The translations under genes were made by a program, and so were the position numbers. The notes under the pieces are model-generated. The model did not search any database. It was not told the origin of the DNA and saw nothing but the letters and a program-made list of their open reading frames with translations. A stretch of 64,000 nt of DNA from a virus: positions 110,281 through 174,280 of the IMG/VR virus record IMGVR_UViG_3300036985_006248; one strand, 5' to 3'. Positions 1-64,000 of this stretch are shown here, piece after piece; within the stretch, counting starts at the first letter, position 1, and every line of letters starts with the position of its first letter.

Positions 1-146
1 GTATCCATGGGACTCGATATAATTGGGATCTCAAGTTTTATATTTCCAAGATAAGAAGATAAATCTACTTCGCTTCTTGAAGAGATATCGCTATATTTTG
101 GTTCTAGTAGCACGTCGTCGAAGCAAACAGTTTCTTGGAAAGTCAT
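1..146 (-). CDS. IMP dehydrogenase / GMP reductase family protein, N-terminus (runs off the window edge)
   Basis: Not in the ORF track. Manual translation [31 protein letters not shown]...IPIISSPMD matches the GuaB/GuaC N-terminal motifs FDDVLL and [10 protein letters not shown]. Confidence 0.85.
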
Positions 147-191
147 TTTTTGTCCTGTTCTAAAGTACGTTTGAGATGTCCTGCTATAAAA

Positions 192-443
192 TCAAATACC
201 GGAGTTTCTTGAAATTTCATCGGCTCTCCGTCCTTCACTGCACTTAGGACAATATAGGTCTACCCGCTTATCAGCATTAAATACCTCTACATACCACGTC
301 ATCACCATCATTTTATTTTTCTTGTCGAAAGGCTCATTACATTCCTTGCAAGAAGTTGGCATACTGAGAATTAAAGCTGCCGACGTTGCCAACTTCTGTT
401 CTAGCTTTTTCTTTTTGTTACCCGTTCTTGATCGGTTACCCAT
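192..443 (-). CDS. small zinc-finger protein
   Basis: CKEC ... CPKC pairs; 83 aa. Confidence 0.6.
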   Translation of the reverse strand: MGNRSRTGNKKKKLEQKLATSAALILSMPTSCKECNEPFDKKNKMMVMTWYVEVFNADKRVDLYCPKCSEGRRADEISRNSGI

Positions 444-490
444 GTTTTGTCTCGTATTCTTTTGGATTATAGAAGGACTTCCTGTTTAAT

Positions 491-1300
491 TCATATTTCA
501 TTATTTTTTTCTATTGTAACAGTTTCTTTTGGCTCTGGCAAGGGAATAAGACTGAATGTTATAATGGCTTTTGATGCATCAACAACCTTTAGTTTGTTTC
601 CAGAGCTATCATAAATATTATAATTTTCATTAACATATTTTTCAAATTCTTTTGCTAGTTGATTTTTTTCTTCTGTCGATAATACTTCAATACCTTTTGA
701 TTTTTTATAAGCTTTGACATATTCAACTTCAGCAATGTTGATATGAGCTATGGCTGCTTTATAACCGGGTTCAACCATTTCTTTTTTCGTATAAATACTT
801 GGCGGATATATTTTAGATTTAAAAACCAATGGCTCTTTGGAAGCCTTTAAATAGTCCTTTGTAGCTTCTTCTTTTTTAGCTATTGGATACTTTTGTGGCT
901 CTTTTTTTACTGATTTATCATATTGACCTGATATCGCATATCCACTTTTAATAAATTCACTATAATTAATATTAGAAATTCTAATAATTACAGTATTCGT
1001 GGCATTTTCGCCATTCTTTATTATATTTGCGAATGCTCTATGTCTACCTTCGTGTGAAGTAACTGTTCCTATTTCATTTATGTTTAGTAAAAGTTCTCCT
1101 GCTCGTGCTTCAGAATATTCCAATGGTCGTGTTTTTTGATCGTGCCTTAGCATATCCATAACATCTTCGTTGGTAGTTAATTCAAGAAAATCTCTAGAAG
1201 GCATTCTTACTAAAATTTCATCATATCTTTCATTTTCTTTAAGAATGCCTTCTAATTCTTCTTTGATAACTTGTTTCAAATACTTTTTTGAAATTTTCAT
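491..1300 (-). CDS. ParB/Srx-like domain protein with shared N-terminal leader (putative internal virion protein)
   Basis: HEGRHRA resembles the ParB/sulfiredoxin DGxHR motif; leader MKISKKYLKQVIKEEL. Confidence 0.5.
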   Translation of the reverse strand: MKISKKYLKQVIKEELEGILKENERYDEILVRMPSRDFLELTTNEDVMDMLRHDQKTRPLEYSEARAGELLLNINEIGTVTSHEGRHRAFANIIKNGENATNTVIIRISNINYSEFIKSGYAISGQYDKSVKKEPQKYPIAKKEEATKDYLKASKEPLVFKSKIYPPSIYTKKEMVEPGYKAAIAHINIAEVEYVKAYKKSKGIEVLSTEEKNQLAKEFEKYVNENYNIYDSSGNKLKVVDASKAIITFSLIPLPEPKETVTIEKNNEI

Positions 1301-1313
1301 ATTTTATCTTGAA

Positions 1314-1754
1314 TTATTTATGTCCTGTACTCCCGAAGCCTCCTGCGCCACGGGCATTATTAGGAATGTCAAAGACCTCAACCAATTCCAATTCGCTTTC
1401 ATATACACGATTAACTGTGAACTGAGCAACTTTATCGTGATGCTTTAAGTCAATATCTCTATCGGTGCCGTTATACAATATTACCCCCCACGGTCCTGTA
1501 TAAAATGCATCAACTAGTCCAAGAGCAACAATTTTGCCTTTGCTGCTCATTCCACTACGACCACGAATGTCACACGACCAACCCTCTGGTGGCATAATAG
1601 AAACTCCTGTGGGGATAATAGCAGTTTGACCCTTCAATAATACCATATCACCATTTGGTAAATCAGCAAACAAATCATATGCTGCATCTTGTTGATGAGC
1701 CTTTACGGGAGGTTTTGCAGTGTTACTTAACGGCTTCCATTGTAGTTTTATCAT
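1314..1754 (-). CDS. dut: dUTPase (trimeric)
   Basis: AAYDL, GRSG, GLVDAFYTG, AQF and RGAGGFGSTG motifs. Confidence 0.95.
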   Translation of the reverse strand: MIKLQWKPLSNTAKPPVKAHQQDAAYDLFADLPNGDMVLLKGQTAIIPTGVSIMPPEGWSCDIRGRSGMSSKGKIVALGLVDAFYTGPWGVILYNGTDRDIDLKHHDKVAQFTVNRVYESELELVEVFDIPNNARGAGGFGSTGHK

Positions 1755-1763
1755 TATATCCTC

Positions 1764-1949
1764 TTATTTAGTTCTTACAACATCGTAAAGTTGCTGATGA
1801 GTGGGTATGCCCCATCTTAACGTTTCAAACTGAAAATATCCTGAATGTAATCCTTCATGTCCTTCAGCTTTGGCACAAAGTAATGTATCATACATGGGGT
1901 GGACTGTGCAACAGGTTTTATTTTGTTTTAGTTTGTCTTTATTTTCCAT
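1764..1949 (-). CDS. hypothetical protein
   Basis: ORF packed in the minus-strand operon; C..GHxGxH motif. Confidence 0.55.
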   Translation of the reverse strand: MENKDKLKQNKTCCTVHPMYDTLLCAKAEGHEGLHSGYFQFETLRWGIPTHQQLYDVVRTK

Positions 1950-2193
1950 ATTTTCTCTCGTATTCTTGAATGGTTATTAACGTCAGATGTTCGAAAGCAT
2001 ATTTATCATAGTCCCCCGTGTACACATTTCTTTTCGAAAAATATAACTGGACATATCTATCAGCTAAAAGCTCATTATGCTTCCAATCTACAAACCCCAT
2101 TACTAATACTGGCTCAGGGTAAGCTGGTTCCGCCACATGCAAAAATAACTCGCCAATTTTGATATCTTCAAAGGATATAGAATTATAACTCAT
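1939..2193 (-). CDS. hypothetical protein
   Basis: Overlaps neighbours in operon fashion. Confidence 0.55.
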   Translation of the reverse strand: MSYNSISFEDIKIGELFLHVAEPAYPEPVLVMGFVDWKHNELLADRYVQLYFSKRNVYTGDYDKYAFEHLTLITIQEYERKYGK

Positions 2194-2375
2194 TTTGCTC
2201 GTCTTTTTCTTTCCATGCCCCGCGTATATCTTTTCATTGATTCTTGAACAAACTCAAGATTTTTGATTGTGAGAACATCATGCTTCAAATCTTCCTTCAA
2301 ATCGCTCATATCAAAAAGGATGTCTGTTCTTAGAATGTCTAAACGGCGAGGACGATAATTATTTTGGTAACCCAT
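2190..2375 (-). CDS. hypothetical protein
   Basis: GGAG RBS upstream; 4-bp overlap with the next gene. Confidence 0.55.
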   Translation of the reverse strand: MGYQNNYRPRRLDILRTDILFDMSDLKEDLKHDVLTIKNLEFVQESMKRYTRGMERKRRAK

Positions 2376-2396
2376 TATTTAGCTCCGCTGCTGCCT

Positions 2397-5300
2397 TCAG
2401 CCTAACAATTTAAACGTATGCTTAATACTTCTTGTACTAAATCCCCAAGTATCATCGTATTGTAACTTTCCTAGATATGGTCGGTTAAGCCAAATCTTAT
2501 CACGCTTTGGGTCAACCCCCCAGCATTTAATATTGGTAAGTTTATTTGTAATATCTGTAGTTTCTAGAATCCAGAATATCTTGCCGTTTTTTGTTTTCTT
2601 CTCAGTAATTTTACGTGGGATAAACCATACTACCTCACCCAATGATGGGTCATAATCACCAATCGGTGGAATATATTTATCTTCAATGCTTTTTAAAGTC
2701 GCCGGGTCGAGCACAAGATTAATTGGATAAACTCCCGATAGCGAGACAAGATTTTCAATAGTTTCTTCCGTAGTAAAACTGCCTTCTGGCTTGTACTTGT
2801 CTATGTTCTCCAGCAGCTTCTTTGGTGTCTTTGGACGGTCAACCACTACTGCCGACCAAAAGTGTTTTAACCCAGTGAATCTCTTATCAACCAAAGAAGG
2901 CAAAGCGTTGCTTCTTGTTAAAGCGTCAAGGGCTTTTTTGTTTAACTTACTATAAATTATCTCTTCATTAAACAGCAGTTCCTCGACTGTCTTGAAAGGT
3001 CGATATTTCATTATTTCTGTCATGGCTGTATCTCCAAGTCCCTTAATAGATGACAGAGGTTGAATAAGTGTTTTATCGTCTAGGTTATCGACTTCCCATT
3101 TCGTACCTGAATTGTTGATATCGAGTGGCTTGATGTTAAACCCATAGTATTTTGCTAGAGAAATAGCAGCTTCCTTTTTTTCCTCCGGTTCTTTATCGAG
3201 AAACGCCGCCGCCCATTCTGCTGGATGATGATGGAACAGGTAAGCACACTGATAAGAAATTATAGAATAACAGATAGCGTGTGATAAATTGAAACCGTAC
3301 CCTGAAAAGAATTCCATAGTCTTCCAGAGATCGATACCGTTTTCTTCTGTTAATCCCTTCTCCACACACCCGTCAATAAACTTCTGATAAAGCTTAAGCT
3401 TGACTTGTGCTTCCTTGCCAGTTCCTTTCTTGGTGAGAACCTTCCGTAGTTCATTACCTTCATCTAGGGAAATGTTTTTACCAAGTTTGTGCGCTAACAT
3501 GCTTAATTGCTCTTGGAAAACTATGAATCCATGGGTTTCTTGCGTCACTTCTTTAATTAATGGATGAGCATATTTTATAGACTCAGGATTATTCTTAGCT
3601 AAGATATAATTCTCATGTACGTTTGCCGATAAAGGACCGGGACGGAAGATAGAAGTAATGGCCGCGATATCTATGATGTTTTTTGGTTTAGCTAACATGC
3701 AGAATTTCTGAGCATTTTTGCTAGTGAACTGGAATGTTCCACAGAAGTTTCCTTCTTGGAAAATGTGTTCATAGACACCTTGGTCGTCTAGATTGATCTT
3801 TTCTGGATGGAGATTATCATTGTAATACTTCTTGATATCCTCAAAGGTGGGCGTAGCAATGCCGTGGTGTCTTTTAAGAATGTGTTCAATCGCTGTTTCA
3901 ATCATACGAAGAGAAGCAAGACCAAGAATATCAAACTTGATAAACCCAAGTGGCTCTAAATGACGTACTGTTTGTCCTTCAGTCCAAGGGGTTTGTACAG
4001 TGCCACCACTATTGATTAGAGGCATCTTTTCATTGATATTATCTGCAAACAAAACTCCACCAGCATGGCGCGAAATAGAACGTACTTGCTTCTGCAAGTT
4101 TTCAACGTGTGTCGCAACATGGGGATACTTTTTGATGTAAGCATTGAGTGCGGGACTGTGTTCCTTTAACTCTTCCCAAGTCGGTTCATATACACCAGCT
4201 ATAATGCCGTGTATTTTCTTGCAAATAGGAGTAGCTTCGTTGAGCATCTTAGAAGTGACTTCGTTCACGTCTGTAAAAGGGATTTCGTATAACTTGCTAA
4301 TATCTTTTACTAGAGAACGTGGCTTTAGAGTATTGTAGTTGGAAATAGGAACTACCGAGTTTTCTCCATACTCTTTGATAAGCAATTCCTTAATTGCCAT
4401 AGGGTCGGAAACGTCAAAATCGATATCGGGCATATCACTAAGATCTGTTTTGCGGATAAAACGTGAAAACTGTAATTTATACTTGATAGGGTCTATTTCT
4501 GTAATATTTAGCAAATATGATACAAGAGAACCCGCTCCAGAACCACGGCCACCACCGCATAACTGTACTTCTTTGGACTTGTCGCTAATCTTCTTCATAG
4601 TCAAGAAGTATTTTGAGAATCCACGGTCTTTAATGGTGTGAAGTTCTTCTTTTAATCTCTCAACGTAAGCGTTGTCTTTATAAAGCCCAGTGCTCTTTAA
4701 CTTATCGACTGCCATTTTGGCTAATGCGGTATCTGCGGTTTCACCTTCGGGAACAACGAATGAAGGCAACTTAATGCTCGTATCGGGAATATAATTCTCA
4801 ATACGGTTCTTAAGAATATCGTCTGTACGAGCAATAGACTCTTCGATAAGCTTATCATCATAGGAAAAGCCAAGGTTTTTTGAGAATAGTTTATAGGAGG
4901 CAAACAATTCATCGCCGTTCTTGGGATAAAGCTGATATTCCATCGCTTCTAGAGTAGAAGGCAGTGCGTCGATTTTAATTTCATTTCCACCCTTACCAGC
5001 CCAACCGAGCATCTTATAGATTTCGCGGTCCTTCCACATATCCGGTGAAGGAAAGTGTGCATCACACGTACTGATGAGCTTGAAGCCTAGCTGTTTAGAA
5101 ATATTGATGATATATTGATTAACAATGTGTTGCTCTTTGTAATTCGCCCACTGTAATTCACCATAAAAGCGATCACCAAAGATATCCATCATAGACTTAA
5201 CAGTCTTTTCCATGGCAGCGTAAACAGCCCTTTCTCCCTTGTCGATATTATCCCAATAATCATTGGCTAACACTCCACCCAGACAGGCAGAACTGGCGAT

Positions 5301-5834
5301 GAGTCCTTCGTTGTGCTTCTTGAGCATTTCATAATCCATACGTGGGTAGCGATAAAAGTTATCACCACGATATGAATCACTAACCAACTTGAAAAGATTG
5401 TTTAAACCAATCTGGTTTTGGGCTACCAACACCAAGTGCGAACGACGATTTAAGGTTGAACGAATGCCTTTCTTAGTTTCGCTTTCATTTTCGACAACTA
5501 GTCCAACATCGTCGTCAACATGCTTTGCAAGCTTGGCGTCATCTTTGTGCTTGCTGTGTTCTCCCTTCCATTGAATTATGGATGGGTGGACGTATGCCTC
5601 AATACCATACATAACGCGAAAATCTTTACCTTCTTCTTTCATCTTCTTCGCCTTCATAAAAGCATAGCTAAAGCTATTGCAATTTCCATGCTCTGTAAAA
5701 GCAATACCTTGCAGTCCATTTTGAAAGCCGAAATCGATATGTTCTTCGGGATACCCGAGGCCATCAAAAATAGAATATGTAGTGTGCGTATGCAGGTTCA
5801 CGAAAGGAATACTGGTCTTCTTGCGCTCTGACAT
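2397..5834 (-). CDS. dnaE: DNA polymerase III alpha subunit (family C)
   Basis: PHP domain (LHTHTTYSIFDG, TEHGN), GRGSGAGSLV, PDIDFD, HAGGV, KFDILGL, YGFNLSHA. Confidence 0.97.
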   Translation of the reverse strand: MSERKKTSIPFVNLHTHTTYSIFDGLGYPEEHIDFGFQNGLQGIAFTEHGNCNSFSYAFMKAKKMKEEGKDFRVMYGIEAYVHPSIIQWKGEHSKHKDDAKLAKHVDDDVGLVVENESETKKGIRSTLNRRSHLVLVAQNQIGLNNLFKLVSDSYRGDNFYRYPRMDYEMLKKHNEGLIASSACLGGVLANDYWDNIDKGERAVYAAMEKTVKSMMDIFGDRFYGELQWANYKEQHIVNQYIINISKQLGFKLISTCDAHFPSPDMWKDREIYKMLGWAGKGGNEIKIDALPSTLEAMEYQLYPKNGDELFASYKLFSKNLGFSYDDKLIEESIARTDDILKNRIENYIPDTSIKLPSFVVPEGETADTALAKMAVDKLKSTGLYKDNAYVERLKEELHTIKDRGFSKYFLTMKKISDKSKEVQLCGGGRGSGAGSLVSYLLNITEIDPIKYKLQFSRFIRKTDLSDMPDIDFDVSDPMAIKELLIKEYGENSVVPISNYNTLKPRSLVKDISKLYEIPFTDVNEVTSKMLNEATPICKKIHGIIAGVYEPTWEELKEHSPALNAYIKKYPHVATHVENLQKQVRSISRHAGGVLFADNINEKMPLINSGGTVQTPWTEGQTVRHLEPLGFIKFDILGLASLRMIETAIEHILKRHHGIATPTFEDIKKYYNDNLHPEKINLDDQGVYEHIFQEGNFCGTFQFTSKNAQKFCMLAKPKNIIDIAAITSIFRPGPLSANVHENYILAKNNPESIKYAHPLIKEVTQETHGFIVFQEQLSMLAHKLGKNISLDEGNELRKVLTKKGTGKEAQVKLKLYQKFIDGCVEKGLTEENGIDLWKTMEFFSGYGFNLSHAICYSIISYQCAYLFHHHPAEWAAAFLDKEPEEKKEAAISLAKYYGFNIKPLDINNSGTKWEVDNLDDKTLIQPLSSIKGLGDTAMTEIMKYRPFKTVEELLFNEEIIYSKLNKKALDALTRSNALPSLVDKRFTGLKHFWSAVVVDRPKTPKKLLENIDKYKPEGSFTTEETIENLVSLSGVYPINLVLDPATLKSIEDKYIPPIGDYDPSLGEVVWFIPRKITEKKTKNGKIFWILETTDITNKLTNIKCWGVDPKRDKIWLNRPYLGKLQYDDTWGFSTRSIKHTFKLLG

Positions 5835-5853
5835 TGTTTCTCCTATACAAATA

Positions 5854-6561
5854 CTATACCACGTTAGTTTCTTCTTTCCAAATTTTTTTATTTATCAAAA
5901 GATAAATTGTGGTGCAAGATACATCATATTTTTTAGATAAAGATTTTGTTGTATTTCCTGATTCGTGTAATTGTCGTATTTCCCTAGCCTTACCCCAATC
6001 TAATTTAGACATAGGATTTATTCTTTTTTTGGCTTTTTTTCTCATTAATTCTATAGTTTCGGCAGAGTGTTTTTTTCCATACATTGGATTCTTCTCGTTC
6101 TGTCTATTGCCTATAGCTTCTCTGATTTTTTGTTTGGTTGCATTCGTGAGCTTCTTGCCGTATGCCGGTGCGAGATGTCCCTTTTTTCCATACATCGGAT
6201 TCCTCTCCCCAGAAACGTCTGCGTGATTTTCGCTTATTCTTTTTTTGGCATCTTCACTGTATTTAATGCCCAAAGTAGAACTCGCAATTTTACAGATGTT
6301 ATATTCCGGCGTTAGAATGTCTAGAAAGTGCTGCTCTCTTAGTAACAAGCTATTGATATCAATTATTTCTTCTAGGACTTCGAATATAAAGTTTTCTTTT
6401 CCGTATTTGTCCCAAGCTCTTTGTAAATGATAATTACTATGGGTTTTGTTTTTTAATTCGCTAACGTGAGTAGAAAATCTATTTTTTATATCCACCGCGC
6501 TACCAATATAAAATTTACCATTAATACGATTTGTTATTTTATAAATGCCAGATTTTTTCAT
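5854..6561 (-). CDS. free-standing GIY-YIG homing endonuclease with NUMOD3 repeats
   Basis: GIYKITN...FYIGSA; NPMYGKKH repeats; C-terminal HTH. Confidence 0.92.
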   Translation of the reverse strand: MKKSGIYKITNRINGKFYIGSAVDIKNRFSTHVSELKNKTHSNYHLQRAWDKYGKENFIFEVLEEIIDINSLLLREQHFLDILTPEYNICKIASSTLGIKYSEDAKKRISENHADVSGERNPMYGKKGHLAPAYGKKLTNATKQKIREAIGNRQNEKNPMYGKKHSAETIELMRKKAKKRINPMSKLDWGKAREIRQLHESGNTTKSLSKKYDVSCTTIYLLINKKIWKEETNVV

Positions 6562-6578
6562 GTTTCCAAGCCGCTAAA

Positions 6579-6905
6579 TTAATCTTCTCCAAACAACTTT
6601 TTTAGACGTAAGTATTCCTTTAATTCTTTCTTCTTTGCCATCTTTTTTTGCTTCTCGGCATCCATTTTTTGTTTTTCTATACGCTTCAAGCGATTTGCAT
6701 ATTCTTCATCGCTCTCTACACGTTCCCCAGATAAATTATAGCTATTTACACCTCCAATATAATAATCAGCGTTAACGGTAAGATTAGAAAAATTAGAATA
6801 TATCTTTTTATATTCTGCGAGCATAGAGACTACAGTCTCTAAAGAACCCTCAAAATAATCTTCAGGAATCCTACAAAGCCCAACTTTAATTTTTAGTTTA
6901 CTCAT
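6579..6905 (-). CDS. hypothetical protein
   Basis: ORF in operon; charged C-terminus. Confidence 0.6.
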   Translation of the reverse strand: MSKLKIKVGLCRIPEDYFEGSLETVVSMLAEYKKIYSNFSNLTVNADYYIGGVNSYNLSGERVESDEEYANRLKRIEKQKMDAEKQKKMAKKKELKEYLRLKKLFGED

Positions 6906-7090
6906 ACTTTAATCCACTCTCTTAGATCAATTATTTCATACCATTCGATAAGACGACGGTTCTTGTCCTTAACTGTTTTAATCTTCGCTTCGGCTTCTTC
7001 ATGGGTTTCAAATGTTCCAATCCAATCTCTTGTTCCTCTGTTTGGATAATAATTTTCTCCCGCTATCAAAAGATAATATTTATTTTTCAC
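6902..7090 (-). CDS. hypothetical phage protein
   Basis: ORF with 4-bp overlaps; YYP.G..DW.G.F motif. Confidence 0.6.
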   Translation of the reverse strand: MKNKYYLLIAGENYYPNRGTRDWIGTFETHEEAEAKIKTVKDKNRRLIEWYEIIDLREWIKV

Positions 7091-7320
7091 TGTTCAGTCT
7101 CCTTGAGAACTGCATCGCGCAATTCTTCTAATCGTGAAGCATCTTGCAAATCCTCTTTGGTGCATAAATCTCCTGATCCGACGACGCGCAGATCCATTTG
7201 CTCTAGAGCATCACGTAATAGCTTAACATGTCTCTTCAATCTGTCGATTTCCGCCACGGGATTACAATCGCATTCTCCATGTACCCACCAACCACAAGAT
7301 TCCGAGTGCGAGTAACTCAT
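7087..7320 (-). CDS. hypothetical protein
   Basis: HSESC..CDC followed by a coiled coil. Confidence 0.55.
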   Translation of the reverse strand: MSYSHSESCGWWVHGECDCNPVAEIDRLKRHVKLLRDALEQMDLRVVGSGDLCTKEDLQDASRLEELRDAVLKETEQ

Positions 7321-7694
7321 TATATTTCCTCGTGGGATAATGCGTCAATTACCAGTTTATCACACACTAATGTCTTCTGTCCACATTCTTCATACAAAGT
7401 CTCTAAGGCTTTACGGAGCATATATGACACGCGCTCCATATGAGCTAGCCTGACACGTAGAACCGAGGTGGCACTATCGACTCCTTTTGGAACATCAAGA
7501 GGCGATGCCCTAGGAGGTACGCTGCAAGCTCCTATCGCAAACTCATCAAGATAGAAGTCACATTGGCGCAAGGCATTTAAAGCATTATCGCGCTCTGCCG
7601 TTAATTCATCCAGAGCGGCACATACAGCTTCGTTGAGCACCTTGATACACTTATCATAGGCTGTTTCACCTATGGATTTGTCTTTTTTCTTCAT
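7320..7694 (-). CDS. hypothetical protein
   Basis: GGAG RBS and sigma70-like promoter upstream. Confidence 0.6.
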   Translation of the reverse strand: MKKKDKSIGETAYDKCIKVLNEAVCAALDELTAERDNALNALRQCDFYLDEFAIGACSVPPRASPLDVPKGVDSATSVLRVRLAHMERVSYMLRKALETLYEECGQKTLVCDKLVIDALSHEEI

Positions 7695-7726
7695 TGTTTG
7701 ATCTCCATTGACGTTACATAGAAAAC

Positions 7727-7755
7727 AGTATAACAGATGCTTTTTGAAACATCAA
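7727..7755 (-). promoter_or_regulatory. sigma70-type promoter
   Basis: TTGATG-N17-TATACT with TG extension. Confidence 0.65.
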
Positions 7756-7757
7756 TG

Positions 7758-8138
7758 CTAAACTTGGGTCTTTAAAACATCTTTTAAACCATTTACCGCT
7801 TTATCAACTACTTTTGAGCACAGATCTAATTCCTGAGTATATTTGTACATGCCAGCTTGCATTGCTAGTAATTCCTGATTAGACATATTCTCTCTAGTTA
7901 ATGAGGTCTTTAAAATGGAATCAATCTTCATTGAACCTTTTTCCAAGGATGCAATAATTGAAGAAATGGTGCTTGAAATTTTTGAAGTTGATTCAATCTT
8001 GTTTACATGATGATTATCATGTTGTTTATTGATTGTCACATCAAATTTACTTGGTGCTGTTTTTTCTAATTGTGGACGTGGATGTTCAACAACTTTTTGT
8101 AAGCCCGCTGCTGCTATGTTAGAAAGTGGACCCGCCAT
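7758..8138 (-). CDS. type III secretion inner-rod-like protein (SctI; YscI/HrpB2/PrgJ family)
   Basis: C-terminus ELLAMQAGMYKYTQELDLCSKVVDKAVNGLKDVLKTQV fits the YscI/HrpB C-terminal pattern; 126 aa is typical of the family. Confidence 0.75.
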   Translation of the reverse strand: MAGPLSNIAAAGLQKVVEHPRPQLEKTAPSKFDVTINKQHDNHHVNKIESTSKISSTISSIIASLEKGSMKIDSILKTSLTRENMSNQELLAMQAGMYKYTQELDLCSKVVDKAVNGLKDVLKTQV

Positions 8139-8139
8139 A

Positions 8140-8619
8140 TTATCTGATATTGCTAATGGAGTTTTTTGCTGTGTCGTGTTTTGTCTTTAAAACATTTGAT
8201 ATTGATGAAAACATTGTATTTTCACGCTGCATAGCCATTTGAACCTGTAGCATTTGTGAGTTCTGAGCTGACATGCTGGCTATATCAGTATTATACTGAC
8301 CTATACCGCCTGTAGCTGCCCCAGCAATTAAGTTTGGACCGCTACCACTGCCAGAGCTACCATTTAATCCTACAACGCCTGTAGCGGCGTATGAAGCACC
8401 AGAAGTGCCCCCGACTAGATTGTTAATCGATGACACTGCTGCTGAAATAACCGCTCCACCGGGTAATGCGCTTCCCAGCAATGCAGCGCCTTGTGATACG
8501 GCAGAAGCTCCAGAATATAAAGCATCATTGACCTTTTCACCAAAGTTTTTTCCCTGTGTTTGTTTTGGTAACGTTACGTTCATTGAGAGACGATTTGGCA
8601 TACTGATTACATTACTCAT
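8140..8619 (-). CDS. type III secretion needle/filament-like protein (SctF-like)
   Basis: C-terminal helix MLQVQMAMQRENTMFSSISNVLKTKHDTAKNSISNIR; Gly/Ser/Ala-rich N-terminal part; directly upstream of the SctI-like gene. Confidence 0.6.
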   Translation of the reverse strand: MSNVISMPNRLSMNVTLPKQTQGKNFGEKVNDALYSGASAVSQGAALLGSALPGGAVISAAVSSINNLVGGTSGASYAATGVVGLNGSSGSGSGPNLIAGAATGGIGQYNTDIASMSAQNSQMLQVQMAMQRENTMFSSISNVLKTKHDTAKNSISNIR

Positions 8620-8685
8620 AACTGTTTCCTTTAAAAAAAAAGTACCTATAGTAATTATCGGAGAATCATTGAACTAGTTGCTTAA

Positions 8686-8895
8686 TTACAATATTTTTTT
8701 TAATTCTAGTTTCCATCCCAAGGCTGTATACTCATCAACCCAATTACGTCTATTATCGTTCCAATATATTATCCATCGTCGATCATGATGTCCGGTTTCT
8801 TCTACGACGATACCAAATTTCTTTCTCAAATCGTCCCAAAGCAAATCACCTGTTTTTATACTCAAGATATTACTTCTTTCTAGTGGAGATATCAA
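8686..8895 (-). CDS. hypothetical protein (SH3-like small fold)
   Basis: KTGDLL..FGIVVE pattern. Confidence 0.5.
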   Translation of the reverse strand: MISPLERSNILSIKTGDLLWDDLRKKFGIVVEETGHHDRRWIIYWNDNRRNWVDEYTALGWKLELKKIL

Positions 8896-9142
8896 TATTT
8901 TCTTTTATCTCTTCGCCTATAGTAACATCAATTTTATGCAGCGTCCAATATACGGAATCATATTTTTGTTTTATGTACTGAAGCTCAAAAAGATAATCTA
9001 GATTCATGTTTTCTGAAAATGTCTCTCGTATATCACCATCGCTATCTATAAAAGCATACATCTTTCTCTTGCAAGTGCATTGTTGGTCAGGATATCCCGC
9101 GTCACAATACGCACAATTATACCATTTGGTTGCATCGTTCAT
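8870..9142 (-). CDS. hypothetical protein
   Basis: CAYC..CTC; in operon. Confidence 0.5.
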   Translation of the reverse strand: MNDATKWYNCAYCDAGYPDQQCTCKRKMYAFIDSDGDIRETFSENMNLDYLFELQYIKQKYDSVYWTLHKIDVTIGEEIKENIDISTRKK

Positions 9143-9348
9143 TAAAGAACCTTTACTTGCATATATTCGTATTCTTCTGCCTTAATAAATTCATCAAAAG
9201 AGTATGTTCTAACTTCTTCGGACTCGGTATCTAAATACGTAATATACGCATCCTTAAGAAAAGTCATCAGCTTTTTCTTATTTGAAAAATACCACTCTTC
9301 GGTAGATGGATAATGATAAAGTTTATAGATTTTCATTTGGCTGCTCAC
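9142..9348 (-). CDS. hypothetical protein
   Basis: Overlapping operon ORF. Confidence 0.5.
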   Translation of the reverse strand: MSSQMKIYKLYHYPSTEEWYFSNKKKLMTFLKDAYITYLDTESEEVRTYSFDEFIKAEEYEYMQVKVL

Positions 9349-9806
9349 GACGCGACCTCCGTGCGGAAGACCTCATTGTGCGCCCGCTTCCACGTTGAGC
9401 GGGAAGGCACCTCCTCCTCGGACTCACACACGAGGTCACGAAGCGCCTCCCGCGGCCGGTCAATCTCAGCCAGCAGCACCTCGATGGCGGACGCCATCTC
9501 CTTCGGAACCGGGTGGACGAAGCCTCGCACCTGCACCATTGCCTCGGGGTCGCTGTGCTTCTTCGGGAAACAGCCTTTCGTCGGGCAGTAGAAGCCGACA
9601 GAGCCACCGTCAACCTGCGCCGCACCGCACCGCTCGCAGCCACCATCAGCCGCATCAACCTCGGGAATGGCTGCGATTGCGTCGAGGTAGCCGTTCAGCT
9701 CGGCGTTCTTGGCCTCCAGTTCCGCGACGCGGGCTTGTAACGCCGTAACCCACGGTGTGCCGTCCAAGCAGTCTTCACATATGCAATCGCTAAAGTGTTT
9801 GCTCAT
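9345..9806 (-). CDS. hypothetical protein in a GC-rich island
   Basis: Start with GGA RBS; coiled coil ARVAELEAKNAELNG; CxxC pairs; strongly GC-ending codons. Confidence 0.65.
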   Translation of the reverse strand: MSKHFSDCICEDCLDGTPWVTALQARVAELEAKNAELNGYLDAIAAIPEVDAADGGCERCGAAQVDGGSVGFYCPTKGCFPKKHSDPEAMVQVRGFVHPVPKEMASAIEVLLAEIDRPREALRDLVCESEEEVPSRSTWKRAHNEVFRTEVAS

Positions 9807-9811
9807 AATTT

Positions 9812-9913
9812 TTAGTCCTTAAAGTAAATGTTATTGCGATCCATCCACGACCAGACAAGCAACAAAACTAAAATAGCTGTATCAATTCCAGCAGTATAAT
9901 AATCAATATCCAT
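9812..9913 (-). CDS. small membrane protein (33 aa)
   Basis: Manual translation MDIDYYTAGIDTAILVLLLVWSWMDRNNIYFKD; fills the gap in the operon. Confidence 0.45.
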   Translation of the reverse strand: MDIDYYTAGIDTAILVLLLVWSWMDRNNIYFKD

Positions 9914-10175
9914 ATCTTTCTCTATCTAGGTCGCCTGCCGTTTCTGGCGAAGCGAGTCTAAGTTTATACAATTCAGCACGCGCTTCATCGCGTTCTCTCA
10001 TAAATCTCTCATCATTTTCTTCTTTTGCCTTTTTATATGAATCGCGTTCCTTACGCATAGTTTCATAATCATTAAGCAAATCAGATAAGTGTTTCTCGTC
10101 TGCAATATTCATAGTGCCGCGAGCTACCATGTTAATACAATTTTCATAAGCTGAAAGCTTTATCTTAGGAGTCAT
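9903..10175 (-). CDS. hypothetical coiled-coil protein
   Basis: ERDEARAE coiled coil; in operon. Confidence 0.55.
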   Translation of the reverse strand: MTPKIKLSAYENCINMVARGTMNIADEKHLSDLLNDYETMRKERDSYKKAKEENDERFMRERDEARAELYKLRLASPETAGDLDRERYGY

Positions 10176-10417
10176 ATCACATCCTCTATAATCAAGGGGG
10201 TATCAAGTACAATCTTTCTACAAGACTTTGACACGTTGTTCGAACCCTTAAAGCTCAATGAACAAGCCATTCTTTGTTGGTTTGCTACTTGATTAAGTAA
10301 ATCACTATTTTCCTGCTTGAGATCATTGATATACATCATAAACTGATCTCGTGAAACAAAAAAATCATTTCCATTACATTCTTCCGCTACAAGGAAATGA
10401 ATATCTTCATATTTCAT
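10172..10417 (-). CDS. hypothetical protein
   Basis: AGGA RBS; 4-bp overlap. Confidence 0.55.
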   Translation of the reverse strand: MKYEDIHFLVAEECNGNDFFVSRDQFMMYINDLKQENSDLLNQVANQQRMACSLSFKGSNNVSKSCRKIVLDTPLIIEDVI

Positions 10418-10585
10418 GGTTTTATCCTTTTTAGCCTACCAGATGCTTAGTGCTTTTCCACTCAGTAATAATTTTCCAGAAGAGGTGCAGTAAGGTGTCT
10501 CCAATATACATGTAGTTTGTATGCCATGCAACCCAAATCTTTTTTTCTTTATATATAAGAATACTGCCGATGGTAAAATCAGTTT

Positions 10586-10813
10586 TCATAACTTTAACCA
10601 CTCCTCTAAATATTCTTTAAACGCACTGATTTCTAACTCGCTATGTGAGCGTACTCTGTTTTCTTTATTATGAATAAAGTTATCGTGCCAATAGACTTTA
10701 TATACCCCCGTTTCCGCATCGACATAGACTATTGTTCCACAGCAGAAATGATCTGTATTCCATCTTGAGTGGTATTTTGCTCTGACAACCATTTCACTCA
10801 CTTTGTGCGTCAT
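10586..10813 (-). CDS. hypothetical protein (probable start MTHKV)
   Basis: Start reassigned to avoid overlap with the upstream gene. Confidence 0.5.
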   Translation of the reverse strand: MTHKVSEMVVRAKYHSRWNTDHFCCGTIVYVDAETGVYKVYWHDNFIHNKENRVRSHSELEISAFKEYLEEWLKL

Positions 10814-10817
10814 TGCC

Positions 10818-11654
10818 TTATTCTTCTCCAATCCTTTTTCTATGATTGCCTTTGAATAAAGTTTTCGGCTTGTCATAAAGAGAACTTTGCTCAGATGCTA
10901 TATATTTTTTGTAGCTTTCCCAACTACTAATTTCATGATACCAAGGTAAGTCTATCACGGTAGCATCAGTTCTATCAAGACCTTTAAATACAGCAGCCAA
11001 ATCATAATATCTTGCACTTTTTTCTGCCCATTCTTCTGCCTGTTTATGCTTAACAATATCGCGACAACGGAAAAAATCTTCAGCACCAAACGTAAATGGT
11101 ATATGCAGATTATCTTTTACAGTTTGTCCGTTATGCGAATATATGACATTCTTCTTTGAAGACAATAAGGCTCTATTTTCTCGGATGGATTCGTCTGGCA
11201 TAATACCATATGGAAACGAACAAAAGAACTTCTCTGGGGCTATCCATTTGCTTATAAAGTTTGATATACGGTAAGCACTATCGGCACCATATAAAACACT
11301 CCATCCAAGACAGTCGCGTTTTATCCTATCTTTTGGATGAATAGGAACATAATATATACTAATTTCTTTAACTTTCTTATAAGCCGTGGGCGTCATAATA
11401 AGATAGCATGGATCTAATATTACGTCTCCGACTCGCTTTCTTACTATGGGCTGCGTACCCATATGTCCAACTACCCAAATTGTTTCGCACCCAGCCAGCG
11501 CACATTGAAATACTGCTCGTTCAACTGCTAGATAATCTTTTGATATTGGTATCATACTATCATGCCAAGGCATATTGAAGTCTAGTGGCTGTCCACCAAT
11601 CGGTACAATGCCAGCTAAATGCTGAATGTTGTTTTGTTTGTCTATTATTTCCAT
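10818..11654 (-). CDS. sugar-nucleotidyltransferase (NTP_transferase)-like protein, degenerate motif
   Basis: AGIVPIGG...MIPI...AVERAVFQCALAGCETIWVV mirrors the N-terminus of GlmU/RmlA-type transferases. Confidence 0.55.
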   Translation of the reverse strand: MEIIDKQNNIQHLAGIVPIGGQPLDFNMPWHDSMIPISKDYLAVERAVFQCALAGCETIWVVGHMGTQPIVRKRVGDVILDPCYLIMTPTAYKKVKEISIYYVPIHPKDRIKRDCLGWSVLYGADSAYRISNFISKWIAPEKFFCSFPYGIMPDESIRENRALLSSKKNVIYSHNGQTVKDNLHIPFTFGAEDFFRCRDIVKHKQAEEWAEKSARYYDLAAVFKGLDRTDATVIDLPWYHEISSWESYKKYIASEQSSLYDKPKTLFKGNHRKRIGEE

Positions 11655-11657
11655 AAA

Positions 11658-12404
11658 TTAGTATAGCATACTAATGCTGCTGGGCAAGTCTTTATAGATG
11701 TTTTTTCCTAAAGGGTATATGTCACGTCTTAAAGGTGTTAACTTAGGAGGTAAGAAACATTCATTTGTTTTATCCCATTTACCTTTTATACCAGAAGCTT
11801 TCATGCTTTTGATAGTTTTTAATCTTACGATGCTTTGGTCATAATCACTATTGAGTAAATCAGCATCACTTATCTTCGATACTGCCAATAAATCTTTTTT
11901 GGTGATATTCTTATAAAACCGTGTTGATGGATAAAAATAGATCTTTTTAACAAAGTCTTCTTTTTCGTCAACTATAAAATCAAGCGGGTGTAAAACTCCG
12001 CGATTTACATCAAACCAATCGATTACCCAATTTTTATCATCTGTTTTACCAGTTGGCGGCGGTAGACCTTCGACTCCATAATCATCGCTGATTACTAAAT
12101 GATTAAATTTTATTTTGCAGACTAAGCTATATCTTGTGACAGCTTTTAAAATATTATCTTCTTGTAAGCGCAAAGAGACTATCTTATCACTAAATGGCAG
12201 CAACTGAGACATAGATAGAGCATATGCCATTTCATCCCATATAGCAATACTTCTTTGCCAGTTTTCTCTTTCATTGTACTTATAAGGTCTTAAAACTCTG
12301 GAATAAATTGCTGGGCATTGATGTTCATAACAATAAGCCAACGCACCCAAATCGCTACCAATAACCAAACGGTCATAAGATAGTTCAAGGGTGCGCTGTA
12401 TCAT
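11658..12404 (-). CDS. Rossmann/FAD-binding-like protein, degenerate motif
   Basis: YDRLVIGSDLGALAY resembles YDVIVIGxGxxG. Confidence 0.35.
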   Translation of the reverse strand: MIQRTLELSYDRLVIGSDLGALAYCYEHQCPAIYSRVLRPYKYNERENWQRSIAIWDEMAYALSMSQLLPFSDKIVSLRLQEDNILKAVTRYSLVCKIKFNHLVISDDYGVEGLPPPTGKTDDKNWVIDWFDVNRGVLHPLDFIVDEKEDFVKKIYFYPSTRFYKNITKKDLLAVSKISDADLLNSDYDQSIVRLKTIKSMKASGIKGKWDKTNECFLPPKLTPLRRDIYPLGKNIYKDLPSSISMLY

Positions 12405-12412
12405 GTGTGTTA

Positions 12413-13237
12413 TTATAATTCTTTCTCAGATCTTTGTTTATACATGTGTAGGGCAAAATCTACTGGCTTGGCCAACGAACCATTTGAGTATTCTTCACCT
12501 TCAGGAGCTTCGCTAATAAGACCTGCCTTATCATAAAACATTAAAATCATCTCTTTTGGAATAAAGTTTTGTTTTTTTAAGAGTCTTCTTATGATAATAT
12601 AGTCATTACCAGCTTTGCACTTCTCAAGCATCTTATAAAGAAGTTCCGTCTTCGTCTCTTCATTAACAGAGTATTCTTTGGTGAGATATTTTTCTATCCG
12701 TCTCAACAAAAAATCTCCAGAATAATTATCTATACGAATATTCTTTTCTGTTTCTATTTTTTCCCAATCTTCAACCATCCAAACCTTCTTACCATCTGTT
12801 GCAATCTTACAATTAGAGATATCAAACCGGTTTAATACAGTTGTTGGACAACCAACGTTCTTGAAAATAAATTGGTGTTTGACACCATAAAGCATACCCT
12901 CGTATGCAAACCCACCAAAACTGTTTGGCACACAAGGGCGAGGAGCAAGTTTTCCGTATACGTTGTCTAACTGACCTCCTAGCGCGAGAAACTTATCGAC
13001 TGCTTTTTCACAATCTTTTTGTGTATAATAGAAGAAGTCAATGTCTCCCTTCTTAAGATTTTGTAAGTCCATAAGAGCAGTCTGTGCCGACGCATTCAAA
13101 ATTACTTTTCTAAGGAACCCTCCAGCGATATAACCATTATCAAATAAGTGTTTGTAGCCGCTTCCATTATCAAAAAAATGAGGAAAGTCTGGAACGCTTT
13201 TAATCAACCAACTAATGTCTTTTTCAATGATGTTCAT
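12413..13237 (-). CDS. CCA-adding/poly(A) polymerase-like nucleotidyltransferase
   Basis: YIAGGFLR, GDIDFF and RFDISNC motifs; start MNIIEK after GGAGG. Confidence 0.7.
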   Translation of the reverse strand: MNIIEKDISWLIKSVPDFPHFFDNGSGYKHLFDNGYIAGGFLRKVILNASAQTALMDLQNLKKGDIDFFYYTQKDCEKAVDKFLALGGQLDNVYGKLAPRPCVPNSFGGFAYEGMLYGVKHQFIFKNVGCPTTVLNRFDISNCKIATDGKKVWMVEDWEKIETEKNIRIDNYSGDFLLRRIEKYLTKEYSVNEETKTELLYKMLEKCKAGNDYIIIRRLLKKQNFIPKEMILMFYDKAGLISEAPEGEEYSNGSLAKPVDFALHMYKQRSEKEL

Positions 13238-13253
13238 GTAACCTCCAAGGAAT

Positions 13254-13282
13254 AGACTATCGTAAAAAAAGAAACCCGTCAA
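13254..13282 (-). promoter_or_regulatory. sigma70-type promoter overlapping the thyX terminator
   Basis: TTGACG-N17-TAGTCT. Confidence 0.55.
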
Positions 13283-13295
13283 GCTCAAAGACGGG
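13264..13295 (-). terminator. rho-independent terminator
   Basis: CCCGTC/GACGGG stem plus T-tract after thyX. Confidence 0.7.
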
Positions 13296-13323
13296 CTTTA
13301 AAAAGATAATTGTTGCACATTCA

Positions 13324-14034
13324 TTACTTGATTCTTAATTCATTATATGCTTTGATTGTTTCTGGAAAAAGATCTTCAGATATCTTTAAGCATGCATTCG
13401 CTACTTGTGTTATTTCCCATTGCGCGCCTTCATGAGAACGCAGTTCAATAAACTTGAATAAATTATTTAAGTTGACTGTCCCATAATATTCAGTATATAA
13501 GTTCTGCGGCAATACTCCCCGTGCCTGTTCTCGACAAACACCTGCTTTCATTAAATCTTCATATAGCTCAACTGACTGCCGATTGTGGTAAACCACCAAC
13601 TCGTTAGCATACATCCCGAGATTTTTGTTTCCTTCCAAAATGATTGGGTTAACAAGCTGTTGTGAGTTGCTAGCCTGCCGGTTGTTGGCGTGTTGAGTAC
13701 GAAAAGACTTTGGTTCATAGAATTGCAGGTTTTCATCAGTATAACGACGAGAAATTTCGTTATAGCTCCAAGTGCGGTGCCTGTGATGCTGTGAACGAAT
13801 AAACAACGGAACAACAAACTTGAAAGTAATCAAGTTGTGCTCAAGAGTTGAAGTGTGTCGATGTTTGATGAGATATCGAATAAGCTTTTTATCTTTTTCA
13901 TCAAGAGCATTGTCATTATCTTGACCAAAACTAACTCGCGCACTGTTCACAATTTTTTTATCATTTCCCATATGCTCAACATATTGTACTCTACCGATGT
14001 TGTCGCCATATAAATAGATTGTATCGTTTATCAT
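13324..14034 (-). CDS. thyX: flavin-dependent thymidylate synthase
   Basis: ARVS, HTSTLEH, RHRTWSYNEISRRY, AREQARGVLP-type motif, LRSHEGAQWEI. Confidence 0.97.
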   Translation of the reverse strand: MINDTIYLYGDNIGRVQYVEHMGNDKKIVNSARVSFGQDNDNALDEKDKKLIRYLIKHRHTSTLEHNLITFKFVVPLFIRSQHHRHRTWSYNEISRRYTDENLQFYEPKSFRTQHANNRQASNSQQLVNPIILEGNKNLGMYANELVVYHNRQSVELYEDLMKAGVCREQARGVLPQNLYTEYYGTVNLNNLFKFIELRSHEGAQWEITQVANACLKISEDLFPETIKAYNELRIK

Positions 14035-14309
14035 CGATAGAATACTCCATATATTGCCGCTTCTGGCACAAGCAGGTAAACATTACCAAAAGCCTTTATT
14101 TCTTCAACCATGTTAGCTGGAACTAAAACGAGATTATTAACTGAATCGACATAAGGAGATCCGCTTGACGCAGCAAGCAGCCTTACAACTTTGTGAAGTT
14201 CTTTAGTCTTGTAGTCGTCTGGCAGAATGAAGCCAGAGGATTGACCCTCTGGCTTTTTTTCTTCTACCATTTCGACCAAGAGATACTTATTTTTTGGACG
14301 AAATTGCAT
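14031..14309 (-). CDS. groES: co-chaperonin GroES-like
   Basis: FRPKNKYLLVE, SSGFILPD, LVPEAAIYG. Confidence 0.75.
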   Translation of the reverse strand: MQFRPKNKYLLVEMVEEKKPEGQSSGFILPDDYKTKELHKVVRLLAASSGSPYVDSVNNLVLVPANMVEEIKAFGNVYLLVPEAAIYGVFYR

Positions 14310-14322
14310 TTTATATCCTTCT

Positions 14323-14583
14323 TTACTTGACTTTATTAAACATGTCTACAAACTTATCAATGTCGAGGTCACCATGCTTGGCGAAGTTATAAGCCTTGGA
14401 CACATACTTCATATCTTCCTTCGACAGCCAATCATTCTCAACATAATTCTTCTTCAAATCAGTCTTCTGCTCCTTAAAAGGTTGCATAGCCTGCTCAACA
14501 GCAGCAATAGCACGAACAAAATCCTTAATACGTTCTTCCTTGGACTTCGGCTTATCTGTTACATTATCAACGCTGTATGACAT
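14323..14583 (-). CDS. dsDNA-binding protein (T4 DsbA/GapR-like)
   Basis: IKDFVRAIAAVEQAMQPFKEQKTDLKK helical pattern. Confidence 0.5.
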   Translation of the reverse strand: MSYSVDNVTDKPKSKEERIKDFVRAIAAVEQAMQPFKEQKTDLKKNYVENDWLSKEDMKYVSKAYNFAKHGDLDIDKFVDMFNKVK

Positions 14584-14593
14584 AGTGTTTTCC

Positions 14594-14848
14594 TTATGGG
14601 GTTATATGCTTCTGAATTTCTCCAGAAAGTTCGTTGTACTTCTCCTCTAATGTACCATGTGCTTCTGCTTCTTGCAACAGATCTAAATCTATTTTAATTC
14701 CCACTTCTTTATTATCCACTAGGAGCTTACGGAAGAAAACAAAGTCATCGGGCGAATAATAAGTTTCATATGAAAATCTTACAGTGTGTTTAGAACGTTT
14801 TGATAATTCATTTTCTAATACTTTTTGATTAAACATAGAACTCTCCAA
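14594..14848 (-). CDS. hypothetical protein
   Basis: ORF in operon. Confidence 0.5.
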   Translation of the reverse strand: MESSMFNQKVLENELSKRSKHTVRFSYETYYSPDDFVFFRKLLVDNKEVGIKIDLDLLQEAEAHGTLEEKYNELSGEIQKHITP

Positions 14849-14887
14849 AATAAAACAGCACTACGGTATTGTTGTACCATAGTGCTG
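14847..14887 (-). terminator. rho-independent terminator
   Basis: CAGCACTA/TAGTGCTG stem plus T-rich tail. Confidence 0.65.
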
Positions 14888-14944
14888 CTCACCAGTTAAG
14901 GAGAAATAATATTAGCTTTTCTTTTTGCGATTACTGGTTCAGAC

Positions 14945-15193
14945 TTATTCTTCTTCTTCCGACTCATTCATATCGTCTGCTGCTTCTCTGTCAGCGCGGT
15001 AATCGTTATCTTCATGGTCAGAATCTGGGTTGCTTGGTGTTTTTGTCCCATAAGTTGCCGATACTTTCTTCCCGTAACGCATTTTTACTGGCTTCTTTGA
15101 AGGAACGGGCGCTTGTTCTTTTTCGCTTTCCTCGATGGCTTTTTGCATTTCTTCTTTAATAAGGTTCTTCAAATAGTCTTTTGTAACTTTCAT
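14945..15193 (-). CDS. acidic small protein with shared N-terminal leader
   Basis: MKVTKDYLKNLIKEEM leader. Confidence 0.65.
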   Translation of the reverse strand: MKVTKDYLKNLIKEEMQKAIEESEKEQAPVPSKKPVKMRYGKKVSATYGTKTPSNPDSDHEDNDYRADREAADDMNESEEEE

Positions 15194-15214
15194 TTTTTTA
15201 TTTTCCTTTGTTAT
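15180..15214. repeat. 35-bp exact repeat (RBS plus start cassette), copy 1
   Basis: Identical to 53646-53680; near-identical to 53359-53390. Confidence 0.9.
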
Positions 15215-15217
15215 TTC

Positions 15218-18061
15218 TTAATAACACTTACTCCACCCACAACCGTCCTTACAAGTAGCACATCCATCTTGATATACTAATTTGCTATTGCATTCTGGAC
15301 AGTTGGAAGTTGAACCTGTAACTTCTTCGCCTTCTTTAATATATAGTTTTAACACCCTTGCAACTGCCTTACTAAATGTAGTCATACTTGTTGTTTCGCT
15401 CTTTAAAATTTGCTCTACAACAAATTTGACATCAGCACCATGACGTAATGAAAGAGATACCAAGCGAGTTAAGTCAGAATATTGTGTATTCTCAAATGCT
15501 TCCTTAATATCTACTGCTTCGACAGCTATATCATCAACCTGCAATAGATAATGACCTGATTTTTTCTTTATGATTTCGCCAATTTTTATATTTGTGGGAA
15601 TCTCAATCTTATCAGCTAATCCACCAAATACTTCGTATGGCTTACCATCGAATAACCCAACAAGGATTAACCACTTTTCACCCTTGACTGATACATGATG
15701 TATACCACAATTCAATGATTGCTTGCGCTTAATAGCCGCGTGTTGCTTAAAAGTATCTTTTTTAGTTTCTGTCGTTATGAGAACACCATCACGGCTGCCA
15801 TCTACATATACTGTGATTCCCTTAAGACCCAAACGCCATCCATTCATATACAATTCACCAACAACTTCTGGTGTGGTTCCCTTTGGTAGATTAATGGTAG
15901 AAGAAATTGAATGGTCGATATATTTTTGTATAGTTGCTTGTATTCTTACTCTGTTTTGCCAATTGATATTGTCGCTCTCTACGAAAAAATCAGGAGTTAT
16001 ATCTGTGTTGGCAAATTTCAAATATTCTTGAACGTTCTTATGATAAACCTTGAAGTTTATCCATCGATCTCCCATGTCATCAACAAAATCTGGCTTTGTA
16101 TCTTGCTCAGAATGGTCGAGTTTTCTGCGACGGGTATAAGAATTCTTAAAAACTGGCTCTATGCCAGAAGACGTTTGCGATTCAATAGACACTGAACCAG
16201 TGGGCGCATTTGTCAAAAGAGCGATGTTTCTACGTCCAGCTTTTGCCATCTTTTCTTTAATTTCTTCTGGAAGGCGCTGAATAAAATCATTATTCTTTTC
16301 CAACTCCCAATCAAAGATTGGAAAGGCTCCCCGCTCTTCAGCTAAATCAACGCTAGTCGAATAGGCAGCGTCACGGAAACAGTTATAGATTTTATCTATT
16401 AAGGCAATTCCCTCTTCGGAATCATAGCGTATTCCGCATCGTGCAACAGCATCAGCCAAACCATGAGTTCCTAAACCAGTTCGACGGCCATTTCGGCATG
16501 CATTCAGTAATTTATTCCAAAGTTCTTTCTCGCTTTCTGTGTCACATAAATTGATTATATTAACCAGTTTTTCAATTTCTAAATCAATTAAATCATCCGA
16601 TAGGCGCATTGCCATTTTCGTTACTCGCTCTAACTTTTCCATATCCATCTGAGCATCTTTAGTAAAAGCATTTGTTACTAAGTGTTTCAGATTTATACTT
16701 ATCAAGCGACAGCTATCGTAAGCAGAGAGGGGAATTTCTCCACAGTTTTTTACACAGAAACCCGAAGTAACAACTCCCTTTTCATCACTTACTTTGGTTA
16801 TAACATGATAATTGTGATTGTCATCGACTGTTATATTATATACGTCCTCTTGCCCAACATATTCTACAGAAACCACTTTATGGATATTCGATTCAAAAGA
16901 ATTAAATGGATAAAGGCTGTCACCGGGCTTTAAATCTTTTAATTGAGTGTAAGACAAATCTCTCTTTAAAATGCGGTGGTCGGGTGTCGCTCTAAATGTG
17001 GAACCGTCATCGAGAGTTAATTTCCAGATTTCCTTTGCTTGACCTGTCAAACGAGGATTTCTACCCATCTTTATTTCCACTTGTCCTGATACTAAATTAG
17101 TAGAATAAACAGGAACATCTTTTCCCTCTTTAGTGAGTTGTCCGATTGAGACATAATTTCGTCCATCTGCGACGGCAATCAAAGTATCACTTGTTATGCA
17201 AGGGTTCGTGGTAAGAGTCTTAAATGATGGATAGCAGTGTGCAGGAAGATTATTAATGATATTATCCCACATCAACAAACCCGGCTCTGCTGATTTAGTA
17301 GCAGAGTTGATTATTACATTCCATAGGTCTTTAGCCTTAATGGTCTTAGTAAAAGTAGGAGCGGTTGAACCAACGGGATAGTGCAAGACAAAATCTGAAT
17401 CTGTCTCAACAGCTTTCATAAAGTCATCAGTTACACGGATAGAGACATTAGCACCAGTAACTTTCTTTAAATCCTGCTTCATAAGCGCAAACTTCTCTAC
17501 GTCTGGGTGCCGAACATCGATGGAAATCATCAATGCTCCACGACGACCGTTTTGTCCTATCATACGGCAGACATAAGAATAGAAATCCGCAAAGGACCAT
17601 GCACCTGTAGTAGTGCCTGCACTATTATTAACCTTGGCGTTTTCTGGGCGTAATGTCGTTATGTCTACACCAACGCCGCAACGACGCTTGAATAAGTTAG
17701 CTAAATCTTTCCCAGCATCCATAATGGAAGTGACATTATCTGCTGGATTGTCTACAACTACACAGTTACTCAAAGAAGAAAGAGAATAATTATTTCCAAT
17801 ACCATACATTGGTGAGCCTTGTGGCACCACCCATTTAAAATCTTTAAAAAGATTAAAGATTTCTTCTTCGGAAATAGGGTTAGGATATTTTTTTTCAATA
17901 CGTGCAAACTCCTTAGCCAACCGACGATGCATATCATCAGGAGTTAATTCAAGAAAGCCTTCATCATTCTTTAAGGCATATTTAAAAAATACGTTTGTGG
18001 CAAGTTCGTCATCATTAAAATATTTCTTCGTGGCTTCCAATACTTGTTCTTTTTTGTACAT
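15218..18061 (-). CDS. nrdJ: class II (B12-dependent) ribonucleotide reductase with intein
   Basis: PQGSPM, SNCVV, TNP/CGE, RRTGLG, APTGS, GLKGITVY; C-terminal zinc ribbon. Confidence 0.92.
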   Translation of the reverse strand: MYKKEQVLEATKKYFNDDELATNVFFKYALKNDEGFLELTPDDMHRRLAKEFARIEKKYPNPISEEEIFNLFKDFKWVVPQGSPMYGIGNNYSLSSLSNCVVVDNPADNVTSIMDAGKDLANLFKRRCGVGVDITTLRPENAKVNNSAGTTTGAWSFADFYSYVCRMIGQNGRRGALMISIDVRHPDVEKFALMKQDLKKVTGANVSIRVTDDFMKAVETDSDFVLHYPVGSTAPTFTKTIKAKDLWNVIINSATKSAEPGLLMWDNIINNLPAHCYPSFKTLTTNPCITSDTLIAVADGRNYVSIGQLTKEGKDVPVYSTNLVSGQVEIKMGRNPRLTGQAKEIWKLTLDDGSTFRATPDHRILKRDLSYTQLKDLKPGDSLYPFNSFESNIHKVVSVEYVGQEDVYNITVDDNHNYHVITKVSDEKGVVTSGFCVKNCGEIPLSAYDSCRLISINLKHLVTNAFTKDAQMDMEKLERVTKMAMRLSDDLIDLEIEKLVNIINLCDTESEKELWNKLLNACRNGRRTGLGTHGLADAVARCGIRYDSEEGIALIDKIYNCFRDAAYSTSVDLAEERGAFPIFDWELEKNNDFIQRLPEEIKEKMAKAGRRNIALLTNAPTGSVSIESQTSSGIEPVFKNSYTRRRKLDHSEQDTKPDFVDDMGDRWINFKVYHKNVQEYLKFANTDITPDFFVESDNINWQNRVRIQATIQKYIDHSISSTINLPKGTTPEVVGELYMNGWRLGLKGITVYVDGSRDGVLITTETKKDTFKQHAAIKRKQSLNCGIHHVSVKGEKWLILVGLFDGKPYEVFGGLADKIEIPTNIKIGEIIKKKSGHYLLQVDDIAVEAVDIKEAFENTQYSDLTRLVSLSLRHGADVKFVVEQILKSETTSMTTFSKAVARVLKLYIKEGEEVTGSTSNCPECNSKLVYQDGCATCKDGCGWSKCY
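16745..17200 (-). mobile_element. mini-intein (152 aa) in NrdJ
   Basis: Starts CITSDT, block B TPDH, block F VYNITVDDNHNY, ends VKN before Cys of CGE. Confidence 0.93.
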
Positions 18062-18070
18062 AAACTTCCT

Positions 18071-18325
18071 TTATTGATTGATAAATGTCTTAAGCTTTTC
18101 TAAAGCTGCGCCACCACTCATGCGCGCTACTTCTTTTTCATCCTTTAATAAAACAAAAGTAGGTACAGCACGAACATCAAATTTTTCTGCTAACCATGAC
18201 TGCTCATCAACATCGACAAGCTGGTATTCTACATCATTTGTAGATTCCTTTAAGGAATTAAAAGTGGGTTTTGTACGTTGGCATGGACTACACCATTGGG
18301 CACTGAACATTATTACTTTTTTCAT
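18071..18325 (-). CDS. trxA: thioredoxin
   Basis: WCSPC, VPTF. Confidence 0.92.
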   Translation of the reverse strand: MKKVIMFSAQWCSPCQRTKPTFNSLKESTNDVEYQLVDVDEQSWLAEKFDVRAVPTFVLLKDEKEVARMSGGAALEKLKTFINQ

Positions 18326-19719
18326 GCTGTTTTTTCCTTTTTATATGAAGCATATTTTTGCTTCAGGTTCTGTTCTTGCTTTTTTGTTGCTTTTTCAATT
18401 AGTTCAGTCGCGCTCTCTAAACTCTGTGAGAGAACTTTAATCTTTACATTGGCCGTATCCATGAAAATAGGGAAAACAATTCCATCGGGACCATTACGAT
18501 TTTTAGCTACGAATAAACGTCCTTCGTTTGTATTCTTATCTTTGATTGTTCTGGAAATGGTAAAGATGAGGTCAGCTACGAAGCACTTATTAAATGCCTC
18601 GCTGATACTCTCCATTGTGATTACTTCGGCGTTTAAGCCGCTTCTGTTTGTTTGAGAAGCGGTCCACAATGAACAAGCATGTATCTGAGCTATGCCACGT
18701 AATTCTTCATAAATACTCTCCAGTTCATTGCGCTTTTCTTTCTGTAAATTGACAGGTCTAAGTAGGTCGCCGTAGTCTACAATGACCATATCAATTTTAA
18801 AATCTTTACGTTTTAATTTCTCAAGATGCATCTTAATTGTGTTGGTGCTTGCGGACTTAGTGGGATACTCTTTAATAATAAGCTTTCCTTTAACATCTTT
18901 GATACCTTCCCAAACAAGTTGCTTCTGTTCTTTTACATCATTAAGACCAATACCAGTGATGCATGAGTCATAACGCAAGGCTACTACCTTATCCTGTAAT
19001 TCTAATGTATAATGCACAACGTTAAGGCCAGCACTAAGTGCCATAGCTCCTAAATGGACAAGAGCCATACTCTTGCCAGCACCCGTTGGCGCAATAACTA
19101 CGCCAAGTTCCCCGCGCCCCAAACCACCCTTGGAAACACCATCGATAAGCTCCCACCCTGTAGAAATAGGGTTGCGTGCCTTTAACTCAAAGCGTTTTTC
19201 AAAGTCAACGATAAAATCGTATCCGTGGTTATTATCGGTACCAAGTTTAAGGGCATCATTGATAATCTTGGAGATTTCATCATAAGAAGATATCTGAATA
19301 AGACCTACGCTCTTAATCATTGCTTCCTTAAGCTTCTGCTTTTTACAGAAGTCAAGGGAAATGTCCTTAATGTGTTGCTCACCCTCAAGACTGAATTCGC
19401 TGGAGATAACACGCGCAAAAAATTCACGTACCTGCTTTTGTAAAAGCTCATTCTCCTTATCGATCTCTGTTCTTAAAATGGTCGTGATTGTATCGCGAGA
19501 CGGATGCGTGCCATACTTCTTTCGGTATTCAAATATCTTCTCTACGAAAATTCGTAGATACTTTAATTCAAGAAAATTCGTGTCTAATACTTCACTGATT
19601 TGGTCGCAGAATACGCGGTCATCAAGTATCAGTTGTACAAGATTCTCTTGAAAAGTTTTACCATATCTTTCAAAGGTAGGACTCTCATTAATAAAGTTAT
19701 TATTTTGGTTTCCGCTCAT
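18322..19719 (-). CDS. dnaB: replicative DNA helicase (DnaB/gp41-like)
   Basis: APTGAGKS, IVDYGDL, ASQTNR, KNRNG. Confidence 0.92.
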   Translation of the reverse strand: MSGNQNNNFINESPTFERYGKTFQENLVQLILDDRVFCDQISEVLDTNFLELKYLRIFVEKIFEYRKKYGTHPSRDTITTILRTEIDKENELLQKQVREFFARVISSEFSLEGEQHIKDISLDFCKKQKLKEAMIKSVGLIQISSYDEISKIINDALKLGTDNNHGYDFIVDFEKRFELKARNPISTGWELIDGVSKGGLGRGELGVVIAPTGAGKSMALVHLGAMALSAGLNVVHYTLELQDKVVALRYDSCITGIGLNDVKEQKQLVWEGIKDVKGKLIIKEYPTKSASTNTIKMHLEKLKRKDFKIDMVIVDYGDLLRPVNLQKEKRNELESIYEELRGIAQIHACSLWTASQTNRSGLNAEVITMESISEAFNKCFVADLIFTISRTIKDKNTNEGRLFVAKNRNGPDGIVFPIFMDTANVKIKVLSQSLESATELIEKATKKQEQNLKQKYASYKKEKTA

Positions 19720-19771
19720 TTTATTCCTCGGTTATCTTATAAAAACGAATCTGTACAGCTTACACTAAAAA

Positions 19772-20746
19772 TTAACAGTTTTCAATGACTATCTTATTCA
19801 TGTGTGCGTACATTTCTTCGAAATTCGTTTCTCCAAATCCATCCTTTAACATCATGGTCACTAATTCAGTCTTATTGAATGTACATTCGCTATTTTCAAG
19901 CGCATAATTGACCTTCTGCATATCTTGAATGGACATGTTTGGAATAGCTAATTGCATAATTTTATAGTTCTCTTTGATTAGCTCTTTATTCGCCTCAATG
20001 GTAGAATAGAGCTTAACCTTTGAATCTATACTTTTACAATAATTAAATATTTCATCAAGCATAAAAGTCTTTTCCTCCTTGAGTTGAGGAAGACGCTTTG
20101 CGATAGTGGCTAATCCTGCCCCACCAACCCCTGATAAGTTATCACTGGCGTCTCCAGCAATAGAACGCGCAAGACAGAAATTTGTAGGATGAATGCCATA
20201 TTCTTCCACTATACGTTTGGTGTTTAAAATTTCTTCTTTCACGGGACGATATAAAATAGTATTATCGTTACATAATTGGATAAAGTCTTTATCATTAGAC
20301 ACTATGATTTTGTTATAGTCCTTTAAACTATTGTGCTGGCAAATGGCCGAAATAATATCATCGGCTTCCACAGCATCCAATAGCAATTGAATAATAGGAA
20401 AATTATTCAAGTATTCTACCACTCTTGTCATTTGCCAGATTTTGTTTTCTAACTCTTGGTTCTCATTCAAGCTACGAACATTGCGGTTAAGACGAAATGG
20501 TTTACGCCCTTCTTTATAGTTCTTGTTTATTGCACGACGCTTTGAAGATCCACCCTTACCGTCCCATGCAAAAACAATTCGATTAGGTTTAATTTCCCGA
20601 CAGAGCTTTTGTAGACTCTTTATGGTGCCAAAGATGCCGCCGATTGGGTCACCTTTATTTGAAATAGCCGGATTCACTACGTAATTGCGTATGTAAAGGT
20701 TGTTTCCGTCAATTACCAATACCCGCTTTTTGTCATTACTCATCAT
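19772..20746 (-). CDS. 5'-3' exonuclease / flap endonuclease (T4 RNase H-like)
   Basis: VIDGNN, YKEGR, EADD, SNDKDFIQL, GDASDNLSGV. Confidence 0.92.
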   Translation of the reverse strand: MMSNDKKRVLVIDGNNLYIRNYVVNPAISNKGDPIGGIFGTIKSLQKLCREIKPNRIVFAWDGKGGSSKRRAINKNYKEGRKPFRLNRNVRSLNENQELENKIWQMTRVVEYLNNFPIIQLLLDAVEADDIISAICQHNSLKDYNKIIVSNDKDFIQLCNDNTILYRPVKEEILNTKRIVEEYGIHPTNFCLARSIAGDASDNLSGVGGAGLATIAKRLPQLKEEKTFMLDEIFNYCKSIDSKVKLYSTIEANKELIKENYKIMQLAIPNMSIQDMQKVNYALENSECTFNKTELVTMMLKDGFGETNFEEMYAHMNKIVIENC

Positions 20747-20752
20747 TATTCC

Positions 20753-21215
20753 TCAAAGTTTATAAGTACCAATAACTTCATTGTCAACGGTATAAAATAC
20801 CTTATCAATGCCATATTCAACCATTACGGCATGACACATACTACAGGGTTTGCTCATACGTCCCTCTTTGCCGTCCTTAGAGCAGCGAGCGACATACATG
20901 ACAGAGCCTTTGGTGACGCGATGAGAAATATTCAGTAATGCTCTGATTTCTGCGTGATAGGTTGGCGTGCCCTTCTCTTCCGAACGATAATTTTTGCCAA
21001 CAGAGCAGTATCTCTCTGAATTGACGCCAAGACCAATAATTGCACCACCACGAACAAGAACAGCACCATGTCTAAAGTTACCATAAGTAGAATTCCCAGC
21101 CAGCTTTTTAGCTAACTGAAAGATACCTCCGAGTTTTCTTTGAAGTATCATAACAAGACATTACGCTATCGCTAATAAAGCTATGCTTCTTCTCGTAAGA
21201 GCTAACCGTTTCCAT
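20753..21215 (-). CDS. zinc-dependent deaminase (CMP/dCMP deaminase fold); probably starts at 21215 and needs a +1 shift near 21120
   Basis: HAE...PCSMC motif; strong RBS only at 21215. Confidence 0.8.
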
Positions 21216-21268
21216 GTGCTTCTCCTTCTCCTTTGTTTATCTACTCAGGTATAGTAACACGACTATTG

Positions 21269-21466
21269 CTAGTCATCTACATCATTTAATAAAATTAAAT
21301 TGCGTACCTGTATTGTGATAATCCAGTCGTTTTTTAAAAATTCGACTTTCGCAGAATTTCCTACGTTAAGAACTTCTGTTATTATTCCCAAATATTCTTC
21401 TGTAGAAGGCTCACCGTGACCTCCCATCTTCCAAGATACTAATTGTCCAATTTTAGCTTTAAACAT
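21269..21466 (-). CDS. hypothetical protein (SH3/KOW-like)
   Basis: KIGQLV..LGIITEV. Confidence 0.55.
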   Translation of the reverse strand: MFKAKIGQLVSWKMGGHGEPSTEEYLGIITEVLNVGNSAKVEFLKNDWIITIQVRNLILLNDVDD

Positions 21467-22388
21467 TAATATTGTGTTGCTCTCGCATTTTTATCAATGC
21501 GAAATTTTTCATTTTTGCTTCTATATCGACATCAATGGTATTATCTCGCATATGCTGCAATTGTAATTCGGGAATATACCGAATATATTTCGAATGGCTG
21601 CGCCTTTCGGTGAAAGAGCCATTTTCCATACCTTCTTCTGTGTTGGAAATATGCTGCAAGGGCTTTATATTACCCCATGACTTCATAGTTTGCAAAAATG
21701 CTTCATTAAAAGATATATCATTACTATTAAAATTGTAGTGGTGACTGTCAAGAACAACTGGCACACCAGTTTTTTGATAGACCTCCAATAACTGTTTAAC
21801 ATTATAACACCTCTCGTCATTTTCAAACGTTAGACGCTTTTTAACGTTATCTGGGAGCTTATTTGTCACCTCAACCAGCATGTCTAGTTTGCCACGTTTT
21901 CCACCATGAATATTAATAGCATAATATGGTGAATGAGCAAGCCCCATCATATCAAAAACCCATGCATGATATTCTAATTCACGAATGGAATTTTGAATAA
22001 CGCGGTCAGAATCACTATTAATAATGGTGAATTGGCCGGGGTGAGTGGTTATGCGAACATCGTTATCAATAAATAGTTTGCCAAGTTTGGCAAGCTTATC
22101 AATAAGTATATTATCATTTTTTGCTAAATTACCAGCAAAATCAAAAAGTGGAAATATAGAACTAGATATCCGAAAAGATTTAATATTTTTTTCAATCAAT
22201 TTTGGGAAGAAATCAATATGGGTTTGAACATTATTTTGGTAAGTATCAATAATACGCTGTTCTGAATATTTTCCTTCCTTGTAGGCACCAAGTTGCAAAT
22301 TCTTTTCATCAATAACATTTTCATACACAATGGTGTTGTCGCGCTTTTTACGCGGGTGAAGAAATTGGCAGCAAACAGACAATGACAT
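21459..22388 (-). CDS. uvsE: UV-damage endonuclease
   Basis: FRISS, HPGQFT, INIHGG, ENDE, DSHH; start MSLSVCC after AGGAG. Confidence 0.92.
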   Translation of the reverse strand: MSLSVCCQFLHPRKKRDNTIVYENVIDEKNLQLGAYKEGKYSEQRIIDTYQNNVQTHIDFFPKLIEKNIKSFRISSSIFPLFDFAGNLAKNDNILIDKLAKLGKLFIDNDVRITTHPGQFTIINSDSDRVIQNSIRELEYHAWVFDMMGLAHSPYYAINIHGGKRGKLDMLVEVTNKLPDNVKKRLTFENDERCYNVKQLLEVYQKTGVPVVLDSHHYNFNSNDISFNEAFLQTMKSWGNIKPLQHISNTEEGMENGSFTERRSHSKYIRYIPELQLQHMRDNTIDVDIEAKMKNFALIKMREQHNINV

Positions 22389-22401
22389 GTGTGAGACTCC
22401 T

Positions 22402-22439
22402 AAAAGAAAACCACTATAGCATGTTACGCTATAGTGGTT
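22402..22439 (-). terminator. rho-independent terminator after recA
   Basis: AACCACTATAGC/GCTATAGTGGTT stem plus T-tract. Confidence 0.8.
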
Positions 22440-22461
22440 CACTAGGCAAGGAAAGCTTTTA

Positions 22462-23613
22462 TTAATTAGTTTCTGGTGGGGTTTCTTCTTCCCCTTCAAT
22501 ATTATAGAAGTTTTTCGCATCGCCTTCACGAGTATCAAATTTAACAATTACTTCTCGATCCATGATGCCATATACTGAATTTTTGAAAGCTTCTTCTTTC
22601 ATCAAATCATTCCAACCAGATTGCTGGAATTTCTTTGTTTGGCCATCGACATCCATTTCGTACCAAGCTCCAGATTGTTTAATGAATGGCTTGATAGCTT
22701 CAAAAATACTTTCGTTATCTAAGACTCCAACACTGCCACCCCACATAATACGAAATAAACATTCTCGACCAGCAGTTCCAAAGCGGGACTTTTCAAGTCT
22801 TGCCTTCACTTCACTACCAATCTTATAACCGCGTTCATCAAGCACAAAGCTATCTTTGGCCTTGCGTCCTGTCAACCAAATGCGTAAGCTATATGAATAA
22901 TTTAAGGCTTTGCCACCGGGAGTTGTGTACTTCTCACTGTCAGTTGCATACTTGGGATTCTGAACACTTAAGTTCGTTTTGAGCTGGTTTAGAATTAGTA
23001 ATGTTGAGTGGCTATTTGCAATAGGTTGAATTAGCTTTGATAATCCCTTTGCAAGAATTCTTGGTTTAACCGCCATGGATGACAAAGGATCAAAATCGCC
23101 TTCAATATCGGTCTTGCTGGGTGTTAATGCCATAGAGTCCCAGATAAACAACATCTTACTTTGATTATTCTTTAGCAAGTCTTCAATGCTTTCAAGTACA
23201 TATTCTACACTCTCTGCCTGTACATAGAGAATTCTTGACATATCGCATCCTGCCATTCTCATAAATTCTGGATCTATGGCGCTCTCAGAGTCAAAATATA
23301 CTACATCGATTCCCATCTTTTGAGCGTTAGCGGCAACTTGCGCTGCCATATAGCTTTTACCAGAGCCCTCTAGCCCAGCTAATTCCGTCACCTTACCAAC
23401 AGGAATGCCAGCTAATTTACCACGACAAATGATTGAGTCGAGCCACCGTGAGCCCGTTGGAATCCAATCCTTGACTTCAGTGGGATTTTCTTCTTGCAAA
23501 TCAAATGCAACTTCTCTACCACTCTTTTTATTTAATAAATCGCGTAATTGATTAATCGATACTTTTCCTGCTGTAACCGATTCTTTAGTTTTTTTTGTCA
23601 CTTTTTCAACCAT
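22462..23613 (-). CDS. recA: RecA/UvsX recombinase
   Basis: GLEGSGKS, DSE, IWDS, NQLK, TPGGKAL. Confidence 0.93.
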   Translation of the reverse strand: MVEKVTKKTKESVTAGKVSINQLRDLLNKKSGREVAFDLQEENPTEVKDWIPTGSRWLDSIICRGKLAGIPVGKVTELAGLEGSGKSYMAAQVAANAQKMGIDVVYFDSESAIDPEFMRMAGCDMSRILYVQAESVEYVLESIEDLLKNNQSKMLFIWDSMALTPSKTDIEGDFDPLSSMAVKPRILAKGLSKLIQPIANSHSTLLILNQLKTNLSVQNPKYATDSEKYTTPGGKALNYSYSLRIWLTGRKAKDSFVLDERGYKIGSEVKARLEKSRFGTAGRECLFRIMWGGSVGVLDNESIFEAIKPFIKQSGAWYEMDVDGQTKKFQQSGWNDLMKEEAFKNSVYGIMDREVIVKFDTREGDAKNFYNIEGEEETPPETN

Positions 23614-23627
23614 GGTATATAGCTCCT

Positions 23628-23664
23628 AAAAAGTAAGAAGGGAGCAAGTTTCCTTGCTCCCTTC
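23628..23664 (-). terminator. rho-independent terminator after ssb
   Basis: 12-bp stem GAAGGGAGCAAG/CTTGCTCCCTTC with GAAA loop. Confidence 0.8.
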
Positions 23665-23689
23665 GTTATACTATACTCTAAGCTTGTTG

Positions 23690-24469
23690 TTAACCGGCAA
23701 TTAATTCCTCAAAAGCTGAATCGACTGCCGACTTACCTTTTGCTGGCGCTGCTGGAGCAGAACCGCTATACTTCTTTGTTTCAGTGGAAGCGGCTTCGGC
23801 GTCGGTGTCATTATCCGCGCTCGCAAGGTATTGGTCGAGGATTACGGAAACTTCCTGTGAAGTCTTGCGAGTGTGCAAGGTATCAAAACTTGGGATTGAT
23901 TCCAAGAGATTCTTACATTCTACGGAGGTACCTTGACAAAGCTTGCTTGTTTTACGAGCAGGAGTAATCTTTGTCATAGGGAAAGACTGACCGGGTGCCT
24001 TAGCTGATACGATTGACAAATCTGTACCAGCTTCTAGGTCGGTAATATCACCATAATCTGGATTAAGAACAAGATTAATAAGATCTTGATAAGCGAGCTT
24101 ACCATAACCCCAAATCTTGATACCTTCAGCTTCTTCGCTGCGAACTAACACAGGTGAGAAGAAACGTTGTCGTGGAAGGAACTTCTTAGCCATCTTAGCT
24201 GATTCTTCATCCTTTTCACGATAGAGTTTGCTAGCAAAATCACACGCAGCGCAGCTATCTCCAAAATTCTTCTTTGGACACAAGAAACCTCCTTGCGTTC
24301 CTAGTTCATAATGGAACCAGTATTCCTTAAAAGGATCTCCATCCGGTGTAGATACAATCCGTAATGAATAAGTCTGACCTTCCTTCGGACTCCAAAAAGC
24401 CGTCTTACCACCACCACGATTCTGTAATGCTGACAGCTTCGCCTTCATCTTCTTAACGTCGATACCCAT
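23690..24469 (-). CDS. single-stranded DNA-binding protein (gp32-like)
   Basis: FWSP, H..CP..C..C zinc site, YGDITD, acidic C-terminus; adjacent to recA. Confidence 0.8.
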   Translation of the reverse strand: MGIDVKKMKAKLSALQNRGGGKTAFWSPKEGQTYSLRIVSTPDGDPFKEYWFHYELGTQGGFLCPKKNFGDSCAACDFASKLYREKDEESAKMAKKFLPRQRFFSPVLVRSEEAEGIKIWGYGKLAYQDLINLVLNPDYGDITDLEAGTDLSIVSAKAPGQSFPMTKITPARKTSKLCQGTSVECKNLLESIPSFDTLHTRKTSQEVSVILDQYLASADNDTDAEAASTETKKYSGSAPAAPAKGKSAVDSAFEELIAG

Positions 24470-24546
24470 GTTTTTATTCTCCTAGTTGCTCGGTAAATAT
24501 CCCGGCAACAGTTGTGAACCATAACATCTATTGTGTTATGGTTAAA

Positions 24547-24783
24547 TTACAAAGTTGCTTCTTCCTGCTTTACTTCACCTTCTACGGTTTTCCAATTAAA
24601 TACTCGAAAACCGCCAACTTGCAAATCCCACACAAGTTCTTTTCCTTCGCCTAAATCATGTTGCTTGCTTGCTCCCTTGACTTTATCAGAAAGAAATTCT
24701 TTTGGCAAGTCAGAAAGTTTAGCAAAATGTATTTCACGTACTTCGCCGCTTTTCTTTTTATATACGGCATGATAACTGTTCAT
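24547..24783 (-). CDS. hypothetical protein (WYL/SH3-like; start MNSYH)
   Basis: YKKKSGEVR...VWDL..GFRVFN pattern; AGGAG RBS. Confidence 0.6.
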   Translation of the reverse strand: MNSYHAVYKKKSGEVREIHFAKLSDLPKEFLSDKVKGASKQHDLGEGKELVWDLQVGGFRVFNWKTVEGEVKQEEATL

Positions 24784-24790
24784 GTTGCTC

Positions 24791-25627
24791 CTATAGTTGG
24801 ATTGCTTTACTGCAATAAACAACAAAGCAAAAATCAGCATCTGCTGATGTACTGTTGATAGTATACGAAACTTTCGTGTTGTCAACAACTTTACTTTTTA
24901 GCTTATCTTTTATAGAGCGCAACACCTTAGAATCACCGTTTAAAGTTTCTTCGGTAAGGAAGAAATGATAAACTTTATCATCTATTGATAGCATATTATA
25001 CATTGAATTTTCACTATCGTTAAGCGAATTATAATAGGCAAATGTCATTATCCGAGAAGCGTCTTTTGGTTTATTAGAATTATCAATTATTGGTTCACCA
25101 GTTTTTATACTGATGTGTGTTCTTAATAAAGATTTTACAGTAAGATTGAATTGTACATCGAAGTTTTTGATTGAAGTCTCACCCATAATACTCTCTATCA
25201 AGGTACTGTCTAGTAAAATAATATTTTCGAATACTCCTGAGCGGGTGTATTCTTGCAATACGTTACGTATTACTCGTTCTTGAATTTTTTGTGTATAAGT
25301 TAAGAAATCTAATTGTGGTACGAGGTAGACAATACTAATTTTTTTAGTTTTGATCTGTTGTAATATAGCTAAGGCACAATTTGCTACTTCACACTCTCCA
25401 CTTAAAAAAAACATCACCTCATCGCCAATATCAGATAAGAACTTGGCTAAGTCAGGGGTGTTTCTTTCATATTCTTCTGGGGAGTTCTGCGGAGCGATGG
25501 AGAAGCAGTTCTCTCCTTCGATATCTTTATCGATTAGTTTGATGATATATGGCGCATCACTAGATATTTCGTATGTCTCTCCTATATCACAAGCTTTTGC
25601 ACCAAGACAAATTATTGTTTTCATCAA
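24791..25627 (-). CDS. divergent tubulin/FtsZ-like protein
   Basis: IICLGAKACDIG resembles the FtsZ T1 loop; the GGGTGSG signature is degenerate. Confidence 0.45.
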   Translation of the reverse strand: MMKTIICLGAKACDIGETYEISSDAPYIIKLIDKDIEGENCFSIAPQNSPEEYERNTPDLAKFLSDIGDEVMFFLSGECEVANCALAILQQIKTKKISIVYLVPQLDFLTYTQKIQERVIRNVLQEYTRSGVFENIILLDSTLIESIMGETSIKNFDVQFNLTVKSLLRTHISIKTGEPIIDNSNKPKDASRIMTFAYYNSLNDSENSMYNMLSIDDKVYHFFLTEETLNGDSKVLRSIKDKLKSKVVDNTKVSYTINSTSADADFCFVVYCSKAIQL

Positions 25628-26838
25628 TCTACCTTTAAATTTAACTTTTTTAAATCGCCGTAGTTTTTACCAGCTTTTACGTTAACAGGAAATTTACCGT
25701 ATTTTGTATCTTGCAATATTTTGACTATATCAACTAGATACTTTTTTTCATCGTCTGTTATATCTAGTACGCATTCATCGTGAATCATAAATGATACAAA
25801 AGACTTTTTGTTATTTAGAAAATCATCTACTTTAATTATCTGACGATGAAATAAATCAATAAAAGTAGATTGATTCAAATACGATATTGCGTGATGTCTA
25901 TCAGCTTCTATCTTACGATTATATGGGGTGTGTATATACCCATCAATCCAATACTTTTTTAACAACGCTTCTTTATCGTATAATTCAGATAACTCAGCAT
26001 CATATTTGACTGATAGTGGAGAATGTGACTCATATAACCATGCAGTGGCTGTAGACTTCGATTCTGACCGGTCTAGCTGCCCTTTAAAAACGTTTTCAGC
26101 ACTCCACCCGTGTAAGTCACCTTCTATCTGAGCTTTTCCATTTAAAGCCAATGCAGTGCGTAATTCCGCTGCGTTCATATCAAAGACGACAAACCAATCG
26201 TTCTTCGGTACAACAACACTTCGATATTGTTTTGGAAATGTCAACATAGGAAAGCTGTTTTTATTCATTGTCAGGCGTCCTGTAATACTGCCAAACATGT
26301 TATAAGAAATATTGTTTGTGCCGTTTGCAATCTTCTTATAGAACGTCATCGCGCTTTCTTTCCATAACTTGTTTTGGATATTATCAAGTTTGATATTTAA
26401 GTCGCGCATTTTGATATCATGAAGCAATTCTGTGAACCGTTTATAAAATGCATATTCATCAGGCTTTTTATATTGTTGAAATATGTGCTCACATATCTGA
26501 TTTCGGATATGACAATACTCCAATAAGAAACGCTGCGGAGATAAATCAAAAAAGCAATTTTCCTTAAGAGAAACCTTTGATTCTAAGCAAGACGAGATAA
26601 TGCTTTTAAGTTTCTTGTTTGCTCTCGCCCAATCCTCTTTTAAATGTTCTGGGCAGCTTTCATCAAGATTCTTACCCTCGCAATATATTTGGGCATAATC
26701 AATGTCTTTACCTTTTAAGAAGCCGGAATATGACCAAGTTTTGCTGAGTGTTTCAGGAAGTGGCTTATGAAATTCTAACGTATCATTTGCGTAGATTCCC
26801 ACGCATTCATTCTTATCATCAAGTGTTTGAAATAGCAA
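25624..26838 (-). CDS. polA: minimal family A DNA polymerase (polymerase domain only)
   Basis: TGRL; motif A DMNAAELR; motif B RxxxKxxxxxxxY; motif C IHDE. Confidence 0.8.
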   Translation of the reverse strand: MLFQTLDDKNECVGIYANDTLEFHKPLPETLSKTWSYSGFLKGKDIDYAQIYCEGKNLDESCPEHLKEDWARANKKLKSIISSCLESKVSLKENCFFDLSPQRFLLEYCHIRNQICEHIFQQYKKPDEYAFYKRFTELLHDIKMRDLNIKLDNIQNKLWKESAMTFYKKIANGTNNISYNMFGSITGRLTMNKNSFPMLTFPKQYRSVVVPKNDWFVVFDMNAAELRTALALNGKAQIEGDLHGWSAENVFKGQLDRSESKSTATAWLYESHSPLSVKYDAELSELYDKEALLKKYWIDGYIHTPYNRKIEADRHHAISYLNQSTFIDLFHRQIIKVDDFLNNKKSFVSFMIHDECVLDITDDEKKYLVDIVKILQDTKYGKFPVNVKAGKNYGDLKKLNLKVD

Positions 26839-26846
26839 TTTATCCT

Positions 26847-28196
26847 CTAGAACACGATCTCAGGTACAATCATACTTTGAGTATTCTGTTCTACTACCTT
26901 ACCTATCTGTTGTAAAGAAGAAAAGTAATATACGTTTTTGAATTGTTTAAAATATTTATTTAAAAAGTCTAAAGCACGGTAGGTACTTCCCGCTGCTAAG
27001 AAGTTATTGGCTTCTCTAACAACGTTCTCAAACTCTTGTTGTGAGAATCCCCTGTTATCTTCATAGTTTCTCAAGTAAGCACATGTTCTCAACCAATGTT
27101 TATCTGAGAAGAACTTTTCATATTCTTCAATTGTTAGCGGGATCCTTTTCTTAGTTATGATTTTGTTAAAATCACAAATATCTAATTTTTTGTAATCCGG
27201 CTCATAGAAAGGCGATAGCGCCACTAGTGCAGTATAAGCATTATAGAAGAAATTCTTCATATAGTCCAATTCGCTGTGAGCGGTCTGCACATAACGTTGG
27301 TTAAAAAGGTCATCAACGCTGTTGATGCCGTATCTACGCATATACCCATTATGATTACCAGTTACCCCTTTCATAGCTGGAGAATTTAAATCAGCTATAA
27401 TTCTCCATGGTACATTTGCATCTATTTTGAATCCAAAACGGTTGCAGGCATCTGAAAAACATATAAAGTCCGAATCTAAAAAGTATTTATTGAATTTTAT
27501 TGTATCGTTATCCGCTTTATCGTTGGCTATATCTATGACCAACCCACTGACAAAAACCGAAAAATTACTTGACAGTGCGATATTTGATTTTGTGACAGAC
27601 ACTCTATTCTTTGCTTGCGTATATAAGAAATTTAAGAACTTCTTATTAAAACTCTTTGCATCATTTATTTCAGAAGAAATCTTGGTATTATTATTCACAT
27701 ATCCAATAAATTTATCTATCAAGTTAAGCTGTGTGGCATTAATAGAAACTCTTGCATTCACTTGCGCTTTATGGGCTTTTAAATTATAGAAAACGCTTTT
27801 CTTTGATAATTTGCCAAGCGATGCCGCTGTTTGCAAATATGCTTTCATTTCTGTAAAAGCATCTACCACGAAATCCATAGCTAACTTCTTTTGCTCATCG
27901 GCGGAAGGTAATTCCTTCATGAAAGATTCAATAGGCAAAACCACATTCAAGTCTTGGTCTATTAAACCAAATAAAGAATTTCGCTCTATCAAATTAGCAA
28001 AAGGAATTTTGTTTGCTAAAGTTTCATTAAGGTATGGCAGAACAAAACGATAGTAATATTCTCTATCTTGGAATAAGACGCTTAAAGAATTAACTGAGTT
28101 TTGTCCTAGGGGCTCCGGGAAAGGAAAGTATATTTTTTCTTTCTTTTGCAAATTTATAAACAACGGTGATAGTTCATTTTTTGTTTTATTTGCCAT
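26847..28196 (-). CDS. hypothetical protein (tail/baseplate region)
   Basis: 449-aa ORF at the end of the baseplate block. Confidence 0.6.
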   Translation of the reverse strand: MANKTKNELSPLFINLQKKEKIYFPFPEPLGQNSVNSLSVLFQDREYYYRFVLPYLNETLANKIPFANLIERNSLFGLIDQDLNVVLPIESFMKELPSADEQKKLAMDFVVDAFTEMKAYLQTAASLGKLSKKSVFYNLKAHKAQVNARVSINATQLNLIDKFIGYVNNNTKISSEINDAKSFNKKFLNFLYTQAKNRVSVTKSNIALSSNFSVFVSGLVIDIANDKADNDTIKFNKYFLDSDFICFSDACNRFGFKIDANVPWRIIADLNSPAMKGVTGNHNGYMRRYGINSVDDLFNQRYVQTAHSELDYMKNFFYNAYTALVALSPFYEPDYKKLDICDFNKIITKKRIPLTIEEYEKFFSDKHWLRTCAYLRNYEDNRGFSQQEFENVVREANNFLAAGSTYRALDFLNKYFKQFKNVYYFSSLQQIGKVVEQNTQSMIVPEIVF

Positions 28197-28208
28197 AATA
28201 TTTTCACA

Positions 28209-31200
28209 TTAACAGTTGTGATCTGTTACCACGACTTCATCTTTGCCACCATCTTTTTTACGCATAACGCTTGCGGCGTATGTACACTTCAAATGAGTTG
28301 TATAGTTTGTATCAACCATATCTGTCTTTACGTTGGTAACTAGATAATAGCCACCTATACCTAGTTTTTCGTTTAAATCAAGCAGTTGTTTTGTGTTGTA
28401 CATATAGTTTGGACTAATAAAAATATAATCACCGGGAAAGAATATATTATTTCCAAACATTTCTACGTCTGCGTTATATATTCGCTTTATGTTTGTTCCA
28501 AGACCTCTGCCTTCTGCGCGGGCTGCCATTTCTTGTTGATAAGGCGCATTGACTTTAGTGAATTTTATTTTTTTAATAATTCCCGAATCAGAACCCATTC
28601 TGAAATGGAAGACTCCGTTGTTTATATCGCTGCTTTCACTGCCATCAAGATTTTTTGGAAATCTACTGCTGCAAACTAAAAACATATAGTTAACATGTTC
28701 TGTACTAGATCCGGCTATAGAATGAGAATCGTGTAATTTATCAATTGGAGCTTCCACTAGAAAACCATTATTTTTCTTAATATTTTTTAATTTAGTAATT
28801 GTCGCTTCGGCAATGGTCGGCGGATTCGTTCTGCTGTCTGTCGTTTTTCTATCCATTAAGATGTCCTTACCATCAAATGTAGGAAAAGAAAAATAAGCAC
28901 TGGAAATTCTTATAGTGGAATTAATAGCAGTGGAACGTCCTAGAACAGAAGGGGACGTTGCGGGAACAATGAGAAAAGCAATTATGTCTTTTATAAACTG
29001 TATAACGGGATATCTTTCTTTTCTGGGTTTAACCATGCACTCAATCATAAACTCTTGAAATAAATTAAATGATATCGGTATATGCGCCAAACTAGGATAA
29101 ATTGCAGGTAACCTTTTTACGACGCTTTTATCCTGATTTAAGATATTTTCTTTAGAAGGCAAAATAATAGGTACGTTTCCTATTACGATTCTAGGCGCTT
29201 CGCAATTTGGCTCAATCTGGCTCATACACTCTAAGGCAATATCTAAAATATCCCCAAGAAAAATGAATTTAATACGATATTGTTCATGATCTAGATTTGT
29301 TTTTCCCGCTAGTTTATCAAGCTCCTTTAAAGCCGCGTCGGTGGCGGTGGCGGCGGTAGTTTTCGAGTCTTTTTCACCCGATGCTGGCGGGTCTGTATAA
29401 CCAACTAATGCTGTATTAAATGAGTTTGTATCTAGCGGCTTTACACTGATTAAATTATTGCCGTCTAATAAAGCTGCCTGTCTTACTTTTGCATCGTTTT
29501 CCTTTCCTTGATGAGAATTCATACCAAGTATTTCCGGCTTAAAGTTTCCAACATATATTTGTGGAGATATTGTTTTTTCTTCACCGGGGCCAGATGGTAA
29601 CTGTTCTGATCCAATAAGATAATTGAAAATACCATTATAGAAAGTTTTAGTTCTCACAAACAGTTTTTCTTCCAATTCCTCTTGCGTCAGTTCGCTATAT
29701 TTTGGATCTTTTTTAAATTCTTCTAATTCTTTTTTTATTTGTTCTTCAGATTGGCAAGCATCATTTTCGTTTAAATCGTTTATTTTTTTATTTTTCGAAG
29801 CAATAAACATTTCATATTCTTTTATTAAGATGCGAACGTTACGAACTTCTTTTGTTATAGAAAACAAGTCGGCGTCATCAGAAGCAAGCATAGAATCAAT
29901 GGTAGCTTGAAAATTAATTTTTAAGTTTATGGTGCTATCATCATTAAAAGATATATCGTGTTGGTATGGATTCAAATATAAAATTACTTTTGTTTTTGTA
30001 ATTGCTTCCATTATAGAATTGTAATCGTCTGCACGTCCACAGTTTGTTAAAATATCTCTGGTAATCTGTGGTGAGGGTGTAGCATATCCACATTCTACTT
30101 TTATACGATAATATTGTTGGTTAAAGACATCTTTATTTGGACCTGTGAATCTCGCCATCTGATTGACTAAATCAGAATATGAGAACTTTAATGGCTTCGA
30201 TTTAATCTTGGTTGGTATACGAAACCTTGAATCCTCAAAATCCATAGCTATTTCCCTGACCAGTTCCATAGGATTTTGAAAAAAGATATCTATTGAAGCG
30301 TGTATGTTTGTATTAATTTCTGCTGGATTGGTGCCCTTGTACTCATAAGAAAAGGATTTAATGCCAACGGAACGTAAGCCGCCATTGCCATTTAAGATTT
30401 CATCAACACTTTGCACTGCAAACCCGCTTGTTTCTCCACCTTGGAATACAACTGCGTCATCAAATGGTATTCTCCAATCGTGCCCTTTTAAATCTTTTGC
30501 GGCAGGTAATGGCTTTCCATCACTGCCATAGGAAACAGGATAAAACGTTTTATAAAGCTTTACAGAAGGCAGAAGCAAAGATAATATTTGAGGTGGCAAA
30601 TCTCTAAAAAACTTGGTCATGTTTGAATTTTTAGTGAAATTGTTTGTCAAAAAGAAATGTCCACTAGGAGTTTCTTTTTCGCTCTTGTGCTCTATGGTAG
30701 CAAAGTTTTTATATATCTTATCTTTTATTGATAAGACTGTGCCATCAGCATTGGGCTTGTTTACTTTAGATAATATTTCTTCAATTGTAAGGATTAAGGC
30801 AGCTTGCTCACTTAAACGGTTTTCTTTTGCAGTAGCGGCGGCGGTGGTGGTGGCGGCGGGGGCTTGTTCGCTATCAGTTCCGGTAGATTTTGGCAATACA
30901 TCTGTTAATTTTTTAACGACACGTCCACTGTGGTTGCCAGAACCCTGTGCATAACCAAATTGTTTATTATAGATTTCATCTGCCAAAGCCTGTGCTTGTG
31001 CATCTGACACACTTTCTATGTTTTTTTTCTTTTGTTTAGATAAAAATCTTTGGAATCTTTCAAGTATTATAACGGTTTGATCCACTGATTGTCTTGCTAT
31101 TGCGGCGTCATTGAGTTCAGCATTGAAGCCGCCAAAAAATGTGCTTTTATCGTCTAGTTTGGGAGCATATTGGTCTTTTGCTCTCTTTAACCAATACTTT

Positions 31201-31379
31201 TGAATTCTTAGTTCTAAATCATGTGTATTTGAAAAATCTTTTGAAACAAAAATTCCATTTTTAGCGGCATACTCTTTGCTCGCTTCGTCGGCGTCGGGCT
31301 GCTGCGCCCGGTGGTCGGTAAGAATTTGACTATGAACTTGATTATTTAAATCTTCTATCTGAGCTTCTGTGAGAGCCAT
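28209..31379 (-). CDS. putative baseplate hub / large tail protein
   Basis: C-terminus GNNIFFPGDYIFI...GGYYLVTNV is typical of hub (gp27/GpD-like) proteins; position after the LysM gene. Confidence 0.55.
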   Translation of the reverse strand: MALTEAQIEDLNNQVHSQILTDHRAQQPDADEASKEYAAKNGIFVSKDFSNTHDLELRIQKYWLKRAKDQYAPKLDDKSTFFGGFNAELNDAAIARQSVDQTVIILERFQRFLSKQKKKNIESVSDAQAQALADEIYNKQFGYAQGSGNHSGRVVKKLTDVLPKSTGTDSEQAPAATTTAAATAKENRLSEQAALILTIEEILSKVNKPNADGTVLSIKDKIYKNFATIEHKSEKETPSGHFFLTNNFTKNSNMTKFFRDLPPQILSLLLPSVKLYKTFYPVSYGSDGKPLPAAKDLKGHDWRIPFDDAVVFQGGETSGFAVQSVDEILNGNGGLRSVGIKSFSYEYKGTNPAEINTNIHASIDIFFQNPMELVREIAMDFEDSRFRIPTKIKSKPLKFSYSDLVNQMARFTGPNKDVFNQQYYRIKVECGYATPSPQITRDILTNCGRADDYNSIMEAITKTKVILYLNPYQHDISFNDDSTINLKINFQATIDSMLASDDADLFSITKEVRNVRILIKEYEMFIASKNKKINDLNENDACQSEEQIKKELEEFKKDPKYSELTQEELEEKLFVRTKTFYNGIFNYLIGSEQLPSGPGEEKTISPQIYVGNFKPEILGMNSHQGKENDAKVRQAALLDGNNLISVKPLDTNSFNTALVGYTDPPASGEKDSKTTAATATDAALKELDKLAGKTNLDHEQYRIKFIFLGDILDIALECMSQIEPNCEAPRIVIGNVPIILPSKENILNQDKSVVKRLPAIYPSLAHIPISFNLFQEFMIECMVKPRKERYPVIQFIKDIIAFLIVPATSPSVLGRSTAINSTIRISSAYFSFPTFDGKDILMDRKTTDSRTNPPTIAEATITKLKNIKKNNGFLVEAPIDKLHDSHSIAGSSTEHVNYMFLVCSSRFPKNLDGSESSDINNGVFHFRMGSDSGIIKKIKFTKVNAPYQQEMAARAEGRGLGTNIKRIYNADVEMFGNNIFFPGDYIFISPNYMYNTKQLLDLNEKLGIGGYYLVTNVKTDMVDTNYTTHLKCTYAASVMRKKDGGKDEVVVTDHNC

Positions 31380-31382
31380 TTT

Positions 31383-31721
31383 TTATCCTGTCATGTAGTT
31401 TAAAACTAAATCTAGCGGCGTTGGGATGTCTATTATATCACCAACTTGTAAATGTGCTTCAGTTGGTTTTTGATTAAACTTAGCTATAATCCACCAATCT
31501 TTCGCATCGCCATAATATTTTTCTGCAAGCTTGTAATATCTATCGCCCTCTTTCCAGATATGTTTGGTGATAGTTAAATTGCTGTATTGATCAGCATCAG
31601 GATAATAAAACTTTGGGCTAGTATATTGATTTATGAATTTTACATTTCTATTTTTAAAAATGGTTTCATACATTTCAAGATTATTTTTTGCCATACTTCT
31701 ATTTTTATATCTGTTTATCAT
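31383..31721 (-). CDS. LysM-like baseplate wedge protein (gp53/tail X-like)
   Basis: WKEGDRYYKLAEKYYGD..WWIIAKFN...GDIIDIP. Confidence 0.8.
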   Translation of the reverse strand: MINRYKNRSMAKNNLEMYETIFKNRNVKFINQYTSPKFYYPDADQYSNLTITKHIWKEGDRYYKLAEKYYGDAKDWWIIAKFNQKPTEAHLQVGDIIDIPTPLDLVLNYMTG

Positions 31722-31735
31722 TTTAGTTCATCCCA

Positions 31736-32548
31736 TTATCGTGGTTTCAAAAAGTCGCTAGGATTGGAAAGGTCGGGTAGTATTTGCCGTTTAGCAGGTG
31801 CGAGCACGGCATTTTCTCCTGCCTTAGCTTCTGAGTGTTTTATAGTTGTTTGCGTTTCTGCAGATGGAGTAGCGGGCTTTTTTACTTCGGGACGTGTCTT
31901 TTCTTCGCTATAGCCATGTGGAAACGCACCAAAGTTTATTCTTGGAAATTGCTTGCCTTCGATGGTTTCATTCCCCAAAACATGCTCATGGATAATATTC
32001 AAATTTAAAGATACAGATATCAGCTTTGGAAGAATTACTTTTTCATCTTTAATAAAAAAGCCACTATCTACTTTTGGTGCAAAATCAAAATTTCCTATAT
32101 AGCACAAAAGTCCAGTTTTCAATGTGTCTCCAGCGGTATTAGTGGCCGGGTTAGATATTAAATTTCCGAATTTAACACGAAACATCGGTGGAGAAGCTAG
32201 AGTTCTTGTGCCGAGACTTCCTTGACTATAAATAGGATACAAACCTCTTATTAAAAAATCTATTTGATCCATATTAGATGCTGCTGTCTCAACAGAATCA
32301 TTGGGCACATCAAATGCAAGAGAAATTACTCTGCTTGTGTTTTTAAAAGTTGAGATAGGATCCATTTTTCCAAGAACAGTTTCTGTTTTCCAATCGCTCT
32401 TGAAGCCATCCGTGAAAGCTGTTATAAAAGCAGGAAACTTAATTGTTTTTTGTTTCTCGCTAAACGCCCCATTCGAAAATGAGTATATTTCTATGTTGTA
32501 GGGAGAGCTTTCTTTTGATGTTAGTTCTTCTATACCACTCATTGCCAT
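31736..32548 (-). CDS. baseplate tube-initiator-like protein
   Basis: W....LGKMDPISTFKNTSRVISLAF and PPMFRVKFG; directly after the tape measure gene. Confidence 0.6.
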   Translation of the reverse strand: MAMSGIEELTSKESSPYNIEIYSFSNGAFSEKQKTIKFPAFITAFTDGFKSDWKTETVLGKMDPISTFKNTSRVISLAFDVPNDSVETAASNMDQIDFLIRGLYPIYSQGSLGTRTLASPPMFRVKFGNLISNPATNTAGDTLKTGLLCYIGNFDFAPKVDSGFFIKDEKVILPKLISVSLNLNIIHEHVLGNETIEGKQFPRINFGAFPHGYSEEKTRPEVKKPATPSAETQTTIKHSEAKAGENAVLAPAKRQILPDLSNPSDFLKPR

Positions 32549-32549
32549 A

Positions 32550-35021
32550 TTATTGTCCTATGTTCATGATGCTTGCCAAGCCACCTAAAACGTGACCCTT
32601 CAATGTTGTTGAATCATCTATCTTTATAATTATTGGTGTGCCTGCTGCGATACCGGATGACCCACCAGAAGCAGCACCGGTCGGCATAATAGCTTTCAAT
32701 GCTTGGATTAAGGCATCATTATCAGTAGTCTTAGAATCCTTTTGCGCTTTGTGATAATCAGTGGCTGCAACAACGAATTGCTTTGCTGGTTCAAGATTTA
32801 CCGACGACCTTGAAGCGACATTTAAAACATCTCCAACCGATTTTAGAGTATTTATTTTTGCTGTGAATTCTACGGTATCTGGTATTTCATTGATGATGTC
32901 GCGAATCTCTATTATGATTCCTTTGATTACATCAAAGCCCGATGTACTCAGTGTTCCGACACCAGAAAACTTTATTAAAGCTGCCGATAACTCAGTAACG
33001 CCATCAGCTATATTTTTTAAACCAGTTCCTGCATTTGAAATTAAATTTGTGATTGAATCTGTGAGTTTAGACATTCCCCACGCTGCCGCACCAATACCAG
33101 CACCCATCCCCAGCAGTGCGCCTCCAAGTGCTAATAATCCGGGTGCGCTCGCAAGCCCTGCTGCCCCTGCGGCTATTATAGCAGGTACCATGGCAAACAA
33201 AGCAGCAGTCATCTGAAACATGGCAAATGATAAGATTCCTATCGAAAGAACTGCGCCTATGATTTGTTCTCCACTCAATTTAGCGAAGGAGTCAACTAGC
33301 TTTGACATTCCCCACGCCGCCAAACCAATACCACCACCTAGCATAAGCATCGCGGCTCCAAGTGCTAATATTTGCAATGCGGATAAAGAGGCAACTGTTC
33401 CTAATGCCCCGACGCCCACACTAGCTTCTGCGCCACCAACGGCGACTTCCGCCCCTGCTGTTGTAAATGCTAGCCCTAGAGCTTTAACTGTAAGGACTAC
33501 CTTAGCCAATAAACCAAAGCTTGTTATCATCGCGCCAATAATAAATATGACTGTCTTTGCTGAATCCGAAAGTTCTAAAAACCCCGTAACAACTGTCTTT
33601 AAAATGTCTGCAAAGGGTTTAGCGATAACAAGAAGTTCATTCATAATTAGAGATAATTGTTTCATAGTATCGGCAGAAGCCTTTTGCGCCGTTTCTAATT
33701 CTTTTTGTGATGCTGCTTGCTTTTGCATTTCTATACTGTCTTTAGCGGAGATTGTGCCAAGCATCTTTTGCGCTTCGTTAAGGTCACTTATCCCTAGGGA
33801 TGCAGCAATTGCTTTTTTCTCAAACTTGTCCATGGAATCAAAATTTTTGCCAGACATGGAAATAGAATTACGTAGCATTTCCACTCTTTCAGATTCTGTT
33901 GCATTGAGCATTTCAACGCTGTTTAAATAATCGCCACCCAATATAGCATTTAACTTTCCAGCAGCCCCAGCAGCACCTTCAAACGTATCGAACTGTTCTC
34001 CCACGATGCCTAAGAGAGAGGTCATTTCTACTCCCAAAGCTTTTGATTGTTTTTCTAAAGCAATAAAAACATCTATTCCTTGTTTTCCATAAACTGACAA
34101 CTTTGACATGCTAGCGCCAAAGTCTGCGGCCATTTTTGCTGGTGCAACCCCGATACCAATGGCGGTTCTGGCTATCAACTCGCTTGTTTTCATAGCATCA
34201 CCGGAAGACATCTTAAGTGACTTAGTTAAATCATTAAAGATTTTTCCAGTGGTTTCTACGCTAACACCTAGATTGTTCATTCTTGCTGCGCTGCCAGCTA
34301 AATCTTTTTGAACATCTTTGTTAAGGGTGGAAAATCCCGACATGCTGGTATATAGGGTGCCCATTGAAGCGGCCATGTCTCCATACCCAAGGCCATACGA
34401 TTCTAGTCCCCGACCCATATCGGCAGTCATTAAATTAATTTGACCAGTTGTAGCGACTAACTTTTCGTTTGCCTTCACTACATCAGACATTAGGCTTGTA
34501 ATGTTCTTAAATATGTTACTAATATCAAAAAGCTTTAAAAATTGTTCTCCGTATTCGCCAGTTATACCTTTTAAATCAACAGACATCTTTGCTAGATTTT
34601 CAGAAATCTTCTTATGTTTTTCTTCTTGCTTGGTTACTAAATCTAGATCTTTCTGTTGCAGTTCCAACTGGTCCTTGAGAGATTTTATTTTCTTTTGGTC
34701 TTTTGTATCTAGTAGGGATTCTTGCACTAATTGTGCTTTAAGCAATTCAATACTTTTTTCTTGAAGCTCTTTTTTTAATTTAGCGTTTTTTACTTTATCA
34801 ACTTCCAAAACCAAGAGATTTTCTAAACTTTGTTTTTCTACTTCAAGAGAAGCTATGTTCTCTATTCTAGTGGCGTTTAATTCTCTGTGAAATTTAATCT
34901 GCTTTTCAAGCAAATCTATTTGCTCATTTAGTAAATCTAGCTCCTTTTGGGTAGCAGGTGTTTTTTGAGCATATAATTCTGCTAGCTCTTTTTCCAATGC
35001 AACTTCTTTTTCGGTAGCCAT
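32550..35021 (-). CDS. tape measure protein
   Basis: Long coiled coil plus Ala/Gly-rich hydrophobic repeats; downstream of tube and chaperone genes. Confidence 0.8.
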   Translation of the reverse strand: MATEKEVALEKELAELYAQKTPATQKELDLLNEQIDLLEKQIKFHRELNATRIENIASLEVEKQSLENLLVLEVDKVKNAKLKKELQEKSIELLKAQLVQESLLDTKDQKKIKSLKDQLELQQKDLDLVTKQEEKHKKISENLAKMSVDLKGITGEYGEQFLKLFDISNIFKNITSLMSDVVKANEKLVATTGQINLMTADMGRGLESYGLGYGDMAASMGTLYTSMSGFSTLNKDVQKDLAGSAARMNNLGVSVETTGKIFNDLTKSLKMSSGDAMKTSELIARTAIGIGVAPAKMAADFGASMSKLSVYGKQGIDVFIALEKQSKALGVEMTSLLGIVGEQFDTFEGAAGAAGKLNAILGGDYLNSVEMLNATESERVEMLRNSISMSGKNFDSMDKFEKKAIAASLGISDLNEAQKMLGTISAKDSIEMQKQAASQKELETAQKASADTMKQLSLIMNELLVIAKPFADILKTVVTGFLELSDSAKTVIFIIGAMITSFGLLAKVVLTVKALGLAFTTAGAEVAVGGAEASVGVGALGTVASLSALQILALGAAMLMLGGGIGLAAWGMSKLVDSFAKLSGEQIIGAVLSIGILSFAMFQMTAALFAMVPAIIAAGAAGLASAPGLLALGGALLGMGAGIGAAAWGMSKLTDSITNLISNAGTGLKNIADGVTELSAALIKFSGVGTLSTSGFDVIKGIIIEIRDIINEIPDTVEFTAKINTLKSVGDVLNVASRSSVNLEPAKQFVVAATDYHKAQKDSKTTDNDALIQALKAIMPTGAASGGSSGIAAGTPIIIKIDDSTTLKGHVLGGLASIMNIGQ

Positions 35022-35053
35022 AATAGTTTATCTCACAGAATATATCAACATGA

Positions 35054-35061
35054 TAATTAGT
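35054..35061 (-). promoter_or_regulatory. putative late promoter ACTAATTA
   Basis: ACTAnTTA motif recurs upstream of structural genes. Confidence 0.5.
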
Positions 35062-35065
35062 ATCC

Positions 35066-35100
35066 AAATAAAAATGGGCGAGAATATGCTTCTCGCCCAC
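35066..35100 (-). terminator. rho-independent terminator
   Basis: TGGGCGAGA/TCTCGCCCA stem plus T-tract. Confidence 0.8.
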
Positions 35101-35102
35101 AG

Positions 35103-35283
35103 TTATTTCTTCTTCATAGCGTCTGATTCATTCTTTAGCTGGTCTAATAGCTTCTCTACAAACCACTTTCTTAGACCCACTGGAAGGTTGTAGCTTTCAA
35201 ATAAACTAAACCCACCATAATATTTTAAATAGAAGAATTGCTCATATGTATTTTGTTGGTATTCATCACTTAAACCAAAAAAA
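35103..35283 (-). CDS. frameshift extension of the tail assembly chaperone (GT-like)
   Basis: Open +1 frame FFGLSDEYQQNTYEQFFYLKYYGGFSLFESYNLPVGLRKWFVEKL...; no start codon of its own; begins at a T7 run. Confidence 0.7.
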
Positions 35284-36123
35284 GTCTGCCGTCAGCGGCA
35301 CTTCCAATTCCCCAACAAATTCGCACGACTTACAAGAAAATGAATGGCGCATATCTATACCCTTCATATTTTCTTGGTATACTGTTCGTAAATGTTTAGA
35401 GTCACGAGCAGGCATGCTCATAATAGCCGCTTCTAGAGCTGCTTTATCAGTAATGCCATTGATTGAAATTATTGTCATCTTTAACTGATCTATCAAAGAT
35501 GAATCACCGCTTGATAAATTCTTTTTTGATTCTGATATTCTGAGCATTGCTTTTTCATCAAAGCCGTTTAAAGCACGGCATTTAACTGTCCAAGTGGTCT
35601 TTGGGAGTGTAATTGTGAATAGGCCATTTTCGTCTACATCAACAGGCTGTACGTTATCAATAGAATCAAGCTTTTCCAATAGGTCAAAGCTATCTTTGTT
35701 TTTTTGACCACATGAAGGACAAGTAACTGTTGTAGCATAATCAGAACCATAAGCTGATATTCTGGCTGCAAGCAGAATTGCACTTCTATCTTCAACTGTT
35801 AAAGTATCGGTATTAATACGTTGGTCGGTTACAAGAGATTGTATAAGCTTGTCTAATGCCACGCCTTTCTTTAAGAGATTCTTGGAATTGAGAATATCTT
35901 CTTCTTTGGCAGTCATTTCTTTAATTTCTATTGTGTCCTTATTATACAAGGGGTGGTTTGGAGGATAAAACTTACCCTTGGAAGGCAAGGAAACAAAGCT
36001 GGTTGGAACGATAAACTCAAGAGGTCTTTGAGTTGGCACCGATATCGAGGGATTCAATAATTGTGGAGTGTCGCTGTCTTGTTGAGTTTGACTTGAACCA
36101 AGACGTTCTAAATTGTTACGCAT
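35266..36123 (-). CDS. tail assembly chaperone / baseplate hub assembly protein (gp26-like)
   Basis: LPSKGKFY, MTAKEEDIL, ARISAYG, CPSC/CKSC; lies between tube and tape measure genes. Confidence 0.75.
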   Translation of the reverse strand: MRNNLERLGSSQTQQDSDTPQLLNPSISVPTQRPLEFIVPTSFVSLPSKGKFYPPNHPLYNKDTIEIKEMTAKEEDILNSKNLLKKGVALDKLIQSLVTDQRINTDTLTVEDRSAILLAARISAYGSDYATTVTCPSCGQKNKDSFDLLEKLDSIDNVQPVDVDENGLFTITLPKTTWTVKCRALNGFDEKAMLRISESKKNLSSGDSSLIDQLKMTIISINGITDKAALEAAIMSMPARDSKHLRTVYQENMKGIDMRHSFSCKSCEFVGELEVPLTADFFWFK

Positions 36124-36185
36124 GTGTACCTACGCTTTCTTATGCCAAGTATACAGGAAAGGCGAAAAGTGTTAAATTATTTTCT

Positions 36186-36866
36186 TTAATCGCTGATTCC
36201 ATTTATTAATACTCCGCTGCGGGCAGGGCCACTGCCCTGTACTTCACCACCAAAAACTTCTGCTCTAGGCGCTGGCGTTTCATGTTTGGGAGAGTTGAGT
36301 AACTCTTTTATTTTAGCTTCATCTTCTTTTGTAAGAATTGATAGCGAAGCATAATCATATGTTACTGTAAAACTTATATCTACTAAATCTTCACTTTGAT
36401 AATTTAAACTTCCATACTTTATGTTAGTAATAAAAGGGTTATTCAAAGTCCACGTTTCGATTTTATTTCCATGTTCATCGATCTGGATTATATCAATCGG
36501 AAATGTCGCTAGCTTTTTAGATATTTGATTTGTTTGGCTGGTGCTTGGATTTCTGTACCCCGCAGCACTCATGATATTATGTAATGCGCTAGTTGTTGAC
36601 TTACCATTATCAATAGCAGAAACCATTTTTATATTGATAGGATTCCAAACTAGGTTTTTAGGATAATTAAATGTGTGATTTAATAATACATGCGAGGTAG
36701 TCTCGACCTTATATTCCGGTTTATCACATTCCTTAAGAGTGAAGACAAATTGTTCTAATATATTTTCGTCATATCCAGAAGGTATATTTGTTGGTGCGCC
36801 GAAACGAATATACCACCTATATTGGCGTAATGGTTCAACATTAGTGCTATCAGTCCAAAATGACAT
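36186..36866 (-). CDS. tail tube-like protein 2 (gp19 family)
   Basis: Paralogous to 36904-37488 (MSFW, EP.R.YRW, G.L.Y.SE, YD). Confidence 0.75.
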   Translation of the reverse strand: MSFWTDSTNVEPLRQYRWYIRFGAPTNIPSGYDENILEQFVFTLKECDKPEYKVETTSHVLLNHTFNYPKNLVWNPINIKMVSAIDNGKSTTSALHNIMSAAGYRNPSTSQTNQISKKLATFPIDIIQIDEHGNKIETWTLNNPFITNIKYGSLNYQSEDLVDISFTVTYDYASLSILTKEDEAKIKELLNSPKHETPAPRAEVFGGEVQGSGPARSGVLINGISD

Positions 36867-36903
36867 AGGTGGTATATGATTTTTTAATAATAAAGATTAT
36901 TGT

Positions 36904-37488
36904 TTATGTATTAGGAGTGCCGGGGAATCCGGGGTTAAGAAGAGCAGCTTCATCTGAACTACCAACTCTTAATTGAGCCCAATCATAATCAATATTGCAG
37001 TTTATTTCTACGATTTCTTCGCTTGAATAATCAAGAGCACCGAATGTTATAGAAGTGAAAAACGGATGATAAATATCCCATTCTTCTATCGATAGGCCAT
37101 CGGCATCTACTTGTATAATGGTGATGTTGTTGCCCATAGCGTTATTAAATTTTCGCTTTCCAACAGTAGCCAATTGCGCCCCTTGAGCGGGCTTTTCAAG
37201 AGTTGGAACACCGTAACCAGCGCCAAGTATAACATTGTTTACGATGTTAATCGCATCTGGTTGTGCTACGGCAGCAAATGTCATAGCGATCGGTTCCCAT
37301 TCTACACGACCGGGATATTTAAACTTGTGATTTAAATAGGAGTGTGCTACAGATGCAATCTTTAATTTAGGTTTATCAACTTTCTTTAATGCAAAAGAAA
37401 TATCCGATAGACCAGCCGCACCGGCAAATCTCACTACCCATCTATAGTTTCTCTTTGGTTCTGGTCCTACTGCGCTCCAAAATGACAT
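36904..37488 (-). CDS. tail tube protein (gp19 family)
   Basis: KYPGRVEWEPI, FGALDYSSE, YDWA; follows the sheath gene. Confidence 0.85.
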   Translation of the reverse strand: MSFWSAVGPEPKRNYRWVVRFAGAAGLSDISFALKKVDKPKLKIASVAHSYLNHKFKYPGRVEWEPIAMTFAAVAQPDAINIVNNVILGAGYGVPTLEKPAQGAQLATVGKRKFNNAMGNNITIIQVDADGLSIEEWDIYHPFFTSITFGALDYSSEEIVEINCNIDYDWAQLRVGSSDEAALLNPGFPGTPNT

Positions 37489-37505
37489 TTATTTTTTCTC
37501 CTAAG

Positions 37506-37539
37506 TTTGGCGACTACCTTAATGTATATAGTCGCCAAA
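37506..37539. repeat. 11-bp inverted repeat enclosing a late-promoter-like motif
   Basis: TTTGGCGACTA...TAGTCGCCAAA, no T-tract. Confidence 0.75.
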
Positions 37540-37552
37540 GCAATATTTATTA

Positions 37553-40264
37553 TTAATCAGCGAAGCTTGCACCAGTATTGCTGATAACGAAGTCTAGTGC
37601 GATAAATTCAATTGCACGGGCTGGCTTCAACATTATCTTTGCATATACAATGTTACGGTCAATTAAGTCTGGGGTCGTTGTTGTGGTATCCAGAATGACT
37701 CTGTATTCAGAAAGACCGAAACGTGATTGAACGCTTGATAAGAACGGGTTTGCCTTATCTAAGAAACGCTTCCACGTTACTTCTACGTTTGGATCAAATA
37801 ATACCGTTGAAGCCATGCGGCTAATTTCTTTCTTTAAGTAAATCATCAAACGACGAACATTGATACGGTCAAGGGCTGAAGGAGTTACTTGTAATGTCTT
37901 TTGACCGAATATTACAATTCCTTCTGCTGGGAAAGTCGCAATTGGATTGATGTTTGATTCATACAAGTCGTCACGATCTTTTGAATTTAAGCGTAATGAG
38001 GTTTGGATAACAGGCAATCCTGCTGCTCCATCTGATAAGCCACCACGATTAAAACCTGCTGGTGCAAACCAGAGTTCTGTCTTCTTTTGTGAAGATGAGA
38101 ACGTTCCTAGAGCTACAACGGAAGGTGGAACCCAGACTTTATTATTATTGATTGTATCCTTGACCAATACCCATGGGAAGAATGAACAACCATAACTTGT
38201 ATTTGCGTAGTTATCCTTTACTTCGGTAATTACAGATTGAACGTTTGGTTTAACCGTTTTATCTTCTGGCTCATAGTCACCTTTCAAGTCAACTATTGCC
38301 AAGGCATCGCCGCGCAATTCACATTTCTCGATTAATAAGTTGTTTAATCCAGCGTTGGAAACACCCGGAACTACTGCGAGATTCATTTCAACTACTTCTG
38401 CATCGGCTACGCTTTCGATAGCGACCTTAACACTGTTGTAGCTGTAATTAATGGTTTCTGAACCGTTGTCTAAGATACTGTTGGCGAATGGGTCACGTTG
38501 TGTAATATCCACACCGTCAGAACCACCAACCATTGGCATTGTGAACTTATTAAACTTCTTTAATAGGACTTCGATGCCACCGCTAACATTTGCTGTGATG
38601 GAATTGCCACTAAGTCTATTACCTTGTTGCCATGAAGCTCCAGCAGCCTCTACAACCACTCCAGCACTGACAGCACCACTTACGTCATCTAAAGAGAATA
38701 GATATTGATTCTTTGTTGCTGAGAAAGTGGCCGGTTCGGTTCTTACGTAATCTTGATAGTCTTCATTCACTCTCTTGGTATTATCAACCGTTGTTTTTAC
38801 GCCCCAATAAACAGCCGACAATGAAGGTACAGGACTGCCGCTCTTACTAGCTAATAACGGGATTCTTGGCATTGCAAAGCTTGCGGTATAAGCTGCCGCG
38901 CCAGTGATATGATTCGTGCTTAATACAGTAGTTAATGCTTGGCCTACTATACCAGAACCAGTAACTGTTTGGTTTTCATACGCTTTCGCGCCATAATAAC
39001 CAAATGGCAACAAGCTAGGATTTGCCTTGCCGTCATCAACTGTTGTGTCCATTTGTACACTGATGAATTTTGAATTATTATCGTAAGTGCCATATTCTAC
39101 ATATGCTTGCTTTGAATAATCCCATGTAGTATATTTATCACCTATTCTCTTAGCGATATAATTTTCAGAAGAAGGATCTAAACTCAACCCAATGAATCTT
39201 TCAACATATTGTGGTTGAACATCGTTGTCGCTAACTTTTCTAATGGATACTGTAAAAGTGCCATAGCTGGTGTAGTTGTTAGCTGGTAATTTAATTTCTT
39301 CGATGGAAATCTTTAAGTTTTGGCTGTTCCATTCGCCCTCTGATAAATTGTTAAAGGTGAAAAGAGTTTGTAGTTCTGGATAGGATCCATCAGTCGAGCT
39401 TCCAGTGTTGAAGGAACTAGAAACTCCTAAGTGTTGTGAAACCACCCAGTTAGTTGTTGCGTCTTGCGCTTCTTTTCTAAAGTTGGTATAACCATCGAGC
39501 TTTAACAAGATAGCCGCTGCACTAGTTGGTGAGCCTTTATCGGCTGATAAACTTATGTTGCTTTCTTTTAGCCAAGTAACAAATGTTTCACCTAAGAAAT
39601 AACCTTTATCGGAATAGGCAGTTGGGTTTGTATTCAAAACTTTTCTAATATATTTCTTAGAATCTACGCCAAAGTTAATGCTTGAAGTTACTGAATTAGC
39701 TACTAATCTTGTTTCTAAATTAGTATTGTCAATGCGTACCCAAGTTTGGTCTTTATTGACAACATCATCTACGCTGCTGGTTAAGCTGCTGCCGACAAGC
39801 CCAAGCGTACCACTTGAATAAAGGATGGCGGCTAATGCGGCTGTACCATTAACGGCTCCCGAAACGAATGGAGCAAAGAACAAACCATAAGCATTATTAA
39901 CTGACCAGCCTGCTGATGCAGGGGCAGCAGCAGCAGCGCCTTCAAATTGGAATCCACCTAAGCGAACAAACGTAATAGGAGAAGAATTCTTCAAATACGC
40001 TTGTGCGGCATAGGGACCATAGGTTGGACTTGTAAAATTACCGTCTCTCCATACATCGCCACCTTGACCACCGGGAACTGGCTCTCCAAATACATCAACA
40101 AAGTCTGAAAAGCTTTGAATACGTACTGGGCGCATCATTGGACCACGAAGTGAGCGACCGATAATAACTGGACCCATTTCTGATGGTGATTTTGGCAATT
40201 GCGAGTTATCTATTTCGTTTACTTGCACACCGGGCGATACAAATCTAAATTTTGAAACTGACAT
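37553..40264 (-). CDS. tail sheath protein (gp18)
   Basis: FVSPGV, WFAPAGFNRG, INPI, GQKTLQ, LDRINVRRL. Confidence 0.96.
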   Translation of the reverse strand: MSVSKFRFVSPGVQVNEIDNSQLPKSPSEMGPVIIGRSLRGPMMRPVRIQSFSDFVDVFGEPVPGGQGGDVWRDGNFTSPTYGPYAAQAYLKNSSPITFVRLGGFQFEGAAAAAPASAGWSVNNAYGLFFAPFVSGAVNGTAALAAILYSSGTLGLVGSSLTSSVDDVVNKDQTWVRIDNTNLETRLVANSVTSSINFGVDSKKYIRKVLNTNPTAYSDKGYFLGETFVTWLKESNISLSADKGSPTSAAAILLKLDGYTNFRKEAQDATTNWVVSQHLGVSSSFNTGSSTDGSYPELQTLFTFNNLSEGEWNSQNLKISIEEIKLPANNYTSYGTFTVSIRKVSDNDVQPQYVERFIGLSLDPSSENYIAKRIGDKYTTWDYSKQAYVEYGTYDNNSKFISVQMDTTVDDGKANPSLLPFGYYGAKAYENQTVTGSGIVGQALTTVLSTNHITGAAAYTASFAMPRIPLLASKSGSPVPSLSAVYWGVKTTVDNTKRVNEDYQDYVRTEPATFSATKNQYLFSLDDVSGAVSAGVVVEAAGASWQQGNRLSGNSITANVSGGIEVLLKKFNKFTMPMVGGSDGVDITQRDPFANSILDNGSETINYSYNSVKVAIESVADAEVVEMNLAVVPGVSNAGLNNLLIEKCELRGDALAIVDLKGDYEPEDKTVKPNVQSVITEVKDNYANTSYGCSFFPWVLVKDTINNNKVWVPPSVVALGTFSSSQKKTELWFAPAGFNRGGLSDGAAGLPVIQTSLRLNSKDRDDLYESNINPIATFPAEGIVIFGQKTLQVTPSALDRINVRRLMIYLKKEISRMASTVLFDPNVEVTWKRFLDKANPFLSSVQSRFGLSEYRVILDTTTTTPDLIDRNIVYAKIMLKPARAIEFIALDFVISNTGASFAD

Positions 40265-40320
40265 TATTCAATTCTCCTTTGGGAGTTTAGCATAAAATTT
40301 ATAGTCGTTTTGACTTAATA

Positions 40321-40328
40321 TAAGTAGT
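40321..40328 (-). promoter_or_regulatory. putative late promoter ACTACTTA
   Basis: Recurring motif; upstream of the sheath gene. Confidence 0.5.
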
Positions 40329-40362
40329 AGTTCTATGTTGTAAAATACTATAATAGTTTATT

Positions 40363-40881
40363 TTATTTGGCATTAAACAGGCTTTCACGGGCTTTAATAC
40401 ATTTTGCTACAACTTCAAACTTAAAATCAATTTGACCAAATAACAGCTTAGGCTCTGCTATTGTTACTATCTCGTAAAAGGTATCGCCATATAATAAAAA
40501 GTCGCCTTCACGAACATATAGGTCTTGGTCTTCGGTTAAACGCCTACGATGAAATTTAGTTGTTATTGATGTAACACGGTCAATACCAAATGTTTTTGTT
40601 TCTGTTTTGCTGCCTTCCCAATCAACCAGTGCTTGGACTCTTATAGGAGACAGGAATGTTTTCTGTACTGCCTCACCATAAATAGGATGATAGTTTGTGT
40701 GTTCACGACTTATTGGATAATAAACCAGCGTTTGTCCAATAACTCTTTCAATAATTTCATCATTTATTTGCTTGACAAGATTGCGCTCCTTCTCTCCAAG
40801 AAATAAAGGTGGAGGTGGAGCGGCGGGTTGGCTAGCAATATTTTCAGCCAAGCTAGATTTTGTTTTCTTTTTACGTGCCAT
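40363..40881 (-). CDS. neck / head-closure protein (gp14-like)
   Basis: HPIYGEA, EGDFLLY; lies between neck and sheath genes. Confidence 0.65.
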   Translation of the reverse strand: MARKKKTKSSLAENIASQPAAPPPPLFLGEKERNLVKQINDEIIERVIGQTLVYYPISREHTNYHPIYGEAVQKTFLSPIRVQALVDWEGSKTETKTFGIDRVTSITTKFHRRRLTEDQDLYVREGDFLLYGDTFYEIVTIAEPKLLFGQIDFKFEVVAKCIKARESLFNAK

Positions 40882-40888
40882 TTATTTT

Positions 40889-42181
40889 TTAACCCACAAA
40901 TATAAAGTTAGGAATGAATGCTTGCGCTTTGGCTGCATCTTCCATAGTCTTTGCACTATCTTCCCCTATCTTCAGGTATGTCATTTCTGCTAATTGTGTT
41001 TTTAATTCTTCACGAAGTTTATCTTTTTCTTCTTTACCTTCTGCGAGAAGCTTATCACCATTCAATGTTACGCTGTCGCCGGGAATGGGTACTTTATCAA
41101 ATTTGCTACGAACGTGTCCCAACATCTCTTTTGCTACTGCCAAGGCGAAACGACGAATCCATTGCTTACCAATACTGTTTATCTTATCATATGGAATATT
41201 TTGAAATGGCAAGGTATTCATATTGTTGATTCCATCAACGGTGGTGGAAGCAGGAACACTTCCTGATACTTGTGGTGTGTTTGTCCAAGCGTTAGAACCA
41301 ACTGTGAAATCAAACCAGAACTTTATTGGTGAAGATGCATTAGGAACGGGGTAAAGACGTAACATGTTATTACGTAGCTGATATGACCAATCACTAACAC
41401 GAGTCTTTATAGCGTCTTCATATGCCATTGCTTGCAACTTATTTTGCCAAGCGGGAATTACTTCAAATGTGCTATCATCAGCAAATTGTCCATAGGTGCT
41501 CAAGTTACCTACTACATTTAAGCCACCGAAATAACCATAGAAGTTCCATGAAGCGCCGATTGTTTTATAATATACTTTTAATATATTGATTCTATTATTG
41601 CCAATATTCCATCCATTTTGTGTTGCTGAAGAAGAAACAGCGGCTTGCAAATCATAATCTTGTTGGCCTGCGGTAGTTGTTAAAGAGCCGGAATATACTG
41701 GTTCATCACCATTTACGCCAACAAGATTGTTAACCCCTAGCGCAACATTCTTTGTATATGTGAATTGCATCTTTGGAAATGCAAGAGAAGCATTAGCTAA
41801 ATCAGCAGCATTGCTACCCGTTAATTGTCCGTCGCTGTTAAAAGAACCAGTATCTTGTCCAATAACAAATGGTAGTGCATTTTTAGCTTGGTGAAGGTTA
41901 ATAATATAAGAATATTCTAGCACTGCCTCTTCATATGCCGTATGAACTTGAGTTTCTACTAATTCAATATCTAATACGTCGCCACCAAGCTTTTTATATG
42001 TAAACGCTACTTGCTCTACTGACCCAATTCTATAGTCGTCTATCTGGGTTGTAGTCCAATATTCTGGTGAGACATAAACAGCAAAAGGCAAAGAGCTGGT
42101 TGTTACATTGGCTACATTACCGGTTGGCGGTAATATCACTTTGCTCATCTGGGAAATCGGTGAAAAGTTTGGAAGCGCCAT
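40889..42181 (-). CDS. neck protein (gp13-like)
   Basis: KLGGDVLDIEL, WIRRFALA..KEMLG..RSKF, LNGD. Confidence 0.8.
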   Translation of the reverse strand: MALPNFSPISQMSKVILPPTGNVANVTTSSLPFAVYVSPEYWTTTQIDDYRIGSVEQVAFTYKKLGGDVLDIELVETQVHTAYEEAVLEYSYIINLHQAKNALPFVIGQDTGSFNSDGQLTGSNAADLANASLAFPKMQFTYTKNVALGVNNLVGVNGDEPVYSGSLTTTAGQQDYDLQAAVSSSATQNGWNIGNNRINILKVYYKTIGASWNFYGYFGGLNVVGNLSTYGQFADDSTFEVIPAWQNKLQAMAYEDAIKTRVSDWSYQLRNNMLRLYPVPNASSPIKFWFDFTVGSNAWTNTPQVSGSVPASTTVDGINNMNTLPFQNIPYDKINSIGKQWIRRFALAVAKEMLGHVRSKFDKVPIPGDSVTLNGDKLLAEGKEEKDKLREELKTQLAEMTYLKIGEDSAKTMEDAAKAQAFIPNFIFVG

Positions 42182-42205
42182 TATTTATTCCTCGTAATAG
42201 TATAC

Positions 42206-42213
42206 TAAATAGT
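42206..42213 (-). promoter_or_regulatory. putative late promoter ACTATTTA
   Basis: Recurring motif; upstream of the neck gene. Confidence 0.5.
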
Positions 42214-42234
42214 TTTAATATGTTCTTTCTTCAC

Positions 42235-42267
42235 AAATAAAAAACCCCGCTGTTTTTAGCAGCGGGG
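42235..42267 (-). terminator. rho-independent terminator
   Basis: CCCCGCTG/CAGCGGGG stem plus T-tract. Confidence 0.85.
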
Positions 42268-42300
42268 CAAAGGTTTTATTCTTTAACTGGATTGTTTGTA

Positions 42301-42477
42301 TTATTGGTCAAAGTATTTAGCTTCTACAATATGATATCCATCACCATTTCCGTAGATGGAATCCCGTTCCTGTGCAGCAGATTCAGCGGCTTTTCTTGTC
42401 TTAAAAACACCAAGAATTTCTCCACCGACAATTTTAGCCACATACACTTTTTCCCCGCCTTCTATTATGGTTTGCAT
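42301..42477 (-). CDS. small moron-like gene (start MQTII)
   Basis: Flanked by two terminators; extended -10 box 6 nt before the ATG. Confidence 0.55.
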   Translation of the reverse strand: MQTIIEGGEKVYVAKIVGGEILGVFKTRKAAESAAQERDSIYGNGDGYHIVEAKYFDQ

Positions 42478-42495
42478 GATGCTAGTATAGCACAC

Positions 42496-42526
42496 AAAAG
42501 AAAAGGTCGCCACTTTCATGGCGACC
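42496..42526 (-). terminator. terminator after major capsid gene
   Basis: GGTCGCCA/TGGCGACC stem plus T-tract. Confidence 0.85.
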
Positions 42527-42554
42527 AGATCTATTTGAAGTTCAGACTAGAAGA

Positions 42555-44315
42555 TTATCCTTCTAAGTCCTCGACCACAACAATTCCGTACATGTCTGGG
42601 CGAACCATTGCCTTACCATAACGGGTCAACACAGCCTTGCGGGGTGTGAAGGTGTTTGGATCGAAGATTGTTGGGGTGCTTTGTAGCGGAACGTAAGGGG
42701 CGTATACATAACCACTTTCGAGGAAGCTTCCACCCTTGCGACCAACAAGGATTACGTTACGAATGAAGTATGGGTGAACAATGATATCCCATTTCTTATT
42801 CATATCACCAACCTTAACTGCACCGACTGCGCCTTTTTCTGCATCATTTGTTACTGATGCGCGGAAGCCGCTGGTGAATTCAAGGATATTGGCAACTTCT
42901 GGTGAGCAAACGAGGAAGTTTGCGCCGCCGCGAAGCGTCTTGCGGTGAATCAATGCCGATACATCGTTAACGGTTTCAACGAGGGTTTCATACCACATTG
43001 ATACGTTACCAGTGAAGTCCGGTGGTGCTGTATAAGCGCCAACACCGATATCTGCGCCAGTTGAACGGTTAACGAACTTACCCGGACGACGTGACCAATA
43101 CTTGACACCAGCAGTTGCACCCTTAACCAAGTCATTCAAGATTTCTTGGTCGATTTCAAGACCAATTTGTTCTGAAAGGATGCTGGTTAATTCAACTTCT
43201 GCATCGAGGTTGTGGTATGCGTTCAAATCTTGACCTAATTCCGGGGTCCATGATGCCTTGAGCTTACGAGTACGAGCAGTGATTGAGAAACTGTCAACCT
43301 TTAATTCAACTTCTGGAATTTCGGCTGTGCCTTCAAGAGTCCAAGGGCTAGCTCCAACAAGTGCGCCGAGGGCATTGGTGCCAACATTTTCAAGATTATC
43401 CTTGATTGGGTATGACAATAATACGTCCGAACCAGTTACAACGCTAGCCAAAGCTGCTGCTGAACCAGAGGTTGCAAGAACAATTTGGAGGTTCTTAACG
43501 CCTGCAACATCGACTATTGAGGTTAAACGACGGATAACGGTTGCAGGACCGGTTAATGCTGAACCAGTTGCATCGCCTGCTGCGGCTGCCATAGGAGCGG
43601 CCAATTGAGCAATTGATGTAGCAAATACGTCTTTTTCTGCCAACAAACCGCTTTGTGATAATGCGGTGAGCGGTATGCGTAATACTGAGGCTGATGTAAA
43701 CGTTACGGTGTCCAATAAGTCAGGATCCCAACGAATTAAAGCCTTTTGAGCATCCGTTGCAGCAGCCAAACCGAATGCTGCGGCAGTTGCAACGCTAGCA
43801 GTTGGAACTGATGCATGGTAGCGTGAGGTATTATAACCATTTGCTAAGTTATAGAAACCCTTTTCTGTTTGTGCGCCATCGAGACGTACACCAGCGGTGA
43901 TTTCAACACCCAAACGATCGCCAAAGAATGAATCATTCTTGGTGAATACGCGATCACCAACGTTACCAACGCTTGTGCCACGCTTGAAATCCATGAAGAA
44001 TACAAGACCTGACGGCAAGCTCATTGGTTGAACTGAGACTAAATCGTTAGCAATTAAGCCAGCGAATACTCTGCGAACAATTGGGAAAGCTACAGCAGCG
44101 AAACCTTGAACATCACCTCCTGCCATCGTGGTCGCTTCACGTAGTAACTCTTTTGCTTGGTTCTCTAATAACACTGCCATTGTTGACTTTTGGCGTTCTG
44201 TCTTCAAACCTTCCAAAAGACCTGACTTTTGCCACTTTCCTACTATTGCTTTGGTTTCTGCTAACATGTTGCGTTCAACGACGCCTTCAGTTAACCGTTC
44301 TAATACGTTACTCAT
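42555..44315 (-). CDS. major capsid protein (gp23)
   Basis: LLENQ, FPIVRRVF, VQPM..PSGL, RKLKA.W..E..QDL, YAPYVPL, TRYG. Confidence 0.97.
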   Translation of the reverse strand: MSNVLERLTEGVVERNMLAETKAIVGKWQKSGLLEGLKTERQKSTMAVLLENQAKELLREATTMAGGDVQGFAAVAFPIVRRVFAGLIANDLVSVQPMSLPSGLVFFMDFKRGTSVGNVGDRVFTKNDSFFGDRLGVEITAGVRLDGAQTEKGFYNLANGYNTSRYHASVPTASVATAAAFGLAAATDAQKALIRWDPDLLDTVTFTSASVLRIPLTALSQSGLLAEKDVFATSIAQLAAPMAAAAGDATGSALTGPATVIRRLTSIVDVAGVKNLQIVLATSGSAAALASVVTGSDVLLSYPIKDNLENVGTNALGALVGASPWTLEGTAEIPEVELKVDSFSITARTRKLKASWTPELGQDLNAYHNLDAEVELTSILSEQIGLEIDQEILNDLVKGATAGVKYWSRRPGKFVNRSTGADIGVGAYTAPPDFTGNVSMWYETLVETVNDVSALIHRKTLRGGANFLVCSPEVANILEFTSGFRASVTNDAEKGAVGAVKVGDMNKKWDIIVHPYFIRNVILVGRKGGSFLESGYVYAPYVPLQSTPTIFDPNTFTPRKAVLTRYGKAMVRPDMYGIVVVEDLEG

Positions 44316-44341
44316 TTTTTATATCTCCTTTAAGATAGTTT

Positions 44342-45691
44342 TTATTTAATGCCCGCGAGGGCTTTTAGTCTTTCTGCCATAAGGTCGCTAATGCTGTTTG
44401 TGGCAGTCTTCTTTACTACAAAGGGCGATGCCGCTCTATTTAACGCTTCGCGGAGAGATTGAGGAGCTTCTTGCTCTTTCGTTGTATGCTCTACCGCATT
44501 TTGAACCGTCTCATAAATCGTTTTCGCCGCTAATACACTATCTGCTTTGGAAATAGATTCGACAATATTTTGTTTTTGTCGCTCATTCAAGGAGATATTA
44601 CCTAATGCTTTATTAGTGTATAAAAGTTTTGCATTTAAAACATTTATTTTTTCAAGTTGGTCTTTTAACATTGCTACTGCACTCAGTGCTTCGTTATTAA
44701 GACTTTTGAGATCTAGGTTTTCTTTTGTTAAATCAACCATTTTTTCTTTTTCGACTTTGCGTTCTTCGGTGGCTTTTTCATCACGGGCGGCGGCTAGCTC
44801 AACGTTGCGTTGTTCACGCTTTTGTGTTTCTGTTGAACCCATCCAACCATCGCTTTGGTTACCGACTTTTAAGTCTACTTTTAATTGTTCTTCTAATTCT
44901 TCTAATTCTTGTTCTGTTAATTCAATATCTTCTGCAATTGCATCGGCAGAAGGAATTGGTGTAACGGCTTGCGTAGCAGCTTGTGCTTTTTCGTCTTCTT
45001 CTGCCGCTTTAGCTTTGGCGGTGTTAGCTCTTACTTCTCTATCGGCTGCTTGTTTTTTTAAGTCTGCGGCTTGTTTCATGTCTTCTACACCAGCAGAGGC
45101 TACATCAGTTTCTTGTAATTCGATTTCTTCTAATTCTAAGCTTTCTTCGAATTCCATTTCATCGCTGCCGCCCAGACCATCTTCTTCCAACTCCATTTCT
45201 TCTTCCACTTCTAGTTCGTCAACGGCAATTTTAGCGCCTTTGACTTTGACAACCACTGGAGATGCTTTTCCTTGTGCTAGAGCATCTGGGGTTGAATCTT
45301 GCCCAACCGCATCATATGATTCTTCTGCTACACCAAGCATTTCATTTAGTGTGGCTTTTATTTGATCAAAGTTGATTGTAATTATTTCATCGTCGTCGCC
45401 AGAAAAAGCACCGGGAACTTTAGAAAAAGCCTTATCGGTTTGTGGCATGCCCCCACCTGTATCTGCCATTGGATCTGTCCCAGCGGCACTTAAATCAGGC
45501 GTGGTGGGAGGTATAGCGGCACCGGCATCAGCAGGAGGCGTGACAACTTCTTCTTGCTCTAATAACTTTTGAACTGTTTGTTTAAATTCTTGTGAATACT
45601 TTTCAATCAAGGCATTTTCGGCATTTTTCATGGCTGCTTCTTTTAAAGCAGCGGCATCAATCATAGCCTGTTGTAACAAATCTGATGACAT
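44342..45691 (-). CDS. prohead core / scaffolding protein (gp22-like)
   Basis: Very acidic coiled coil, NAKLLY, C-terminal RLKALAGIK; directly upstream of the capsid gene. Confidence 0.75.
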   Translation of the reverse strand: MSSDLLQQAMIDAAALKEAAMKNAENALIEKYSQEFKQTVQKLLEQEEVVTPPADAGAAIPPTTPDLSAAGTDPMADTGGGMPQTDKAFSKVPGAFSGDDDEIITINFDQIKATLNEMLGVAEESYDAVGQDSTPDALAQGKASPVVVKVKGAKIAVDELEVEEEMELEEDGLGGSDEMEFEESLELEEIELQETDVASAGVEDMKQAADLKKQAADREVRANTAKAKAAEEDEKAQAATQAVTPIPSADAIAEDIELTEQELEELEEQLKVDLKVGNQSDGWMGSTETQKREQRNVELAAARDEKATEERKVEKEKMVDLTKENLDLKSLNNEALSAVAMLKDQLEKINVLNAKLLYTNKALGNISLNERQKQNIVESISKADSVLAAKTIYETVQNAVEHTTKEQEAPQSLREALNRAASPFVVKKTATNSISDLMAERLKALAGIK

Positions 45692-45772
45692 TAATGATCT
45701 CCAGTACGCGAAAACAATATAAATACTAATACTTTTATTTAATTAGTATTATTCGATTCAAAGCGACAATTA

Positions 45773-46078
45773 TTATGACGTTTGCTTGGGTTTAGCAAAC
45801 TTTTTGTTCTTCTTCTTGGGTTTTTGGGCAGGAGCATCAGACAATAATTTCTTTGCTGCCTTTTGTGCATTCCGTTTATATTCCATTTGACGTTGGCGTT
45901 CTTGAACGCTCGGCTTATCAAACCGCTTCGTATAAGAGGAGTTTTCATAAAGATATTCTAATAATGATTCTTTGCTGCAAGCTTTTAGAAACTTATTTAT
46001 CATTCCTTCGTTTTTCTCTAATGCCGGGGATTGCCCTTTTGGTAATTTTACTTCTAGATGAATTTGTGTATTGCTCAT
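45773..46078 (-). CDS. rpsU: divergent ribosomal protein bS21
   Basis: EGMINKFLKACSKE.LL....RFDKPSVQERQ aligns by eye with bS21 (E.ALRRFK...K.G.....YEKPS..R); basic C-terminal tail. Confidence 0.65.
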   Translation of the reverse strand: MSNTQIHLEVKLPKGQSPALEKNEGMINKFLKACSKESLLEYLYENSSYTKRFDKPSVQERQRQMEYKRNAQKAAKKLLSDAPAQKPKKKNKKFAKPKQTS

Positions 46079-46147
46079 GGTTTATTTTATTTCTTTCTTG
46101 CCTATTAGGCATTTATTATAACAACTTTTTTAATTCTAAATATATTT

Positions 46148-46369
46148 TTATGCTTCGGTTGCAAGACGATCTGATTCTGCATAAAATATCAATGCGCCGC
46201 AGTAGGTGCATGGGTTTGATATGTAGAGAAGACCATCCGTACCAATAAATGAGGCAAAGTCAGAAGCAACAGAATTACCGTCTGGTTGTTGGCCTCCAGC
46301 GATAGGGCGGGGACGGTGGTTAATGGCATTAGGTGAAGAAGGGCAAATACCAACAGTTATGATTGACAT
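46148..46369 (-). CDS. hypothetical protein (start MSIIT)
   Basis: Follows a fibre-like gene; C..H..CTYC. Confidence 0.5.
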   Translation of the reverse strand: MSIITVGICPSSPNAINHRPRPIAGGQQPDGNSVASDFASFIGTDGLLYISNPCTYCGALIFYAESDRLATEA

Positions 46370-46373
46370 ATTC

Positions 46374-47258
46374 TTAAATATCCTTTCCATAGATGGCAAA
46401 ACCACTGCCAGAAGTAAGATTTGTACCGTTTATGTCAATCATTCTCATAGAAGAAATTTGTGCAGTTGTATTCTGCCATTGTCCCTGTGCTAATGCTATA
46501 CGCGGCGCGGCGGTGGCGGCGTTGGTGCTGGCCTCAGTTGTATCTATCTTAATCAGTTTAGGGATGGCTAAGGAGTTATTTATAAATAAGGCTCCAGTAC
46601 GCCCACGCTGGATGGCGACAGGACCAAGTGCAATACCAGTTGCAGAAAGATTTTGTAAGTTGGTCCAAGTAGTACCACCAGAAGCAGAATATAAAAATCG
46701 AGTATTATAGTTTGTAGCAGTATCGCCATTAAATTGAAATCTTGCGATATCATTACCGGAGTAACCGTTTATTACAAACTGTACCATCAAGGTATTACGT
46801 GGAGTAAAAGTCACGGTGTTGGTGTTTGGGGTAGCGGTGGCAACGGCTGTACTTCCAAGAAACTCCCATCCTGCTACTGTGGTCGGAGCGGTCTTTTGTG
46901 AGCCATTGGTGGTATAGGTATTTATACCACCATTTATATCATATACAAAATATTCACCAGCAGAAAGCAACATATCGCCAGTTAAATAATATTCTGTTCC
47001 GCTGACATCTTTTATAATAGTGATAGTTTGTGAAGCCGCGTCTCTATTACGAACAAAGATAGATTTGATTCTTCTAGTGGTTCCGCTTGCCGGTGCTGTA
47101 ACCACTGTTGTTGTTGTGGCAGTGGTGATATTGCCTTGTGTACTTCCTAGGGTGAATATTCCAGCACTAGTGTAGTCGGCGTATTCTATATTATAATCAG
47201 TGGAAATGGCATCTGTTGTTACTATCTCCAAAATTTCTGTGGTTGCATTAAGAAACAT
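46374..47258 (-). CDS. virion fibre/decoration-like protein
   Basis: Thr/Gly-rich beta character; FNGDT..NY, ISSM, GS.FAIYG are typical of fibre tip domains. Confidence 0.55.
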   Translation of the reverse strand: MFLNATTEILEIVTTDAISTDYNIEYADYTSAGIFTLGSTQGNITTATTTTVVTAPASGTTRRIKSIFVRNRDAASQTITIIKDVSGTEYYLTGDMLLSAGEYFVYDINGGINTYTTNGSQKTAPTTVAGWEFLGSTAVATATPNTNTVTFTPRNTLMVQFVINGYSGNDIARFQFNGDTATNYNTRFLYSASGGTTWTNLQNLSATGIALGPVAIQRGRTGALFINNSLAIPKLIKIDTTEASTNAATAAPRIALAQGQWQNTTAQISSMRMIDINGTNLTSGSGFAIYGKDI

Positions 47259-49292
47259 TTATACTCTCCATAATATTCTTGCCAAGGTTTGTCCAACAGT
47301 AATAACACTAGAATCATTTATTACAATACCAGAAGCTGTTATATTTGTAAAAATTATATTCGAGCCAGTAATAGTTGAACCTGTAATAGTTGTAAATTGT
47401 GCGGTAGTACCGCTAACATTAGCTTTAAAAGAACTAGTTCCAATTACTTCAAAATGGTCTTGAAATTTGGTTCCTGTACCACCACTAACATAAAGACCGG
47501 GAAATATTCTTAACTTGTCTTCGGCAGCATTAAATCTTACGTGAGCGTCGGATCCTAACTCATCGTGAGTATTGGAACCAGTGGTAGAACTAGAACCCCA
47601 TAAAATTCCTGAACCATCTAGTATAGCGTGATCGGAAGACCCAGTTAATATAATTATGTATTTATCGCCAATGTTTAACGAACTTTGACTTAGAGTATTT
47701 AAAAAGCCAAAGCTTGCCGTTCCATTAACCGTTAGATTGTTTGCAAGAAATAACGAAGTTCCCGTGATAGCATTTGTAAAATTATTTACTGCTGTAAAAG
47801 TGTTAGAAGCGGTTAACTTTGCAAAATCAGTCTGGGAATATCCACCCAATAAAGCCGCTGTAGAAGCTGTGCCATTCAGACTGCCATTAAAAGTCGTAGC
47901 GGTGATAGAGGAAAAGCTTGCATTTGTGCCCGTTATATCATTGCTAAAAGTATTTACTGCTGTAAAAGTGTTACTTGATGCAATTTTTGCAAAGTCTGTT
48001 GAATGCTGGCCGTCGAGCAAATTTGAATTATCAGAAAATGATGCTGTTCCAACTAGATGACCAGTTATTGTAGTGATGTTAGCGGCTGATGCAGTTATAT
48101 CTGCGGCGTTTAAAGTTGTGAGGCTTAAATTAGAGAAGCTTAAATTAGAGGATGATAAGACACCATTTATATTTAATGAACCAGTAATATCATAATTTCC
48201 ACTTAATTGGTTTGTATTAGTCCATACGCCGGTAGAGCCAGTGACATTATACATCCATAAGTTACCTTGAATATATGCAGAAGCACTGACAGATGATATA
48301 TCATGAAAATATATTGGTTCAATTGAATTAACGTATATAGAACCGTTACTTGGATTGGCTCTTGTTACTATACCAATTATGGTTCTATCTAGTGGCGCGA
48401 TAGGAGGAAATTTTGTATATTCTCCAGCGATTTCTGATAACCAGACAGTATCTCCTGCTGTGTAGCCCGATGTATTTAGCCCGTTTACTACGCCTAGAGT
48501 GGTGACATAACCATCTGTGCCATGTTCAATATCATGAATAGCAATACCAAGAATATCGCTTCTTAACGAAGCGGTAACTAATGATTCATCAACAGCCTGT
48601 GCTAAGGCAATTGAGGGGCGATCACCTACTGCGCCATTTATTACTACTGCTGACCCGTGGGTTATCAAGACGCCGGTTTGGTTACGAACGCGAACCCAGT
48701 TTTCTTGACCTACGCGCAAGGATATGTCTGCCTCTGCATTGTAAACAATCAAAGCTTCTTGGACATTATCCCAAAATATTCTACCATTTTTCCAAGCAGG
48801 TGTTGCTGAACCGGTATTAAAATCAATATAGTTCATATAAGCCGCAGTGCCGCTTATATCATTATCAAAGGTCTTAACACCAGCAAAAGTTTGTGATGAT
48901 GTAGTCATCGCACCGTTCTGTGTGGCGCTAGACGCCGATAGAGAAAGAACCTGTGTGCCGTTAATCGATAAACCGTTTGCTACTCCCAAGGTCACTGCGT
49001 TATGAGAGCTTATTGCACCAGTGGGGAGATTAGTTAGATTGCTACCATCACCAAAGAAATATGAAGCGGAGATGTTTGCACTTGAACTGACGGGGGAATT
49101 AATAATTATTGTGTCTGCGGTACTAGAGCCTAATGTGACATTGTTTTTAAATTCAGCATTGGCCCAAACCGTCAAATTATCAACCGTGACATCATTATTT
49201 TCAGAGCCAGAAGACCCTAAAGTTATTGTATCAACGTTGGTTGAAGATACATCTAAACCAACAGAAGCAGATAATGGTGTTAAAACTTTCAT
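47259..49292 (-). CDS. tail fibre-like protein with internal repeat
   Basis: Ser/Thr/Gly-rich; duplicated DFAK..SNTFTAVN.F.N.ITGT. Confidence 0.6.
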   Translation of the reverse strand: MKVLTPLSASVGLDVSSTNVDTITLGSSGSENNDVTVDNLTVWANAEFKNNVTLGSSTADTIIINSPVSSSANISASYFFGDGSNLTNLPTGAISSHNAVTLGVANGLSINGTQVLSLSASSATQNGAMTTSSQTFAGVKTFDNDISGTAAYMNYIDFNTGSATPAWKNGRIFWDNVQEALIVYNAEADISLRVGQENWVRVRNQTGVLITHGSAVVINGAVGDRPSIALAQAVDESLVTASLRSDILGIAIHDIEHGTDGYVTTLGVVNGLNTSGYTAGDTVWLSEIAGEYTKFPPIAPLDRTIIGIVTRANPSNGSIYVNSIEPIYFHDISSVSASAYIQGNLWMYNVTGSTGVWTNTNQLSGNYDITGSLNINGVLSSSNLSFSNLSLTTLNAADITASAANITTITGHLVGTASFSDNSNLLDGQHSTDFAKIASSNTFTAVNTFSNDITGTNASFSSITATTFNGSLNGTASTAALLGGYSQTDFAKLTASNTFTAVNNFTNAITGTSLFLANNLTVNGTASFGFLNTLSQSSLNIGDKYIIILTGSSDHAILDGSGILWGSSSTTGSNTHDELGSDAHVRFNAAEDKLRIFPGLYVSGGTGTKFQDHFEVIGTSSFKANVSGTTAQFTTITGSTITGSNIIFTNITASGIVINDSSVITVGQTLARILWRV
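47783..47973. repeat. 23-bp direct repeat with 168-bp (56-aa) period in the fibre gene
   Basis: TATTTACTGCTGTAAAAGTGTTA at 47783 and 47951. Confidence 0.85.
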
Positions 49293-49308
49293 TTACATGT
49301 TTCCTAAA

Positions 49309-49692
49309 TTATTTGCTTTTTTTTCCACTCATCGAATCCAGAGTTTGTTTCCAGACTTGTTTATTTCCCAATAAACCGCTAATGTCTACACCGGGATCTG
49401 CGCCTTTAACTTCAGCTTGCTCTCTTAATGGCTGTGTACCAGCAAACGCATCAAAGCCTGCACCACCTATATTATCTAACGCTCTTTTTCTTGCCTCTTG
49501 AAGAACCCTTTTTTGTTCAACTGGCTCTTGTATTTGTCTTTGGGCTACTTTTGCTTGTTGTGGCATCACAGGGGCTTGTTGTGGCTTAACTGATTCAGCC
49601 AACATTTTTGCAAACCCTTCTTCAATTAAAACTTCTCTAAGACATTCTTTAATTAATGGTTTAATAATTTGTTTTAGTTCTTGTGATTTCAT
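49309..49692 (-). CDS. hypothetical virion-associated protein with leader-like N-terminus
   Basis: MKSQELKQIIKPLIKECLREVLIEE; DPGVDIS. Confidence 0.65.
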   Translation of the reverse strand: MKSQELKQIIKPLIKECLREVLIEEGFAKMLAESVKPQQAPVMPQQAKVAQRQIQEPVEQKRVLQEARKRALDNIGGAGFDAFAGTQPLREQAEVKGADPGVDISGLLGNKQVWKQTLDSMSGKKSK

Positions 49693-49733
49693 AATGCCTA
49701 TAATTATATCAGTTCTCTAATAAATGTTAATTA

Positions 49734-49979
49734 TTATGGTCTAACGGCTGCTCTAGCATTATAAGCATCAACTATTTCTTGTGTCCATATGCTATTCGCT
49801 ATTGAAACAACTTTTGCATCTTGTCCAGTTAAGTCAGCACCGGGGTGTAATACAAATCGATGAAAAGAACGAGCAATTTCTTGACCATCTCTTTCTACAA
49901 TAGTTGCTTCACGAATTTGTATATCACAAAATTCTGTTATTTCTATTTTATCGATTATGACTTTTTCGCTTAATGCCAT
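49734..49979 (-). CDS. putative fibre assembly chaperone
   Basis: Small protein downstream of a fibre gene; IERDG.EI.RSFHR.V..P-type motif. Confidence 0.5.
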   Translation of the reverse strand: MALSEKVIIDKIEITEFCDIQIREATIVERDGQEIARSFHRFVLHPGADLTGQDAKVVSIANSIWTQEIVDAYNARAAVRP

Positions 49980-50000
49980 TGCATAACTCCTTATATTCTT

Positions 50001-50738
50001 TTATACTTCTGACTCATAAAACCCGGTTATTGATAGTTGTTGATACGACTGCGAGGGAAATAAATCGCTGTCAAGAAATGGCTGTGAACCATTTGTTAGT
50101 TTAAATAACTCTAGAGAAGTAGTAGCCCCATGTAGTAGCACGGTCAGAGTAGAAGTCCATCCGGGTGTGGTAATATACGTCACCGTTCCACCACCGGCAG
50201 CCCCCGCGGCGAGCGTCGCGCTAGTAAAAGGAAGACCTGAAATTACAACGGGGTCGCCACTGGGGTTCAGGGTAACGGCGAGCCAAATATAATAAAAAAC
50301 TACTTTCCCAATTTTAGTATATCTTCCTTCGTTAACAGTATAAGGATCTACATCTAAATTTGTATATTGTGGCGTAAATGTTCCAAACTCATAATCTGAA
50401 AGGGTGTTTGATGAATGAGAGCCAAAACTTGCCCCAGCGGTAGTACCAAAAACTATTCCGCCAATGTTTGTAAGAATTACATCTCCCGCGATAGACATAG
50501 CAGAGGCAGTGACTGCGTTGAAATTAGCAGTAGAGGCTGATACAAATGAGGCAGTGACTGCGTTTAAGAAATTCTTATCACCAGCTATGGCTTGTGTTCC
50601 GGTTGTTCTAACAAACGTCGAATCAACAGAAGCAGTAATTTTGTTTGGCGTACCGGGGAGAACGCCTACAACAATACCGTTGCTACCAGAAAAAGTAGCG
50701 CATATCAGTTCGTCTGCACAATCAGTAAAATTAGCCAT
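50001..50738 (-). CDS. tail fibre-like protein
   Basis: LSDYEFGTFTP, GRYTKIGKVV, ISGLPFT fibre C-terminal motifs. Confidence 0.65.
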   Translation of the reverse strand: MANFTDCADELICATFSGSNGIVVGVLPGTPNKITASVDSTFVRTTGTQAIAGDKNFLNAVTASFVSASTANFNAVTASAMSIAGDVILTNIGGIVFGTTAGASFGSHSSNTLSDYEFGTFTPQYTNLDVDPYTVNEGRYTKIGKVVFYYIWLAVTLNPSGDPVVISGLPFTSATLAAGAAGGGTVTYITTPGWTSTLTVLLHGATTSLELFKLTNGSQPFLDSDLFPSQSYQQLSITGFYESEV

Positions 50739-50746
50739 TATTTATT

Positions 50747-51157
50747 TTATCCAATGCCTGCGCTACCAGAATAAACTTCTGCTAGGTTGTATTCTGGTTT
50801 GATGCCGGTTAATTCAGCAAATATGTAAGCTCCGGTAACCGGTGAAGTTGTTGCTGACATTAAAAAGATGCGGTCAGTCTTTACTCTAAGCTCAACATAA
50901 CTTAAGCTACCAGAGGTTTGTGGGTCTATTTGCCAGTAGTTCGATCCTGAAACACCTTTTGCACTAAATCCAACTCTCATATGAGTAGTGCTGCTATTAT
51001 TGTGGATTTTGATACATTGTGTAACACTGGGAAATATAATCTCTAGAGCAGTGCCTGTATTAGCGGGAACTGCCAAGCTAGCTGTTACATATGGGATACC
51101 GCTTACTTGATAGCTGCCAACGTTGTTTAATCCTGCTTTATATTGAAATTCTGACAT
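50747..51157 (-). CDS. conserved virion protein
   Basis: GLNNVGSYQVSGIPY..AELTGI; located in the head cluster. Confidence 0.55.
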   Translation of the reverse strand: MSEFQYKAGLNNVGSYQVSGIPYVTASLAVPANTGTALEIIFPSVTQCIKIHNNSSTTHMRVGFSAKGVSGSNYWQIDPQTSGSLSYVELRVKTDRIFLMSATTSPVTGAYIFAELTGIKPEYNLAEVYSGSAGIG

Positions 51158-51162
51158 TTGCT

Positions 51163-51771
51163 TTATCCTTTTACAATATCGTTTAATAATCTATTCAAGC
51201 GGTCTGCTTTTGTCCAAATTTTATTTGGATCCACAATGCGGTTTTTTCCTTCAGACATCATAAATGCGCCGGGAGTGCTTGGCTCTTGAACGAAGTCAAA
51301 ACATATAAGTTGAAAATCATCTTCAACGATTGTCTTTCCGCCTTCTTTGCGTGTACTGCCCAAGCCACGACTTGAAATGCCCAATTTAACTCCGCTTTCT
51401 ACAAGAGAACGAAGGATTTTGCCTGATGGAGTGTCAAGAACCTTTATTTTACCCATTACCCCATCCCCATTCCACCAAATATCGGTTACCATATGAGAAA
51501 CATTCTTTAAATTGACAACTGAATCTTCTGGATGGTCTAATTCTCCTAGGGCACGATGGTCAGCAACTATTTTTTTATAATTTTCAATTTCTCGATCAAG
51601 GACTTTTCGTCCATAAACACGGCCATTGCCGTTTTCGGTATCGCTCCTCTGCATAATTCCCGTGAGATACTTAGCGCCATTCTTAACTTCTAGTTTTTCC
51701 CCTTCCGATAATAAATCTTGGCAAACCATGTCAGGACACATTTCATACCATTCTCTAAGAAGTTCTTTCAT
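51163..51771 (-). CDS. prohead core protease (gp21)
   Basis: NGNGRVY, ALGELDHP, VSH, GISSRGLGS, DFVQEPST. Confidence 0.95.
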   Translation of the reverse strand: MKELLREWYEMCPDMVCQDLLSEGEKLEVKNGAKYLTGIMQRSDTENGNGRVYGRKVLDREIENYKKIVADHRALGELDHPEDSVVNLKNVSHMVTDIWWNGDGVMGKIKVLDTPSGKILRSLVESGVKLGISSRGLGSTRKEGGKTIVEDDFQLICFDFVQEPSTPGAFMMSEGKNRIVDPNKIWTKADRLNRLLNDIVKG

Positions 51772-52484
51772 TATATATTCTTCCAGTTTTTATTTTTTAC
51801 TATATTAGAAATTGCGCTCCAGCTAACTTCATAAACTCTAGAAATCACGGCAATTTTCATTCCAGTTTGGTAAAGCTCTCTTATTTTTAATACGTCTTCT
51901 TTATTTAATAGGGCTCTTGGATTATTTTCGCCCTTGGTTGCGGTACTAATTTTTTCCTTTGATTCTTCGGAGGATTTAAACCCCAGACGCGCTTTTGATA
52001 GTTTTGCTTTAGTCTCTTCTGAAAGAACCTTTCCCGTTTGTGCAAGACTCATTTTTTTCTTTGTTTCTTCAGAGTGTTTTTTACCTGTCCAAGAGTGACC
52101 ATGTTGCCGGATTCTTTCTTTCATAGCGTCGCCAAAGCTAGGCGGGTATTTATATCCTAGGGGACCACGAGGATGATGATAAATATTATATCCTACTTCT
52201 TCATTAAAAGAATTATAGAATTCCATCCAATATGTTTCTCTTTGTTCTAATACAATATGATCAAGGGCGGTGTTTTCGATTATTTCAAACTGAAACTGTT
52301 CTTGACCATATAGATTCCAAGCCTTTTGCAAATGATCATTGTGGTGTTTATTTTCTTTTAAATGTTGTCGATGCTTTGACCATCTTTGGTTAATAGCAAT
52401 AGAACTTCCAATATAAACCTTATTGTTTATAAGATTTGTTATTTTATAAATACCGATATATTCTCTAAGTAATTGTTTTGACAT
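51771..52484 (-). CDS. GIY-YIG homing endonuclease with NUMOD3 repeats (start MSKQLL)
   Basis: GIYKITN...VYIGSS; HSEETKKKMS repeats; C-terminal HTH. Confidence 0.9.
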   Translation of the reverse strand: MSKQLLREYIGIYKITNLINNKVYIGSSIAINQRWSKHRQHLKENKHHNDHLQKAWNLYGQEQFQFEIIENTALDHIVLEQRETYWMEFYNSFNEEVGYNIYHHPRGPLGYKYPPSFGDAMKERIRQHGHSWTGKKHSEETKKKMSLAQTGKVLSEETKAKLSKARLGFKSSEESKEKISTATKGENNPRALLNKEDVLKIRELYQTGMKIAVISRVYEVSWSAISNIVKNKNWKNI

Positions 52485-52500
52485 AGTTTTATATAAGGTT

Positions 52501-52530
52501 TTAGCCCTGATTTTTAAGGTCAGGGCTAAA
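52501..52530. repeat. 10-bp hairpin upstream of the endonuclease
   Basis: TTAGCCCTGA...TCAGGGCTAA. Confidence 0.7.
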
Positions 52531-52609
52531 TACAACTCCCGTTACAGCAGCGTCTCACGCCTTGTAACATATAACGACGAATATACGTAATATCTTCTTT
52601 ATTTCTCAT
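52526..52609 (-). CDS. 27-aa peptide MRNKEDITYIRRYMLQGVRRCCNGSCI
   Basis: GAGGTG RBS and ACTACTTA motif upstream; below the ORF-track size cutoff. Confidence 0.45.
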   Translation of the reverse strand: MRNKEDITYIRRYMLQGVRRCCNGSCI

Positions 52610-52630
52610 GGTGGACACCTCTAGTAAATA

Positions 52631-52638
52631 TAAGTAGT
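52631..52638 (-). promoter_or_regulatory. putative late promoter ACTACTTA
   Basis: Recurring motif. Confidence 0.5.
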
Positions 52639-52641
52639 AAT

Positions 52642-52908
52642 TTATTCTTGTTTTTTCAATTTTATTGTTATACCATCATCATCCACCAAACGACTTAATA
52701 AATATGACATTCCAGAACTAATACAACCAGCTACAAATAGATTAAAAGGTAGGTCTATCATAAACCAATTAAAAACACCTACCCAGAAACCCATACACAT
52801 ACAGCATTTAAAGAAATGATGTTTTGGTCTAACGGCATCAAATATTTTGCCATAGACCAAAACCATCGTCATGCCATATGAGGCTAAAATGAAGATTAAT
52901 AGATTCAT
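52642..52908 (-). CDS. small membrane protein with CxxCxGFW motif
   Basis: Hydrophobic segments; KCCMCMGFWVG. Confidence 0.6.
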   Translation of the reverse strand: MNLLIFILASYGMTMVLVYGKIFDAVRPKHHFFKCCMCMGFWVGVFNWFMIDLPFNLFVAGCISSGMSYLLSRLVDDDGITIKLKKQE

Positions 52909-53369
52909 TACTCGCCAGTATTTGCGCCTGTAAGATTTTGAAGTTGTACCATTGCAGTTTGCAGAGCCTGCATAACACCGTCTAAGCTTCTTACTTCTGG
53001 CATGTCTAATCTTTCCATTCTGGCCACCAAACCACCTAGAGTTTGTTGTGCCGCTCTCAAAGAAGCAGAAGCTTTAGTAGCCAACGGTGCTATATCAGAA
53101 GCGGCGCTCGCTTTTTTCGCTTGTTGAACTGCTCCACCTACGGCTTGACCAACCTTTTTTGCTTGGCCTGCTACCGCTTGTGTGGCAGCTTTTGCTTTGC
53201 TCGCCACCGCTTGACCGGCTTTTTGAGCAGCTTGAACGCCAGCTTTTTTTGCAGTACCACCTAAACTCTTTAAAAAGTCCATCGCTCCTTCATCTAATTG
53301 TCCTTCTTCGGCCATCTTTTGCATTTCTTCATTGATAACTTGTTTTAAATATTCTTGCGTAACTCTCAT
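52908..53369 (-). CDS. Ala-rich protein with shared N-terminal leader
   Basis: MRVTQEYLKQVINEEM...LDE. Confidence 0.65.
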   Translation of the reverse strand: MRVTQEYLKQVINEEMQKMAEEGQLDEGAMDFLKSLGGTAKKAGVQAAQKAGQAVASKAKAATQAVAGQAKKVGQAVGGAVQQAKKASAASDIAPLATKASASLRAAQQTLGGLVARMERLDMPEVRSLDGVMQALQTAMVQLQNLTGANTGE

Positions 53370-53398
53370 TTTTTTATTTCCTTTGTTATATTGACTTC

Positions 53399-53659
53399 TT
53401 ATTCGTGTACAGGTGCAGCGGGAGTCATAGTTGACTTTGATACAGCCGCTAAAGTGGCAGCAAATTTCTTATCGTCTTGTCCTAATTGTGCGCCGAGTTT
53501 TGCCAGAAGAGCTTCTAAAGTTTTTTCATCAAGGCCAAGCATATAACTAGCGATATCGCCTAAATAAGTTGGGCGAGCTTCGTTTAATTCTCCTTCTTCT
53601 GACATTTGTTCTATTTGTTCTTTGATAAGTTGCTTCAAATATTGCTTTGTAACTTTCAT
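53399..53659 (-). CDS. small protein with shared N-terminal leader
   Basis: MKVTKQYLKQLIKEQI...LNE. Confidence 0.65.
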   Translation of the reverse strand: MKVTKQYLKQLIKEQIEQMSEEGELNEARPTYLGDIASYMLGLDEKTLEALLAKLGAQLGQDDKKFAATLAAVSKSTMTPAAPVHE

Positions 53660-53680
53660 TTTTTTATTTTCCTTTGTTAT
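53646..53680. repeat. 35-bp exact repeat, copy 2
   Basis: Identical to 15180-15214. Confidence 0.9.
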
Positions 53681-53683
53681 ACG

Positions 53684-54205
53684 TTAATAATTATAACGGT
53701 AAATACCACGAGTCGGGAAACCATACTTAGGCACTGAGCCTTTGTATGGCTCTTGAGGCACTTCGCCTAATTCTGTAGAATCTTCTACATCTGGTTTCAG
53801 TAATTCTTTTTCCATGGCATCTTCATAGGCTTGTTCATATTCAAAAGCTGGGCGTTCTTCTTCGATAAAATTTGCTAAGTTATATACAACAACTTGTAAT
53901 GAATCTACACCTTCTGGTGCTTCTTTCGAATAATTGCCTTGTAAAGAACCGTAGACGTTACCGCTAAAAACACTTTCAGGTAAGATAATACCTTTTTGAA
54001 TCATATACTTGAATAATCTTTCTTGTAACTTGTATATGCTATCGGTTTGTTCATTTTTAGGTAAAACAAGAACTTTAGATTTTTCTGGCATCACGATTAT
54101 GTCTATTTCTGGATGTTCTCTTAACATAAAGTCACCAGAAAGAGTTTTACGAATGTTTACTTCTTTCTCGATTCCAGCTTTATCCTTTATGGTTACCTTA
54201 ATCAT
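53684..54205 (-). CDS. hypothetical protein (head cluster)
   Basis: ORF in operon; STELGEVP. Confidence 0.65.
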   Translation of the reverse strand: MIKVTIKDKAGIEKEVNIRKTLSGDFMLREHPEIDIIVMPEKSKVLVLPKNEQTDSIYKLQERLFKYMIQKGIILPESVFSGNVYGSLQGNYSKEAPEGVDSLQVVVYNLANFIEEERPAFEYEQAYEDAMEKELLKPDVEDSTELGEVPQEPYKGSVPKYGFPTRGIYRYNY

Positions 54206-55025
54206 TCTTTTCTACCTCATGAACAAACTGTTGAATTTTTAAAAGGTTTTCCAACATATCGGCAGACATTTCTTTTTTATCTTTAAACTCTTTAATGATA
54301 TCCATCAATTTTTTCGTCTTCTCAACCATGTAAACGTCATTTTTAACATGTTCACTCGATAGTGCTGTTTTGATTTTATCATTTAAGTTCGATAGCTGTT
54401 CATTCAGATAAACCTTAAGCTCGATTCCTTCATCGGCAAACGAGCTAATATATTTTGTTAACAAATCTTTTTGTTCACTCAGCAATCCAGAGTATTTCTC
54501 ATTAAACTTCTTTACAAAGCTCTTGAATACAAGGTTATCGATGTGTTTAAGACCATCTTTTTGTTCGCTTAATACTTCAAAACGCTTTAAGGTTTCCTGC
54601 TCAAGTACAATCTTTTCTTTGATTGAGATATTATCACTAAAAATCTGTGCAATCGTAGCTAAATCTTTATAGTGCGGAACAAAGTTGTTGTATACATGAG
54701 CGCCAATTGTTTTATTTATCTTATTAATAAGACGAGTCTGTTCATTAAACAATAAACGCTTGTCAAGACACATATAGCGGTTTTTTGCTTCCGTTAAATA
54801 TTTTTCTGCTAACGATTTATCTATCTCAGGATCTTTTAAGCTGTCATAGAGACTCAGTTCTTCTGATAAGGGAGCTTGTGGATTGAAATATTCAACGATG
54901 ATTTCTTTAACAGCAGATAAGACTTTTAAATCTTTAGATAACGTCGCTTTAGTGCCTTCTCTTACTAATACTTCATAAAGAAAAGCGGTATTTCTTTTTT
55001 TGTTATGTTTAAAAACTGAACTCAT
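54198..55025 (-). CDS. hypothetical protein (head cluster, after portal)
   Basis: KHNKKRNTAFLYE; helical. Confidence 0.65.
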   Translation of the reverse strand: MSSVFKHNKKRNTAFLYEVLVREGTKATLSKDLKVLSAVKEIIVEYFNPQAPLSEELSLYDSLKDPEIDKSLAEKYLTEAKNRYMCLDKRLLFNEQTRLINKINKTIGAHVYNNFVPHYKDLATIAQIFSDNISIKEKIVLEQETLKRFEVLSEQKDGLKHIDNLVFKSFVKKFNEKYSGLLSEQKDLLTKYISSFADEGIELKVYLNEQLSNLNDKIKTALSSEHVKNDVYMVEKTKKLMDIIKEFKDKKEMSADMLENLLKIQQFVHEVEKND

Positions 55026-55080
55026 ATATATTTTCCTTGAACAATATTTTATATTTAATATTGTTATTATCGCAGAATTT

Positions 55081-57948
55081 TTATTTATTCTCCGTTTTTT
55101 TCTCTTCTGTAAGTAGTCGTGAGCTTAGTGATTTAAGTTTATTATCAATCTCTAACAATAATTTTTCATCTTTTTCAAAGAAGTCTTCTTTTTCTTCGTT
55201 AAAGATGCCTCTTCCTGCTCTAGAGAGATCCTTTGAGCCAGCAAATAAGTTACGATAAGCCGAAGTTACCGATTCTGGAGTGTGAGTCTTTTCTATGTGA
55301 CGGCTGCGGGCTCCTGAAGGACGTGCATCAACCGCTACTGGCTTATACCACTTGCCATTTGCTCCTTTAGTTAGATGTGACCCATCATCTCTACGACCCG
55401 GTGCTGCTAATAAATTACTTTCTTCTCCTCCAGCTTCACCCGCAGCAGCTTCTCCTCCAGCCGCTTCACCTTCCGCACCAACTTCACCACCGGGCGCGGG
55501 AACTTCGGCACCTTCTGGTGCAACGCCTAAATCAGTATTTAGTGTGCTACCGCCAACTGTGCCTGTATCTGTTGCATCACCGGATTCAACTGATTTTTCA
55601 AATTGCTTATCATAATATAAGTCTCTTTGAATACGCAAGAAATCGTTATCATTAATTTTAAATAGGTTTTCAAATACCCAACGCTTGCTAAATCCATTTT
55701 CTTTGGCTGTACTAGCGACTTCTAATTGAGCTTTAAAATGTTCTATCTCTTGTAATTCGCTAATTTTTGAAGGATTATTCAAACGTAGACGGAACTTTAA
55801 CAAATCTTCATTTCGGTAACCAAGGGTATAAAGATGGATAATACCAACCTTCTCTAACTCGCTTACTATTACTCTCTGTAGACGTTGGATGGTACGAGCG
55901 AAACGTATATCTTTTTGCGCTAAGGTGCTCTTGTCTTCTGATGCGTCTTTGCCGGATGAAAGATAAGATTGAGGTACTTTTAAAGCAGAGAAGAGTTTAT
56001 CGCGCAAGTATTGAACGTCGTCAATATCTCCTGTAAACTCACCACCCTTCAAATTTTCAATTTTTGTTCCGCTTTGTGTCCCACGAACAGGAATATAAAA
56101 GTCTTCATCGATGCTCATAGGGTTATAACGCAAGTCAACACGACCAGTGTTTGGATCAACTATTTGGTTGCGCTTCATCTGCGTCACTATCTTTTGAATA
56201 TATTGTTCAACTTCTGGTGGTGAAACATTTCCAACGTCAATGTAGAAAACTCTGCGTTCTGGCGAGCGCACGATGCGATATGCCATCATCGCATCCTCCA
56301 TTAAATTTAATTGTCTCCATATCCTTCTGGCAGGCTCCAACACTGAAGTTCCATAAGGTGAATATTTATCTTGTCCTAGAATTCTGAAATGGGCTATCTG
56401 CCAGTTTTCAAATGTAATACCGGCGCTGTTCCATTGAAACTGTACATAATTTGGATTGCTTTCGTCCTCTCCTTCTAGACGCTCTACTTCAGGTGAAGGT
56501 AAGCCCAAGACACTCTTAACACCGATCTTTTCATCGATATCTAAATAAAGAAAGAAATCACCAAACTTACACATTGTGCGGCACCAAGAAAACAAATTTG
56601 ATTCAAGGTTTAATATATTAAAATAAAGGTGATGTAATATATTTTTAATTTCTTCATTCTTGCTATCGATAATAACAACTTGACGGTATTGGTTACTTGT
56701 TGTCATTTCATCGGCATAAATATCCATGGTCGATGCAATCTCGGGCGTGTTATGAGATATCACACTATCAGTAGCAAAGTTTTTGTACCCGTCTACGGTT
56801 AAGTCATATAAATCAATAAACCCGTAATATTCAACAGAAGCAACCTTATGGTTGGCGTAATTCTCCGCAAAATCTGTAAAGTTTTTGTAACCGTTAGCTC
56901 TAATACGGTTATTTAACTTCATGTAGGTCGTGCCGAGTTTTTCTGCTAGCTGATTTGAATTCATGTCCTTTGTGTAGGCAGAACAAATCATATTAAAATC
57001 TAAAGTCTTGTCAAAACGAGGGTTTTTATCACCATCATTATTCTGTCCCGCGTTTTTCCAATCGGCATTGTAAGTTTTGGCAAATACTTCGAAGTTCTTA
57101 AAACCTTTGGACTTTAATTTGCGTTTAATTGTCGGCGGATTTGTGTTCAAAATCTTGCACAGATTATTTTGATTGTATCCTCTAGTATCACAAACGCTCA
57201 ATATCTTTTCAAACGTAATATCTTTACGTTCCGCAGGATTGTTGTTCTTCATCCATTCTGAATGTCGCTTGCTAAATTGGTCCCACCAACCATCTTCTTC
57301 ATCTTTCTGACCGTGGATCAAATCTTTACGGTAAAAGGGCATCATGGCATCACCAGTTTTAAGTTGGGAAATGGTGCGATAAGAGCCGTCTCTTAACATG
57401 AGACGGTGGTCTTCGGTTCCAATTATTTCTTGGCCGTTATCAAATGTGACTTTCCAAGCATGGTCAGTTCTCGTTTTTCTCGCTTGACGACCAATTGCTG
57501 GGACAATTTGTTTTTTTGTATGGTCGTATGAATAAACGATGAATTCCTTGTCTAATCCATTCTCGGACAACTCACGCAATGTCTTATATCCATTTGGTAC
57601 AGCAATTTTTGTATCGCCGTGAAGACAAAACTCCATTTGATCAAAGTCACTATAGCGTTCTGCACGACTTTGATTAGCCATGATGTTGCTTTGGATAGAT
57701 TCAAAGGGGTTATAGCTTTTCTTCTTGAAGTTCTGTCCGCTGGCACTAGTAAACTTATAGCGGTCTAAGTCACGACGCTTAAAACGTACCTGTGACTGGT
57801 CACGAAAACTGGATAGAGGACCAGAGAATAATCTGGTTAAGCCCGTATACAGGGGCGAATCGTTATTACGAGGATTTCTCTTTCCTCCTTGACCATTTAT
57901 TTTACTGTTTAATGGATTACCTTTTTTAAAACCGTTATTGTCTGCCAT
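55081..57948 (-). CDS. portal protein (gp20) with intein
   Basis: DIYADE, KFGDFF, PYGTSVLE, MEDAM..YRI.R.PERRVFYIDVG, EDFYIP. Confidence 0.95.
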   Translation of the reverse strand: MADNNGFKKGNPLNSKINGQGGKRNPRNNDSPLYTGLTRLFSGPLSSFRDQSQVRFKRRDLDRYKFTSASGQNFKKKSYNPFESIQSNIMANQSRAERYSDFDQMEFCLHGDTKIAVPNGYKTLRELSENGLDKEFIVYSYDHTKKQIVPAIGRQARKTRTDHAWKVTFDNGQEIIGTEDHRLMLRDGSYRTISQLKTGDAMMPFYRKDLIHGQKDEEDGWWDQFSKRHSEWMKNNNPAERKDITFEKILSVCDTRGYNQNNLCKILNTNPPTIKRKLKSKGFKNFEVFAKTYNADWKNAGQNNDGDKNPRFDKTLDFNMICSAYTKDMNSNQLAEKLGTTYMKLNNRIRANGYKNFTDFAENYANHKVASVEYYGFIDLYDLTVDGYKNFATDSVISHNTPEIASTMDIYADEMTTSNQYRQVVIIDSKNEEIKNILHHLYFNILNLESNLFSWCRTMCKFGDFFLYLDIDEKIGVKSVLGLPSPEVERLEGEDESNPNYVQFQWNSAGITFENWQIAHFRILGQDKYSPYGTSVLEPARRIWRQLNLMEDAMMAYRIVRSPERRVFYIDVGNVSPPEVEQYIQKIVTQMKRNQIVDPNTGRVDLRYNPMSIDEDFYIPVRGTQSGTKIENLKGGEFTGDIDDVQYLRDKLFSALKVPQSYLSSGKDASEDKSTLAQKDIRFARTIQRLQRVIVSELEKVGIIHLYTLGYRNEDLLKFRLRLNNPSKISELQEIEHFKAQLEVASTAKENGFSKRWVFENLFKINDNDFLRIQRDLYYDKQFEKSVESGDATDTGTVGGSTLNTDLGVAPEGAEVPAPGGEVGAEGEAAGGEAAAGEAGGEESNLLAAPGRRDDGSHLTKGANGKWYKPVAVDARPSGARSRHIEKTHTPESVTSAYRNLFAGSKDLSRAGRGIFNEEKEDFFEKDEKLLLEIDNKLKSLSSRLLTEEKKTENK
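56749..57627 (-). mobile_element. intein (293 aa) in portal
   Basis: Starts CLHGDT, block B TEDH, block F YDLTVDGYKNF, ends SHN before Thr. Confidence 0.92.
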
Positions 57949-57949
57949 T

Positions 57950-59527
57950 TTAGCCCTTTATTATCCAGTTATATTCTCTATACATATTTTGCATTTGTTG
58001 CTGCTTTCGGCTACGTTCTTCGTTGACAATTCCACGTACTGAAGTGTCTAAATAATTGCCACCTTTAGTAATAGCGTCAAGGAATGCCCTAGAATACTCT
58101 AAATTGCGCTCGTTGTTAACAATTGCTGTATCCCGTACCCAACAGCCAATGGCTAAAGACATTACAAGGTCGTCGTTATAGCTCTTCTGAGCCTCTGGAC
58201 GGCCATTTACCCAAACGAAAGTATCTAATTCATTAACAAGTCTTTGTGAATTAATCTTAATACTTTTATTACGTATAAATTCTTCTAATTTTGCAACAAT
58301 CAATGGACGGGTTTTCATTGTTGTAGTAAATCCGGGGACAGTATTTGCTCCGTATTGCGATTGCATGCTATCAACAAACTCATGTGTTGATTTAGTAGAA
58401 TAATAAACGTTTGGATACCGCATCTCAATAAGTTTTGTTATTACAGAGAAACCTATATTGTTATTTTCAACTACAATCATGCAGTTACCATATTCTTGTC
58501 CAGCATCAAACAACAATTTAGCAAAATTGTCTAAATCAACCTTGCCTTGGTATTCAGCCACTTGCTCCATGTTTTTAATGTCAAGAATATGGAAAACGGA
58601 ATAATCTTTTCCGTCACCACGAGCAACGTCGGCTGTCAAGAGATAGGAACCATCATGTTCGTGTTGTTTCCAAATGTAATAATTGCGGTCGATCCATGAA
58701 CGATATTTAGGCTCACTAACTAACTTCTTTAATTTTGAAAGATCTTCTGGATTCATTACTGTTTCGCCAGAAGCATTGAAGTTACATTGGAATTCTTGAG
58801 CTATTTGACGCTTGCTCATGTTGCGTGTCATATTTTCAAACCACGCTTGTGTATACTCAGGATGAATATCCCAAGGGAGTTTTGTTGGTTTGAAATTATT
58901 TTGTGCTGATTCGCTTTCTACGTAAGTTTTGTGAAACCAATTACCAACGCCATTTGGGGTTGATAATGCAATGCACCGTCCACCAGTAGAAAGAGTTGGT
59001 AATAAGCCCGTCCACAAATCATCCATGTCATCTACAAAGGCTGCTTCATCAACAATTAACAATGAAAGCGCCTGAGAACGACCGGCATCTTTTGACGTTG
59101 GAACACCGTGAATCTTTGAACCATTAGTTAGTTCAAGTTTTGTTTTATTATTGACGCTTACTTCAGCGATTTTGATCCATTCTGGAACGCTATCGATAAT
59201 GTCTTTTACTTTTTCAACTATTTCTATTGCTGTATTGAGCTTTGTTGCCATTACAAGGATGTTTCGTTCTTTATGAAACAGAAGCATCCAAGCACTATAA
59301 CCGGCAACTATAGTTGAAATACCCATTTGCCGAGATTTCAGGATGACGTTGAAACGATGATCATGAAAGTCATTTAATAGGTCTTTCTGAAACTTATAAG
59401 TGTGAAAAGGTATTAATCCTCTATTCTGATGTACGATTTTAGCGTAGTTATCTAAGAAGTAGGCTGGATCTTTGCCACACTTTAATATCTCTTTAGTAAT
59501 TTCCTCTTTTGATAACTTATACGCCAT
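57950..59527 (-). CDS. terminase large subunit (gp17)
   Basis: KSRQMGIST, IVDEAAF, STPNG, DVARG, NDDLVM. Confidence 0.96.
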   Translation of the reverse strand: MAYKLSKEEITKEILKCGKDPAYFLDNYAKIVHQNRGLIPFHTYKFQKDLLNDFHDHRFNVILKSRQMGISTIVAGYSAWMLLFHKERNILVMATKLNTAIEIVEKVKDIIDSVPEWIKIAEVSVNNKTKLELTNGSKIHGVPTSKDAGRSQALSLLIVDEAAFVDDMDDLWTGLLPTLSTGGRCIALSTPNGVGNWFHKTYVESESAQNNFKPTKLPWDIHPEYTQAWFENMTRNMSKRQIAQEFQCNFNASGETVMNPEDLSKLKKLVSEPKYRSWIDRNYYIWKQHEHDGSYLLTADVARGDGKDYSVFHILDIKNMEQVAEYQGKVDLDNFAKLLFDAGQEYGNCMIVVENNNIGFSVITKLIEMRYPNVYYSTKSTHEFVDSMQSQYGANTVPGFTTTMKTRPLIVAKLEEFIRNKSIKINSQRLVNELDTFVWVNGRPEAQKSYNDDLVMSLAIGCWVRDTAIVNNERNLEYSRAFLDAITKGGNYLDTSVRGIVNEERSRKQQQMQNMYREYNWIIKG

Positions 59528-59544
59528 GTCATTACCTTATTACC

Positions 59545-60051
59545 TTATTTAGAATTTCTTGGTTGTCTGACATTGTTTAACCAACGCTTGGCAATGTCGG
59601 CAAAGTTCTTTTGTGGTTTGCTGATTTCTTTGTTGAAACCCTCGACACCTTCTATCTGATAATTTTGAACGGCATTGACATAAGATGTTCTACGATTTGC
59701 ACTTTGGACCATGATGTTGATGTCTCCGTGCTCGGTTAAATCAAGAGTCTTCTTTGTAACTTTTTTATATTCTGATTTAATAAACTTTGAAATATCTTTC
59801 ATTGTTTGACGAATATCAGTTTCAAAGTCTCTATCGTGAACCTGAGTCAAGGGCATTTCACTGTGATACTTGATAATCAACATGTCTCCTTGGAATTGAA
59901 CACCAAAACCGTCCATTACTCTAGGGTCATATATTGATACACCTTGTACTAAGTCCTCAGTTTCTCTCTTAAGACCTATTTCAGCGCCGCCGTGGTGCTT
60001 TGCATGTAATGCTTGAGAAATACCGTTTATAACCTCTAGAATACTAGCCAT
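59545..60051 (-). CDS. hypothetical protein
   Basis: ORF in operon. Confidence 0.6.
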   Translation of the reverse strand: MASILEVINGISQALHAKHHGGAEIGLKRETEDLVQGVSIYDPRVMDGFGVQFQGDMLIIKYHSEMPLTQVHDRDFETDIRQTMKDISKFIKSEYKKVTKKTLDLTEHGDINIMVQSANRRTSYVNAVQNYQIEGVEGFNKEISKPQKNFADIAKRWLNNVRQPRNSK

Positions 60052-60435
60052 TTATTTTTCTCCGTTAGGACGCCAACCAGACATCCATCTTTCTTCTCTA
60101 TCCTCTATAAAATTAACATAACACTTATAGCAGGTAGTAAATTTATTTAAGTATACATCATCTTTTTTATTAAAACTATATTCTTTACAAACTATACAGG
60201 ATTTATTATTCTTATTAATTAGTTTCTTTGGTATTAAAATACCGCCTAAATCCTGTTTTTCTCTTGTTTGTTCATTACTAGCTTCTTTTTTGAGTGTTTC
60301 TTTTGTTGTGATGATGTATTCCTGTTCTTTTTCTGAATTCCAAAAGAACTTAGGGTTCATAGTGGCTAGTTCACCGTATTTTTCTTTTATTGCCTTTTCT
60401 AAAGCAACAACGTAGTTGGGATCTTTTTTATTCAT
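60052..60435 (-). CDS. hypothetical zinc-finger protein
   Basis: CIVC...CYKC...EDREERW. Confidence 0.6.
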   Translation of the reverse strand: MNKKDPNYVVALEKAIKEKYGELATMNPKFFWNSEKEQEYIITTKETLKKEASNEQTREKQDLGGILIPKKLINKNNKSCIVCKEYSFNKKDDVYLNKFTTCYKCYVNFIEDREERWMSGWRPNGEK

Positions 60436-60911
60436 GGTGTTTTTATTGTTGTTATTTGTACTGCTGCAAAGAAGATAGCTACCGAAAGAGCAATACCCAG
60501 TAACAAAGAGCCAAACAACTTTATATCATCCCATTTGTTATTATCTTCTAATAGTTTTATTCTATCATCTTTTAACTTCATTATATTATCATTCAATTCT
60601 TTAGTTAGCTTTAATTCTAAGTTATATTGTTTTTTTAACATCTCTAATTCTATTAGAAGTTTTTTATTTTCACTATCATTATTTATTTTTAATGATTGAA
60701 TTTCTAATGATTTATTTGTCATTATTTTTACTAATCCAGCAGCATCAAATAAATATCCATCATAGGGCGAAGCTTCGCCTTCTTTGACGAGAGCATAATC
60801 ACCCTCGTCAGCCAATAATTTCCCAGCATCTTGTGCATACGCATAAGAGGGTTGCATTGCTAGCATGGCTAGCAACGTAATTGTAGCTACACCTATTTTA
60901 AGTTTGTCCAT
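60432..60911 (-). CDS. secreted/membrane coiled-coil protein (spanin-like candidate)
   Basis: Signal peptide (AYA-QD), coiled coil, C-terminal TM segment. Confidence 0.5.
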   Translation of the reverse strand: MDKLKIGVATITLLAMLAMQPSYAYAQDAGKLLADEGDYALVKEGEASPYDGYLFDAAGLVKIMTNKSLEIQSLKINNDSENKKLLIELEMLKKQYNLELKLTKELNDNIMKLKDDRIKLLEDNNKWDDIKLFGSLLLGIALSVAIFFAAVQITTIKTP

Positions 60912-61290
60912 TGCGTTTTGGACGCCCCTTTTTCTTTTCTACAACCCCCAATTGTTTCTTTAGTTCGCTTTCAAAATCTGATTTGTTTGTTTTTTCTAAT
61001 TCTAACAACCGATTTTTTTCTTCCTTTACCAGTTCTTCCGCTTTCTTTAGTTTTTGTTGTTTCTGTTCTTCTTCTTTCTTTAAGGCATCTTCTTTTTCTT
61101 TTTTTAACCTCTCGGTCTGTTCTTCCAGCTTCTTTCGATTAACGTCTTTGACACCTGCCTCATCTTTTAAATACTGGCCTAGTCCTTCTCCTAAGTGTTT
61201 TCTAAACACTAGATATGCAAACGTTACGGCTGCCAGCGTTGCGGCTATACCTACCACGAAACGTTTCCAATACAGTTTAATAGTTTCCAT
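60898..61290 (-). CDS. membrane-anchored coiled-coil protein (i-spanin-like; start METIK)
   Basis: N-terminal TM segment followed by a long charged coiled coil. Confidence 0.5.
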   Translation of the reverse strand: METIKLYWKRFVVGIAATLAAVTFAYLVFRKHLGEGLGQYLKDEAGVKDVNRKKLEEQTERLKKEKEDALKKEEEQKQQKLKKAEELVKEEKNRLLELEKTNKSDFESELKKQLGVVEKKKGRPKRNGQT

Positions 61291-61292
61291 TA

Positions 61293-61568
61293 TTATCCCT
61301 TTTTCCATTTTACCGCTAAATCTGCGAAGCCTTCTATGCTTACATATCCTAAAGTAATCGCCGTCCATTCTTCTGGAGTGATTTTTACAATACAAAGCAA
61401 AATAGTTGCTGTTACCCATACCAGTAATTTACGAGAAACAAACTTTTCAGTCACTAAATCTACTAATCCTAATCTTGTGCCATCAAACTTCTTGCGTTCT
61501 TTCTTCATACGCTTGTCTAAATCAGAAATTTCTTCTTTTACTTCTTCTTTCAATCCCATATTAGCCAT
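61293..61568 (-). CDS. holin-like membrane protein
   Basis: SRKLLVW..TM..W...GYV..G.AD pattern; AGGAG RBS. Confidence 0.5.
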   Translation of the reverse strand: MANMGLKEEVKEEISDLDKRMKKERKKFDGTRLGLVDLVTEKFVSRKLLVWVTATILLCIVKITPEEWTAITLGYVSIEGFADLAVKWKKG

Positions 61569-61578
61569 GTTATTCTCC

Positions 61579-62052
61579 TTAAGCGGGTTCAAATAATATC
61601 TGTTTCTTACTTTTCGACAACCAAACTCTTTTTGCCTTTATAACTCTTAATTTAAACCCAATTTCTTCTAAACCCTCAAGCCCCTTCTTGGTAAACCATG
61701 CTTCGGCGCTCTCCTTTGAAGGAAAGCCAAACAATCTATTTCGAGCGGGTTGGTTCATGCTCCCCTTTTTCATACCGAATTCTTCGTCTGGAAAGTCTTC
61801 TAGCGGGCTAGGGTTATTCTTCAAGTCATTACCATACTTTTTAGTTAGTTTCTGTAGGATTTCATATTTCCATTCATCTTGCGGTTCAAAATCATTGGTA
61901 TATACACGATGCGGACCAATCCAACCTCTTTTGAACTTTTGGTCTATTCTCCAAACATCAGTCGTAGTATCGTCTTTGGTACCATCAAAGATAAGTTTCT
62001 CATTTATGAGCCCTTCAATGAGCGAATTCATTTTAATTTTTAGTTTTATCAT
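61579..62052 (-). CDS. hypothetical phage protein
   Basis: VWRI..GP..P.PxED..FGF.S..AWF..GF..Q.LF. Confidence 0.6.
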   Translation of the reverse strand: MIKLKIKMNSLIEGLINEKLIFDGTKDDTTTDVWRIDQKFKRGWIGPHRVYTNDFEPQDEWKYEILQKLTKKYGNDLKNNPSPLEDFPDEEFGMKKGSMNQPARNRLFGFPSKESAEAWFTKKGLEGLEEIGFKLRVIKAKRVWLSKSKKQILFEPA

Positions 62053-62053
62053 T

Positions 62054-64000
62054 TTATTGGTTCACGTAAGCGTATCCATCTTTTCTGTCAATAACTATTT
62101 GCATGTCTACACAATCTTTTAGGCTGTCCAAATGTGATATTACGATAACAGTCTTAAAATATCCCTTGACCAAATCGAGAATACGAACAAACCCATCTAA
62201 ATTTTCTGCATCCAAGGCTGTTCCCGGCTCATCCATCACAAATATATCTGCTTTTGGGAGGGTAGTAACGTTTAATAACGCCAGCCGGATAGCCGTCGAG
62301 GCCAAAGTCTTTTCTGCGCCACTGCCCATTTCCAGTGGCCTAGCGTCATACTTAGGGTGCTTAATCATAATATCCAGTTTATCGTCTTCGTTCTCTAAGT
62401 AAATAGAGAATTCCACTACATTTGCCAAGATTTTAGCAATTTCTTGGTTAATTTCTGGCAGCTTGCTCTTGATAAGCTCATAACTTATACCACTTGGATG
62501 CATACAAGTTAAGAACAAATCATATGCTGAATATTGTTTGCGTAGGTCTTCCAACTCTTCTTTTTGTTTGCAAAATATCTCTATCTTCGCATTAATAGAA
62601 CCTTGCATTTTATAAAGTTCAACTATCTCACGTTCTGTGTCACTTAATTCTTTGGTATGAATTGTTACATTGCTTTTAGCCGCATCGCGGTCAGCGACTA
62701 ACTTTTCATAGTTTTCTATTGCTTCACGATTTTGGTCGTACAGCTTTAATTTTTCAGTATTATCGTGAATATTCTTTTCTAATATGACAATAGAATTCTT
62801 ATTCTTCTCAATTTTAAGTTGGCTCGTGGATATCTTGGAAGTAACTTCTGTACGCTTCTTCTTTATTTCTACTAGTTTCTTCATTCCATCTGATACTTCT
62901 GAGTTTAGGGCGTTAGAATGCCCCTGTAACAGCCCCAGCTTGCCATCCATGGCATTATGATTCGTATTTAGGTCTGGGAGTGCCTCTTTGGCAGCAAATG
63001 CGTCCTTGATGAATTTACACGTAGGAAACTTATCCCCACAAGGAACTTGGTCAAGAAGCTTAATTTTCTTTTCCACACTGGATAGCTCATTTTCTGACAA
63101 TGAGAATTCTTTTTCTAGACCATGTAGTTGTTTCTTAAGTAAAGATAATTCTTTATCTTTTTCGATCAAGTCTGGTTCGTTGACTGTTGTTAAAAATTGT
63201 TCTATTTTAACGAGTAATTCCTCATGCTTACTGATTTGAGTTTCGAGTGAGGCACTCTCTTCAACTAGACTTTTGCTTTCTTTGTGAGATTGCTCAAGTT
63301 TGTGTTTTAAATCATCATAATTAATTATTGAAGATGGGACATTAGCAATGCTCTTTTGTAATTGACAAAGAAACTCATTGGCATCGATGACTTTTTTACG
63401 TATTTCTTCTACTTTTGTTTTGCTCTGACTCAATCCGATTTCAACTCCGCTTAATTGGAATTCGGCAGTTGAAATATCTTTTTTATACTCTACGCCTTCT
63501 AATTTTTTTAATAAGCCTTTCAACTCGGCGCTTTCTTCCTTGGCTAACTTGAATTTCTTATCAAAGTTTTCCAAATCAAGAAACTTGGCAAGGATCTCCT
63601 TACGTTTTGTGGAACCCTCAGAAATAAAAGATAAGTATCCAAATTGGCTAGCCATAGAAGTTAGAAAAAAGTCATCGACTGAACCAAGAAAGCGACGGAT
63701 ATTCTTATCCGTATCATTACGGGCAAGGCCATTCAATAATTCATTAGTAGAAGTAAACTCAACATCGGTCTTTGCTTCTGTCGTTTCCACACCTTTCAGC
63801 TTTTTAATATACTTTTCGGATTTACGTTCAATAATATAATCTGATTGGTCGATGCGAATGGTAACCTTACCACGACCATGCGTGTTATTCTGATTAATGA
63901 CATTTAAATTCTTTCTATTGTTTTTTGAAGTGGTATTAAAAATAGAATATAACAAAGCATCAATAACAGAGGATTTACCGCTATAATTTTTACCAAAGAT
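62054..64000 (-). CDS. sbcC: SbcC/Rad50-like recombination ATPase (gp46), 5' end outside the window
   Basis: Walker A GKNYSGKS at the window edge, coiled coil with CGDKFPTC hook, GSGAE signature, MDEP, ISH. Confidence 0.93.
   Translation of the reverse strand: MFGKNYSGKSSVIDALLYSIFNTTSKNNRKNLNVINQNNTHGRGKVTIRIDQSDYIIERKSEKYIKKLKGVETTEAKTDVEFTSTNELLNGLARNDTDKNIRRFLGSVDDFFLTSMASQFGYLSFISEGSTKRKEILAKFLDLENFDKKFKLAKEESAELKGLLKKLEGVEYKKDISTAEFQLSGVEIGLSQSKTKVEEIRKKVIDANEFLCQLQKSIANVPSSIINYDDLKHKLEQSHKESKSLVEESASLETQISKHEELLVKIEQFLTTVNEPDLIEKDKELSLLKKQLHGLEKEFSLSENELSSVEKKIKLLDQVPCGDKFPTCKFIKDAFAAKEALPDLNTNHNAMDGKLGLLQGHSNALNSEVSDGMKKLVEIKKKRTEVTSKISTSQLKIEKNKNSIVILEKNIHDNTEKLKLYDQNREAIENYEKLVADRDAAKSNVTIHTKELSDTEREIVELYKMQGSINAKIEIFCKQKEELEDLRKQYSAYDLFLTCMHPSGISYELIKSKLPEINQEIAKILANVVEFSIYLENEDDKLDIMIKHPKYDARPLEMGSGAEKTLASTAIRLALLNVTTLPKADIFVMDEPGTALDAENLDGFVRILDLVKGYFKTVIVISHLDSLKDCVDMQIVIDRKDGYAYVNQ

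Follow-up and report, generated by a model that had tools for sequence, protein, structure and literature searches.

Two small genes lie head to tail on the minus strand of the window, the 64,000-nt stretch of viral DNA that was analysed. The upstream gene, F (P0001; 8140..8619, stop included), encodes a predicted needle/filament-like exported subunit of 159 aa, and the downstream gene, I (P0002; 7758..8138, stop included), an SctI-like inner-rod-type subunit of 126 aa. A single base (8139..8139) separates the F stop codon (8140-8142) from the I ATG (8136-8138), so the genes are tightly coupled; these are exactly the ORFs that an earlier sequence-only reading had described. No clear Shine-Dalgarno sequence precedes I. 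The 66 nt 5′ of F (8620..8685, minus strand; coding strand AAAGGAAACAGTT-ATG) form an AT-rich spacer of 0.29 GC, in which the ribosome-binding site AAGGAA stands 6 nt 5′ of the start codon. That reading had also given the pair an upstream region of its own, of which the AT-richness and the ribosome-binding site stand; the promoter and terminator scan stayed at chance level (9 sigma-70-like sites against 7.9 expected in shuffled sequence). The spacer may be the home of the cassette's own promoter. The proteins end in ...QVQMAMQRENTMFSSISNVLKTKHDTAKNSISNIR (F) and ...ELLAMQAGMYKYTQELDLCSKVVDKAVNGLKDVLKTQV (I).

The source record is a T4-like myovirus of 174 kb, about 96% complete and of 37.8% GC, in which sheath, capsid, portal and terminase genes are present and no integrase was found; the phage is large, T4-like and virulent. 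Most of its 15 tRNAs read codons that end in A or U. The pair is flanked on either side by phage genes of its own strand and sits amid small early-type genes adjoining the replication genes, outside the structural module. Its composition is phage-like (0.39 GC; GC3 0.33 and 0.25), as had been proposed from the letters, and it lies about 700 nt from a separate GC island (~9350-9800, 65-67% GC). The single relative of the island's ORF is partial and comes from a T4-like contig of 56% GC; no bacterial relative was found, nor any real DNA match in 208 Myxococcaceae genomes. When 16 proteins of the bacterial type III secretion system (T3SS) locus were compared with the whole 174-kb record by tblastn, F and I alone were recovered, which extends to the full genome the earlier remark that ring, export-gate and ATPase genes are absent. 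HMMs of both families revealed no extra copy of F or I, and the phage has neither a chaperone gene for F nor a CHAP gene.

Identification of I as SctI-like rests on sub-threshold profiles, synteny and a helical-hairpin fold, all of which agree with its first assignment. I matched PF17001 with 20.3 bits (E 7.6e-4, cut-off 32.4) and the SctI model NF038054 with 18.4 bits (E 1.8e-3, cut-off 39), both below the curated cut-off, and the match covers the C-terminal 75 residues. Within the I family, 28/69 members hit PF17001 at E<=0.01 (best 3.3e-5); the precomputed, newer Pfam label of the family is PF09392. The AF2 model of I is a helical hairpin (H47-81/H87-124, pLDDT 74-90). VIA-align on this model was uninformative (best Z 5.7, single helices only), as fold searches cannot distinguish such hairpins, and no PDB chain matched the I-family profile. 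In ysc and prg gene order, yscI and prgJ lie directly 5′ of sctJ; the bacterial orthologue of I likewise adjoins sctJ on its 5′ side in all loci with enough flank. I thus resembles the SctI rods (YscI, PrgJ, MxiI, EscI; PF17001, NF038054) in its small size, C-terminal profile match and predicted hairpin, and differs from them in being phage-encoded without other T3SS genes and in belonging to a parent system that has no secretin. Compared with its bacterial orthologues, phage I keeps the N-terminal motif MAGPLxxIxAxxxQ...PSKFD and the C-terminal hairpin, lacks about 50 residues of the Gln-rich middle, and carries four fixed changes (K74A, E112D, S116N and T121V) at positions 94-100% constant in 68 bacterial copies.

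F is a copy of a conserved 175-185-aa gene that lies 5′ of a TPR chaperone-like gene in a myxobacterial T3SS locus. Its homologues (n=777) share 58-72% identity over 96-100% of length, and its last 26 residues are identical to those of many bacterial copies. The N-terminus is conserved (MPNRxSMNVTxPKQTQGxxFGEKV) and is followed by a Gly/Ser-rich middle and a long C-terminal helix; the phage copies retain 26 of the 30 columns that bacteria conserve, with no column switched. The upstream protein had been taken for an SctF-type subunit. What remains of this assignment is a C-terminal match to PF09392 over residues 113-158, which is not significant (12.5 bits, E 0.17, cut-off 29.4), together with hits at E<=0.1 for 20/77 members of the family (best 0.013), the PDB needle fragment 7y6c_F at E 0.1, and one neighbouring Atlas cluster in which 11% of the members belong to PF09392. 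The AF2 model (mean pLDDT 56) has helices at 26-48, 56-69 and 109-158, with 70-108 disordered. F as a canonical SctF was rejected on its size, its two N-terminal helices, the disordered Gly/Ser-rich 70-108 and the one long C-terminal helix: the 70-90-residue helix-turn-helix of SctF contrasts with the 159 aa of phage F and the 175-185 aa of its bacterial relatives. Like the SctF needles and filaments (YscF, PrgI, MxiH, SsaG; EspA; PF09392), F has a weak C-terminal helix match and, in the AF2 model, a helix-loop-long helix architecture, but it departs from them in having double the size of a needle subunit and a 40-residue Gly/Ser-rich insert. EspA-type filament proteins are nearer to it in size, with no sequence link found. 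F appears only weakly SctF-like, and with 159-185 aa and a Gly-rich insert it is needle-like at best. Foldseek on the F and I models was uninformative for such simple helical folds, and the two families matched each other only insignificantly by hhalign (E 0.12), so that a common origin of F and I is not shown.

In bacteria, a conserved gene for a 147-aa TPR protein lies 3′ of F in 78-80 loci, just as yscG comes after yscF in ysc gene order. Modelling phage F with the bacterial TPR protein in ESMFold2 gave a score of 0.40 against 0.00 for the best control, a result of weak support: the mark was reached by 58/80 solved complexes and 2/110 mismatched pairs, and 7/80 solved complexes and both mismatches scored at 0.60 or under. 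At least 64% of contacts agreed between the runs, with a partner pLDDT of at least 46. The score may be driven by likeness to solved needle-chaperone complexes.

Homologues of F and I occur by the hundreds in Myxococcota of ~67% GC (Archangium, Cystobacter, Vitiosangium and many MAGs). I gave 130 matches and is present in 109 species-level Myxococcota genomes, including cultured Cystobacter fuscus, Archangium gephyra, A. minus, A. violaceum and Vitiosangium; all named I and F matches belong to Archangium or Myxococcaceae MAGs. F-family matches were found in 141/151 sampled genomes of the myxobacterial family, a tally that, like the search of 208 genomes for spacers, includes one unpublished genome (G051), on which no claim rests. 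The donor locus reads 96aa, F, TPR, 136aa, sigma, I, SctJ, FliG-like, SctL, SctN, SctO, P/FliK-like, SctQ, FliO, SctR, S, T, U; by Pfam content, L001 and a 184-kb contig contain sctJ, L, N, Q, R, S, T and U, and the donor records are myxobacterial, with 56-73% GC. The 96-aa and 136-aa proteins, both without a Pfam family, were considered as relatives of F or I and proved unrelated. A second T3SS locus contains another F paralogue, directly 5′ of an SctJ-like gene. Homologue searches and locus content thus bear out the earlier view that the nearest relatives of both proteins come from myxobacterial T3SS clusters. The needle-then-rod gene order read from the phage pair does not hold in the donors: bacterial F lies 1.6-1.9 kb 5′ of I in about 70 loci with three genes between, and the two are adjacent in phage contigs only.

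Nor is the parent machine the classical injectisome that had been assumed; it is the secretin-less "Myxo" T3SS, and no secretin was visible within +/-10 kb of the donor loci. The loci resemble the "Myxo" NF-T3SS, or T3SS*, of Myxococcus xanthus (Abby & Rocha 2012, PMC3459982) in that they are likewise from Myxococcaceae/Archangiaceae, encode SctJ, L, N, O, Q, R, S, T and U with an inner-rod gene, contain flagellar-like FliG, FliO and FliK domains and show no secretin within 10 kb. The donor locus is a candidate orthologue of the M. xanthus predation locus mxan_2434-2464. The myxobacterial T3SS has been described as needleless, or lacking SctF (PMC3459982, PMC10433427, PMC12075869), whereas here an F family with a needle-like C-terminus is found in both T3SS loci.

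In a concatenated tree, eight phage pairs from independent metagenomes formed one clade (SH-aLRT 100) on a long stem branch (0.4), nested among uncultured "Archangium sp." MAGs (starred sets of 26, 27 and 31 rows). The phage copies are fully ameliorated, with GC3 of 0.21-0.47 against 0.91 in bacteria. Synonymous differences between phage copies are saturated (pS 0.65-0.91) and nonsynonymous ones are low (pN 0.16-0.29), and the N-terminal motifs of F and I are nearly invariant across phage and bacteria. The pair is syntenic in the relative L004, an independent contig from another sample, and lies elsewhere in the relatives L005 and L006, on the strand opposite its neighbours; at least seven more phage-type sequence clusters contain it. 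These data establish a single old capture by an ancestor of the phage group from an Archangium-like Myxococcaceae T3SS locus, with loss of the three intervening genes (TPR chaperone-like, 136-aa and sigma factor) to leave a compact, translationally coupled unit; the two-gene cassette has since been kept by purifying selection and has moved as a unit within phage genomes. The pair thus has the marks of a host-derived accessory gene set: nesting within host diversity, phage composition, purifying selection and residence in a bona fide phage. That bacterial DNA was mis-joined into the phage contig, or contaminated it, has a practically negligible probability. Nothing was found in its favour. Phage-like composition and GC3, phage genes on both flanks and the syntenic pair in another sample all speak against it, and, at the level of contigs, L004 synteny, the at least seven further clusters and synonymous saturation relative to both bacterial and other phage copies dispose of the assembly chimera by which the first reading might have failed.

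No match to the region or to either protein was found by megablast and tblastn among 50,697 cultured phage records, nor any other carrier among IMG/VR viral contigs. A scan of JGI metagenomes for more carriers and for co-occurrence returned 80 loci; all but four short ones were bacterial, with 56-73% GC. Published reports of phage genes for T3SS structural subunits were likewise absent from the literature searched, in line with the earlier impression that no such cassette had been described. Phages do carry copies that replace high-turnover host parts, such as cyanophage psbA, and T3SS effectors, as in the SopE phage. The F/I cassette resembles these psbA-type auxiliary genes and SopE-phage effectors in being host-derived, phage-borne, adapted to phage composition and maintained by purifying selection and, like the latter, in being tied to the host's secretion machine, but its products are structural, polymerising machine subunits, not cargo or a metabolic enzyme.

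The neighbourhood of the pair in relatives bears on whether F and I still serve a T3SS at all. In L004 and in a 10-kb JGI contig, a gene for a PG_binding_1-CHAP hydrolase lies directly 5′ of the pair. This adjacency, with the old divergence from the bacterial copies, would suit a new job outside any T3SS, as the phage's own polymerising lysis or envelope-crossing part or as a virion component. We consider such a role very unlikely, since a CHAP gene is absent from the window's phage and the pair is grouped with small early-type genes by the replication genes, not with the structural module. Moreover, had the original partners been lost, it would be difficult to account for termini that still agree so closely, in both F and I, with those of the bacterial copies.

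A myxobacterium is a candidate host of the phage, and the hints go both ways. A Shine-Dalgarno core precedes 38% of phage genes against 7% at random positions, whereas in a Flavobacterium phage control the figures were 4% and 13%. This usage favours a myxobacterial host, as do the island of 66% GC and the conserved N-termini of export type; the island was dropped as host evidence, its sole relative being partial and on the 56%-GC T4-like contig. GC content and the nearest cultured relatives argue against such a host. All donor-type genomes are near 67% GC and the phage is at 37.8%, a gap rarely seen between a phage and its host. Flavobacterium, Microcystis and Rhodothermus are the hosts of the nearest cultured relatives (identity 42-44% in TerL, 42-49% in MCP). 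For 20 kb of the phage (window 37-57 kb), no spacer-like match was found in the 208 Myxococcaceae genomes, the only matches being to a low-complexity Gly/Ala/Glu-coding repeat at 55421-55490. The Flavobacterium phage relatives had suggested a Bacteroidota host, which the Shine-Dalgarno usage of the phage and the absence of the TAnnTTTG motif from it make unlikely. Caulobacter phage Cr30 is T4-like, with a GC content of about 38%, and infects a bacterium whose own is about 67%. It would set a precedent for a T4-like phage low in GC and rich in tRNAs that grows in a high-GC bacterium, the phage here having 15 tRNAs, and is a plausibility argument for a myxobacterial host only, as it showed no relatedness to the window's phage in anything compared.

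Low GC and the non-myxobacterial hosts of the nearest cultured relatives would also fit a phage of prey bacteria, in which a low-GC host makes the predator's axial subunits as decoys that block the incoming machine until burst. Other organisms do appear to copy exactly F and I: unrelated bacteria encode ~250-aa proteins with signal-peptide-like N-termini that combine the N- and C-terminal motifs of F with the C-terminal motif of I, one on a Bacteroidota-like contig of 37.7% GC with TAnnTTTG promoter motifs and another on a 63%-GC proteobacterium-like contig. These chimeras carry bacterial-type residues (EKATSGLKDTLKTQV) and not phage-type ones, so they represent a capture separate from the phage one. 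Having no signal peptide, phage F and I would remain in the cytoplasm of a prey cell. Both retain the extreme N-terminal motifs that in T3SS substrates serve export, and in its use of Shine-Dalgarno sites the phage differs from the Flavobacterium phage control. Defence of a prey cell is thus a distinctly unlikely purpose of the cassette.

The best explanation, which we favour tentatively and put a little short of an even chance, is that F and I are exported through the T3SS of an infected myxobacterium and co-assembled with it. The phage would infect T3SS-bearing myxobacteria and have both proteins made from its DNA during infection; their conserved N-termini would be recognised, for F also through the host's TPR chaperone, they would be exported by the host's own apparatus (SctRSTUV/SctN), and their conserved C-terminal helices would let them polymerise on the basal body of the host. 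As F and I would be the only parts of the machine consumed at each build, the phage need bring just these two. An F with no switched conserved column would fit a working replacement subunit, and I, shortened and changed at four constant positions, may give a rod that behaves differently. By analogy, the most likely purpose would be to keep or re-tune the predator's contact-dependent secretion and prey-lysis machine during host shut-off, a purpose that shares its logic with phage copies of high-turnover host proteins.

The same export route could instead serve interference. Phages often block host surface appendages, and F and I might be exported by the myxobacterial T3SS as poison or cap subunits, the altered short rod seeding or ending a defective axial structure; the phage would gain by saving energy, by stopping secretion or by removing an entry structure of other phages (superinfection exclusion). 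The four fixed changes in phage I, its missing central 50 residues and the long stem of the phage clade would suit this, as would the 193-aa protein P0244 of L004, which joins an F-type C-terminus (hhalign E 1.8e-5) to an unrelated body, as a cap or adaptor would. Yet no conserved column of F is switched, which a poison subunit would not require, both genes are retained together with the full-length termini of both conserved, and the myxobacterial machine has no known outer-membrane part usable as a receptor (PMC10433427). We judge such interference unlikely.

F is conserved in 141/151 sampled genomes, lies in both T3SS loci and has been copied by phages and by other bacteria, so that, with I, it would be the obvious choice for the axial component that the myxobacterial T3SS is said to lack. 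That a phage carries the pair suggests that this "needleless" system may have axial components worth competing for, which bears on the question of how a T3SS without needle or secretin delivers anything in predation. In its widest form, which is doubtful though not far-fetched, this idea has I and F forming an axial structure that reaches prey, with copies of exactly these two proteins made on both sides of the food web: a group of T4-like phages would carry them as a mobile cassette to hijack or disarm the machine, and unrelated prey bacteria (Bacteroidota-like and proteobacteria-like) would export the ~250-aa chimeras as decoys that display the termini of F and I. If true, three parties would be in an arms race over a single secretion needle. 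If the host machine uses the phage subunits, the pair would provide a natural probe of myxobacterial T3SS assembly, a host marker for an uncultured phage group and a new class of phage take-over genes. As a side observation, the changes in I, the CHAP hydrolase of L004 and its 193-aa protein fit interference with a host machine as well as supply to it.

The two genes lie on the minus strand of the window, with F (8140-8619, a 159-aa ORF) followed by I (7758-8138, a 126-aa ORF), and the tight coupling proposed in the sequence-only reading is borne out by the single base that separates the F stop from the I ATG. The C-terminal sequences quoted there for F and I are exact against the translated ORFs, and the pair is indeed phage-like in composition (0.39 GC) and separate from the 65-67% GC island at ~9350-9800. 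The AT-rich upstream region and ribosome-binding site proposed there are present: F is preceded by a spacer of 66 nt that is AT-rich and contains AAGGAA. A promoter in this spacer is not demonstrated, as sigma-70-like sites near the pair are no more frequent than in shuffled sequence.

A homologue search in a 5.8-billion-protein collection returned 130 relatives of I and 777 of F, with identities of 58-72% over nearly the full length of F and up to 72% over the C-terminal half of I. All named relatives of both proteins are Archangium or Myxococcaceae MAGs, in which F and I sit within a T3SS locus, in agreement with the myxobacterial affinity proposed earlier. When one genome per species was scanned, I turned up in 109 species; the best 80 are all Myxococcota, two loosely labelled MAGs apart, and cultured carriers include Cystobacter fuscus, Archangium gephyra, A. 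minus, A. violaceum, A. lansingense and Vitiosangium. Bacterial genomes with the F-I locus have 56-73% GC. The locus is conserved and comprises, in order, a 96-aa gene, F, a 147-aa TPR protein, a 136-aa gene, a sigma-70 factor, I and SctJ, followed by a FliG-like protein, SctL, SctN, SctO, a FliK-domain protein, SctQ, FliO, SctR, SctS, SctT and SctU, and the distance from F to I is 1.6-1.9 kb (~70 loci). Bacterial I is directly upstream of sctJ, the position that yscI and prgJ hold relative to the sctJ homologue in their operons, and F is followed by the TPR protein gene, an order resembling that of yscF and yscG in the ysc operon. Of 151 sampled genomes of the donor bacterial family, 141 contain F-family matches, usually in two copies. 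In one genome (L098, G002:C1:774500-794400), the second F paralogue, at about 9817-10287, belongs to another, shorter T3SS locus (patatin, a 391-aa gene, F2, SctJ-like, SctQ, SctR, SctU and SctV), where it immediately precedes the SctJ-like gene and so holds the place taken by I in the long locus. With this second locus, F counts as an integral part of T3SS loci in two contexts that are independent of each other. The conserved 136-aa gene that separates the TPR gene from the sigma factor (8893-9303 in the myxobacterial locus L001) encodes FGAKVD at the same distance from the N-terminus as FGEKVN in F, and the two may represent a short N-terminal motif shared by substrates of this T3SS.

Direct profile scans gave weak matches that all lead in the same direction, and the strong evidence lies in the homologues. 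I matched the Pfam SctI family PF17001 (E 7.6e-4) and the NCBIfam SctI family NF038054 (E 1.8e-3), both below the curated cut-offs, and 28 of 69 I-type proteins matched PF17001 at E<=0.01. The AF2 model of I is a helical hairpin (helices 47-81 and 87-124, pLDDT 74-90). Together with the position upstream of sctJ, the profiles and the hairpin uphold the SctI-like assignment of the downstream gene, and we are confident that I is a SctI-type rod subunit. F reached only E 0.17 against the needle family PF09392, below the curated cut-off, and 20 of 77 F-type proteins matched that family at E<=0.1. In its AF2 model (mean pLDDT only 56), a pair of N-terminal helices is followed by a disordered Gly/Ser-rich region and a C-terminal helix of 50 residues. 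The earlier identification of F as a needle subunit is therefore weaker than proposed. Because F departs from SctF in size and architecture, it is with moderate confidence that we regard it as a putative exported axial subunit with a needle-like C-terminus, not a canonical SctF.

Myxococcales T3SS loci have been described as possessing an inner-rod gene and lacking SctF and the secretin (Abby and Rocha, PMC3459982), and the M. xanthus predation system has later been termed a needleless T3SS*, which lyses prey together with the Kil Tad pilus (PMC10433427, PMC12075869). The locus from which F and I derive fits this type. No paper describing SctF or SctI genes carried by a phage turned up in a literature search of limited coverage, in line with the earlier statement that no described lytic phage was known to carry such a cassette. 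We class the pair among phage accessory cassettes of host origin, with a SctI-like I, and F as a T3SS-locus protein that would work like a needle or filament subunit, outside SctF as defined.

The window covers positions 110281-174280 of an IMG/VR virus record (174,280 bp, CheckV completeness 96%). This record encodes tail sheath, major head protein, portal, large terminase, ribonucleotide reductase and DnaB-type helicase, and no tyrosine integrase was found in it. Its nearest cultured relatives are all distant, namely Flavobacterium phage immuto (42% in TerL, 49% in the major capsid protein), Microcystis phage Mel-JY01 (44% and 46.5%) and Rhodothermus phage RM378 (42% in the capsid protein). 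From this gene content, the missing integrase and the distant relatives, the phage is a virulent-looking, far-T4-like myovirus from a metagenome. A probable homing endonuclease, a 235-aa ORF (5854-6561, minus strand) whose N-terminus is of GIY-YIG type (GIYKITN...YIGS), sits directly downstream of its DNA polymerase III alpha-like gene (1145 aa, 2397-5834).

F and I also occur side by side and in unchanged order on phage-like contigs from other samples. Relative to the window's pair, identity is 65-67% in L004 (35% GC), 47-56% in L005, L006 and L007 (39-45% GC), 53% (I) and 65% (F) in a 10-kb JGI contig with many small ORFs, and 52-72% in three short contigs. L004 is collinear with the window from 14.8 to 7.8 kb, placing its pair in a syntenic position. 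The fragments L005 and L006 come from less closely related phages of the same group; their pairs (L005:9532-10327 and L006:4083-4899) are on the strand opposite to their neighbours, and homologues of the flanking genes lie at 62-79 kb of this record, ~47 kb away from the pair here. This different neighbourhood and strand indicate that the pair moves as one unit, like a mobile moron. In a tree of concatenated F and I (76 rows), the eight phage pairs are monophyletic (SH-aLRT 100; stem length 0.4) and nest in starred sets of 26, 27 and 31 rows of uncultured "Archangium sp./Myxococcales" MAGs, indicating a single capture from bacteria to phage. GC3 is 0.21-0.47 in phage copies versus 0.91 in a bacterial copy, and between phage copies pS is 0.65-0.91 (saturated) and pN 0.16-0.29; the capture is therefore old and both genes are kept by purifying selection. 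The pair, mobile as a cassette, originated in a myxobacterial T3SS locus and was fused into a compact coupled unit. In L004 an enlarged module (7590-9777) contains, in order, a VWA protein, a 156-aa protein, a PG_binding_1-CHAP hydrolase, F, I and the 193-aa protein P0244. The resemblance of P0244 to the F C-terminus is confined to its final 50 residues (hhalign E 1.8e-5). A CHAP gene is also directly upstream of the pair in the 10-kb JGI contig; the window's phage has none.

In phage F, 26 of the 30 columns at least 90% conserved in bacteria are kept and none is switched, and both phage proteins retain, at the extreme N-terminus, the motifs of their bacterial counterparts. The export signal of T3SS substrates lies at the N-terminus. 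The conservation of these N-termini and of the polymerisation helices is most easily understood if F and I still encounter their original export apparatus and partners, as they would in a T3SS-bearing myxobacterial host. Rod and needle-type subunits have to be synthesised afresh for every machine, which would explain why the phage carries only these. The window had been noted to lack ring, export-gate and ATPase genes; the phage record as a whole holds no further T3SS gene, and neither a chaperone gene nor another F or I paralogue was found in it. Supply or re-tuning of the host machine is the likeliest reading, its chance falling a little short of even, and interference with that machine or exclusion seems unlikely. 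An unrelated new job for the pair appears very improbable. I has kept 35 of 64 bacterially conserved columns and lacks the Gln-rich middle, and K74A, E112D, S116N and T121V are fixed in it at four positions that are constant elsewhere. When phage F and the bacterial TPR protein were modelled as a complex, the score was 0.40 versus 0.00 for the best control, with runs agreeing in at least 64% of contacts and a partner pLDDT of at least 46. This weakly supports an interaction. Of 80 solved complexes, 58 attained the mark, as did 2 of 110 mismatched pairs; at 0.60 or under, only 7 of these 80 attained it, along with the two mismatched pairs. The score may reflect a resemblance to needle-chaperone complexes already solved.

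Several features count for a myxobacterial host: the nesting of the phage clade in the myxobacterial phylogeny, Shine-Dalgarno sequences in 38% of phage genes versus 7% at random positions (4% versus 13% for a Flavobacterium phage in the same analysis), a tRNA set biased to A/U-ending codons, and the 65-67% GC island, which points to contact with high-GC DNA. The 15 tRNA genes (record 59346-82814, outside the window; 14 clustered at 80.2-82.8 kb) mostly have wobble U, and a tRNA-Ile with anticodon UAU is present. The island lies inside a 153-aa ORF (9345-9806) of this 38%-GC phage; it had no real match in 208 Myxococcaceae genomes, and the ORF's only relative covers 36 residues, at 78% identity, of a 94-aa gene carried by a T4-like contig with 56% GC. 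Against such a host count the 30-point GC gap between phage and donor-type genomes, the hosts of the nearest cultured phage relatives and the lack of a spacer-like match between window 37-57 kb and 208 Myxococcaceae genomes. Caulobacter phage Cr30 is reportedly a precedent for such a gap. A role of the pair as a decoy in a prey host is judged rather improbable.

About 17 clusters of 235-272-aa proteins (P0200, P0226, P0238, P0239 and ~13 more) occur on non-myxobacterial contigs, with genes at L095:6001-6774 and L097:372-1109 among them. Each begins with a signal-peptide-like stretch and contains the F N-terminal motif (sometimes twice), a Gly-rich part and the F C-terminal motif, interleaved with other sequence, as well as the I C-terminal motif EKATSGLKDTLKTQV; the F and I motifs carry bacterial-type residues. 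These chimeras look like exported displays of F and I termini and may be decoys against myxobacterial T3SS or predation; because of this resemblance, a three-way arms race can be envisaged. Two clusters have the source names Flavobacterium sp. and Sphingomonas sp., and of two contigs examined, one is 37.7% GC and Bacteroidota-like with TAnnTTTG motifs and the other 63% GC and proteobacterium-like. The chimera genes are single and lie among housekeeping genes.

Follow-up and report, generated by a model that had tools for sequence, protein, structure and literature searches.

The one textbook example of Shine-Dalgarno (SD)-stimulated +1 frameshifting at CUU-U in bacteria is the prfB gene, where a stop codon in frame and the encoded protein, release factor 2 (RF2), form a feedback loop. 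A sense codon in the A site of E. coli prfB constructs reportedly lowers shifting, according to Curran and Yarus, whose RF2 reporters are laboratory constructs combining an SD-N3-CUU arrangement with hungry-codon or sense-codon +1 shifting on CUU-N. An SD-like sequence is also said to take part in the -1 shift of the Bacillus subtilis cdd gene. The prfB motif consists of an SD-like AGGGGG, a spacer of 3 nt, CUU U and GA C (10.1101/2024.09.24.614795; PMC5009743), and the cdd shift, which occurs at CGA AAG and extends the cytidine deaminase, is considered incidental in a review (PMC5009743). Full-text searches of the literature returned no description of frameshifting in a phage dCMP (deoxycytidylate) deaminase, nor of the prfB-type signal reported here; among deaminases, the closest published example is the -1 shift of Bacillus cdd, regarded as incidental.

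Here we analyze a signal of the prfB geometry in a deaminase gene of a freshwater phage. The window, a stretch of 64,000 nucleotides, belongs to a phage record of 174,280 bp (GC 0.38, 15 tRNAs) and carries all of its genes on the minus strand. The original prediction had described a double ribosome-binding site ahead of an ATG at 21215, opening a 35-aa ORF, and had proposed that a prfB-like +1 cassette joins this ORF to a deaminase lying in the +1 frame, whose own ATG at 21151 lacks a ribosome-binding site, to produce a protein of 153 aa. The coordinates and sequence of the ribosome-binding site, the start codon and the end of the short ORF all hold on the minus strand: the stop codon of a 65-codon ORF is followed by AAGGAGAAGGAG and then by the ATG at 21215-21213. 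The sequence ahead of the ATG at 21151 is agcgtaatgtcttgtt, which lacks GGAG, in agreement with the description of that start. A +1 shift after CUU would generate a 153-aa product reading KKTRRYL-QLAKKLA, with CUUU read as a single Leu. The comparative evidence set out below strongly supports the joining cassette, and we conclude that one 153-aa deaminase (21215..20753) is very probably made through a programmed +1 ribosomal frameshift. The features of the locus and its neighborhood are listed in Table 1.

Table 1. Coordinates of the frameshift cassette, its gene and other features of the window
Feature	Coordinates	Strand	Remarks
SD AAGGAGAAGGAG for the 0-frame start	21233-21222	minus	From sequence; SD core precedes the 0-frame ATG in 58/58 frameshifted relatives
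0-frame part, codons 1-32 (METVSS...DTSKKTRRYL)	21215-21120	minus	ATG to slip codon CUU
35-codon 0-frame ORF	21215..21108	minus	Ends ...CGG AGG TAT CTT TCA GTT AGC TAA
Arg codon CGG	21131-21129	minus	
Arg codon AGG	21128-21126	minus	
Internal SD-like GGAGG within CGG AGG	21130-21126	minus	3 nt 5' of slip codon; putative stimulator
Spacer / E-site codon UAU	21125-21123	minus	3 nt
Slip codon CUU (Leu32)	21122-21120	minus	P site
Extra base U	21119	minus	Would be skipped in the shift
0-frame stop UAA	21110-21108	minus	Would end the 35-aa product of non-shifting ribosomes
+1-frame part, codons 33-153 (QLAKKLA...GTYKL) and stop	21118-20753	minus	CDA-fold zinc deaminase body, HAE and PCxxC
Deaminase-frame ORF, 132 aa	21151..20753	minus	+1 frame relative to 35-codon ORF; PF00383 E 1e-15
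Deaminase-frame ATG	21151-21149	minus	Used by automatic gene calls; probably no real start; no SD
Hairpin	21121-21094	minus	12 bp, begins at slip site
UvsX-like recombinase	22462-23613	minus	
UvdE	21459-22547	minus	
Flap endonuclease	19772-20746	minus	
DnaB-like helicase	18322-19719	minus	
Ribonucleotide reductase	15218-18061	minus	
ThyX	13324-14034	minus	
Major head protein, T4-type	42555-44315	minus	
High-GC island with 153-aa ORF	9345-9806	minus	460 bp

As in prfB, where the leading ORF spans 25 codons in E. coli, a short 0-frame ORF of 24-35 codons is followed by the functional body in the +1 frame. CUU is likewise preceded, at a distance of exactly 3 nt, by a purine block resembling an SD, UAU being the commonest spacer in the phage family, and the slip would run from CUU to UUY. 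The phage signal differs from prfB in presenting UCA, CCA or CAA at the A site instead of UGA-C, in a skipped base that may be C as well as U, and in belonging to an enzyme of nucleotide metabolism rather than to a translation factor. Lacking an A-site stop, the deaminase cassette would therefore support neither release-factor sensing nor an autoregulatory loop. With cdd the locus shares ribosomal frameshifting in a gene of the CDA family, but the cdd shift is -1, close to the 3' end, and yields a minor extended product, whereas the proposed phage shift is +1, close to the 5' end and obligatory for the enzyme. The RF2 reporters of Curran and Yarus match it in geometry and in the use of an A-site sense codon; unlike those constructs, the phage deaminase would constitute a natural gene family that depends on the shift.

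A protein search identified 71 close homologues of the deaminase, and 160 loci, each anchored on the invariant FRHG motif, were compiled from collections of viral and metagenomic sequences, freshwater samples providing most of them. The main comparison set was made up of non-redundant loci with at least 50% identity, of which 58 are broken in the same way at one shared codon and 5 have a continuous frame; 4 further continuous loci were fetched by protein identity. The broken loci span 50-83% amino acid identity, and the loci at 40-49% identity are all continuous, reading x-R-Y-(F/L/M)-x-L-A-(K/R). Deposited phages provided no DNA-similarity match and a scan of 185,579 species genomes revealed no relative, the deaminase family being known only from viral and metagenomic contigs. 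In every broken locus the SD-equipped 0-frame ATG leaves 18-35 codons ahead of the site, and the position of the 0-frame stop is not conserved, falling 2-22 codons past it. A single-base break may look like an error or a fresh mutation, and the original prediction had named a 1-nt insertion, through mutation or misassembly, as its alternative. That alternative is excluded: many independent assemblies contain the break, in 58 distinct sequences, and the added base may be T or C, so that a miscounted homopolymer does not account for it. The downstream frame is also under strong purifying selection, and the cassette is conserved. A pseudogene, or a mistake of sequencing or assembly at 21119, therefore has a negligible probability and is refuted for the family.

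The substitution pattern among relatives indicates which frame is translated on either side of the site. Upstream, column entropy is highest at the third codon position of the 0 frame (1.66 vs 1.06 and 1.04), and synonymous changes make up 0.238 of the pairwise codon differences when these are read in the 0 frame, compared with 0.059 and 0.031 for the remaining frames. Downstream, entropy peaks at the third position of the +1 frame (1.25 vs 0.39 and 0.27), where the synonymous share reaches 0.741, against 0.028 and 0.025. Since both measures switch at the site, protein-level selection changes frame at CUU-Y. This pattern bears directly on the possibility of two separate overlapping genes, in which a 35-aa peptide and a 132-aa deaminase starting at the ATG at 21151 would be made with no shifting. 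The window does provide that ATG, the 132-aa ORF alone passes PF00383, and public predictions of relatives are mostly of 131-133 aa. However, there is no coding signature in the +1 frame upstream of the site, and in 23 of the 58 broken loci the deaminase frame has no ATG, GTG or TTG between the preceding stop and the domain; in the remaining relatives the position of such a start varies and no SD accompanies it. The short form would moreover exchange the conserved RRYL half of helix 1 for GGIF, and continuous relatives fuse exactly the two parts that this explanation keeps apart. We consider two independent genes highly improbable.

Public gene calls for relatives, mostly of 131-133 aa and starting M..GGIFQLAKK, begin at fortuitous +1-frame codons, so that the family is systematically annotated, wrongly, in an N-terminally truncated form. 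In a few public calls, 145-147 aa long, a single frame reads MDxDGPQ...SKKxRRYL(Q/S/K)LAKK. Across the public predictions for the 71 homologues (P0001-P0071), lengths of 131-140 aa predominate, with fortuitous ATG, TTG or other starts in the +1 frame.

The protein predicted from a single +1 shift conforms to its family across the junction. The 0-frame part shows homology to the N-terminal end of the continuous relatives, and the joined reading SKKTRRYL-QLAKKLA fits their motif S-(K/R)-K-x-R-R-Y-(L/F/M)-x-L-A, which the +1-frame reading GGIF does not. In a 62-sequence alignment reaching down to 30% identity the motif takes the form S-(K/R)-K-x-R-R-Y-(L/F/I)-x-L-A, and joining the frames brings back SKKxRRYLxLAKK, which is shared across the family. 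Continuous relatives have exactly one residue between RRYL and LA, as does the joined protein, and a +1 shift therefore fits; a -2 shift, which would leave two residues there, was rejected. Alignment of the joined protein with the continuous relative P0042 is gap-free through the junction at 63% identity. Joining also raises the PF00383 score from 57.9 bits (profile positions 8-101) for the 132-aa ORF to 61.1 bits (2-101), and the phrog_174 score from 62.4 to 71.8 bits. An AlphaFold2 model of the joined protein has a mean pLDDT of 93.2, with a helix (residues 26-39) continuous across L32|Q33 and a strand (17-20) supplied by the upstream, 0-frame part.

Both readings of the gene score well above the PF00383 cut-off of 25 bits for a CDA-fold zinc deaminase, and the positions of the zinc and catalytic motifs, H66 A67 E68, P102 C103 and C106, do not vary across 44 sequences. 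The best PDB profile matches are dCMP deaminases, led by 4p9c from cyanophage S-TIM5 (1e-13) and including 1vq2, 2hvv and 2w4l, and the top 11 Foldseek matches of the model are likewise dCMP deaminases (TM 0.53-0.58). Profile and fold ranking agree in placing dCMP deaminases (S-TIM5, then T4, S. mutans and human) ahead of TadA, RibD and cytidine deaminases; TadA profile matches are at 1e-7 or worse, and phrog_174, 'dCMP deaminase', matches at 1.6e-19. NCBIfam equivalogs remain below their cut-offs, with 21 bits vs 219 for ComEB and 24 vs 114 for cytidine deaminase. On these similarities, the 153-aa protein is most likely a dCMP deaminase. Its gene sits in a replication and nucleotide module, and the presence there of ThyX and ribonucleotide reductase makes a role of the predicted enzyme in the route from dCMP through dUMP to dTMP likely.

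Conservation of the cassette extends to the nucleotide level. The SD-like block of the 58 broken loci is CGGAGG in 56, AGGAGG in one and AAGAGG in one. The original prediction had pointed to homologues as a check on the frame break and its spacing, and both are retained: GGAGG is present in 57/58, and the block lies 3 nt from the slip codon in every broken locus, even though the spacer itself, TAT in 45, may be TTT, TTA, ACT, GCG, CTA or CTT in the rest. No outgroup locus has GGAGG at the cassette position. The block is made up of CGG and AGG, which at 3.9% and 5.0% are used less than any other Arg codon in this phage, and the probability of GGAGG given Arg-Arg is 0.0045 from phage codon usage. 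The slip codon is CTT in 54 loci and CTC in 4, and the extra base is T in 30, C in 28 and never a purine, the two combining as CTT-T (30 loci), CTT-C (24) and CTC-C (4). The next +1-frame codon is CAG, the minor Gln codon of the phage (22.7%), in 51 loci and AAG in 7. Within the window, GGAGGNNNCTTY occurs in 2 copies against 0.48 expected; in the second (9414-9403) CTT and the ORF at 9345..9806 are in different frames, and this copy was discarded as a chance occurrence. A single copy of the motif would not on its own beat chance; its recurrence at one and the same codon in 57 of the 58 non-redundant relatives with the break does. At the end of the deaminase gene (20753-20761, minus strand) the sequence AAA CTT TGA G places CUU-UGA at the natural stop; having no SD-like block 3 nt upstream, it was taken as chance.

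An extra base that is always a pyrimidine fits the re-pairing of a GAG-anticodon tRNA-Leu on UUY, as expected from wobble rules. The four CUC-C loci (L024, L027, L028 and L123) do not fit simple re-pairing, as this tRNA should not re-pair well on UCC. Their site reads CGG AGG TTA CTC C, CUC-C always occurring with a UUA spacer, and the complete genome containing L027 encodes a tRNA-Leu(UAG). The position of the skipped base, directly after a Leu codon, would also be compatible with other means of restoring the frame, namely a quadruplet-reading tRNA-Leu that takes CUUY as one codon, transcriptional slippage or RNA editing. However, the 15 tRNAs of the whole phage genome and 40 more in the tRNA clusters of four relatives all have 7-nt anticodon loops in ARAGORN predictions, with no RAAG anticodon, and the CTTT or CTTC run (site CTTTC or CTTCC) is far too short for slippage of the polymerase. 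A quadruplet-reading tRNA would also leave the strict placement of GGAGG at 3 nt without explanation. We judge all three routes very improbable, although a factor encoded by the host might still act in this way. Initiation in the +1 frame at the AUC just after GGAGG was also rejected: the spacing would be 1 nt, and the AUC is not conserved as the spacer varies.

RNAalifold analysis of 39 relatives found no conserved RNA structure downstream of the site (-1.67 kcal/mol, no covariation). The window itself contains a hairpin (Table 1) with 4 G-C pairs, a z of -2.45 and a terminator-like score. It was rejected as a stimulator, not being conserved in relatives and arising as a by-product of the L-A-K-K-L-A codons.

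The codon offered at the A site in the 0 frame is UCA in 30 broken loci, CCA in 21 and CAA in 7, and in none of the 58 is it a stop. According to the original prediction, deaminase output could be gated by the supply of Ser-tRNA for UCA. Given that the A-site codon varies, and that a relative with a UCA site (G003) encodes its own tRNA-Ser(UGA), Ser-tRNA sensing is not supported: such a gate is not a conserved feature of the family, and UCA is an ordinary Ser codon of the phage (21.7% of Ser), as CCA (43% of Pro) and CAA (77% of Gln) are for their amino acids. A broader proposal, which would add to the programmed shift rather than replace it, is that its efficiency tracks the speed of A-site decoding, so that output answers tRNA charging or supply. 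The phage would then have tuned a timing or state sensor in which shifting follows the slow decoding of UCA, CCA or CAA in a host poor in the tRNAs for these codons, and the ribosome load from the strong SD may also influence shifting. It is the case that the A-site codon always ends in A, that phage tRNA sets are biased to A/U-ending codons, which suggests hosts poor in such tRNAs, and that +1 shifts are known to be favored by slow decoding at the A site (PMC5009743). Yet the identity of the codon is not conserved and is largely forced by the next +1-frame codon, CAG or AAG, the phage makes frequent use of all three A-site codons, and carriage of the cognate tRNA is without pattern: it is absent here (UCA), present as tRNA-Ser(UGA) in G003 (UCA) and as tRNA-Gln(UUG) in G004 (CAA). 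We deem such regulation unlikely. If true, the build-up of phage tRNAs or changes in charging would turn deaminase synthesis and dTTP supply up or down with no need for a protein regulator, making the cassette a natural analogue, based on a sense codon, of the RF2 feedback loop.

Trees of the deaminase body place all frameshifted sequences in one clade (SH-aLRT 99), apart from the continuous outgroup, and the earliest branch within that clade is frameshifted. Eight continuous forms are scattered in it, for which parsimony requires 7 state changes, at least 2 of them forced by well-supported branches; the trees rest on 121 columns and leave many forks without resolution. The junctions of these mended forms read CGG AGG TAT CTT CAG (L117), CGG AGG TAT CTC CAG (L162), CGG AGA TAT CTT CAG (L109), CGG AGA TAT CTT TCG (L163/L164), CGA AGG TAT CTT TCG (L020), CGA AGA TAT CTT TCG (L166), CGC AGG TAT CTG AAG (L165) and CTA CGT TAT CTT GAA (L130), and their differences argue for several separate mending events. 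GGAGG has gone in 6 of the 8, in 5 through a synonymous change of Arg codon and in L130 with a Leu-Arg reading; one more has exchanged CTT for CTC, so that 7 lack either GGAGG or CTT and only L117 keeps the whole cassette. Continuous relatives had been named in the original prediction as a sign against frameshifting. Such relatives do exist within the clade, and the loss of cassette elements in all except one of them speaks in favor of the shift: the SD-like block is lost in most mended forms and was therefore held only while the shift was needed. Mending takes a one-step deletion and regain a precise insertion, and the long persistence of the break therefore suggests that the broken state, kept across about 40-48% protein divergence, is favored and not merely tolerated. 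Comparison of these sequences thus brings out a conserved break, a frame switch in selection, conservation of the cassette at the nucleotide level and its decay after mending.

Applied to this gene, what is known of prfB would have a P-site slip, stimulated by the SD-like block, operate as follows. Ribosomes would start at the SD-equipped ATG at 21215 and read 32 codons. With CUU in the P site, the GGAGG located 3 nt upstream would pair with the anti-SD of 16S rRNA, and peptidyl-tRNA-Leu would slip from CUU to UUU, skipping U21119, and +1-frame reading would resume at CAG. Without the slip, ribosomes would stop three codons later and release the 35-aa peptide. The cassette would in this manner set, and may modulate, the fraction of initiations that yield enzyme. 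As a sense codon at the A site is said to lower shifting in E. coli prfB constructs, efficiency may be low.

A cassette of this kind implies that the prfB geometry can be kept by selection in a phage enzyme of nucleotide metabolism with a sense codon at the A site. The SD-N3-CUU-Y module would accordingly work outside release-factor control, and a natural gene family could depend on shifting with neither a stop codon nor a downstream RNA structure. Mended relatives devoid of the SD offer reverse evidence, suggesting that ordinary genes are burdened by an internal GGAGG placed before CUU-Y. The more than 50 sequences constitute a clean test set for gene finders and frameshift predictors, and the cassette would make a simple reporter system for the SD's own share in +1 shifting.

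Among T4-like myoviruses the phage is a distant member, and it has no close relative in culture. Its major head protein is nearest to those of Flavobacterium and Microcystis T4-like myoviruses (46-49% identity), and its ribonucleotide reductase to those of Bacteroides and crAss-like phages (38-44% identity; Bacteroides phages 38%), some of them annotated as vitamin-B12-dependent. Hints about the host disagree, the capsid pointing to Flavobacterium or Microcystis phages and the reductase to Bacteroides phages, and yet an SD core is common, preceding 45% of the first ATGs of the phage against a background of 7%. The window also contains a high-GC island (0.59-0.65, in a phage of 0.33-0.38) whose ORF has no Pfam match and almost no homologues, leaving the homologue search uninformative; the island appears to have been acquired recently from a donor of high GC, and it might provide a hint about the host. 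ARAGORN also predicts, at G000:C1:82729-82814 (outside the window) and L169:2549-2638, a tRNA of 86-90 nt with anticodon UAU (Ile, AUA) and a long variable arm, unusual for tRNA-Ile; both this phage and the relative G003 have it.
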